In this document: positions 1 through 32,000 of the stretch, piece by piece
Layout of the letters: each line of letters begins with the position of its first letter
Position numbering within the stretch: the first letter of the stretch is position 1
Source of the DNA: Dickeya dadantii NCPPB 898
Lineage (GTDB): Bacteria > Pseudomonadota > Gammaproteobacteria > Enterobacterales > Enterobacteriaceae
Assembly (NCBI RefSeq): GCF_000406145.1
Contig: NZ_CM001976.1
Coordinates: forward strand, 807,260-839,259
Length of the DNA stretch: 32,000 nt
Direction: 5' to 3'
The notes under the pieces: model-generated
Told to the model about the DNA's origin: nothing
The model's input: only the letters and a program-made list of their open reading frames with translations
Databases searched by the model: none
Program-made: the position numbers and the translations under genes

Positions 1-514
1 CATCGTGAAGTGTCTGGTGTTTTTCCATCCGGAAGACGACAGCCCGTTGCGGCTGGCGCAGGAACGGCAGGTGACCGAGGTCTATCGCGCCTGCTGCCAG
101 TCCGGCCATGAACTGCTGCTGGAGGTGATTCTCCCGGCCGATATGCCGCGCAGCGACGATCTGTATCTGCGGGCGATCCAGCGTTTCTACAATCTTGGCA
201 TCCGACCGGACTGGTGGAAACTGCCGCCGTTGTCCGCCGACGGCTGGCAGCGGCTGGAACATCTGCTGGCCGAGCGCGATCCCTATTGTCGCGGCGTGGT
301 GATCCTCGGGTTGGACGCGCCGATCGAGACATTACGGCAGGGGTTCAACGCCGCCGCCGGTCAATCGGTGGTGAAAGGGTTTGCGGTGGGGCGCACGCTG
401 TTTGCGCAGCCGGCGCAGCAGTGGCTGCGCGGCGACATCAACGACGAACGGTTGATCGCCGACGTCAAAAATAACTACCTGCAACTGATCGCCCTGTGGC
501 GTCAGCGCGGTTAA
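1..514 (+). CDS. iolC: C-terminal part of bifunctional 5-dehydro-2-deoxygluconokinase / DUF2090-type aldolase-like domain protein (IolC). The 5' end is outside the window.
   Basis: The ORF is open at the left edge and stops at 512-514. The sequence (…LLLEVILP…IRPDWWKLPP…VKGFAVGRTLF…) resembles the C-domain of enterobacterial IolC. It is immediately followed by iolE and iolB. Confidence 0.7.
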   Translation, partial: IVKCLVFFHPEDDSPLRLAQERQVTEVYRACCQSGHELLLEVILPADMPRSDDLYLRAIQRFYNLGIRPDWWKLPPLSADGWQRLEHLLAERDPYCRGVVILGLDAPIETLRQGFNAAAGQSVVKGFAVGRTLFAQPAQQWLRGDINDERLIADVKNNYLQLIALWRQRG

Positions 515-540
515 ATCCATTTAATGAGAGGGAATCGAGA

Positions 541-1431
541 ATGACTGTTCAACTGGGTATCAATCCGCTGACCTGGACCAATGACGACCTGCCCTCGCTG
601 GGCGCGGAAACCCCGCTGGAAACCTGCCTGAGCGAAGGGCGTCAGGCCGGTTTCGCCGGGTTTGAACTGGGCAACAAGTTCCCGCGCCAGTCCGGCGTGC
701 TGGGGCCGATTCTGAAAAAACACGGGCTGAGTCTGGTTTCCGGCTGGTATTCCGGCCAGTTGCTGACTCGTTCGGTCAAAGAGGAAATCGCCGCGGTGCA
801 GGATCACCTCAATCTGTTGCGTGAGCTGGGCGCCACCGTGCTGGTGTTCGCCGAGGTCACCGGAGCCATTCACGGCGAGCAGGGCACGCCGGTGCATTTG
901 CGCCCGCGTTTCCCGGCGGCGCGCTGGCAGGAGTATGGCGATAAGCTCAGCGAATTCGCCCGCTATACCGAGCAGCAGGGGGTGCAAATCGCCTATCACC
1001 ACCATATGGGCACGGTGATTGAAACCGCCGACGACGTAGACCAACTGATGACCCACACCGGGCCGGAAGTGGGCCTGCTGCTGGATACCGGTCATCTTAC
1101 CTTTGCCGGCGCCGACCCGCTGGCGGTGGCGCAGCGCTGGGCGCAACGCATCAACCATGTGCATTGCAAAGACATTCGCTCCGAGGTGCTGAAAGAGGTG
1201 AAGAACCGCAAGTCCAGCTTCCTTGATGCGGTGCTGAGCGGCGTGTTCACCGTGCCGGGCGACGGCTGCGTCGATTACCCGTCGCTGTTCCGGCTGCTTA
1301 AAACCCATGATTATCAGGGCTGGCTGGTGGTGGAAGCCGAACAGGACCCGGCGGTGGCGCATCCGCTGACTTATGCCACTATGGGGTTTAACAATCTGCA
1401 GCGGTTTGCCCGCGATGCGGGTCTGATCTAA
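541..1431 (+). CDS. iolE: myo-inosose-2 dehydratase (xylose-isomerase-like TIM barrel)
   Basis: ATG at 541 is preceded by GAGGGA. The N-terminus MTVQLGINPLTWTNDDLPSLG is typical of IolE. It sits between iolC and iolB. Confidence 0.85.
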   Translation: MTVQLGINPLTWTNDDLPSLGAETPLETCLSEGRQAGFAGFELGNKFPRQSGVLGPILKKHGLSLVSGWYSGQLLTRSVKEEIAAVQDHLNLLRELGATVLVFAEVTGAIHGEQGTPVHLRPRFPAARWQEYGDKLSEFARYTEQQGVQIAYHHHMGTVIETADDVDQLMTHTGPEVGLLLDTGHLTFAGADPLAVAQRWAQRINHVHCKDIRSEVLKEVKNRKSSFLDAVLSGVFTVPGDGCVDYPSLFRLLKTHDYQGWLVVEAEQDPAVAHPLTYATMGFNNLQRFARDAGLI

Positions 1432-1455
1432 CTGTTGCAGGCAGGGAGGTGGGCG

Positions 1456-2283
1456 ATGTCTGAATTACTGTCCCGTTATCATGCGCCGGATGAGCAGGGC
1501 CGCATCCAGCAGATTACCCCGGCTCGCGCGGGCTGGCGTCATGTTGGGTTTGAGGTTTACCAGTTGTCGACCGGCGCGACGCTGGTGCTGCCGGCGGTGG
1601 CTGAGGAGCGCTGTCTGGTGTTGGTGGGCGGCCGGGCGACGGTGGCGACGCCGCAGGCGCGGTTTGAGCATATCGGCGATCGCATGAACCCGTTCGAGCG
1701 CAAGAAGCCCTGGGCGGTGTACGTTTCGCCGGGGGAAACGGTGACCATCACCGCCGATACGCCGCTGGAACTGGCGGTTTGCGCCGCGCCGGGGTGGAGC
1801 AACTATCCCACCCGGTTGATCGCCCCGCCGGACATCGGCGCGGAAGCGCGAGGCGTCGGGCGCAACCGGCGCTTCGTGCACAATATCCTGCCGGAGGACA
1901 AGGTGGCGGACAGCCTGCTGGTGGTGGAGGTCTACACCGACGAAGGTTGCACCAGTTCTTACCCCAGCCACAAGCACGACGTGGACAACCCGCCGCAGGA
2001 AACGTATCTGGAAGAAACCTACTATCACCGGCTCAACCCGCCGCAGGGGTTCTGCCTGCAACGGGTTTACACCGAGGATCGCGCGCTGGACGAGTGCATG
2101 GCGGTGTACGACCGGGACGTGGTGATGGTGCCGCGCGGTTATCATCCGGTGGCGACGCTGGCGGGGTACGACAGCTACTACCTCAACGTGATGGCTGGGC
2201 CGGTGCGCCAGTGGCGTTTTAGCTGGGAGCAGGACCACCAGTGGGTGAACAGCGCGGAATATGCCGTGCGGCATAGTGGATAG
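1456..2283 (+). CDS. iolB: 5-deoxy-glucuronate isomerase
   Basis: ATG at 1456 follows GGGAGGTGGG. The product is a cupin-like IolB sequence of about 275 aa, in iol operon context. Confidence 0.85.
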   Translation: MSELLSRYHAPDEQGRIQQITPARAGWRHVGFEVYQLSTGATLVLPAVAEERCLVLVGGRATVATPQARFEHIGDRMNPFERKKPWAVYVSPGETVTITADTPLELAVCAAPGWSNYPTRLIAPPDIGAEARGVGRNRRFVHNILPEDKVADSLLVVEVYTDEGCTSSYPSHKHDVDNPPQETYLEETYYHRLNPPQGFCLQRVYTEDRALDECMAVYDRDVVMVPRGYHPVATLAGYDSYYLNVMAGPVRQWRFSWEQDHQWVNSAEYAVRHSG

Positions 2284-2616
2284 AGCGACGGATGAGACTT
2301 GTTGTGCAAACGTCTTGAATTCAAGGTGAGAGGTTTTTCCGGCGTCAAAAACTGTGCTGAGGTGGGCGACTTCGCCGGATGCGCGGCAGGGAAGCCGCGC
2401 AAGCTCGTGCCGCGTTTGGAACGCGTCACGAGCGGTCCGAACAGCGAAGGCGAACGCCGAAGGAACCGCGCAGCGGCACAGTTTAGCCCCTAGCCAGTGG
2501 TCAAGGAGAGGCGGCGTTTGAGCCTCTCCTTGTCGTGCGTGCGGTGACGTTGCAAAGGGACAACGGACGTTATCACGCACGAAACTTTTCCACTGTCCTG
2601 ACATAAATTTGCCAGT

Positions 2617-2647
2617 AATAAAACAACCCGGCTGTTGTTCAACAGCC
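2617..2647 (-). terminator. Putative intrinsic terminator of mltB
   Basis: On the minus strand GGCTGT..ACAGCC forms a hairpin followed by GGGTTGTTTTATT. It begins 10 nt after the mltB stop. Confidence 0.5.
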
Positions 2648-2656
2648 AGTCCAGAT

Positions 2657-3760
2657 TTAATACCCCATTCTCGCTTTTCTGACTTCTTCCCCCAACTGCC
2701 ATACCGCCATCGCGTAATGCACGCTGTTGTTGTAGCGGGTGATGGCGTAGAAGTTCGACAGGCCGTACCAGAACTGGTAGTAGCTGCCCATGTCGAGGCG
2801 CAGCAGGCTGGCTTCCTGCACAGCGCCTAATGAGGCGGTCGGGCGTAGCCCGGCGGCCGCCAGCGTCGACAGCGAATAGCGGGTCTTGAAGCCGGTTTCC
2901 AGCGCGAAGGTCTGGCCGCTGGCGGTCACCGCCACCTGTCCGCCAGGCTGCCAGCCGTTTGATTTGAAGTAGTTAGCGACGCTGCCGATGGCGTCTACCG
3001 GGTCCCACAGATTGGGAATGCCGTCGCCGTTGAAATCCACCGCGTATTTCTTGAATGCGGACGGCATGAACTGGCCGTAGCCCATCGCGCCGGCAAAGGA
3101 GCCGCGCAGCGACAGCGGGTCAAAACCGTCTTCCCGCGCCATCAGCAGAAAATACTCCAGCTCGCTTTGGAAGTACGCGGCGCGGCGTGGGTAGGCGAAG
3201 GCCAGCGTCGCCAGCGCATCCAGAATGCGGGTTTTGCCCATCACCCGGCCCCAGCGGGTTTCCACCCCGATAATACCGACGATGATCTCCGGCGGTACGC
3301 CGTAGACCTGCTGGGCGCGATCCAGCGCGTCCTGATACTGGTTCCAGAACGCCACGCCGTTCTGCACGTTATCCGGGGTGATGAACTGTTTGCGATAGCG
3401 CAACCAGGCGCCATTGGGAATGTTGGAAGGGGTTGCCGTTGACGGCGACGGCGCCTGTTTGTCCATCAGCCGGATCACCCAGTCCAGCCGCTGCGCCTGT
3501 GCCAGCACATCGTGCAGTTGCTGGCGTTCGAAGCCATACTGCCGCGCCATTTTGTCGACGAAACGGTCCACATCCGGGCTGTTGGCGAAATCGCCGCTGG
3601 TCAGCAGACCGCCGGCGTGAGCGGGGGATAACAAAAAGCCGCCGGATGGAGCGTTGGCGGCGGGCGTACCGATAATTTCAGCCCCGGCGGGCTCAGCGGA
3701 TTTATTGCTGCAGGCGGACAGCGCCAGCAACAGCGGAAAAACAGCAACCAGGCGACGCAT
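2657..3760 (-). CDS. mltB: Membrane-bound lytic murein transglycosylase B (lipoprotein)
   Basis: Start was chosen at the ATG at 3760, giving MRRLVAVFPLLLALSAC with a lipobox. MltB-like motifs are present: GxMGYGQFMPSAFKKYAVDFNGDG. Confidence 0.85.
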   Translation of the reverse strand: MRRLVAVFPLLLALSACSNKSAEPAGAEIIGTPAANAPSGGFLLSPAHAGGLLTSGDFANSPDVDRFVDKMARQYGFERQQLHDVLAQAQRLDWVIRLMDKQAPSPSTATPSNIPNGAWLRYRKQFITPDNVQNGVAFWNQYQDALDRAQQVYGVPPEIIVGIIGVETRWGRVMGKTRILDALATLAFAYPRRAAYFQSELEYFLLMAREDGFDPLSLRGSFAGAMGYGQFMPSAFKKYAVDFNGDGIPNLWDPVDAIGSVANYFKSNGWQPGGQVAVTASGQTFALETGFKTRYSLSTLAAAGLRPTASLGAVQEASLLRLDMGSYYQFWYGLSNFYAITRYNNSVHYAMAVWQLGEEVRKARMGY

Positions 3761-3862
3761 CAGATATCCATATAATTTGGTCAAAAACAACGTGGCGGCC
3801 ATGGTAGCGCAACGTCCATAGGGAAAAAACCGAATTGTGGGTCCGATTGACGGCATCGGCGA

Positions 3863-4786
3863 TTATGCATCCGGCTGCTGTTCCTGCTCCATAATCCGAA
3901 TCAGGTGGTCGGTAAACGCGGAAACCGCTTTCGGCAGCGTGCGGCCTGCCAGCGTGTTCAGTTCGATGTTGAGTCCGTTTAGGTCCTGACCGGTAATCGG
4001 CACCGCCACCATATCGTGATCCTTCAGGTATTGCCGCACCACCAGCTCGGTGGAGATGACCACGCCGTCGCAGTAACGGGCGAACGCCAGCAGGGCGCTG
4101 ATGGAGGTGGTTTCAAACGCCGGATCGATCAGCAATCCCTGACGGCTGCAGCAGGCGTCGAATAGCCGCCGGGTCAGGATGTGGCGAACCGGCACGCCAA
4201 GCGGATAACCCGCCAGTTGCGACAGGCGCAGGCTCGATTTCTCCGCCAGCGGATGGTGGCGCTGCATCACCGCCACCAGCGGCGAATGCAGCCGGTAGGC
4301 GACATGAATGTTGGCGGTTGGTATCTGACTGAACGTCAGCCCGATGTCGCTTTCGCCCTCATTCAGCCGGCGCGCCACTTCTTCGGCCGTCGCCACCAGT
4401 AGCTGAAAGCGAATATAGGGGTAATGCCGGCGAAACGAGGCGATCGCCATCGGAATAAAATCCAGGCTAAATCCCGCCGTGGACACAATGCGTACGTCAC
4501 CGCGGCGCAAACCCTGCAACTCCCGAATTTCCTGCGTCACTTGCTCGGTTTCCAACTGATTGCGAAAGGCGTAGGCCGCCAGCAGTTCTCCGGCGGCGGT
4601 GGGGATCATACCGCTTTTCCGCCGCTCAAACAGCGTGGTGTTGAGCCGGTCTTCCAGCCCGCTGACCTGGCGGCTGATGGCGGAGCCGGCCACGTTGAGC
4701 CGCAAGGCGGCTTCACTGATGGAACCACAACGCACCACTTCCAGAAAATAGCGCAGGGCGGTGTCCTGCAGATAACGTGCGGTCAT
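3863..4786 (-). CDS. LysR-family transcriptional regulator
   Basis: N-terminal wHTH (LRYFLEVVRCGSISEAALRLNVAGSAISRQV) and a length of about 300 aa. It is divergent from the MFS gene. A TTGCC-N5-GGCAA dyad lies at 4810-4824 in the shared intergenic region. Confidence 0.9.
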   Translation of the reverse strand: MTARYLQDTALRYFLEVVRCGSISEAALRLNVAGSAISRQVSGLEDRLNTTLFERRKSGMIPTAAGELLAAYAFRNQLETEQVTQEIRELQGLRRGDVRIVSTAGFSLDFIPMAIASFRRHYPYIRFQLLVATAEEVARRLNEGESDIGLTFSQIPTANIHVAYRLHSPLVAVMQRHHPLAEKSSLRLSQLAGYPLGVPVRHILTRRLFDACCSRQGLLIDPAFETTSISALLAFARYCDGVVISTELVVRQYLKDHDMVAVPITGQDLNGLNIELNTLAGRTLPKAVSAFTDHLIRIMEQEQQPDA

Positions 4787-4966
4787 GCGATTCCCTCAAT
4801 GATTGAAGTTTGCCATTTCGGCAATGAGGTGGTGAAAAAGTTGAAATAGCAGTATGGATGGCGGGTGTTTAGTATGCAATCAGGAGGTGTTATCGGCACA
4901 GGAAAAGGTGTCGCAGAACGTACTGGCTTCAGACAATGAACACATCACACAGAGGACTCGGGGCAG

Positions 4967-6182
4967 ATGGGGTATTACACGAGAAAAAAATCATATTGGG
5001 TGCTGTTCCTGCTTTATATCGGCTGGTGCGTGGCTTTTATCGATCGCGTGGTGCTGAGTATGGGCTCGACTCAGATGGCGAAAGAGCTGTCGCTGTCGCC
5101 CAGCGAGGTTGGGCTGGTGCTGAGCGCGTTTTATTTTTGGCTTCTGGTTGATGCAGTTGCCCGGCGGCTGGCTGGCGGACCGCTTTGGCGCCAGGGTGGT
5201 GGTGGCGATGGCGATAGCCATGTGGTCGCTGTTTACGTTCCTGACCGGTATCGCCTGGTCGTTGACGGCGTTACTGGTGATTCGTTTTCTGTTCGGGTTG
5301 GGGGAAGGCGCCTACCCTTCCGCTTCCGTCAAGAATGCGGCGGAGCAGTTCCCGCCGAGTGATAAACCGCGCATGACCTCGCTGCTGATGTCTTCCAACT
5401 ATGTGGGCAGCATGATTGCGCCGTTGCTGATCGCGCCGCTGATTCTGGCGTTGGGCTGGCGTCATGCGTTCATGGTGATTGGTCTGTTCGGTATCGCCTT
5501 CGTGCTGGTCTATACCCTGACCGTCAGCGCCAGGCCGGCATGGGTGTCCGATGAACCGGAGCGCCTGAGCGGTGCGGAGTGGCGCGACGTGATGAAAAAT
5601 CCGCTGTTATGGCGGCTGGCGGCGGTCTGGTTCGGCCTGAGTTTGATCAACAAGGGGCTGGACTCCTGGATGCCGATTTACCTGATGACCGAACGCCATC
5701 TGGACCTGAAAGCGGTGGGGGTACTGTTGCCAATTCCCTACGTGATGGCCGGGGTGGCGACCGCCTGCGGCGGCTGGGTGATGACCCGTTTCTTTGATGG
5801 CCGCGAGCGGCTGATGCTGATGGGATGCGCTTTGCTGACCGCCCTGTTCCTGTATCTGATGTACAGCGCGTCGACCGTTACCGCCGTGGTGATAGCGCAG
5901 TCCTGCGCCTACTTTTTCAAATCGTTCGTGCTGGCGATCGCCGTGGCGCTGCCGACCAAGGTACTGGCTTCGCGCATGGTGGGGTCCGGCATCGGGGTGA
6001 TCAACGTTGGCGGTCAGGCGGCCGGGTTTATCGCGCCGCTGGTCATTGGCGCGATGGTGGAGTATTTCGGCTATCCCTCGGCGTTTTTGTTTCTCATGGC
6101 GGCAGCCGCGTTCTCGGCGGTGGTGAGCCTGACTATTCATACGCGCCCGTCGGCGAAAACCGACATGGCAGCGCAGGTTTGA
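4967..6182 (+). pseudogene. MFS transporter (anion:cation symporter-like) with a reading-frame break in a T-run near 5129-5138
   Basis: Frame 1 (4967…) encodes the first TM region up to …LVLSAFYFW. The rest (FGFWLMQLPGGWLADRFGAR… to 6182) is in the +1 frame, which has a TGA at 5121. The two parts join only if one base is added or removed in gcgTTTTaTTTTTgg. Confidence 0.7.
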
Positions 6183-6209
6183 CGTTAAACGTGTTGTGAA
6201 GGACAGAGG

Positions 6210-7322
6210 ATGAAAATAGACAAAATTGTATTGCGTCAGATGAAAATGACGCTGAAAACCCCGTTTACCACCAGCTTTGCCACCCAGACGGAAAAGTACT
6301 TCACCGTAGTGGAAGCGCATAGCGGCGATGTGGTGGGCTACGGCGACTGTTCGGCGATTTCACTACCGTTTTACAACGAGGAAACCAACGTTACCGCCTG
6401 GCACATCATGCGCGATTTTCTGGTGCCGATGTTGCGTCAGGTCGGCGAGATTCGCCATCCTTCCGAGGTGCGCGACATTTTTGCGCCGGTACGCCGCAAC
6501 AATTGCGCCAAGGCGGCGGTGGAGGGCGCGATATGGGACGCCTACACCAGGCAAAAACAGACGCCGCTGTGGCGTGAACTGGGCGGCGTGCGCGATCGGG
6601 TCGAAGCGGGTGTGAGCATCGGTATTCAGCCGACGCCGGCGGATTTGGTGCGTGTGGTGGCGGGCTACCGGGAAGAAGGCTATCGCCGTATCAAGATTAA
6701 GATCAAACCGGGTAAGGATCTGGCCTATATTCAGGCGCTGCGCAGTGGATTCGGCGACATTACCCTGATGGTGGACGCCAACTCCGCCTACTCGCTGGAC
6801 GATATTCCGCTGTTCCGTGAGTTCGACAAATACAACCTGCTGATGATCGAACAACCGCTGGCGCACGACGATATCGTCGATCACCGCAAGTTACAGGCGG
6901 CGATTGAGACGCCGATCTGCCTGGATGAGAGCATTGCTTCGGTGGACGATGCCCGCAAAGCCATTGAGCTGGGCAGCGGCCGCATCATCAATATCAAGGT
7001 GGCGCGGGTGGGCGGCATCACCGAAACCAAACTGATCCACGATTTCTGTCAGGATGCCGGCGTTCCGGTATGGTGTGGCGGCATGCTGGATACCGCGGTG
7101 GGTAAGGCGCACAACATTGCGGTCGCGACGCTGCCCAATTTCCTGCTGGCGCATGACATTCCGCCGTCATCACGCTACTGGGCGCAGGACTTCATGCTGC
7201 CGGAAGTGACGCTGGATCAGGACAGCATGGTGGCGGTGCCGGATAAGCCGGGCATCGGCTTTGAGATCAATCCGGAACTTTATGCTCGTTATTGCTACGG
7301 TGAGGAAACCATCCACTTTTAA
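6210..7322 (+). CDS. Enolase-superfamily enzyme, o-succinylbenzoate synthase / N-succinylamino-acid racemase-like
   Basis: 370 aa. Motifs are IKIKIKPG (KxK), MVDANSAY, MIEQPL, CLDES and NIKVARVGG. ATG at 6210 follows GGACAGAGG. Confidence 0.8.
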   Translation: MKIDKIVLRQMKMTLKTPFTTSFATQTEKYFTVVEAHSGDVVGYGDCSAISLPFYNEETNVTAWHIMRDFLVPMLRQVGEIRHPSEVRDIFAPVRRNNCAKAAVEGAIWDAYTRQKQTPLWRELGGVRDRVEAGVSIGIQPTPADLVRVVAGYREEGYRRIKIKIKPGKDLAYIQALRSGFGDITLMVDANSAYSLDDIPLFREFDKYNLLMIEQPLAHDDIVDHRKLQAAIETPICLDESIASVDDARKAIELGSGRIINIKVARVGGITETKLIHDFCQDAGVPVWCGGMLDTAVGKAHNIAVATLPNFLLAHDIPPSSRYWAQDFMLPEVTLDQDSMVAVPDKPGIGFEINPELYARYCYGEETIHF

Positions 7323-7470
7323 TTACCGGGGAAAGCGGCTGCGGCCGCTCGCTACCGCGCTACAGTCGCCAATAACTGCGCCACCGTCGCCAATAGCGAT
7401 GTTCCGATTGCCGGCGTCGGATAACGGCAGGCGATGCGTTCGTCCGAATGTGGTGAAAAACCTTCTGGAA

Positions 7471-7492
7471 TATTGTGATGTTTATCACGAAA
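7471..7492. promoter_or_regulatory. Candidate CRP-binding site upstream of the Gate-domain permease gene
   Basis: TGTGA-TGTTTA-TCACG matches TGTGA-N6-TCACA at 9 of 10 core positions. It lies about 85 nt upstream of the ATG at 7569. Confidence 0.4.
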
Positions 7493-7568
7493 ATATCCGG
7501 ACTGAGAGCCCGGTATGCGCCCGTTTACGGCACATACCGGGACAGATTCACCCGTGCAGGGACATTAC

Positions 7569-8501
7569 ATGAACGTGATTGGAATCATCATGTCATCGGG
7601 GAAAGCCTCCGTTGACGTTGCGCTGTATACACTGTTGCCGATTATGGTCGTGATGCTGGTCATCATGCGTTTTCTGGAAGTGAAAGGCGTTGTCGATGCG
7701 CTGGTTCGGTGGATGGCGCCGATTCTTAAGCCCTTCGGGCTAACCGGTATGAGCACCTTTGCGCTGATTCAGCTCAACTTTGTCAGTTTTGCCGCGCCGC
7801 TGGCGACGCTGTCGATAATGGATAAGCGCGGCGTGTCCGATCGCCATATGGCGGCAACGCTGGCGATGGTGTTCGCGATGGGGCAGGGCAACGTATTTTA
7901 TCCGCTGACGCCGTTTGGCCTGCACTGGGCGGCGGCCATCGTAATATCGATTATCGGCGGGCTGGCGGCGGCCGCGCTGACCTACCATGTGCTGGGGCGC
8001 AAATTATCCGCCGTGGAAGGCGGGCGTTCCGGCGACGTTCCGGCCGAAGAGCCGGCGGCCAGAGGCGTTATCGGCATCATTAATAGCGCGGGGGCGGATG
8101 CCATCAGACTGGCGCTCGGATCGGTGCCGATGCTGATTCTCTCTATGACGATTGTCGGCATACTGGAATCCGCCGGCGCGGTGACGGCGCTTGAGCGCTT
8201 TTTCTCGCCGCTGCTGGCGTCGGCCAATATTTCTCCTGTTTTCGTGATGCCGACGCTGGTGAAATGTCTGGCGGGCGGCACCGCTTATTTTGGCGTGATG
8301 TCAGATCTGATTCAGCAGGGAAAAATGACCGCCAGTCAGATCAATGCTTCCGCCGGTCTGTTGATACAGACCTTTGATTTACCGGGCATCGGCATTTTTC
8401 TGGGGGTTGGTTCCCGCTTCACCCGCCTGTTCCGCTACGCCGCGCTCGGGGCTGTGTTCGGCATTCTGGTCAGAACCCTGTTGCACGTGGCGGTGTTTTA
8501 G
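7569..8501 (+). CDS. Nucleoside-recognition (Gate) domain membrane protein / putative permease
   Basis: Start was chosen at the ATG at 7569 (MNVIGIIMSSGKASVDVALYTLLPIMVVML…). The product is polytopic and hydrophobic, SpmA/SpmB-like. Assignment is by resemblance only. Confidence 0.65.
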   Translation: MNVIGIIMSSGKASVDVALYTLLPIMVVMLVIMRFLEVKGVVDALVRWMAPILKPFGLTGMSTFALIQLNFVSFAAPLATLSIMDKRGVSDRHMAATLAMVFAMGQGNVFYPLTPFGLHWAAAIVISIIGGLAAAALTYHVLGRKLSAVEGGRSGDVPAEEPAARGVIGIINSAGADAIRLALGSVPMLILSMTIVGILESAGAVTALERFFSPLLASANISPVFVMPTLVKCLAGGTAYFGVMSDLIQQGKMTASQINASAGLLIQTFDLPGIGIFLGVGSRFTRLFRYAALGAVFGILVRTLLHVAVF

Positions 8502-8553
8502 GCGGCGTCGCGCATCATTGCGGGACACCGTCTGGGATCAGGTGACGGTAGTA

Positions 8554-8824
8554 TCAGGTAATGGTGTTCCCGCACTGACCGCAAAACTTCGCGCCAGCCT
8601 GTACCGAGGTGCCGCATTGCGGGCAAGCTGCCGGCACGAGCGATGAGCCACATTGCTGGCAGAAACGCGCGGTGGCGGCATTGAGCGACCGGCAATTCGG
8701 ACAACTCATCCCCGCGTTGTTCCCGGTTGGGTAACGGTCATGAGAATCACGATGGCCGTTGCCGTGATGATATCCGTGATGCCCCTCCGTGATGACCGCC
8801 AAATAATTTGTCAAAAATACCCAT
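8554..8824 (-). pseudogene. His/Gly-rich double zinc-ribbon protein with its frame broken at a G4 run. The 51-aa zinc-ribbon ORF 8554..8709 stays intact with its own ATG.
   Basis: GGAGA-N7-ATG at 8824 opens MGIFDKLFGGHHGG, then hits a stop at 8747. In the next frame the text continues HHGYHHGNGHRDSHDRYPTGNNAG-MSCPNCRS…CQQCG…CPQCG…CGQCGNTIT. The junction is the run at 8782-8785. Confidence 0.5.
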
Positions 8825-8916
8825 AGATATTTCTCCGCGCACTGTTGGAATTTGCCAGACGACCGACGCTGTGGATAAGCGCCACCCGTTGTATGCGGCT
8901 TATTCAACACCCTGTA

Positions 8917-8988
8917 GTTACTATAGGGTCAAGCGTTACTATAGGGTCAAGAGTTATTACAGGGGCAAGAGTTACTACAGGGTCAAGC
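8917..8988. repeat. Four tandem 18-bp direct repeats (GTTACTAYAGGGTCAAGM)
   Basis: Units lie at 8917-8934, 8935-8952, 8953-8970 and 8971-8988. Units 1 and 2 differ at 1 nt and unit 3 is the most diverged. There are no spacers, so this is not CRISPR. Confidence 0.9.
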
Positions 8989-9393
8989 GGGAAACATTTT
9001 TCCGAGCGCTCCCGTTTTCTGAAAGGATTCAGACTGCCAGAACAACAACAGTTTGATGCCACACCGGGCGGCTTGATTCAGCCATTTATGAATAAGATTG
9101 TTTATTGGTGAGTCATCCAGCGCGTTTAAAGAAACAACGGCGGTTATTGTCCGGACAGTATCTGAACGAATACGATCGGTAAGTCCGCATTGATGTGGAA
9201 GAAAAATCATAGGTTAACGATACTTCCCACGACGCGATATTCCATCTTGCTGTGCTATACCCGCATGGTTAGTATCTGGCGCAGCGGTGCCTTGTATTTT
9301 CCCCGGCCTTGTTGTGGCCGGGGTAAGGGAATGATTGAGACGGAAAGGAATAGTACAGTATTTATAAAAAAAATCAGTTAACTGCGTCTGACA

Positions 9394-10176
9394 CTATTCT
9401 TTTACGCTTAAATCAATATCGCCAAAATACCGTTTCTTGATACTGGAAAATTCACCGCTGTTCATTATGTTTTTCAGGCCCTGATTGAGCATCTGCTTTG
9501 TTTCCGTATCGCCTTTGCGTATACCGTATGCTGAACCGATACTGAACAAATCCGCATCGGTTATTTCCGGGCCTTTTAACTCAAAATCCTTACCTTCCGG
9601 GGTTTGCAGGAATCCGAATGTCAGAGCAACCGATGGGCTCAGCGCACCGTCAACCCTCCCGGCATATAAATCTTCGTAAATGGCTTCCTGATCAGGGTAG
9701 GTTATAACGTTAACCCCTTCCGGCAGCCAGTGTTTGTTGGCGTAGGCCTCCTGAATGGTTCCTTGTTGTACCGCTATATTTTTCCCTCGCAGCATGTCGA
9801 CCTGAGGAAGAAGGTTAGCCTCTTTCCTGGCGACAAATCGGGTTGGTATATGAAAAAGATAGTCGCTGAAATCTATCGATTCCTTTCTCTTTTTTGTCAC
9901 GCCAAGTGGTGAAATAACGTCTATTTTTTTGGCGAGAAGGGCCGGGATCTGAGCATCGAATGTGTTTACGATATAGTCACATTTTGCATTTACTGATTTA
10001 CAGATGGCGTCGGTTATATCGATATCAAACCCCGCTGGGTTGCCATATTTATCTCTTTCTTGAAAGGGAGGAAAAGTCAAATCGACGCCAATGCGAATGA
10101 CGTCCTGCTTGGCAAATGCAAACGGTGAAATAGTAAAAATAACAATGAGTTTCAGGAGAGATAATTTTCTGAACAT
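9394..10176 (-). CDS. Periplasmic amino-acid-binding protein (family 3 SBP, ArtJ/HisJ-like), orphan
   Basis: ATG at 10176 follows AAGAGG. The signal peptide is MFRKLSLLKLIVIFTISPFAFA. GFDIDITDAIC and the rest are SBP_bac_3-like. No permease or ATPase gene is adjacent. Confidence 0.8.
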   Translation of the reverse strand: MFRKLSLLKLIVIFTISPFAFAKQDVIRIGVDLTFPPFQERDKYGNPAGFDIDITDAICKSVNAKCDYIVNTFDAQIPALLAKKIDVISPLGVTKKRKESIDFSDYLFHIPTRFVARKEANLLPQVDMLRGKNIAVQQGTIQEAYANKHWLPEGVNVITYPDQEAIYEDLYAGRVDGALSPSVALTFGFLQTPEGKDFELKGPEITDADLFSIGSAYGIRKGDTETKQMLNQGLKNIMNSGEFSSIKKRYFGDIDLSVKE

Positions 10177-10666
10177 ATGCAATAAAACCTCTTTTAACCG
10201 TATAAAAATGAATGTAAATATTTCGGTATCCATATCATTACCCGTAGAAGGAAATGAGCTGATACTGCGTTGGCTTGCCCTCTTAATTTGGACATAACAA
10301 GGCCATATTTCCGGAGCGTATGCAGCACCGCGTCTATCGCGGTTGTTAGTGAAGACAGGCAATACGCCAGACATTGCATTATCACTCAGCCCCACATCCG
10401 GAAAACGGACGTTAAGTTATCGTGAAATAATAACAAAATGTTATTATTTTATTTGCAGAGTGTAAGAGTTATGAATATCTATGTGCGGTAAGACGAAAGG
10501 ACTGCTTTTGCATTGTGAATCACTGGGCGGGTGTGTTGTTGGACGCGCAATCCATAGAGAGCAGATGACGGCACGCCACGAGCTAATCCTCGTGGCGGAA
10601 TGATGCTGTCGTCACGATCAACGTAATCTGAATCATCTTGATATCACTCAGGTATACCCGATCAGG

Positions 10667-11302
10667 CTATCGTGAGCTGATGCCGGGTGCCTGATTAACA
10701 AATTCGGGGTTCGAGATTTGATCGAACATAAATAGGGCAACGTCCTGACGAGAGACCGTCTGCGAATGTGTTGTGCGTCCATACAGCCCGACATTCAGGC
10801 GGTTTGACGCGGGCGTGTTTTTCAGGAATGGCACACGGACCATCGTCCAGTCCAGCTCTGAAGCGCGTATCGTGTTTGCCAATCCGATAATGTCCTGAAA
10901 GGAGCCGGGCATCGCAAACCGGATAAGTAATGCCGGGAACCTGATTTTTAGATCAAATCTGTCTTCAGGATCTGGGGCTGTACCGGTTGATACGGCAATC
11001 AGGCGCTTTACGCCTTCCTGCTTTATTACCGCAGTGATGGCGCTCATGGCGGCGGTAATCGGCAAGTTTTTGGGGTGTTTTAGTGAAGTCGGGCCGAGTG
11101 CCGACAACACCGCGTCAGCACCCGAAATAGCCTCTCTTAGACGCTCTCTGTCGGTGAGTTCTCCGTGTATGACTCGTACGTTGGCGTTTTCAAATGGGCT
11201 GTTCGGTCGGGCAAAGACCGTCATATCCATGCCGCGCGTTAATCCTTCATCAATCAGATAGCTGCCGGTTTTTCCGGTTGCACCGAAAAGGGTTATTTTC
11301 AT
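10667..11302 (-). CDS. NAD(P)H-binding (NmrA/BVR-B-like atypical SDR) oxidoreductase
   Basis: ATG at 11302. MKITLFGATGKTGSYL carries a Rossmann GxxGxxG motif. Length is 211 aa. Confidence 0.8.
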   Translation of the reverse strand: MKITLFGATGKTGSYLIDEGLTRGMDMTVFARPNSPFENANVRVIHGELTDRERLREAISGADAVLSALGPTSLKHPKNLPITAAMSAITAVIKQEGVKRLIAVSTGTAPDPEDRFDLKIRFPALLIRFAMPGSFQDIIGLANTIRASELDWTMVRVPFLKNTPASNRLNVGLYGRTTHSQTVSRQDVALFMFDQISNPEFVNQAPGISSR

Positions 11303-11358
11303 GTTAAACCTCGGGGAAATGGAAGGTATGTTGCCGGTGGAACGGCCGGGTCTTTTAG

Positions 11359-11766
11359 TTAACGAAGTGCCTGGATTGCTATTGCAACAGGTGCGTAGGG
11401 CGATGAAGGTTCCCGAGCAACGTTTTGTGTCGCGAAAGAGGCTGCCAGAAGGATGAGCCCTACGGCTGCCGGAATAGCGCCTTTGGATTTGTGAACACCA
11501 AGGTGTGCGAGTCCGGATAAAATCAGGTGATACAAGATGCCGGCATACGCAAGATCGCCGAGTGCCACATTGAAGCGTGACAGAATTGCAATCGGGCCCA
11601 GTACTTTTACCACGATCATGAAGGGAACGAGGTTGGAAGCGGAGTAGCCCAGCTCTGCCTGTATCTTTCGAACATCGGCGCTCTTCGTGACATATAGCGC
11701 GGCTGAAGTGAAATAGAGCAGAGAGAGTAGAACGGTACTGATCCAATAGGTATAGGTAGCGGCCAT
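11359..11766 (-). CDS. DoxX-family membrane protein
   Basis: ATG at 11766. The 135-aa product has four hydrophobic segments and sits upstream of the NAD(P)H oxidoreductase, divergent from the HxlR gene. Confidence 0.65.
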   Translation of the reverse strand: MAATYTYWISTVLLSLLYFTSAALYVTKSADVRKIQAELGYSASNLVPFMIVVKVLGPIAILSRFNVALGDLAYAGILYHLILSGLAHLGVHKSKGAIPAAVGLILLAASFATQNVAREPSSPYAPVAIAIQALR

Positions 11767-11846
11767 AAGGTTCTCACATTCATGTTTGGGATGCGACAGT
11801 GGCAAGAATGTCGTCTAAGATGATAATTCGCAAGTAGGATGAAAAA

Positions 11847-12233
11847 ATGGTGATAAGTATGGAAAACCATACTAATGAAGATGATGAGATCAATATGCAC
11901 GAAGAAATGCGTCGGGCATTCGCGTTGCTCTCGGGTAAATGGAAGCTGGAGATCATGTGGTTGCTCAGTCAGCGAATCTACCGTTTTGGTGAATTGCGCA
12001 AAGCCATTCCCGGTATTACGCAGCACATGCTGACGGCTCAGCTTCGTGAACTGGAAGCGGATGGGTTGGTATCACGCACAGTCTTCGCAGAAGTACCGCC
12101 GCGCGTCGAATATGAAATCACCCAGAAGGCTCGCGGACTGGGGCCAACGATGGAGGCGTTGACGGCGTGGTGGCAGGTGTATGGCGGCACGATACCGAAG
12201 CGGCCGACCGCGCGCGGGCGCAAGGCTAAATAG
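11847..12233 (+). CDS. HxlR-family winged-helix transcriptional regulator
   Basis: LSGKWKLEIMWLL…RFGELRKAIPGITQHMLTAQLRELEADGLV…PPRVEYEIT is the HxlR signature. AGGA precedes the ATG. Confidence 0.85.
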   Translation: MVISMENHTNEDDEINMHEEMRRAFALLSGKWKLEIMWLLSQRIYRFGELRKAIPGITQHMLTAQLRELEADGLVSRTVFAEVPPRVEYEITQKARGLGPTMEALTAWWQVYGGTIPKRPTARGRKAK

Positions 12234-12396
12234 AACCGGGGGTAAGAGCAGAGGCGACCTTCCCCCATGAGCCTGCCAGCGTAGATAGCTGCGTGTCGGA
12301 GGATGGGCCTGCAACAGATACAGAAGACGGGTTGGTTAAGCCAGTGTATTGCTCATGCTTTTCATTACAATGGCTTAGGCAAATGGTACAGGGCCT

Positions 12397-12421
12397 GAGC
12401 GTGAAATGTTGTTTCACGCTC
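12397..12421. terminator. Hairpin between the convergent HxlR and SDR genes
   Basis: GAGCGTGAAA-tgttg-TTTCACGCTC forms a 10-bp stem. There is no clear U-tract. Confidence 0.35.
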
Positions 12422-12439
12422 AAGCCAACAAGGCGAGGA

Positions 12440-13255
12440 TTAGCGGTGTTGGGTTCCGACGCCCACATCTCCCCACGCTTCCCAGGTCTTGAGCCGCTCG
12501 GCATAGACATACGGGATAACCTGGCTGGCAAGCGGACCAAAGAAGATCCGCAGCGGCGGGTCGTCGGCATCGACCACTTTCAGCAGCGCCGGGCCGACGA
12601 TATCGGGATCGGCGATCGGCATAGCGGAGAAACTGGCGTTAAACGCATCATGCACCCCGCTGTAAGATTCCAGCGGTGAGGCATACACCGCAGAAGCGGA
12701 AAAGTCGGTGCTGAACGGGCCGGGTTCGACAATCGTCACTTTAATGCCGAAGGCGGCGACCTCCTGGGATAACGCGTCGGCAAAGGCTTCGACAGACGCT
12801 TTAGACGCGCTGTAGATGCCGGTTGTCGGGAAGGAGGCGAGGCCGAGCAGGCTGGATAACATGATGATATGGCCGCTGCCCTGAGCGCGCAGGTAGGGCA
12901 ACGCTGCCTGCGTTACCCACAGCGTACCCAGCACGTTGGTCTCGAATTGGGTGCGTACCTCTTGTTCACTCATCTCTTCAATCATGCCGAAAACGCCATA
13001 ACCGGCATTGTTGACGACGACATCCAGCCGCCCGAAGTGCGCGTGCGCCTGACTGACGGCGTCGGTTACGGCCGACTTATCGGTCACATTCAGCGATAAC
13101 GGTAAAATCGCGCTGCCATGAGCCGCAACCAGATCGGCCAATGAATCGGTAGTGCGCGCGGTGGCGGCAACTTTATCGCCACGCTGCAGTGCCGCCTCAA
13201 CAAAACGACGGCCGAAACCGCGAGAGGCGCCGGTGATAAACCAAATTTTACTCAT
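12440..13255 (-). CDS. Short-chain dehydrogenase/reductase (classical SDR)
   Basis: ATG at 13255. Motifs are TGASRGFG, NNAG and YSASK. Confidence 0.85.
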   Translation of the reverse strand: MSKIWFITGASRGFGRRFVEAALQRGDKVAATARTTDSLADLVAAHGSAILPLSLNVTDKSAVTDAVSQAHAHFGRLDVVVNNAGYGVFGMIEEMSEQEVRTQFETNVLGTLWVTQAALPYLRAQGSGHIIMLSSLLGLASFPTTGIYSASKASVEAFADALSQEVAAFGIKVTIVEPGPFSTDFSASAVYASPLESYSGVHDAFNASFSAMPIADPDIVGPALLKVVDADDPPLRIFFGPLASQVIPYVYAERLKTWEAWGDVGVGTQHR

Positions 13256-13355
13256 AGAAATCCCCTTGATGTTGACCTGGTGATGACTTGATAACGCCTG
13301 GCGGAGCACGTTGTGTCAGCGCTCCGCCTGATGAATGCCTGCCCAGGCGATCCTC

Positions 13356-14642
13356 TTACTCCGCGTCCCAACGGCGAAACAGCACGCTGGCGTTCACTCC
13401 GCCGAACCCAAATCCATTCGACAAGGCATACTGCATCGGCATTGCCCGCGCGGATGTCGCCACCAGGTTAAGGTTGCTGGCTAACTCATCGGGATGAGTA
13501 AGGTTGAGGGTCGGGGGAGCAATTTGATCGCGCAGCGCCAGAACCGTGAAAATGGCCTCGATGCCGCCGGCCGCTCCCAGTAAATGACCGGTACTGGATT
13601 TGGTTGATGTGATCGCGACGTTGGAGTCGGTTCCGAACACAGCCCGAATCGCGCTCAGCTCTCCCCGATCGCCGACCGGAGTGGAGGTAGCATGTGCGTT
13701 GATGTGCTGAACCTCGCCGGGGGCGATGCCGGCTTGTCGTAGTGCTTGCTGCATCGCGTACTGAGCGCCGTTGCCATCTTCCGGACCAGCCGTCAGGTGG
13801 TGGGCATCGGCACTGGTACCGTAGCCGACCAGCTCCGCCAGCGGGCGAGCGCCGCGCGCCAGTGCATGGTCGAGGGACTCGATGACCAGCAGCCCGGCGC
13901 CTTCGGCCATCACAAAACCATCCCGATCCCTGTCAAAGGGGCGAGAAGCTTCCTGAGGGCGATCGTTGAATGCGGTTGACAGCGCCCGAGCCGCTGCAAA
14001 GCATCCGAGTGAGACGCGATGTAGCGCCGCCTCGGTGCCGCCGCATAAGGCGATGTCCGCTTCGCCACTGCGTATCAGCCGTGCCGCATCGCCGATAGCC
14101 TGCACACCTGCGGCGCAGGCGGTGACCGGCGCACCAATCGGCCCTTTGAAGCCATGTGCGATAGAAACATGGCCCGCCGCCATGTTGGCGAGAAAGGACG
14201 GTGCGCTAAATGGCGACAACCGACGCGGCCCGCGCTCATCGGTGGTACGCACCGCCTCGGCGATGGCGCCAAAACCACCGATACCAGAGGCAATGATCGT
14301 GGCCGTTCGCTGGCGTTGAGATTCTTCGGCTGGGTTCCATCCCGCCTGAGAGAGCGCTTCTTTGGCAGCCATTAACGCAAACTCAATGAAGCGATCCATT
14401 TTCTTGCGTTCTTTGGGCGCAATAACGTCCCCGGCGTCATAACCCGCCAGCGGATCGTCATTGCGATCCGGCACCTGCCCACCGATCAACGTGCCTGTAC
14501 CCTCGGTAATCTCGACAGGTAACGTTCGAATACCTGATTGTCCGGCCAGCAGGCGGGACCATACAGTTTCGCTACCACACCCCAACGGCCCGACGATACC
14601 GGTTCCTGTCACGACAATACGTATAGTGTTTCCCGTACTCAT
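13356..14642 (-). CDS. Beta-ketoacyl-ACP synthase II-like condensing enzyme (FabF paralogue)
   Basis: 428 aa. The active-site Cys context is PVTACAAG. The His motifs are NAHATSTPVGD and STGHLLGAAGG. The C-terminus NGFGFGGVNASVLF is typical of KAS I/II. Confidence 0.85.
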   Translation of the reverse strand: MSTGNTIRIVVTGTGIVGPLGCGSETVWSRLLAGQSGIRTLPVEITEGTGTLIGGQVPDRNDDPLAGYDAGDVIAPKERKKMDRFIEFALMAAKEALSQAGWNPAEESQRQRTATIIASGIGGFGAIAEAVRTTDERGPRRLSPFSAPSFLANMAAGHVSIAHGFKGPIGAPVTACAAGVQAIGDAARLIRSGEADIALCGGTEAALHRVSLGCFAAARALSTAFNDRPQEASRPFDRDRDGFVMAEGAGLLVIESLDHALARGARPLAELVGYGTSADAHHLTAGPEDGNGAQYAMQQALRQAGIAPGEVQHINAHATSTPVGDRGELSAIRAVFGTDSNVAITSTKSSTGHLLGAAGGIEAIFTVLALRDQIAPPTLNLTHPDELASNLNLVATSARAMPMQYALSNGFGFGGVNASVLFRRWDAE

Positions 14643-14687
14643 GGCGTATTTACCTCTAACAGACTGATATTATTGATAAACAGATGT

Positions 14688-15494
14688 TCAATTGAGCCCG
14701 AAGGTTTTGCGTAAACTGGAATCGACCGGTCCGGCAGGCATAAAGCGGCGCAATTTACGTAGCAGAGAGGCTTGCCCCGACGGTGTACGACGCATCTGCC
14801 ACGGTCCCAGCGCGGCATCGACAATCGTGGCGGCCACCCCTTCAGGATCGGGAGCATTTTTGACGCTGTTGACGATGGCGTGTGATGCCAGTCCCCGCTC
14901 GCGATCGTAGCTGTCGAGTTTGGCGCTGGTCTGCGGCGCATTGATATCCAGATTGGTTCGGGTGAAAGACGGTTCCACCAGCGTGACGCGGATACCAAAC
15001 TGGCGTACTTCGTGATCCAGACTTTCCGTTAACCCCTCCACCGCGTGCTTGGAGGCTGAATACAGCCCCATGTACGGCGCCGGGAGGAAACCGAGCACCG
15101 AACTGACATTGACGATCCGCCCGCTACCCTGCGCCCGCATGAGCGGCAGCACCGCCTGTACCGTGCGCAAGATACTGAACACGTTGGTATCGAACAGGGC
15201 GGCCGCTTCCGCCGTCGACGTCTCTTCCACCGCGCCGACTAAGCCCGTTCCCGCGTTATTGATAAGCACATCAATACGTTGAGTTCGCCCAACGATAGAC
15301 TGAATGCCGCGCTGTACGGCGTCGTCGTCACGCACATCCATTTCGATCAGTTCCACACCGGGCAAGGCATTCGCCGTATTGATGTTGCGTACGGTGCCGA
15401 AGACCACACAGCCCTGACTGGCAAATTTCTTTGCTACGGCACGTCCTATGCCTGACGATACGCCGGTAACCACCACAACCTTTTGTTTTGACAT
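14688..15494 (-). CDS. Short-chain dehydrogenase/reductase (classical SDR)
   Basis: ATG at 15494. Motifs are [12 protein letters not shown] and YSASK. Confidence 0.85.
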
Positions 15495-15537
15495 AGTAAG
15501 TCCTCTCAAATCAGATAATTAATGGTCAGTAGACAGA

Positions 15538-18500
15538 TCATGCATGACGGACCGCTCTGATCTTGAACCAGATGGAATACATGGCCGGCAGGAACACCAG
15601 CGTCAGGATTGTCCCGGCCAACGTGCCGCCAATCAGTGTGTAGGCCAGCGTTCCCCAGAACACCGAATGGGTGAGCGGGATGAACGCCAGAATTGCCGCC
15701 AGCGCCGTCAGCAGCACCGGTCGGGCTCGCTGTACGGTGGCTTCGACGACTGCACGGAACGGATCCAGTCCCTCCTGTTCGTTGTGGTGGATCTGCCCAA
15801 TCAGTATCAGCGTGTTGCGCATCAGGATCCCTGATAACGCAATCAGGCCAACCAGCGCGTTGATGCCGAACGGTTGCTGGAACAGCAGCAGAGTCGGGAC
15901 CACGCCGATCAAACCCAGCGGACTGGTGGCGAACACCATGACCATCGCCGCAATCGAGCGCACCTGCAGAATGATGATGAGCAGCGTGAGGGCGATCATG
16001 ATCGGGAAAAGCGGCAGCATGGCTTTTGTCGCCTTGGCGGATTCCTCGATCGAGCCGGCCTGTTCGATCCGGTAGCCTGCCGGCAGATGCTCGATGATCG
16101 GTTGCAACTGCGTCATGATGGCGGTGGAAACATCCGGCGGTTGCAGTCCTTCGCCGATGTCGCCGCGAACCGTAATGGTCGGCGTGCGGTCACGACGTCG
16201 CAGGATCGGGTCTTCCATGCGTACATCGACCGACCCCACCTGAGACAGCGGGATGCGCTGCCCGGCGGAACCGACCAGTGTAAAGTCGGCGATCCTGGCG
16301 GGATCAAGGCGGATATCACCCGCCGCACGGCCGACAACCTGCACCGAACGAATATCTTCGCGTACTTCCGTAATCGGTACTCCGCTCAGCAGGAACTGCA
16401 GTTGCAGGGACACCGAGTTGGTGGTCAGCCCTACCGCCTGGAGACGGTCCTGGTTGAGCGTGAAGTGCAAGGTTGGAACACGCGGTCCCCAATCCGTATT
16501 GACGGTGCGCATCATCGGGCTGGCGCGCATCACTGTCCCGACTTCATCGGCGATGGCGCGCAGCTTGTCCGGATCCGGCCCCATGACGCGGTAGGCAACG
16601 GGGAACGGTGACGGCGGGCCAAACACGATCTGAGTGACACGTACCTGCGCCTCCGGCGCTAAGCCGCCGGCTATCGCCTCGCGCAACCTGAACTTGAGGG
16701 TTTCGCGCTCTTTGTCGTTACCGGCCAGCACCACGATTTTGGCGAACGATGGGTCGGGCAATTCAGGCGACATTGCCAGGAAGAAACGCGGCGCACCCTG
16801 GCCGATGTAGGACGTCACGATCTGCGCTTCTTTCTGCTGCGCCAGCCAGGCTTCGACTTTCGCGGTTGCGGTGCTGGTTTGTTCAATCGAGGTGCCATAC
16901 GGCATCTGCACTTCAACAAGCACTTCTGGCCGGTCGGACGTCGGGAAGAACTGCTTCTTGACTGCCCCCATGCCGAGCACCGATACCACGAACAGCGTGA
17001 TGACCGCACCGGCGACGATCCATTTGCGGGCAATGACGAGGCCCAGCACCTGCCGAAAACGGTTGTAGTTACGGGTGTTGTAGATGGCGTCGTGTCCGCC
17101 CTCAACCTTCTTGATATCCGGCAGCATTTTCACCCCCAGATAAGGGGTGAACGCCACCGCCACCACCCAGGAAGCGATCAGCGCGATGCCGACGATCCAG
17201 AACATATTGCTGGTGTATTCACCGGCGGTGGAGCGGGCGAACCCGTTCGGCATGAAACCGATGGCCGTCACCAGCGTACCGGAAAGCATCGGGGCTGCCG
17301 TGTGGCTCCAGGCATAGGCCGACGCTTTGATGCGGCTATAGCCTTCTTCCATTTTCACCACCATCATTTCGATGGCGATGATGGCGTCATCCACCAGCAA
17401 GCCCAGCGCCAGAATCAGCGAGCCCAGCGTGATGCGGTCGAAATTCTTGCCGGTGGCGGCCATGATGACGAACACGGCCGCCAGCGTCAGCGGAACCGCC
17501 GCGGCGACCACGATACCGACGCGCCAGCCCATGCTGAGAAAACACACCACCATCACGACCAGCAAGGCGACGAAGAATTTGACCATGAACTCGTCGACCG
17601 CCGAACTGATGTTGACGGCTTGGTCGGTCACTTTGCTCAAGGTCATGCCCAGGGGAAGCCCTGCGTTGATATTGGTGACTTCCGCTTCAAGCGCCTGGCC
17701 GAGCTTAAGCCCGTTCCAGTCGTCACGCATCACGACGCCCAGCAACAGCGTCGGTTCACCGTTGCTGCGGACCATGAAGGTCGAGGGGTCTTCATAACCG
17801 CGCTCGACGGTTGCCACATCCGATAACTTCAGCGTCCGTCCCTGCGCCACGACAGGGGTCTGGCGGATTTTCTCCAGGTTATCGAACGCGCCGTCGACGC
17901 GCACAAACACCTGCGGCCCTTTGGTCTCGATGGAGCCGGCCGGGGTCAGTACGTTCTGGTTATTGAGCGCAGCGAAGATATCCTGCGGTGTGACGCCAAG
18001 CGTAGCCAGGCGGTCGTGGGAGAACGAAACGAAAATGCGTTCAGGCTGCTCGCCAATGATATTGACCTTTTTCACCCCGGGAACGTGCAGCAGTTGCTGG
18101 CGCAATGCTTCCGCATCCCGCACCAGCAGGCGCTGCGGTTCGCCTTTGGCTTTGAGCGCAAACAGCGCGAACGTCACGTCGGCATATTCGTCGTTGATGA
18201 TGGGGCCGACGACGCCGGCAGGCAATTTTTTGGCTTCATCTCCCATCTTCTTACGGGCCTGATAAAACTCCTCCTGAACCTCCGAAGGCGGCGCGCTGTC
18301 AAGCAGAGAAAGCATGGTGACAGCCAGGCCGGGGCGGGTGTAAGTTTCCGCACGGTCGTACCAACGCAGCTCCTGCAGGCGTTTTTCCAGCGGTTCGGCG
18401 ACCTGATCCTGCATCTCCTGCGCCGTCGCTCCCGGCCAGGCGGTGATGATCGTCATCTGCTTGATGGTAAACGGCGGATCTTCGGCACGTCCGAGCTGAA

Positions 18501-18603
18501 AAAACGCGAGGATACCGGCGACGGAGATCAGGAAAATCAGGAACAATGTGATGGCGCGTTCGTGTACCGCGAGCGCCGACAGATTGAAACGGCTTTCACT
18601 CAC
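15538..18603 (-). CDS. RND efflux transporter, inner-membrane permease subunit
   Basis: 1021 aa with a 12-TM AcrB-like layout. The GTG start overlaps the MFP stop (GTGA). Confidence 0.9.
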   Translation of the reverse strand: MSESRFNLSALAVHERAITLFLIFLISVAGILAFFQLGRAEDPPFTIKQMTIITAWPGATAQEMQDQVAEPLEKRLQELRWYDRAETYTRPGLAVTMLSLLDSAPPSEVQEEFYQARKKMGDEAKKLPAGVVGPIINDEYADVTFALFALKAKGEPQRLLVRDAEALRQQLLHVPGVKKVNIIGEQPERIFVSFSHDRLATLGVTPQDIFAALNNQNVLTPAGSIETKGPQVFVRVDGAFDNLEKIRQTPVVAQGRTLKLSDVATVERGYEDPSTFMVRSNGEPTLLLGVVMRDDWNGLKLGQALEAEVTNINAGLPLGMTLSKVTDQAVNISSAVDEFMVKFFVALLVVMVVCFLSMGWRVGIVVAAAVPLTLAAVFVIMAATGKNFDRITLGSLILALGLLVDDAIIAIEMMVVKMEEGYSRIKASAYAWSHTAAPMLSGTLVTAIGFMPNGFARSTAGEYTSNMFWIVGIALIASWVVAVAFTPYLGVKMLPDIKKVEGGHDAIYNTRNYNRFRQVLGLVIARKWIVAGAVITLFVVSVLGMGAVKKQFFPTSDRPEVLVEVQMPYGTSIEQTSTATAKVEAWLAQQKEAQIVTSYIGQGAPRFFLAMSPELPDPSFAKIVVLAGNDKERETLKFRLREAIAGGLAPEAQVRVTQIVFGPPSPFPVAYRVMGPDPDKLRAIADEVGTVMRASPMMRTVNTDWGPRVPTLHFTLNQDRLQAVGLTTNSVSLQLQFLLSGVPITEVREDIRSVQVVGRAAGDIRLDPARIADFTLVGSAGQRIPLSQVGSVDVRMEDPILRRRDRTPTITVRGDIGEGLQPPDVSTAIMTQLQPIIEHLPAGYRIEQAGSIEESAKATKAMLPLFPIMIALTLLIIILQVRSIAAMVMVFATSPLGLIGVVPTLLLFQQPFGINALVGLIALSGILMRNTLILIGQIHHNEQEGLDPFRAVVEATVQRARPVLLTALAAILAFIPLTHSVFWGTLAYTLIGGTLAGTILTLVFLPAMYSIWFKIRAVRHA

Positions 18604-19715
18604 GGGCGACCTCCCGCAGCAGCAGTCGTGGCGGCAACGTCAGCGACCCGCACCGCTTCGCCTTCGCGCAGCAGATGTGCGCCGAGCGCGACGATCTGCT
18701 CGCCTTGCTGTATCTGTCCGGTGACGCGTGCAGTGTCGTCGCTCATGTTCTGAATGGTGACCGGGCGCCAGGTTACCGTTGCCGGTTCGCCGTGAATCAC
18801 CCACACGCCCGGCCCTTTGCCGGCGTCAAACAAGGCGGCCAGCGGCACTTGCAGGCTTCCCTGCGTAGCAGATTGCTGGTCGGGGATACGGATCATCACC
18901 GTGGTTCCCAGCGGTGCATTGGCCAGCTCGCCTTGCAGTACATAACGCGCCTCGAATGTGCGCGTCAGCTTGTCTGCCGTGTTGGAGAGTTGTCGCAGGG
19001 TGGCCGGACTGCCGGTGCCTGCCTGACCAAAACGTGTTGCCAGCCCGGTTGAACCGAGCGCGGGGCGCAGTGTTTCCGGTAGCTGGATAATCGCTTCGCG
19101 TTGTCCGGCCTGAGCCAAACGTACGACGGTTTGCCCGGCGCTGACCACCTGGCCCGGTTCGGCCAGCGTGTCCATGACGATGCCATCACCATCGGCGACT
19201 AATACCGCATAGCGGCTGGCATTCCGGGCCACGTCGGCCTGGGCCTGTGCCGCACTGAGCTGGGCTTTGGCTGCGTCTGCCGCGGCTTTCACCTGGTCGT
19301 AAGCGGATGACGATATCGCGCCGGTTCCTTGCAGGCCGCGGTAGCGGGCCTCATCTTCTGCGGTTTGTAACGCCCGCGCACGGGCGGCGACTACCGCTTC
19401 CTGCTGCGCGCGAGCGGCGAGTTCCAGATCGATGGGGTCAAGGCGCATCAACGGCTGACCACGTTTGACCGCTTGTCCCGTATCGACCAGCCGTTCCAGC
19501 ACTTTGCCGGAGACCCGGAACCCTAAATCACTCTCTATTCTGGCGGCGATCGTTCCGGTGAACGTCCGTGACTCAACTTCTGAGCCCTGTATCGTTGCGG
19601 ATCGTACCAGTGGCGCCTGCGTTCGCGGGTCGGAGGATGTTTTTTCGCCGCAGGCGGCCAGGGCAAACGGCAATGCGCAGATGACTGCAAATGAAAGGAG
19701 GCGGCGACGAGCCAT
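18600..19715 (-). CDS. RND efflux periplasmic adaptor (membrane fusion protein), lipoprotein
   Basis: The lipobox is FALAAC. Coiled-coil Ala/Gln-rich hairpin region. It is translationally coupled to the RND gene. Confidence 0.9.
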   Translation of the reverse strand: MARRRLLSFAVICALPFALAACGEKTSSDPRTQAPLVRSATIQGSEVESRTFTGTIAARIESDLGFRVSGKVLERLVDTGQAVKRGQPLMRLDPIDLELAARAQQEAVVAARARALQTAEDEARYRGLQGTGAISSSAYDQVKAAADAAKAQLSAAQAQADVARNASRYAVLVADGDGIVMDTLAEPGQVVSAGQTVVRLAQAGQREAIIQLPETLRPALGSTGLATRFGQAGTGSPATLRQLSNTADKLTRTFEARYVLQGELANAPLGTTVMIRIPDQQSATQGSLQVPLAALFDAGKGPGVWVIHGEPATVTWRPVTIQNMSDDTARVTGQIQQGEQIVALGAHLLREGEAVRVADVAATTAAAGGRP

Positions 19716-19762
19716 ATGTAGAGTCCCCTTGACGGATTAATCAGGAGACCCATCTTCAATCA

Positions 19763-19788
19763 AGTGACCAATTTAGTCAATAGTCACT
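19763..19788. promoter_or_regulatory. Putative TetR operator O1 upstream of the MFP-RND operon
   Basis: The site is AGTGACCAATTTAGTCAATAGTCACT, i.e. GTGAC-N14-GTCAC. Its left half is identical (12/12) to the site at 20497. It overlaps a minus-strand TTGACT-N17-GAAGAT promoter-like pair. Confidence 0.55.
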
Positions 19789-19808
19789 ATTTCATGTCCG
19801 CTGCCGAA

Positions 19809-20426
19809 CTAGGGCGATAAGCTACGCAGTATCAGGCTGGACAGCTGTGTCGGCGCCTTCTCGGCATAATCGAAACTGTGCTGCAATATCAGTGGGTTGA
19901 GATAAGGACGCATGACGAGATAAATCGCCGCCGCCGTTTCATCAAGCGGCGTTTTTCGTTCAAAATCCCCGCTTTGTCGGCCTTCCAGCAAAATATCATG
20001 CAGCAGTGTCTGGATGCGTTCTTCATAGGCGATCGCCGACTGCCAGCGCTCGCTGGCGGAGGAAGCGGCAATTTCATACAGCTTTCTGTCATGGAAGAAC
20101 AAACGAAGGCTGGCTTCGACGGCGGATTTAAACATTTGTCGCAATTTTTCCGGCGGCTGATCGGCTTCCTCAATGGCGGCACGAATTTCTGCTTCGATCT
20201 CTTGCAGGCAGTTGGCACAAATCATCTCGCCAATGACCTGCTTGGATGAGAAGAACTTGTAAATGTAGGCCTTGGAAAAACCGATGGCTTTGGCGAGGTC
20301 AGAAACCGTAGTTTTTTCATAGCCATAAAGTCTGAAGTGCTCAGTAGCGGCGCTCACTATCTGATCCCGTACATCATGATCAGCCGGGCCCCGGTTCGAC
20401 ACGGGATAAGGGTTTTCTTTACTCAT
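19809..20426 (-). CDS. TetR/AcrR-family transcriptional repressor
   Basis: ATG at 20426. The HTH is TTVSDLAKAIGFSKAYIYKFF. Length is about 205 aa, upstream of the pump genes. Confidence 0.9.
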   Translation of the reverse strand: MSKENPYPVSNRGPADHDVRDQIVSAATEHFRLYGYEKTTVSDLAKAIGFSKAYIYKFFSSKQVIGEMICANCLQEIEAEIRAAIEEADQPPEKLRQMFKSAVEASLRLFFHDRKLYEIAASSASERWQSAIAYEERIQTLLHDILLEGRQSGDFERKTPLDETAAAIYLVMRPYLNPLILQHSFDYAEKAPTQLSSLILRSLSP

Positions 20427-20496
20427 AGTTTGCAATTTGCCCCTGACGTAATACACAAGGGGGGAAGTTTACCCCCTGACCTTCTCGTTGACAACG

Positions 20497-20521
20497 AGTG
20501 ACCAATTTGTAATATGGTCAC
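20497..20521. promoter_or_regulatory. Putative TetR operator O2 in the tetR/OMF divergent region
   Basis: The site is AGTGACCAATTTGTAATATGGTCAC (GTGAC-N14-GTCAC). It overlaps TTGACA (20488-20493)-N16-TAATAT (20510-20515), which faces the OMF gene. Confidence 0.55.
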
Positions 20522-20551
20522 AAATCGGTGCAATGTCTATGGTGGAAAAAT

Positions 20552-22030
20552 ATGTTACCCAAGTCTCCCGTTATCGTCCTTACCGTGGCTGGTTTGTTAG
20601 CCGGTTGTGCTGTCGGCCCTGATTACACCCGGCCTGCTGTGTCAATGCAGGAAAAATACCTTGGTCAGGAGGCTGTAAATCAACGACATGCCGCCGCCCG
20701 TGCCGAGCTTCTGACGTGGTGGGAGGGGTTCGGCGATCCGCAATTAACCCGATTTATCACGCAGGCGTTGCAGCAGAATCTCGATCTTGCGCAGGCTTCC
20801 GCGCGCGTGGTGCAGGCCCGCGCCGGTCTTGGCGCGGCGAATGCCGCACTGCTGCCTTCCGGCAACATTTCCGGTCAGGCGGGCCGTGCCTACCAGTCTG
20901 TCGAAACCCCGTTGGGGAAAGTACTGAATTCGACGCCGGGTTTCGACCGCTACGGTAATTCTTACGAGGCCAATCTCGGTGCCAGTTGGGAACTGGATGT
21001 GTTCGGCGGCCTGCGCCGCGGGCGGGAAGCGGCTCTTGCCGAGTATCAGGCGTCTGAAGCGGGAGTGGTGGCAACACGTCTGGCGGTAGCCGCACAAACC
21101 GCCGACATCTACATCACGATTCGTGGACTACAGGCCCGTCTGAACGTCGCCCGTCGGCAAGTACAAACGCAGCAGGATTTGCTCGCAATCATCAACCGCT
21201 TGCATGACAAAGGGTTGGCGGCGGAGCTTCAGGTAAGACAGGCCGAAGGCGCGTTGGCGCAGGTGCAGGCATCGGTGCCGGTTTTACAAACCGCGCTGGA
21301 TACGGCGATGAACGCACTGGATGTGATGCTGGGGGCGGCGCCGGGCACGAACCGGGCAGTACTGGCGGAGACCAGCGCCATTCCCGCCGCGCCGCAAATC
21401 GCCGCGACCGGCACGCCGGGCGAGCTGCTTCGACGCCGGCCGGACCTGATCGTGGCTGAGCGTCGCTTAGCCGCATCCAACGCGCGTATTGGTATCGCCG
21501 TTGCCGAGTATTACCCCAAATTTTCCCTGAGTGGGCTGCTTGGCAGCGCGACGACGGTATCCAGCGGCAACCTGTTTAGCAACGGCGCCAGCCAATCGTC
21601 CGGTGTGATCGGTTTGCGCTGGCGGCTGTTCGATTTTGGCCGCATCAATGCGCAGATCAACCAGGCCAAAGGCCAGGAGGCTGAGATGTTGGCCGCCTAT
21701 CGGCTGGCGGTATTGCAGGCGACTGAAGATGTGGAAAATGCCTTCTCGGCGCTGGTTAACCATGAGGAGCAGGCCCGCGTGTTGACGCAAGGGGTTGATT
21801 CACTCAGCCGGGCGCGGGATGCCGCGTTTGCGGCCTATCAGCACGGCACCCTTAGCCTGATAGAGGTGCTGCAAGCCGACGAAAGTATGCTGCGGGCTTC
21901 TGATGCGCGACTTCAGGCGCAAGCCGAATCCGCACGCGCGGCGGTCGCGGCGTTCAAAGCGCTTGGCGGCGGCTGGCAACCCGGTGAAACGGCGGCGGCT
22001 CCCAGTCAGCACAGCAATAGCGGCGTTTAA
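20552..22030 (+). CDS. Efflux outer-membrane factor lipoprotein (NodT family)
   Basis: ATG at 20552 follows GGTGGA. The lipobox is LLAGCAV. The product is OprM/NodT-like with repeated coiled-coil halves. Confidence 0.9.
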   Translation: MLPKSPVIVLTVAGLLAGCAVGPDYTRPAVSMQEKYLGQEAVNQRHAAARAELLTWWEGFGDPQLTRFITQALQQNLDLAQASARVVQARAGLGAANAALLPSGNISGQAGRAYQSVETPLGKVLNSTPGFDRYGNSYEANLGASWELDVFGGLRRGREAALAEYQASEAGVVATRLAVAAQTADIYITIRGLQARLNVARRQVQTQQDLLAIINRLHDKGLAAELQVRQAEGALAQVQASVPVLQTALDTAMNALDVMLGAAPGTNRAVLAETSAIPAAPQIAATGTPGELLRRRPDLIVAERRLAASNARIGIAVAEYYPKFSLSGLLGSATTVSSGNLFSNGASQSSGVIGLRWRLFDFGRINAQINQAKGQEAEMLAAYRLAVLQATEDVENAFSALVNHEEQARVLTQGVDSLSRARDAAFAAYQHGTLSLIEVLQADESMLRASDARLQAQAESARAAVAAFKALGGGWQPGETAAAPSQHSNSGV

Positions 22031-22062
22031 ATTTTATTCATAACACTGAGCGTTGGGCCCGC

Positions 22063-23472
22063 ATGATGACTAAATTATTACCGAACGCAAATCGAAGCCA
22101 TGAGCCGACCGCCAAACAGTTGACCACGGATATTCTGGTCGGCCCCATCCTGCCGGTCATGCTGCGGCTGGCGTTGCCGACGGTTGCGGTGCTGGTGGTT
22201 CAGGCGCTGGTGGGGGTAGTGGAAACCTACTTTGTCAGCTCGCTTGGCGCTGATGTATTAGCCGGGGTGGCGGTGGTATTTCCCGTCTTGATGCTGATGC
22301 AGATGATGGCGAACGGCGGCATCGGCGGGGGATTATCATCGGCGATATCGCGGGCATCCGGCGCAGGTCGATGGCAGGATGCACAGGCGCTGGTATGGCA
22401 TGGCGTTATTATTGCTGGTGTGCTGGGGGCCGCCTTTGCCGCCATTATCCTCATCGGCGGTGAGGCGCTGTATCGCGTAATGGGGGTTAAAGGGCCGTCG
22501 CTTTCTGCCGCGTTGGCCTATTCCAATCTTGTGTTTGCAGGGTCGCCGCTAGTCTGGCTGGTTGCGTTGTTGTCTGCCGCTCTGCGCGGTGCGGGCGACA
22601 CGAAAACCCCCGCGCGTATCACCTTGCTGGGGGGCGCTATCCTGCTGCCGCTGTCTCCTGCGCTGATAATGGGATGGGGGCCGATACAGTCGTTTGGCGT
22701 TGCCGGCGCGGGGATAGCGATACTGATCTACTATCTCTTTGCCACGCTATTACTGGTCAGGCATATGCGTTCAGCCAACAGTGTTATCAGGCTGTCAATC
22801 GCACCGCTGAGTTCCCGATTATTCAAAGATGTGCTTGGCGTTGGTTTCCTGTCGGCCATCGGTACTGTGCAGATCAATTTGACCGTTACCGTAGTGACTG
22901 CCGTTGTCGGGCTGTTCGGGCCTGATGCCATCGCCGGGTATGGCATCGCTTCACGGCTGGATTATCTGCAAATCCCGCTGCTGTTTGGGCTGGGGACGGC
23001 GATCATGACGATGGTCGGCGTCAATATCGGTGCGGGGAAAAAGCAGCGCGCACAACGTATTGCCTGGGTTGGCGCCGCCGTCGCGTTTACGTTTACGGAA
23101 TTAATCGGGCTTGTCGTGGCGGTTTACCCGCGCCTTTGGCTTTCGCTGTTTAGCGACGATCACGCCATTCTGGCGGCAGGGACCAGCTACCTGCAAAACG
23201 TCGCGCCGTTTTATGGTGCCATTGGCATCGCCATGGCGCTCTATTTCGCCGGTCAGGGAGCGAAACGCGTGCTCTGGCCTGTATTAGCAGGAACCGCACG
23301 CATGGCGATCGCGGCTTTTGCGGGATGGCTGGCTGTCGTACAGTTTGATGCTGACTTGTCATCGCTTTTCAAGATCGTCGCGCTGAGTGCTTTTATTTAT
23401 GGTGCCATCACTGTTGCAGCCAGTTTAGCCATTGGACGGACAACTCGCGCGGCTGCGCCGACGATAACTTGA
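22063..23472 (+). CDS. MATE-family efflux transporter
   Basis: 469 aa with a 12-TM layout. The N-terminal motif is PILPVMLRLALPTVAVLVVQALVGVVETYFVS. The start could also be 22066. Confidence 0.85.
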   Translation: MMTKLLPNANRSHEPTAKQLTTDILVGPILPVMLRLALPTVAVLVVQALVGVVETYFVSSLGADVLAGVAVVFPVLMLMQMMANGGIGGGLSSAISRASGAGRWQDAQALVWHGVIIAGVLGAAFAAIILIGGEALYRVMGVKGPSLSAALAYSNLVFAGSPLVWLVALLSAALRGAGDTKTPARITLLGGAILLPLSPALIMGWGPIQSFGVAGAGIAILIYYLFATLLLVRHMRSANSVIRLSIAPLSSRLFKDVLGVGFLSAIGTVQINLTVTVVTAVVGLFGPDAIAGYGIASRLDYLQIPLLFGLGTAIMTMVGVNIGAGKKQRAQRIAWVGAAVAFTFTELIGLVVAVYPRLWLSLFSDDHAILAAGTSYLQNVAPFYGAIGIAMALYFAGQGAKRVLWPVLAGTARMAIAAFAGWLAVVQFDADLSSLFKIVALSAFIYGAITVAASLAIGRTTRAAAPTIT

Positions 23473-23493
23473 GTGGTGGTTACTGCAACTAAT

Positions 23494-23625
23494 TGTGAGT
23501 GAATACTGTTTAGTGACACCCGTTTTTTGATATTTCCAGGTTTTCAGCCATCAATCTGTATTCTTCCGGCGTCAGGTTATTCAGGGATTCATGGGGGGCT
23601 CGCGGTTGTATTGTGCATGACGAGA
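23494..23625 (-). mobile_element. Degraded 3' end of an IS3-family transposase (orfB tail) with a putative terminal repeat
   Basis: The minus strand reads …HAQYNRE / (frame slip at a C-run) / PHESLNNLTPEEYRLMAENLEISKNGCH*, the DDE-integrase C-terminal signature YNxxRPHxxL. There is a TGA just upstream, and no intact transposase ORF. Confidence 0.6.
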
Positions 23626-23778
23626 TCCTCAGGGGAGGGCGATATCAGTATGTCGGAAGATCTCTAAAAATGAAGGGTTCGGTTTAGTGGGATACTTACA
23701 GACCTAACAAGGTGCCTAAAAGGTTCGGATTTAATTAGTTTGCATCAGACTTCACGGGACAAATTACAGGCACAAAAA

Positions 23779-23808
23779 AGCCCGCGGGCTTGCGCCATGC
23801 GGGCTTTT
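23779..23808. terminator. Bidirectional-looking hairpin at the core/island junction
   Basis: The sequence is AAAAAGCCCGC-loop-GCGGGCTTTT: a 7-bp GC stem with an A-run before it and a T-run after it. Confidence 0.4.
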
Positions 23809-23997
23809 AGGGCTTCATCGGGCTGGGGGAATCTGAATTTTCAACGTAATATTATGATATTAATCATATAAATATGAATTCAGACTTTGTGTGTATACCT
23901 AAACGTATACCAATGTTGAAAAGTGATGGGGCGTTTTGCCTGCGGCTTGCCTTGTCAGGCAACGTCTTTTCATCACCGTCTTCCACGCCATTTTTAT

Positions 23998-24103
23998 AAG
24001 TACACGCGAATATCACTTTTTGGTGGTTTTCGTGTGTACTTGACTGAGTGAGGTTATTCAAGTATACGTGAATAACATAATTATGTGGTTTTCATGTGGA
24101 CTT
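23998..24103. promoter_or_regulatory. Twin imperfect inverted repeats, the likely AbiEi operator/promoter
   Basis: IR1 is AAGTACACGCGAA (23998-24010) / TTCGTGTGTACTT (24029-24041). IR2 is AAGTATACGTGAA (24060-24072) / TTCATGTGGACTT (24091-24103). The two units are about 45-bp direct copies of each other and end 4 nt before the abiEi ATG. Confidence 0.55.
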
Positions 24104-24107
24104 GTGA

Positions 24108-24653
24108 ATGGACAGAATCACGGCTATTGAACGTTTAAACGCATTCGATAAGCAAGGGCGCTATGTTTTCACTTCCCGCGATTTAGCCAAAATTTTTCAT
24201 GAAGATCGCCCCAGAGCGTTTAATGCCGGGCTAAATCGACTGGTAAAAGATGGCATTCTGACCCGTGCGATTCGCGGGGTGTACGTCTATAACCATGCCA
24301 AAAGCAAAGACGCTTATACGCTTGAGCGCATCGTGTTAGCGCTGCGACGTGGCGAGTATAACTATCTCAGCCTTGAATCAGCGTTGTCTGAGTATGGTGT
24401 CATTTCTCAAATCCCGATTGGCCGGATCACGGTAATGACAACAGGACGTTCAGAAGAACATAAAACGCCTTTCGGTGTGATCGAATTTACCCATACCAAG
24501 AGGCCGCCTGAGCAGATTTTGCAGGATACCTATTTTGGTCATTCCCCATTAAGGCAAGCGACTAAACAAACTGCGGTGAGGGATTTACGCCGCGTCGGAC
24601 GTAACACCCATCTGATCGACGAATCGGAGCTATACCATGAATCAGAAAGTTAA
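24108..24653 (+). CDS. abiEi: Type IV toxin-antitoxin / abortive infection antitoxin AbiEi
   Basis: 181 aa. The N-terminal wHTH-like region (…FTSRDLAKIF…GLNRLVKDGILTRAIRGVYVY) is typical of the AbiEi_4 family. It overlaps the next gene by 17 nt. Confidence 0.8.
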   Translation: MDRITAIERLNAFDKQGRYVFTSRDLAKIFHEDRPRAFNAGLNRLVKDGILTRAIRGVYVYNHAKSKDAYTLERIVLALRRGEYNYLSLESALSEYGVISQIPIGRITVMTTGRSEEHKTPFGVIEFTHTKRPPEQILQDTYFGHSPLRQATKQTAVRDLRRVGRNTHLIDESELYHESES

Positions 24654-25554
24654 CTTTGCCGAGCTGGTCAGCAAAGCGATGGAATCGGCCGAGCTTGAAG
24701 GTCTTCGTAACGTGGTGGAAAAGGAGCTTTTGCACTATGACATTCTTTACTGTCTGGATAGTGCGGGTTTACTGGAACAACTTACTTTCCAGGGGGGAAC
24801 CTCGTTAAGGTTGTGTCACGGCGGAAATCGGTTCAGCGAGGATTTGGATTTTGCCGGGGGGATCGCGTTTTCCGGTGCAGACCTGAAGAACATGAAAACC
24901 TGTATTGAAGAGTATTTAGGGGGGCGCTACGGCCTTGAAGTAAACGTAAAAGAACCCCATGAGTTACGTCATGAGCCCGGTTATGAGGAAGTGCGTATCG
25001 ATAAATGGCAAGTGTCTGTTACCACGGCACCGGAAAAACGTGATATGCCAAGGCAGCGAGTCAAGATTGAGATCGCCAATATTCCAGCCTACACAAGAAC
25101 GCCGATGGCATTAAAACGTAACTATGATGTTTTACCGGATGGTTATTCCGATACATTGGTTATGTGTGAAACACTGAATGAAGTAATGTGCGACAAACTG
25201 GTTTCTCTTGTCGCCACCACAAAATATATCCGCTACCGTGACGTTTGGGACTTACCGTGGTTAATCCAGCAGAACGCAACCTATGATCTCGACCTGATCC
25301 GCAAGAAAATACAGGACTACCAAATCCCAAATTATGCTGATCTATTGGCACAGCGGATACAGAGCATTGAGCAGATTGTCGGGGATGGTCGCTTTAGCGC
25401 GGAAATGCGGCGATTCCTGCCACAAGCGGTATTTGACAGAACACTGGGGCGTGAGGCATTTAGCCAATATTTGAGTGGTGAGTTAAAAACACTCTTGAGC
25501 ACGTTACAGCAGGAGTTAAAAGGGCAGGGAGGGAAAGCACCTTTCATCATGTGA
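24637..25554 (+). CDS. abiEii: AbiEii/AbiGii-family nucleotidyltransferase toxin
   Basis: 305 aa. The NTase motif is FQGGTSLRLCHGGNRFSEDLDF. The gene is paired with abiEi. Confidence 0.8.
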   Translation: MNQKVNFAELVSKAMESAELEGLRNVVEKELLHYDILYCLDSAGLLEQLTFQGGTSLRLCHGGNRFSEDLDFAGGIAFSGADLKNMKTCIEEYLGGRYGLEVNVKEPHELRHEPGYEEVRIDKWQVSVTTAPEKRDMPRQRVKIEIANIPAYTRTPMALKRNYDVLPDGYSDTLVMCETLNEVMCDKLVSLVATTKYIRYRDVWDLPWLIQQNATYDLDLIRKKIQDYQIPNYADLLAQRIQSIEQIVGDGRFSAEMRRFLPQAVFDRTLGREAFSQYLSGELKTLLSTLQQELKGQGGKAPFIM

Positions 25555-25792
25555 ACATCCATGCCCAAATAAAAAGATTCTTCGAAAAACTGTTCACCCT
25601 CTTCACTCGATAGTTTTGTTATTTATAATCAATGCATTAATGGGTGATGAGTAACTCAGAAAGTGACGGTGACTCATCACTCTCTCCTGACAAGCTAAGA
25701 GGCTAAAGACTGCGACTATTAGTGAGAACAATAAAATGAGTGGGATGGTGATAATATAGTAGAAATTTTTAACGTCCCTGTTAAGTGAGTTA

Positions 25793-26386
25793 TCAATCCT
25801 CCCAATGGGCTTCAATGAACTGTATTTCTTTATTAACTCTAACTTCTTGTTTTTCTTTATTTCCCGAAAAGAAAAATTCTTTCCCTGACGTAAGATCAAG
25901 TACTGAATATTCAAAACCCTGATCGCCAATTGCCCTTTCCATTAAAAAGCAAATGAAATTAGCTCTCTCTTGAGTCATTTTCTCGCTATTGCTAAAATGT
26001 AGTTTTACTAATTTTGATTTTCCTTGTAGGTTTACGTTTAATTCAGGGTTGCATGATATATCTGTTTTTGCATAGTGATAGTATCTTTTGGGTGCGGGGA
26101 ATCCGGTAATGTTTTTTCCTGATTGCCACTCATTGAATACGTTAACTATTTTTTCAAAGTATATCTTTTTTGAGGAATTTTTTTCTTTTCTGCATAAATC
26201 ATAGAGCTCTGATATATGTCCTTTTTTTACTATTAATTTTTTTATTGCATCTCTTATTTTCTTATAAAAATCCTTACCCGGATGATAATCTGGTCTATTT
26301 GCTATGGATTTTATTTTGTTGATCTTTGTTTGAGGTGAGGTATTAACAGCAATTGATGAAAACTCAGCAACACCTAGTGATGGCAT
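25793..26386 (-). CDS. Hypothetical 197-aa protein: AT-rich cargo gene with no recognisable domain
   Basis: ATG at 26386 follows GGAGA-N7. The ORF is clean in very AT-rich DNA (19/60 G+C at 26101-26160). It has an AT-rich upstream region of its own, with TTGATA-N17-ATAATA on the minus strand. The product is Lys-rich, with no TM segment and no signal peptide. Confidence 0.7.
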   Translation of the reverse strand: MPSLGVAEFSSIAVNTSPQTKINKIKSIANRPDYHPGKDFYKKIRDAIKKLIVKKGHISELYDLCRKEKNSSKKIYFEKIVNVFNEWQSGKNITGFPAPKRYYHYAKTDISCNPELNVNLQGKSKLVKLHFSNSEKMTQERANFICFLMERAIGDQGFEYSVLDLTSGKEFFFSGNKEKQEVRVNKEIQFIEAHWED

Positions 26387-26586
26387 AGTATTTCTCCGTA
26401 TTGTCATTGTTATGAGGGAAAATATCACTGGTTAATCATTTGGACAATGATTTGTTAAGGGTGGGTGATTGGTGATTATTTTATTATTATTTAATATTCA
26501 GCTAATATATCAATCATGATATAACTTTTCCTTATAATCTTGAGATTAATTATATTCTAAGTTTTTTGGTGAAAAAGTATTCACGG

Positions 26587-26606
26587 CAAAACCGGCCGGA
26601 GCCGGC
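26587..26606 (-). terminator. Putative terminator of the alpha gene
   Basis: The minus strand reads AGCCGGC-TCCG-GCCGG-TTTT, starting about 20 nt after the alpha stop. Confidence 0.45.
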
Positions 26607-26627
26607 TGTGCCGCTGTCTATGCGGGA

Positions 26628-28952
26628 TCAAGCCCTGTCACATTTAGGCAGCCAGTCGGCGTCTGATTCGTCTTTCAGTTCAAGGTTGGTTTGTACGCCT
26701 TGTTTGGTTCTGCCCTTGAGGTAGGTCAGCCCATATTCCGACATGATGTTAGGTAGCACTTTGCCAAAAGCCGTCAGGCTTATGGGCTTTTGATGGCCGT
26801 GCGACTCCATAAATGACAGATAGGCGTGGTACAGGTATTTACGGGGATTACGGGGCGTGATGTTGGCGTTTCCCATATACAGCCCGGTGGAGCTACTGTG
26901 TGCCCGTAGGTAGCCACAAAAATCAACCAATGGATCGGCCTGACGTTTGATTTCCAGCGCTTCGGCGGAATGTTGTTGTGCCTGTAGCAATGTCCGTGCA
27001 TCGTTGGGGTCGGCAAAGCGTTTCATCAGGTGACGCACCATCACGGCCAGTTCCGCCCGGATTTTCTCTTTCAGCTTGGGGTCGCGTTCGCTTGCCGGAA
27101 TGGGCTCGCTGAAGTGAATAATCACCCGGCGGCGAGACACGCCGCCGCTGCGGTCGCTAAAGCGCATCGGGGTGTTGTTGACGGCCAGAATCACTGCCGG
27201 AATGCGGGTGGAATAGGCATCACGGTATTTCGGGTCCACCATCACCGCATCGCCGCCGGTAATGGCTTTGATACCGGCACCATCACCGCTCCATTTCTCC
27301 TGATCAGGCAGTACGATGAATGAAAAACCAATAAGCGACGCGCGTTCACGGGAAGATTCAATGGTGTTGATGGTCGCCGCCGTGGTGTTGTCCTCGCCGG
27401 CCAGCATAGTGGCAATCTCGGCCAGAATACTTTTCCCGCTGCCGCCGGGGCCGGTCACTTCAAGGAACAGTTGCCAGTCGTAGCAGTTTGCCAGCACCAT
27501 AAACAGCGCGGCCATAATACGTGCCTGTTTATCTTCGTTGTGCCCTGCCGCACGGGTCAGCCAGCGCCAGAAGTGCGGGGCATTGTCGGCAAGGTTTTCT
27601 CCTTCCTTAAACGGCGTGTAGTCCACGTCATTAACGGTATGCAACCCGTGCTCCCTGCGGTGTGGCTTAAACTCCCCGCTGACGGTATCAAACACGCCGT
27701 TACGAAAGCCGATTAACCGGCGCTGCGGCTTGGCCTGCATGGGGATAATCAGTTTCAGGGTGTCTAACACGCTGCCAATGCTGGATGCGGTAAAGGGAGC
27801 CTGTATCTTCTGAAACAGCGCGGCGATATCCCGGCTTAACAAGCGGTAGGGTAAGGCTTTCCATGCACCGTTTTGATACTGGAAGAAGGTTTCCCCAAAA
27901 GCATCAATAGCCAGCGTGTCGCGGTAATGGTCGCATATCTTCTCCGCTTTCTCACTGGCGCCCATGGCCTTGAATTCGGCCTCGCCCAGCGACTCAAACG
28001 GGCTGGCCTTTTCCGGCTGGATAAACTCAGTCAGGTAGTGCCGTGTGACGTCTGCGCCTTCACGGCGGTACACATCGTTCCAGTCACCAAATACCGGCGG
28101 CAGAGCGACACGGCCATGTACAGCAGAAGCGGCCTGACCGGCTTTGGACTGGCCGGTGCCGTTCTCGTCCCGGTCAGCGGCGATCAGCAAGGTCGCCGCC
28201 GGGTGGCGTGTTTTCAGTTCACGGGCAAGGGATAGCAGGTTGTTAGCGCTGAGTGCGACATACACAGTATCACCGGTTAGCCGATGCAGTGTTAACCCGG
28301 TGGCATAGCCTTCAGCCAGCCAGATAACGGTGGTCTGTTTGCCACTGAAGCAGTAAAACGTGCCTTTAACCTGCCCGCCTTTCAGCGTGCGTTTGTCGCC
28401 CTGTGCATTAATTAACTGGATGTTTACCACCTCGCCATCGTGCGTGGTCAGCGGCACCAGTACATCACCGGGCTGATAGACGATGCCGCCCACGCGCAGC
28501 GGTTTGCCCTGTAGGGTGAGTACGTCCACGTCCGGCCAGCCTTTGGCGCTCAGGTAGGCATTGCCGGACTGTGTAACCGTTTCTTTGATTTTGGCCTGTG
28601 CCTGAACTGCCGCCCGTTGTCGGGCGGCGTCGTTATCATCATCGTCGGAAGTTGATGCTGCCGGGCTATCCGGCAGCGCCCCCAGCAACGCGCCCACTTT
28701 CAGGGCGGCGTCGGTTGTCGTCAGGTTCAGGGCTTTCTCAACCAGATTCAGTCCGTCACCCGCGCCACACTGGTTACAGAACCATGTGCCGCGCTCCTCT
28801 TTGTTATCGAAGCGGAAACGGTCTTTGCCACCGCATATCGGGCAGGCGCTATGCCGCCCGGCTGCGTCAATAGAAATCCCCAGCAGGGGGAGGAGTTGCG
28901 GCCAGTGGCTGCTGGCGCGTTTCACGGCCTGTGTCACGGTAGGTTGTGCCAT
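26628..28952 (-). CDS. P4 alpha-type bifunctional primase / helicase / origin-binding protein
   Basis: 774 aa. The N-terminal zinc ribbon is CPICGGKDRFRFDNKEERGTWFCNQCG. The TOPRIM motifs are LAEGYATG and LIAADRDENG. The Walker A motif is TGPGGSGKS, followed by FIVLPDQEKW. Confidence 0.9.
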   Translation of the reverse strand: MAQPTVTQAVKRASSHWPQLLPLLGISIDAAGRHSACPICGGKDRFRFDNKEERGTWFCNQCGAGDGLNLVEKALNLTTTDAALKVGALLGALPDSPAASTSDDDDNDAARQRAAVQAQAKIKETVTQSGNAYLSAKGWPDVDVLTLQGKPLRVGGIVYQPGDVLVPLTTHDGEVVNIQLINAQGDKRTLKGGQVKGTFYCFSGKQTTVIWLAEGYATGLTLHRLTGDTVYVALSANNLLSLARELKTRHPAATLLIAADRDENGTGQSKAGQAASAVHGRVALPPVFGDWNDVYRREGADVTRHYLTEFIQPEKASPFESLGEAEFKAMGASEKAEKICDHYRDTLAIDAFGETFFQYQNGAWKALPYRLLSRDIAALFQKIQAPFTASSIGSVLDTLKLIIPMQAKPQRRLIGFRNGVFDTVSGEFKPHRREHGLHTVNDVDYTPFKEGENLADNAPHFWRWLTRAAGHNEDKQARIMAALFMVLANCYDWQLFLEVTGPGGSGKSILAEIATMLAGEDNTTAATINTIESSRERASLIGFSFIVLPDQEKWSGDGAGIKAITGGDAVMVDPKYRDAYSTRIPAVILAVNNTPMRFSDRSGGVSRRRVIIHFSEPIPASERDPKLKEKIRAELAVMVRHLMKRFADPNDARTLLQAQQHSAEALEIKRQADPLVDFCGYLRAHSSSTGLYMGNANITPRNPRKYLYHAYLSFMESHGHQKPISLTAFGKVLPNIMSEYGLTYLKGRTKQGVQTNLELKDESDADWLPKCDRA

Positions 28953-28962
28953 GTGTTGCCCT

Positions 28963-29175
28963 TCAGTGCAGTGTGGAGTCGTTCTGGTCGGGGTCGTTCT
29001 GGTCGTCGATAGCGTCGGGCCTATCCAGCGTGACCGAGAGCACTTCTAAGCGTTCGGCCAGCACAAACAACAGCACTTCTTTTGCCATCGGGTTATCCAG
29101 CTCAATCACGGCATAGGTCAGGGCGCGGCACTGGTCGGTAATTTCTTCTGCGGTCAGGGGCGTGGCATCAAACAT
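28963..29175 (-). CDS. Hypothetical 70-aa acidic protein, translationally coupled to the Icd-like gene
   Basis: The ATG at 29175 overlaps the icd-like stop (ATGTTTGA). The gene ends 10 nt before the alpha start. The C-terminus DRPDAIDDQNDPDQND is strongly acidic. Confidence 0.5.
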   Translation of the reverse strand: MFDATPLTAEEITDQCRALTYAVIELDNPMAKEVLLFVLAERLEVLSVTLDRPDAIDDQNDPDQNDSTLH

Positions 29176-29365
29176 GGCGGGCACCCCGCAGCGGCAGGCG
29201 GCCAGCAAACGACAACACGTAGTCACGTGCCAGCAAACGGCGGGCGCTGATTTCATCCGGGGCGATAACGGCTTCACGGTGCGGTAAGGCGCGTAATTCC
29301 GCGCGGCGCACGGCCAGAAACAGAAAGGTAAATAGCGGGTGTGACGGGATTGGGGTGGCAGCCAT
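29168..29365 (-). CDS. Icd-like (host cell division inhibitor-like) small protein
   Basis: 65 aa: MAATPIPSHPLFTFLFLAVRRAELRALPHREAVIAPDEISARRLLA…. This resembles the Icd-like proteins found after C4/CI RNAs in P1/P4-type elements (by recollection). AAGGAGG lies 8 nt upstream of the ATG. Confidence 0.6.
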   Translation of the reverse strand: MAATPIPSHPLFTFLFLAVRRAELRALPHREAVIAPDEISARRLLARDYVLSFAGRLPLRGARHV

Positions 29366-29421
29366 GTGGCAGCCTCCTTGAAGTAACGGTTACCGCTACC
29401 ACCAGAAACGCCAATTTCAGG

Positions 29422-29500
29422 GGTGGTAGCCCAGACGGGGTTGGCGTAACCGGACTTCAAGGAAACCGGCGCTTCCGAAGAAGCCCCCGCCTGAGCCACC
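29422..29500 (-). ncRNA. P4 CI / P1 C4-like antisense immunity RNA (cloverleaf-like)
   Basis: Minus-strand fold:
- Outer stem GGUGGCUCAG / CUGGG(CUA)CCACC.
- Inner stem GCGGGG / CCCCGU.
- Hairpin GCUUC-UUCG-GAAGC.
- Hairpin GCCGG-[UUUCCUUGAAGU]-CCGGU.
The loop of the last hairpin (seqB) is complementary to two ACUUCAAGG sites on the same transcript. Confidence 0.6.
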
Positions 29501-29567
29501 ATAATTTGGATGCAGTGACGGCATAAAGTGTGCCGCACGTTATGCAAGTGTGCTAAGGCTGCGACGT

Positions 29568-29590
29568 AAAAAAAAGACGCATGGCGCGTC
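29568..29590 (-). terminator. Intrinsic terminator directly after seqA (immunity terminator candidate)
   Basis: The minus strand reads GACGC-GCCAU-GCGUC followed by U8. It begins 8 nt after the seqA match (29598-29606). Confidence 0.65.
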
Positions 29591-29761
29591 TGAGTCGCCT
29601 TGAAGTTAATCGGGACGCCAATCCCGGCTGTCGATTTTGCGACAGCGATGGAACTATAACGCCAAGAAGCCCCGGCAGGCAAGCCGGGGAAAGGGATAAA
29701 TTGCGTACTCATAACAGCCTCGGCAGTTGGTCAGCACGTCGCCAGTGCGGGATTAAAATGA

Positions 29762-30022
29762 TCATGCATGCTCCTCCTGTCTGCGGGCGGCGATACGTTC
29801 AGCCACCCAGTGATGAATTTCGGACTCAACCCATGCGACATTCTTCCCACCCAGCGGAACACGGGCGGGAAAGGCGTTGCGGCTGCTCAGTTCGTACAGT
29901 GTCGAGCGGGAAATACCGGTAACGTGCAACACTTCCGGCAGGCGCATTAAGCGCTCTCTGGCCGGAACCTGTGGCATAGGAGGCACAGTGGGAAGGGGAG
30001 CTTGGGGTGTGGTTGACAACAT
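29762..30022 (-). CDS. alpA: AlpA/Vis-family phage regulatory (excisionase-like) protein
   Basis: …RLMRLPEVLHVTGISRSTLYELSSRNAFPARVPLGGKNVAWVESEIHHWV… is the AlpA HTH signature. The start could be an internal Met. Confidence 0.8.
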   Translation of the reverse strand: MLSTTPQAPLPTVPPMPQVPARERLMRLPEVLHVTGISRSTLYELSSRNAFPARVPLGGKNVAWVESEIHHWVAERIAARRQEEHA

Positions 30023-30138
30023 AGGGCGCTACCTCGTTAATGTCCGTCCGGCTCTGGCCGGATGGCGCTGGATTTCTCTGGTAGCTCGCTATTATGTGAA
30101 TATTTTCAGGGGTGGCAACAAAGGGAAAAACAGGAAAA

Positions 30139-30417
30139 GGTGAACAAAAAACAGTCGGAGATTGCCACCAATTCCGATGATTACTGAATATTGCCCAATG
30201 TTTGCCAATATTCCTTATTCGATAAAAATCAAATTATTGGTGGCTATTTATATGGCCTGAATTGATAGTAAAAAACATCTGAAAACCGCTCGCCAGAAAA
30301 AAGCGCCAACAATTCAGGTGAACAGTGTGAACACCGGGTGATGAGTGTTATATCCACTCTTCATCCCTTTGTCTGTTGATTTATCTGATTTTTCTATCAG
30401 GTGAAGAGTGGTTAACA
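30139..30417. repeat. Cluster of P4-type iterons (GGTGAACA = complement of TGTTCACC): candidate satellite origin
   Basis: Perfect octamers lie at 30139-30146 and 30317-30324. 7/8 copies lie at 30326-30333 (TGTGAACA), 30400-30407 (GGTGAAGA) and 30410-30417 (GGTTAACA). Confidence 0.5.
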
Positions 30418-30473
30418 GTTTTATAAAAGTGTGGCGGTTGATAGAGGGAGGCAACCTGTCATAAACCCGGTCT

Positions 30474-30491
30474 TGTGTGGGAATGGGCACA
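30474..30491 (+). promoter_or_regulatory. TGT-N12-ACA dyad: an Ogr/Delta-type activator site of a helper-dependent late promoter (Psid-like)
   Basis: The site is TGT-GTGGGAATGGGC-ACA. Its centre lies about 83 nt upstream of the ATG at 30566. Confidence 0.5.
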
Positions 30492-30565
30492 ATCGGCCCA
30501 GATAGCGGCGTTGTGTGGTGAATTGCACCATAGCAGCCAGATGATAACCCATACAGAGAACGACC

Positions 30566-31330
30566 ATGAGCCAGACAACGCCACAAAGCAATAATCCGGT
30601 TGATATCCCGGATGTTCTGAAAAAAATGACTGACACTTACCTGAAGAAGCGAGAAGCACACCTCGCTAACGCCAGTGAACTGGATAACATCACGACGGCG
30701 ATGATGCGAGCCAACGCGCAGCAGGCCGCTACCAAAGCAGAAAATCAGCTTTCTGATACCGAATGGCGCACCCGTTTTCTTAAAGCGCGTGGGGAAATGA
30801 CGGAGGAACTGAAGGCCCAGCAGTTAAAGCGTCTGGCACAGCGTGAACTGGCGCACGAGTATGATGGGTTGCTGGCGCAGTTGGAAATCGACCAGCTCCG
30901 GCAGCAGGCAACGTGCCATGCATCGGCCAAAGCGTGCTGTCATGCACATGCCAGCGCGCTGCGTGATTACGCCGAGTGGGAATTAAGCCAGGCGTTAGAC
31001 CGTATTAGTACAGCGCTGATTCGGGCTATCACGTTAAAGCGGCACATGCTGAGTATCACCACGTCTGAATTTACCGAAGGACTTTCCTATCAAAAACCCG
31101 ATAAGGTGGTCATGGAACAGGTGGTCAACTGCCTGATAGCCAAGTCGAATAACTATCGCTTTGAAATGGACAACGAGCCAGTCTTGTCCGTGCTGGGGCT
31201 TGATTCACCTTCGTTGCCACATGCAGATTTTCCCCCCGTGGCAAATCCGATCGGCCGAATGAATTTTTTCCGCGACTTAAAAGAAAAAGAGGCTGCGTTA
31301 ACAACGCGCGGGCGCAATATGGTGGATTGA
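30566..31330 (+). CDS. Sid-like (capsid size determination-like) helical protein. Assignment is tentative.
   Basis: 254 aa and helix/coiled-coil rich. It is the first gene after the TGT-N12-ACA promoter, rightward of the alpA/ori region as in P4. Segments such as …EPVLSVLGLDSPSLPHADF… resemble my recollection of P4 Sid. This has not been verified by alignment. Confidence 0.45.
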   Translation: MSQTTPQSNNPVDIPDVLKKMTDTYLKKREAHLANASELDNITTAMMRANAQQAATKAENQLSDTEWRTRFLKARGEMTEELKAQQLKRLAQRELAHEYDGLLAQLEIDQLRQQATCHASAKACCHAHASALRDYAEWELSQALDRISTALIRAITLKRHMLSITTSEFTEGLSYQKPDKVVMEQVVNCLIAKSNNYRFEMDNEPVLSVLGLDSPSLPHADFPPVANPIGRMNFFRDLKEKEAALTTRGRNMVD

Positions 31331-31377
31331 ATTAATTAGCCGAATTATCATTTCATTAATTTTAATATCAGCATATC

Positions 31378-31403
31378 GCCCGCCATCGCGCGGGCTTTTT
31401 TTT
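31378..31403 (+). terminator. Strong intrinsic terminator after the Sid-like gene
   Basis: GCCCGC-catcgc-GCGGGC followed by T8. Confidence 0.75.
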
Positions 31404-31604
31404 GAGGTTTTTCTCTGGCTAGCGATTTTTTGATCGTGCATGTGTACAGTGCATGAATTTGCATGTGGAACTTACCTCTCAATTTGCCCTGTCGCGCCAG
31501 TGCTGGTGTGGCCTGAGCTTCTCCATGCAACTGCATGAAAACCGCTACATGAAGCGGGTAGGCGTGGCGGGGGCACAATTGCGCGCTACCCTCCATGATT
31601 ATTT

Positions 31605-32000
31605 TTAACCCCGAGAATTATCGATAGCGCGTTTGACATTTTCAAAAGAAGGATCACCCATTTTTAGGGCTTCGTTCATGTCAAAATAGTTAGGTTTGTT
31701 TATGATTTTATTCCAAGTAGTGGATAAATAAATTTTAAAAGCATTGGCACGATTGTATCGATCTTCAATGTTAAATGATTCACATGATGTACGCATGCTA
31801 TTAACTATTTCAGGGTTAAATATAGGTGTATCGAAGAGCATTGCGTCAAGATAAGCGAAATCACTAATCCAACGTTTTAGATGATATTGTCCTATTGATG
31901 TTGTTCTAAATTTAGTTGGCATATCACCAATTAAGCCTGTTTCATCTTCTTCAAATGTGAAGCGTTGAGAGGTTTCAATGAGTTTTTTGTTTGTTGATTT
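31605..32000 (-). CDS. C-terminal part of an unassigned, very AT-rich gene. The 5' end is beyond the window.
   Basis: The frame is open from 32000 down to the stop at 31605-31607. The text upstream of the first Met (KSTNKKLIETSQRFTFEEDETGLIGD-MPTKF…) is in frame with no stop. No motif is recognised. Confidence 0.6.
   Translation of the reverse strand, partial: KSTNKKLIETSQRFTFEEDETGLIGDMPTKFRTTSIGQYHLKRWISDFAYLDAMLFDTPIFNPEIVNSMRTSCESFNIEDRYNRANAFKIYLSTTWNKIINKPNYFDMNEALKMGDPSFENVKRAIDNSRG

Follow-up and report, generated by a model that had tools for sequence, protein, structure and literature searches.

A predicted RecB/Cas4-like nuclease-fold protein in a P4-like satellite of Dickeya dadantii: a candidate one-gene anti-phage module

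A cargo gene in a P4-like satellite

The window, the whole 32,000-nt stretch of Dickeya dadantii NCPPB 898 DNA analyzed here (NZ_CM001976.1, positions 807,260 to 839,259), carries a P4-like element with the core genes and RNAs alpha, Ash, AlpA, C4 and isrK. Between alpha and the chromosomal junction, like other cargo of the P4 primase-att hotspot, lie an AbiE pair and an AT-rich gene encoding a 197-aa protein. The features of this slot are as follows:

24108..25554, plus strand: AbiEi (24108-24653) and AbiEii (24637-25554), identified with Pfam and PADLOC (1.4e-78 and 1.6e-118, respectively)
25565..25680, no strand assigned: satellite backbone segment at the downstream edge of the slot, from blastn against a Pectobacterium P4-like element
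25793..26386, minus strand: CDS of 197 aa (22.8 kDa, pI 9.3), ATG start, stop codon included
26393..26397, minus strand: Shine-Dalgarno GGAGA, 6 nt 5' of the ATG, read from the sequence
26419..26447, minus strand: candidate proximal sigma-70 promoter, placed by motif coordinates and a conserved block; putative function
26485..26513, minus strand: distal promoter-like site from a sequence scan, TTGATA (26513-26508), 16/17-nt spacer, AATAAT/ATAATA
26587..26608, minus strand: terminator-like GC hairpin GCCGGC-TCC-GGCCGG (26592-26606) followed by TTTT, from the sequence and the P4 reference map
26628..28952, minus strand: P4-type alpha primase/helicase, 774 aa, a core gene of the satellite, immediately upstream of the slot

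Alpha is 59.7% identical to P4 alpha and matches the Pfam families Zn_Ribbon_Prim, Toprim_3, D5_N, DUF5906 and Pox_D5. Its stop at 26628 is followed closely by the GC hairpin. In the P4 reference map, alpha is succeeded directly by the alpha terminator, crr and attP; the hairpin corresponds in position to this terminator, and the AT-rich insert has its upstream boundary here. At the other edge, the backbone segment is 82% identical over 118 nt to the Pectobacterium element (locus L010, 11336-11452; blastn) and holds a 12-bp inverted repeat (25644-25680) as well as one P4-type TGTTCACC repeat at 25591; judged by the P4 map, it may be the crr equivalent. The variable slot that holds the 197-aa gene is delimited by the alpha terminator on one side and this shared backbone segment on the other, and a relative fills the same primase-att slot after alpha in the Pectobacterium satellite, there without AbiE.

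The AbiE pair is a complete defense system, convergent with the 197-aa gene and separate from it. A link between the two is not supported, as AbiE adjoins the gene only in Dickeya and was not found beside the Pectobacterium, Vibrio, Photobacterium or Shewanella copies, so that co-occurrence is not obligate. The proposed tie between the cargo slot itself and defense fares better: the primase-att region is a minor defense hotspot of P4-like satellites which carries 7% of P4 defense systems, and six of eight randomly picked unknown P4 loci gave phage protection (PMC13586616; for the major P4 hotspot, see Rousset et al., 2022, PMC9122126).

In two P4-like satellites, the gene comes directly after alpha and adjoins the crr-like region, which could reflect a P4-specific function, either in satellite replication and maintenance or in interference with a P2-type helper. 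This is extremely unlikely: P4 itself lacks the gene, blastn does not find it, at DNA-search sensitivity, in 5,426 E. coli genomes, and in base composition it does not resemble the backbone of the satellite. Because the family also occurs in integrons, prophages and chromosomal islets, where most of the relatives reside in settings unrelated to P4, the anti-helper role entertained in the original prediction is unlikely too.

The gene and its upstream region

The 197-aa product is identical (100%) to WP_071604498.1 from Dickeya dadantii. The gene is real, coding and under strong purifying selection: there are 42 full-length homologues, and dN/dS is about 0.04 (0.074/1.84 against the Pectobacterium copy, 0.008/0.232 against the D. 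undicola copy). The earlier view of an independent gene with its own promoter region is supported. Its composition is as far below that of the surroundings as had been claimed: G+C is 0.32 in the gene vs 0.555 over the whole window, and 500-nt windows give 0.30-0.37 across the gene region vs about 0.58 in the flanks. Given a G+C of 32%, the gene is a horizontal acquisition in this Dickeya genome. A GTG-extended version of the ORF would reach 26428. The ribosome-binding site assigned to the ATG is present, but its spacing is 6 nt and not 7.

The proximal promoter candidate consists of a -35 element TTGTCC (26447-26442), a 17-nt spacer and an extended -10 element TGaTATTTT (26427-26419); it scores 8/12 consensus matches and is absent from the consensus-scan listing. 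A 34-nt block (26426-26460) common to Dickeya and Pectobacterium is the sole conserved upstream block in blastn, and this block reads as the probable proximal promoter. The distal TTGATA...ATAATA site, which had been the promoter of choice, does exist, but the five promoter-like matches in the AT-rich stretch are not above chance (4.2 +/- 2.3 in shuffles) and blastn detects no conservation of the site in Pectobacterium. Much the same is true of a 7-bp inverted repeat pointed out in the leader, AATCATT-N5-AATGATT: it is found at 26434-26452, where it overlaps the -35 element of the proximal candidate, but it is 1 of 17 comparable repeats within 1.2 kb, and its D. undicola and Pectobacterium versions are imperfect. 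Because of this imperfection in sister species, and because the block in which the repeat lies is better read as a promoter, a specific operator at this position was rejected.

A large uncurated family

The gene was initially taken for an orphan, yet a profile search recovers 635 clusters of relatives (50% identity, E <= 1e-3), 331 of them at E <= 1e-10. Almost all of the relatives are single-domain proteins of 195-210 aa, and in ten longer ones no domain was recognized. The suggestion that the product falls outside described families has proved sound: Pfam, NCBIfam, PADLOC and PHROGs return no significant match for the 197-aa protein (including 0 matches among the 5027 models of PADLOC-DB v2), and Pfam, NCBIfam and PADLOC return no consistent match across 87 diverse relatives, for which PADLOC yields weak, scattered matches, eight of them to an orphan-methyltransferase model (best E 1.3e-5). 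The search for homology to P4 maintenance functions and known defense families was negative. A literature search, whose coverage excludes the V. parahaemolyticus integron screen (Getz, 2025), matched neither WP accessions nor sequence motifs, and the supplement to the V. cholerae integron screen contains none of the family motifs.

A genome scan with the close-family alignment finds the gene in eight species representatives. Mobile elements carry the close homologues. The gene of V. cholerae, V. parahaemolyticus and V. furnissii is the sole gene of a ~0.9-kb chromosomal integron cassette bounded by attC repeats; at the V. cholerae locus (L009), VCR repeats at 3989-4122 and 4918-5051 flank the gene (4299-4889), and intIA lies at 8522-9484, beside rplT-infC-thrS. 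The Vibrio integron copies are always antisense to the array; a cassette copy in this orientation cannot use the integron promoter Pc and is therefore self-promoted. No attC remnant was found at the window copy, in that blastn detects no similarity to the Vibrio cassette flanks and there are no array-type repeats nearby. Elsewhere, relatives take a moron position in a Photobacterium Mu-like prophage and in a B. thuringiensis phage-plasmid, the latter being the single tblastn match among annotated plasmids. Several distant relatives also occur in plain chromosomal settings: after polA (Desulfovibrio), after fur, and next to an ABC transporter.

The single-gene nature ascribed to the module is confirmed by the lone gene of the Vibrio cassettes and by neighborhoods that differ at every locus. 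There is no conserved neighboring ORF, the small upstream and downstream ORFs being unrelated between loci, and a conserved partner gene was accordingly considered and rejected.

Antisense, self-promoted Vibrio cassettes also bring to mind addiction: own-promoter cassettes of sedentary integrons are characteristically toxin-antitoxin systems (PMC13108822), and the protein could be the toxic half of an addiction or stabilization module, with an unrecognized antitoxin in the form of an RNA or of its own N-terminal half. The gene would then be retained for stabilizing the array or satellite, as self-promoted toxin-antitoxin cassettes are. RelE-type toxins adjoin the family gene in two loci, and some strains of D. 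dianthicola have the gene interrupted at codon 4 by an IS630 element. We nevertheless regard addiction as quite unlikely: the ~0.9-kb cassette has no room for a second ORF, a conserved neighbor is lacking, no type III antitoxin-like RNA repeats were found upstream of the gene, and the toxin families of Pfam, NCBIfam, PADLOC and PHROGs do not match the 197-aa protein. In D. dianthicola, moreover, the intact allele is commoner, 62 contigs vs 6.

Recurrence in defense islands had been put forward as a check, and neighbors of a defense type were indeed encountered, with several relatives adjoining recognized or candidate defense genes; the association of the family with defense genes is anecdotal. 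Relatives occur in small defense islands, and defense-type neighbors include AbiE in the window and PDC-M53AB in Shewanella. The relative in Vibrio sp. Y2-5 has an NsnA-like gene (2.4e-60) at a distance of ~1 kb; the one on a Planctomycetota contig comes after an NsnA-like gene (7e-89) and a gene for an LmuB-like ATPase on the same strand; and on a Bacteroidota-like contig, an HNH_2 gene lies 28 nt downstream. Such arrangements could mean that the protein is an effector subunit of a multi-gene system, e.g., together with a DUF262 sensor of the NsnA-like type and an ATPase of the SMC/ABC type, and that the copy in the window is a stray or trans-acting component. This reading is very unlikely: NsnA-like neighbors are confined to two loci among the relatives, and neighbors of these kinds are absent from the window, from the Pectobacterium locus and from all of the integron cassettes. 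The Menshen effector NsnC has an N-terminal inactive-PIN domain and comes in 15 listed effector families, none of them PD-(D/E)xK (PMC12065111). The 197-aa protein differs from NsnC in its all-helical N-terminal half, does not match the PADLOC NsnC model, and has neither NsnA nor NsnB in the window.

Predicted fold and candidate active site

The earlier inspection by eye saw no nuclease motif in the product, and it is predicted structure that overturns this view. AlphaFold models of the 197-aa protein (pLDDT 92.9) and of a Planctomycetota relative 27% identical to it (pLDDT 94.3) have the same top PDB matches in Foldseek: ACE1 of the Cas4 family, AdnAB, Dna2, MGME1, RecE and Cas4 SSO0001. The ACE1 match reaches an E-value of about 1e-5 and a TM of up to 0.59, and the alignments are near full-length (about 200-230 columns) with E-values of 1e-5 to 1e-3 and moderate TM scores of 0.5-0.6. 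The matches in the Foldseek viral library are to phage nucleases of the PD-(D/E)XK, RecB-family and YqaJ-like kinds, with an E-value of 5e-6 and a TM of up to 0.63. PD-(D/E)xK nucleases account for almost all PDB matches at E <= 0.1 and for all named proteins among the viral top 50. The models thus predict a restriction-endonuclease-like alpha/beta core with a RecB/Cas4-like PD-(D/E)xK fold. At the level of sequence or profile, no link of the family to any nuclease was detected with Pfam, the PDB sequence profiles or hhalign: the PDB sequence-profile search found nothing, hhalign against lambda exonuclease gave no similarity (probability 0.3%), and the Pfam profiles Cas_Cas4 and PDDEXK_1 are matched by neither the 197-aa protein nor any of the 87 diverse relatives.

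In the model, residues 1-90 form five helices, a lysine-rich and basic half with a pI of 9.8, and residues 93-197 form the PD-(D/E)xK-type alpha/beta core. Column conservation over 87 sequences with a mean identity of 33% singles out Y34, D39, R45, N113-P114-E115, K128, D164, E187 and W195 as conserved family-wide. P114-E115 precedes a strand (116-120), and the invariant K128 lies 13 residues on in the next strand (123-130), as is canonical. The middle acid of (D/E)xK would fall at position 126, which is V, L or I across the family; the conserved D164, D39 or E187 could supply the missing acid. There is no four-cysteine Fe-S cluster, as C65, C112 and C146 are not conserved family-wide, and no QxxxY motif, as helix 139-153 has no conserved Q...Y.

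The family-wide replacement of the (D/E)xK acid, together with the very basic N-terminal half and the absence of motif IV and of the Cas4/RecB Fe-S cysteines, would fit a catalytically dead PD-(D/E)xK-fold protein which binds DNA or nucleotides and acts as a regulator, sensor or exclusion factor. We consider such a binder unlikely, given that D39, E115, K128, D164 and E187 show little or no variation among sequences of 33% mean identity, as active-site residues would be expected to do. A middle acid is missing or displaced in active PD-(D/E)xK enzymes of the MspI, HinP1I and Cfr10I/NgoMIV type.

An active small nuclease could instead serve the mobile element itself, as a recombination or end-processing exonuclease (RecE/YqaJ-like), as a weapon against competing plasmids and elements, or as an anti-defense factor. 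The nearest folds are those of end-processing and recombination exonucleases, namely RecE, YqaJ-like enzymes, MGME1, Dna2 and AddAB/AdnAB, and the family is present on prophages and satellites. Service to the element is nonetheless unlikely: the gene is never adjacent to a recombination partner such as a single-strand annealing protein, integron cassettes are not the usual home of recombination modules, and core recombination genes would be expected to be far commoner among phages than this family, for which tblastn of 50,697 deposited phage genomes gives 0 matches and IMG/VR only two.

A proposed one-gene anti-phage nuclease

The explanation that we prefer is that the 197-aa protein is a stand-alone, self-promoted nuclease serving as one-gene anti-phage cargo, to which we assign about an even chance; we infer its catalysis, its substrate and its anti-phage role. 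The protein would be a minimal (~200 aa) member of a large uncurated RecB/Cas4-like PD-(D/E)xK nuclease-fold family, and its gene, a one-gene cargo module with transcription from a promoter of its own, would fill the slot that the P4-like satellite offers between alpha terminator and crr-like backbone. Its lysine-rich helical N-terminal half would bind nucleic acid, and invading phage DNA would be cut at a metal site made of E115 and K128, with a second acid contributed by D164, D39 or E187. A nuclease that is constitutively expressed with no immunity partner would require some means of discrimination, and since there is no methyltransferase or other partner, this would have to come from the substrate: as a guess, self and non-self may be told apart as by other RecB/Cas4-type enzymes that act on free DNA ends or single strands.

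More broadly, the family as a whole may constitute an unrecognized, widespread group of partnerless anti-phage nucleases, a tentative proposal that we hold possible rather than probable. Its members would share a non-canonical site (PE...xK plus a distal Asp), would distinguish phage from host by the form of the DNA (ends or single strands), and would be shared across three cargo systems that are as a rule investigated separately: antisense, self-promoted cassettes of Vibrionaceae, the primase-att slot of P4-like satellites in plant-pathogenic Pectobacteriaceae, and prophage morons.

If the prediction is true, the protein would rank among the smallest self-sufficient nuclease defenses, and several hundred clusters outside curated databases would acquire a name, along with an active site open to testing (E115, K128, D164, D39). 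Integron cassette pools, satellites and prophages would draw on a common stock of one-gene defense modules, a link not considered in the recent P4/P2 defense-exchange survey, in which integrons are mentioned 0 times (PMC13586616). Phage biocontrol is directed at Dickeya and Pectobacterium, and satellite-borne genes of this sort would also shape which therapeutic phages work on them.

Relation to known systems

The best structural matches are Cas4/RecB-type enzymes: ACE1 (9IAB/9IAC), an Argonaute-associated Cas4-family enzyme, Cas4 SSO0001 (4IC1), the nuclease domains of AdnAB/AddAB and Dna2, MGME1 and RecE. Like these, the 197-aa protein has a helical N-terminal part followed by an alpha/beta core, in which an acid after a proline opens a strand and a lysine follows 13 residues on in the next strand. 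Unlike these, it is smaller, has a hydrophobic residue at the middle acid position, lacks QxxxY and the four-cysteine Fe-S cluster, bears no sequence or profile similarity to them, and has no helicase, Cas1/2 or Argonaute fused or adjacent.

In the V. cholerae integron, 18% of the tested unknown cassettes were anti-phage, several of them encoding small nucleases (bioRxiv 10.1101/2024.07.02.601686). The family resembles Damona, Divona, Epona and Sirona, single-gene cassettes of Vibrio sedentary integrons (Darracq et al., bioRxiv 10.1101/2024.07.02.601686), and shares with the anti-phage cassettes of this integron a small size, a nuclease-type fold (predicted here) and a failure to be picked up by standard defense finders; by contrast, it is not among the 16 described systems, is antisense and has its own promoter. 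The newly validated P4 systems Crouga, Bandua, Aernus, Toga, Reve and Hailong have other architectures (PMC13586616).

Self-promoted toxin-antitoxin cassettes (PMC13108822) are similar in being expressed independently of Pc and in an orientation that can oppose the array, and differ in that the present cassette has one gene, no antitoxin and no toxin-family match. Should the prediction of a nuclease defense fail, the family would still illustrate cleanly that an antisense, self-promoted integron cassette need not be a toxin-antitoxin system.

Genomic setting of the 197-aa gene

The AT-rich gene between the P4-type primase gene alpha and the AbiE genes is a single-gene, autonomous unit with its own promoter region, and three types of mobile or variable structure repeatedly carry it as cargo, in slots rich in defence genes. 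Its surroundings in the window are as follows:

25793-26386, minus strand: 197-aa ORF with an ATG start, the sole ORF in the interval under study
6 nt 5' of its ATG: GGAGA, ribosome-binding site
240 bp between its 5' side and the alpha stop codon: very AT-rich DNA
24108-24653: AbiEi, converging on the gene from downstream (strong Pfam and PADLOC matches)
24637-25554: AbiEii, likewise converging from downstream (strong Pfam and PADLOC matches)
25565-25680: backbone segment common to the window and the Pectobacterium satellite, one edge of the insertion
26587-26608: terminator-like hairpin, the other edge of the insertion
26628-28952, minus strand: P4-type primase gene alpha
Upstream of alpha: Ash, AlpA and C4/isrK RNAs

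The presence of Ash, AlpA and the C4/isrK RNAs upstream of alpha identifies the element as a P4-like satellite; its alpha is 59.7% identical to that of P4. The P4-type immunity region comprises a 249-aa ORF matching Ash (PF10554; 28963-29712, minus strand) and, overlapping it, Rfam matches to C4 antisense RNA, isrK and the a1/b1 C4 target (29419-29659, minus strand). In P4, only the alpha terminator, crr and attP come after alpha; in the window, the AT-rich gene (32% G+C vs. 55.5% for the window) is inserted between the hairpin and the backbone segment. This segment, which contains a 12-bp inverted repeat, GTGATGAGTAAC-N13-GTGACTCATCAC (25644-25680), and a single P4-type TGTTCACC repeat (25591-25598), could serve as crr of the satellite or as a terminator acting in both directions. 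AbiE lies beyond it, and the 197-aa gene and AbiE thus occupy two separate insertion slots.

The ORF, whose product is identical (100%) to WP_071604498.1 of Dickeya dadantii, is a real gene under selection, as originally predicted: there are 42 full-length homologues (51-97% identity), and synonymous changes far outnumber all others (dN/dS 0.074/1.84 against Pectobacterium brasiliense and 0.008/0.232 against D. undicola). The regulatory elements proposed for it are present but count for little as evidence. GGAGA is in place, but its gap to the ATG is one nucleotide shorter than the 7 nt claimed; the promoter motif exists, but promoter-like sites are no commoner here than in shuffled sequence; and 17 inverted repeats occur in 1.2 kb, the 7-bp one among them, and it is imperfect in the sister species. 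A 34-nt block upstream of the gene (26426-26460) is conserved between Dickeya and Pectobacterium and, judged by its motifs, probably contains the proximal promoter: TTGTCC, 17 nt, and an extended -10 element, TGaTATTTT.

Carriage by other P4-like satellites

The D. dianthicola satellite has the same arrangement as the window. In P. brasiliense, the homologue again directly follows alpha, AbiE is absent, and Hachiman occupies the classical psu-side hotspot; AbiE is only a neighbour. The slot between alpha and att is a minor defence hotspot of P4-like satellites, and six of eight randomly picked unknown P4 loci gave phage protection (PMC13586616). The protein resembles none of the systems named in that study.

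Several features of these satellites were recorded in passing. In some D. dianthicola contigs, an IS630-family element (L001 8851-10021, transposase gene 8962-9999; likewise in L002 and L003) has entered the gene at the TA of codon 4 (CTA, window ~26375-26377) with duplication of the TA, ATGCCATCAC/TA...IS...TA/GGCGTT, severing the gene from its promoter, ribosome-binding site and first three codons. In this split allele, the ORF as annotated (198 aa) takes its ATG from the IS end, 1 nt past the transposase stop; the allele is found on 6 contigs, the intact D. dianthicola allele on 62. The classical int/psu-side hotspot holds genes for a ParA/CbiA-like ATPase and a SIR2_2 protein in D. dianthicola (L001 1461-3319) and Hachiman HamA plus a DEAD helicase in P. 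brasiliense (L010 1-3580). Directly downstream of the Pectobacterium homologue is an 83-aa ORF (L010 10772-11023) which by eye resembles a Phd/YefM-type antitoxin; the window lacks it, and it shows no relation to the small ORFs beside other homologues.

A large family with a predicted nuclease fold

Far from being an orphan, the gene belongs to a sizeable family: a profile built from 30 close homologues and searched against 1.84 billion representative proteins retrieved 635 clusters at E <= 1e-3, 331 of them at E <= 1e-10. Among the 150 matches listed, nearly all are single-domain proteins of 195-210 aa, and 10 longer members contain no recognisable extra domain. All members are named hypothetical in the source databases, none has a precomputed Pfam domain, and no Pfam, NCBIfam or PADLOC family matches consistently across 87 diverse members. 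Eight of these 87 match the PADLOC "orphan methyltransferase" model PDLC03721 weakly (best E 1.3e-5). In the alignment of the 87 (33% mean identity), Y34, D39, R45, N113-P114-E115, K128, L129, M149, L163-D164, E187 and W195 are conserved; a second alignment of 68 sequences has the same invariant residues.

The AlphaFold2 model of the window protein (pLDDT 92.9, pTM 0.89) consists of five N-terminal helices, a beta-meander, a hairpin (116-120, 123-130), a helix, two strands and a C-terminal helix. Its best Foldseek match in the PDB is ACE1, an Argonaute-associated Cas4-family protein (E 4e-5, TM up to 0.59), followed by AdnAB, Dna2, MGME1, RecE and Cas4 SSO0001 and, lower, RecU, AddAB and RecBCD; in a viral structure library, the matches are PD-(D/E)XK, RecB-family and YqaJ-type phage nucleases (E 5e-6, TM up to 0.63). 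An independent model of a Planctomycetota member (27% identity, different alignment, pLDDT 94.3) has identical top matches. Thus, where the original prediction saw no nuclease motif, Foldseek on two models confidently predicts a RecB/Cas4-like nuclease fold. No sequence-level link of the family to any nuclease was found and, unlike the Cas4/RecB enzymes, it lacks their Fe-S cysteines and QxxxY motif; we therefore place it by predicted fold in the PD-(D/E)xK superfamily, not in the Cas4 family.

Mapped on secondary structure, P114-E115 falls at the "PD"-acid position at the start of strand 2 and K128 in strand 3, and the 13-residue gap between E115 and K128 is the canonical spacing. The site is non-canonical because the position two before K128 is V/L/I, not D/E; the second acid could come from D164, which closes the next strand, or from D39 or E187, all three conserved. 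The middle acid is likewise missing or relocated in some active PD-(D/E)xK enzymes, such as MspI, HinP1I and the Cfr10I/NgoMIV type, and a catalytically dead DNA-binding protein appears rather unlikely. The strongly basic N-terminal half (pI 9.8) and mildly acidic core fit a nucleic-acid-binding enzyme.

Integron cassettes in Vibrio

A V. cholerae homologue (58% identity) resides in a 929-bp cassette between two VCR/attC repeats, in an array which starts at intIA beside rplT-infC-thrS. Because the array runs on the other strand, the gene lies antisense to the integron promoter; between it and its attC are ~175 bp of upstream DNA belonging to the gene itself. This antisense layout recurs in V. 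parahaemolyticus (four arrays with differing neighbours) and V. furnissii (cassettes of 896 and 914 bp), and cluster members are also found in V. vulnificus, V. fluvialis, V. alginolyticus, Shewanella algae and others. Most known cassettes with a promoter of their own are toxin-antitoxin systems (PMC13108822), yet no neighbouring ORF is conserved across the loci of the family, and an addiction toxin with a hidden antitoxin seems unlikely. In V. cholerae N16961, 18% of tested unknown cassettes were anti-phage, several encoding small nucleases (bioRxiv 10.1101/2024.07.02.601686); the present family is absent from the anti-phage cassettes of that study.

Other loci and proposed function

In most hosts, the surrounding DNA is much less AT-rich than the gene, a contrast suggesting that it was acquired horizontally more than once. 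One family member occupies a moron site in a Mu-like prophage of Photobacterium halotolerans, with a RelE-like toxin as its neighbour; in a B. thuringiensis phage-plasmid, it is an opposite-strand insertion adjoining an antirepressor and repressor region. A nuclease that works for the mobile element, in recombination or in conflict between elements, would be a less probable reading. A three-gene islet of Shewanella salipaludis (L023 8620-9949), between core genes for SDR and PhaC on one side and metH on the other, combines the homologue with candidate system PDC-M53AB (PADLOC matches 5.9e-27 and 2.5e-50). Elsewhere, the neighbours of homologues are insertion sequences, RelE/HTH pairs or an HNH_2 gene, and some distant members occupy ordinary chromosomal sites, following polA or fur or next to an ABC transporter. 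A P4-specific function, or the anti-helper one raised in the original prediction, is most improbable given the absence of the gene from P4 and its wide distribution outside P4-like elements.

The homologue adjoins a gene for an NsnA-like DUF262 protein in Vibrio sp. Y2-5 (L021 5791-8594); in a Planctomycetota contig (L030 3799-8606), an LmuB-like SMC ATPase gene on the same strand separates the two. These neighbours are Menshen sensor/PD-T4-2_A-like (GmrSD_N), and the two homologues beside them are unrelated; the adjacency could have arisen by chance within a defence island, or could signal a functional connection in certain lineages. That the protein is an effector subunit in some larger system of this kind is very unlikely, as the published architecture of Menshen NsnC does not fit the 197-aa protein (PMC12065111).

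The family is undescribed but appears to be of a familiar kind, a small nuclease-fold cargo gene of defence hotspots. That it encodes an active nuclease defending against phage has, in our estimate, about an even chance, considering the hotspot position, the neighbouring genes, the high hit rate of unknowns among P4 loci and integron cassettes and the active-site-like conservation. The observation behind the original prediction is confirmed and its interpretation partly supported; the anti-phage candidacy stands, strengthened by genomic context. With no methyltransferase or immunity partner, a constitutive nuclease would have to spare the chromosome through substrate preference; since free ends and single strands are the substrates of its structural neighbours, the target might, speculatively, be linear phage DNA or replication intermediates.

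Among the remaining loci, two metagenomic contigs (L038 7001-8350, L039 1125-2474) carry a 232-aa HNH_2 (PF13391) gene 28 nt downstream of the family member on the same strand; in L012, an HNH_2 gene lies 6 kb from the homologue. An Alphaproteobacteria MAG (L037 7001-8568) has two tandem copies of 223 aa each, 92% identical and ~220 bp apart. Within the window, the chromosomal stretch 9001-10500, unrelated to the 197-aa gene, also has a lower G+C (0.40-0.46); it includes a family-3 solute-binding protein gene (9394-10395, minus strand), adjoined by an NAD(P)H-binding protein gene (10667-11746, minus strand; local G+C 0.51-0.53).

Follow-up and report, generated by a model that had tools for sequence, protein, structure and literature searches.

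The 32,000-nt stretch of Dickeya dadantii NCPPB 898 analysed here (the window) ends inside a gene for an 813-aa protein that appears to join a PD-(D/E)XK nuclease-like domain to an ORC/Cdc6-STAND-like P-loop ATPase, and this gene sits in the cargo hotspot of a P4-like satellite. We consider it a good candidate for single-gene phage defence. The reading that we lean towards, taken as a whole, is a stand-alone anti-phage nuclease-ATPase that fills the cos-to-int hotspot alone and is triggered by DNA. Its parts differ in strength: the identity of the gene and its hotspot position are established almost beyond doubt, and a defence role is probable from the genomic context. A mechanism in which assembly of the ATPase licenses the nuclease, suggested by the architecture and by conservation of the catalytic motifs, is tentative and falls somewhat short of even chances.

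The part of the gene inside the window is as follows.

31605..32000, minus strand: 3' end of the 813-aa gene, codons 683-813 and stop, cut by the window edge (open frame; match to proteins P0076 and P0281)

Read from position 32000, the frame comprises 131 sense codons up to a stop at 31605-31607, and it runs off the window at 32000. It lies on the strand opposite to a 254-aa Sid-like gene (30566-31330). The initial annotation had described at least 131 codons open to the window edge opposite that gene, and translation gave the same frame. It had also called the frame strikingly AT-rich, which is borne out by a GC content of 0.333, against 0.551 in the satellite backbone (26628-31330) and 0.577 in the host part of the window. 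Because stop codons are expected at about 0.075 per codon (about one in 13) in DNA this AT-rich, as estimated from the composition of the fragment, a run of 131 codons is very unlikely to arise by chance (probability about 4e-5, estimated likewise from composition). Homologues of the 131-aa fragment were found at a best E value of 3e-63, and the fragment alone matched no family in Pfam, PADLOC or NCBIfam. The peptide quoted in the initial annotation was read correctly, and its remark that the visible C-terminal text matches no nameable motif agrees with these searches; the full protein does have nameable domains.

The C terminus of P0281 (813 aa) is identical to the fragment, an exact match present on 11 contigs, and residues 683-813 of P0076 (813 aa) agree with it at 130 of 131 positions. 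Only the final 16% of the protein thus falls inside the window, in keeping with the earlier view that the gene is truncated by the window. Contigs that carry P0076 or P0281 (L039 and L049-L052) share 93-97% DNA identity with the window across the overlap. The gene is intact, at 813 aa, in the sister satellites L039, L049 and L050 (93-95% DNA identity to the window), and homology to L049 extends from window position 32000 down to 23805, except for about 25 nt around 29750. With the 131-aa fragment as query, ten mostly fragmentary hits had suggested a small, rare protein; this was overturned by the full-length query, which returned at least 670 proteins, and by a scan of one genome per species, in which most of the 37 loci have a homologous frame of 810-830 codons.

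The copy in NCPPB 898 might instead be a decaying or truncated remnant, with the open frame as its only surviving C-terminal piece. The window ends inside the gene, with the full gene beyond view, and broken copies of the family occur elsewhere, one through an ISL3 element and frameshifts and others as C-terminal database pieces of 100-230 aa. Against this, all three members of the 90% cluster of P0076 are 813 aa long, P0281 matches exactly on its 11 contigs, and the fragment differs from L039 by only 3 nucleotides, 2 of them synonymous. Every residue within 683-813 that is invariant in an alignment of 59 family members is also kept in the fragment. We regard a remnant as highly improbable.

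The satellite itself is recognizable from the following features.

26628..28952, minus strand: P4 alpha-type primase-helicase (Pfam Zn_Ribbon_Prim, Toprim_3, D5_N, DUF5906 and Pox_D5; phrog_2249, E = 5e-175)
29762..30022, minus strand: AlpA/Vis-type regulator (Pfam Phage_AlpA, E = 5.5e-19)
30566..31330, plus strand: Sid-like late gene, 254 aa (32% identity, E = 6e-37, to the Sid-position protein of L044; phrog_6165, E = 6e-55)
31378..31403, plus strand: hairpin resembling an intrinsic terminator, GCCCGC..GCGGGC and then T8, downstream of the Sid-like gene (read from the sequence)
31440..31586, no strand assigned: conserved P4 cos-proximal region (alignment with the hotspot flanks of two E. coli P4 constructs, E. 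coli CH4799 and L039)
31561-31579, no strand assigned: cos-like 19-mer GGCGTGGCGGGGGCACAAT, within the conserved cos-proximal region

The reference for the Sid position is L044, a canonical Enterobacter P4-like satellite, and the similarity to its protein upholds the Sid-like label that the neighbouring gene had been given. In PHROGs, phrog_6165, the family of the Sid-like protein, is named 'Psu-like'; this is apparently a misnomer, as the 254-aa protein has no similarity to Psu. An exact look-up of the Sid-like protein and of protein P0007 returned no record, and megablast of window positions 30500-32000 against complete E. coli genomes gave no match. The 19-mer is probably the cos end, judging by the cos sequences of P2, 186 and P4. 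No delta or psu gene follows the Sid-like gene in the window satellite, so that the hotspot is bounded by sid, the terminator and cos.

Homology to the E. coli P4 hotspot flanks stops at about 31586, 18 nt short of the stop codon of the gene. On the other side, sister satellites have a P4-type integrase, a gap of 25-30 nt and then the 813-aa gene; in L049 the distance from the end of the integrase (NF007246, E = 7e-177) to the gene is 25 nt. With the cos flank and the integrase this close, the 813-aa gene is the sole cargo between cos and int. The gene order in the sisters is integrase, 813-aa gene, Sid-like gene (on the other strand), AlpA, small ORFs and alpha primase, and in L049 the alpha primase is followed by a small ORF and AbiEii/AbiEi, the same as in the window. 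The initial annotation had placed the gene at the P4 hotspot, distal to the late genes and toward the integrase. These distances confirm that placement, and with alpha, AlpA, the Sid-like gene and the cos flank all in the window, the locus lies within the satellite.

The psu-int hotspot of P4 was defined by Rousset et al. 2022 (PMC9122126), whose Table S1A lists many alternative cargos in this slot, and E. coli P4 elements with the common cos flank carry Toga or Hailong there. The 813-aa gene has the marks of satellite hotspot cargo, namely a place between the late-gene/cos end and the integrase and variable content of that place among related satellites. It resembles validated P4 cargo in occupying the cos-int slot, in being AT-rich relative to the backbone and in being swapped between related satellites; its protein is not among the validated P4 systems PARIS, Rst_, Crouga, Bandua, Aernus, Toga, Reve and Hailong (PMC9122126, PMC13586616). 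Orthologues that are 82-86% identical over their full length occur in E. coli, Klebsiella and Enterobacter in the same int-to-psu slot. The order in E. coli CH4799 is smpB, ssrA, int, the gene and psu, and in Klebsiella quasipneumoniae and the Enterobacter cloacae complex the orthologue often lies in a decayed element beside a Psu remnant. The E. coli orthologue, WP_000258270, appears in Table S1A of Rousset 2022 as a psu-int locus annotated 'hypothetical'. The family is large, uncharacterised and already catalogued as 'hypothetical' at the P4 hotspot, and a literature search found no experimental work on it. We consider a defence role probable because the gene holds the hotspot position in four taxa, moves as a single gene, and belongs to a kind of locus with a favourable prior: 6 of 8 randomly chosen P4 hotspot loci of unknown function protected against phages (Moura de Sousa et al. 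2026, PMC13586616). Such a candidate is no surprise in kind, since a defensive function is a frequent outcome for P4 cargo that was at first unknown.

The gap from the int stop to the cargo start is about 23-33 nt in all four taxa (L039 1-272; L048 13926-13950; L040 9967-10001; L049 9975-10001), and the 3' end of the integrase gene is more AT-rich than the backbone (0.44 against 0.53 in L039). The short gap and the AT-rich int end suggest that the end of int is exchanged along with the hotspot cargo and that read-through from int may serve the cargo gene. In L049 and L052 (661-8498) a P2-like prophage (GPA, Dam methylase, CP76/Cox-like, CI repressor, integrase) directly adjoins the satellite integrase, which places a helper adjacent to the satellite in these two sister genomes.

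Four parts make up the 813-aa protein, which begins with a PD-(D/E)XK nuclease-like domain and continues with a P-loop ATPase of the ORC/Cdc6-STAND-KAP type, a winged-helix domain and, at the C terminus, a helical bundle. It was modelled with AlphaFold2 (AF2) at full length on 118 family members (pLDDT 81.5, pTM 0.75), and the last 196 aa were modelled separately (pLDDT 90.9). The window encodes only the wing of the winged helix and the helical bundle.

31899..32000, minus strand: last helix and beta-hairpin wing of the winged-helix domain, residues 683-716 (AF2 models; weak Foldseek matches)
31608..31898, minus strand: C-terminal helical bundle, residues 717-813, motif YH..W / F.YLDAM.FDTPI (AF2 secondary structure)

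Among 59 members down to 25% identity, R714 is invariant in the wing segment, and E691 and T716 nearly so. Y732, Y773 and L774 are invariant in the bundle across members equally diverged, where G719, Y721, F730, D734, D739, T740, P741, R763 and R766 are nearly invariant. The model of the last 196 aa resembles winged-helix proteins of the PadR, GntR and MarR types, with weak Foldseek matches (E >= 6e-3).

The same 59 members share E27, D62, E74, A75 and K76, the putative PD-(D/E)XK site. The PD-(D/E)XK pattern calls for an acidic residue and then (D/E)xK on an alpha-beta-beta-beta-alpha-beta core; the region fits it, with predicted strands 50-52, 63-65 and 71-75 and flanking helices, and the matches to the curated nuclease models that were listed per protein stay below the gathering cut-off (HSDR_N_2 in 16 of 59 members, best E = 2.3e-4; HSDR_N in 6 of 59). 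Also invariant are G306, G309, G311 and K312 of the Walker A motif (G306-x2-G-x-G-K312) and D440, N441 and D443 of Walker B (D440-N-x-D443). An N thus takes the place of the E that follows the aspartate in Walker B, which would suit a slow switch and could also mean weak or no hydrolysis. All Pfam matches across the 59 members fall below thresholds, with AAA_22 in 56, AAA_16 in 53, NACHT in 43, nSTAND in 29, KAP_NTPase in 22 and the HSDR_N_2 already mentioned. A profile search of PDB sequences found no solved structure related by sequence, only P-loop motif matches to Rab GTPases. The likeness to small GTPases is confined to that motif.

In structural comparison, the first seven Foldseek ranks against the PDB are archaeal Cdc6/Orc1 and eukaryotic ORC/Cdc6 proteins (E = 1e-5 to 1e-3). 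They are followed by the STAND proteins NRC2/3, CED-4, Apaf-1, Avs4, Avs5 and RdrA, and by TnsC at E = 7e-3 to 1e-2; Foldseek against BFVD gave only generic clamp-loader and AAA matches. At the level of the fold the protein belongs with the ORC/Cdc6-clade AAA+ ATPases, since it has their core, lid and C-terminal winged helix together with invariant Walker A and B. ORC/Cdc6 ATPases (1fnn, 2qby; in defence BrxC, BrxD and DUF499) have the ATPase core, helical lid and winged helix in the same order. The 813-aa protein differs from them in its extra N-terminal PD-(D/E)XK-like domain and C-terminal helical bundle, its gene stands alone unlike those of BREX-type operons, and the similarity in sequence is marginal (Pfam ORC-CDC6-like in 4 of 59 members, best E = 2e-4).

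ORC/Cdc6 proteins initiate replication, and Pfam AAA_22, to which most members have a weak match, is the TniB/TnsC family. Together with the TnsC structures in the Foldseek results and the constant position of the gene beside the integrase in satellites, this could point to a function of the mobile element itself, such as a replication or partition initiator-like ATPase, a TnsA/TnsC-type target selector or an addiction module. We consider such a function very unlikely. The satellite already has the alpha primase-helicase, the same slot in related E. coli satellites holds other cargo (PMC9122126), and experiments support this slot as a hotspot of defence genes. No neighbour gene is conserved across the 37 genome loci, whether methyltransferase, transposase or other partner. 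A TnsA/TnsC-like role in transposition was set aside because a transposase partner is not conserved.

The STAND proteins among the structural matches raise a different possibility, an abortive-infection sensor of the Avs/NLR-like kind, in which a STAND switch would sense a phage protein and oligomerise, and the nuclease would then cut all cellular DNA so that the cell dies. The layout is shared: a single chain carries a nuclease effector at its N terminus, a switch NTPase in the middle and a recognition module at its C terminus, the order seen in Avs. P4 hotspots are also known to hold NLR-like proteins with Mrr_cat or BpuSI_N nuclease heads (Rousset 2022, PMC9122126), and the NACHT and nSTAND signals, weak as they are, recur in 43 and 29 of the 59 members. 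The NACHT matches listed, however, are confined to the P-loop segment (profile positions 1-31 of 167) and are below the cut-off, so that the family models recognise no NACHT or NB-ARC-type STAND module, and the PADLOC models for Avs, bNACHT and NLR matched none of the 59 members. The protein is about half the size of Avs1-4, and its 190-aa C terminus consists in the AF2 models of a winged helix and a helical bundle of about 100 aa rather than TPR-like or other repeats that could act as a sensor. Its ATPase is closer to ORC/Cdc6, which supplies the best structural matches, than to NACHT or NB-ARC proteins. We therefore judge an Avs-like sensor to be unlikely.

The check with PADLOC on the full-length family and its neighbours, proposed in the initial annotation, brought no defence family past threshold for the 813-aa protein, and PADLOC, NCBIfam and Pfam alike placed it in no known defence, transposase or housekeeping family. 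PADLOC gave single-domain matches only in the 59 members, to mad8 on the ATPase core and to DrmMI on the N terminus. The best of them, mad8 of MADS (PDLC04140), covers residues 299-464 in 27 of 59 members (best E = 2.5e-7). The operon of MADS is methylation-based and comprises eight genes, and no mandatory partner is conserved beside the 813-aa gene; the match is at the level of the domain, and the mad6-mad8 operon context was not found. Matches to mad2 in four neighbour genes are matches to the MADS methyltransferase model, and the authors of MADS describe this methyltransferase as homologous to components of R-M systems. With NCBIfam 20.0, neither P0281 nor P0074 nor the E. coli orthologue matched any family at E <= 0.01. 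The validated systems of DefensePredictor include nuclease and P-loop proteins, and in a comparison limited to the DS systems with an NCBIfam model only DS41_1 appeared, at 16.7 bits against a cut-off of 370.

Reve, a single-gene KAP/AAA P-loop system from a P4 hotspot (pFD425; PMC13586616), resembles the candidate in being one hotspot gene with Pfam AAA_22 and KAP_NTPase signals and ORC-like Foldseek matches. It differs in its size of 586 aa and in having an N-terminal P-loop and no nuclease domain. Identity of the two was ruled out, as Reve (translated from the preprint's Dataset E1) gave blastp E >= 1.1 and no match to the family HMM.

A further alternative is a type IV-like restriction enzyme, that is, an NTP-driven Mrr/HsdR_N nuclease following the logic of McrBC, which would attack modified or marked phage DNA and have no cognate methylase. 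Some members bear the JGI name 'predicted type IV restriction endonuclease/GTPase SAR1 family protein', the HSDR_N and HSDR_N_2 models match weakly, the gene works as a single-gene cassette, and it has no conserved methyltransferase partner. Yet PADLOC mREase_IV matched 0 of 59 members while matching two neighbouring genes, so the models do respond at these loci. The ATPase does not resemble McrB, and its small-GTPase likeness is limited to the P-loop motif. This explanation also overlaps heavily with the one we favor, differing only in the signal recognised, and we consider it quite unlikely, a little more so than an Avs-like sensor.

In the DNA-triggered nuclease-ATPase that we favor, the winged helix and the helical C terminus would recognise invading DNA or a DNA-bound state. 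Binding of ATP by the ORC/Cdc6-like module would then drive assembly on the recognised DNA, and assembly would license the N-terminal nuclease to cut the invading DNA. The protein may more generally stand for a widespread and hitherto unrecognised class of single-protein immune nucleases in which an ORC/Cdc6-like ATPase and winged helix would read a feature of invading DNA, assemble on that DNA and fire a fused nuclease of the restriction type. The features read could be replication origins, DNA ends or unusual structures, and methylation-based self-marking would play no part. The existence of this class is a possibility that we place on the doubtful side. Were the protein active, it would represent a compact one-gene defence system from a family whose roughly 1,800 diverged representatives extend through Proteobacteria and further, on satellites, plasmids and genomic islands. 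Such a system would link an ORC/Cdc6-type DNA-recognition ATPase directly to a nuclease effector, allow a test of how phage DNA is distinguished from cellular DNA when methylation plays no part, and add to the Enterobacterales P4 hotspot a further candidate beyond those of the 2022 and 2026 studies.

An exhaustive search recovered 1825 representatives of the family at 50% identity, 520 of them at E <= 1e-30, and nearly all of the 1825 are collinear at about 800-830 aa. The family is present on 30 plasmid records, is rare in E. coli, where 2 of 5426 complete genomes carry it, and was absent from 50,697 phage records searched with tblastn; phrog_14719 matches the family although no phage record does. 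Among the 120 nearest ORFs are Hachiman and AbiEi, restriction genes of types I and IV, MzaA, PDC candidates, integrases, transposases and a relaxase, along with ordinary metabolic genes. At non-satellite loci about half of the nearest neighbours are housekeeping genes (such as UvrA, RNR, PurL and peptidase M3). The large collinear family, the lack of a conserved neighbour, the nearby defence and mobility genes and the plasmid copies count for the reading that we favor; the housekeeping neighbours, the rarity in E. coli, the absence from phage records, the sub-threshold domain matches and the N in Walker B count against it. In one metagenomic member (L001, 6713-10594) the ISL3 transposase insertion lies after the nuclease domain and is accompanied by later frame breaks, and several of the 100-230-aa database entries that are C-terminal pieces of the family start at one shared internal Met.

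Beyond the alpha primase, at the distal end of the satellite, the window has a second set of features.

23766..23821, no strand assigned: distal satellite end (blastn; L049 homology stops at 23805)
24108-24653, plus strand: AbiEi (Pfam AbiEi_4)
24637-25554, plus strand: AbiEii (Pfam AbiEii)
25793-26428, minus strand: AT-rich ORF of 211 aa (GC 0.32)

The alpha-distal region 24108..26428 is a second variable cargo site. It holds AbiEi/AbiEii and the 211-aa ORF in the window and in L049, and a 1223-aa DUF4011/AAA_11 helicase with KwaB instead in the sister L050 (17881-22442). The 211-aa ORF matched no family in Pfam, PADLOC or NCBIfam and had only a marginal PHROG match (E = 0.004). ARAGORN found no tRNA or tmRNA in the window, L040, L044, L049 or L050. 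At the distal end, a 57-nt terminator-like sequence (23766-23821) is 91-93% identical to repeats that flank the int and gene module at ssrA in Klebsiella and Enterobacter, and a shorter match to it, of 38 nt (92%), lies just after ssrA in E. coli. The likeness of the 57-nt sequence to the ssrA-flanking repeats, a comparison of sequences, is only suggestive as a pointer to the integration site.

Two of the remnants that consist of int and the gene have neighbours of their own. In Klebsiella (L040, 1375-8219) the remnant lies beside a Hachiman system (HamA and helicase), and in Enterobacter (L044, 1-2072) it forms a tandem with another P4-like satellite, an intact one, in whose hotspot lie a UvrD-helicase and a DUF2290 protein, the known Rst_HelicaseDUF2290 type.
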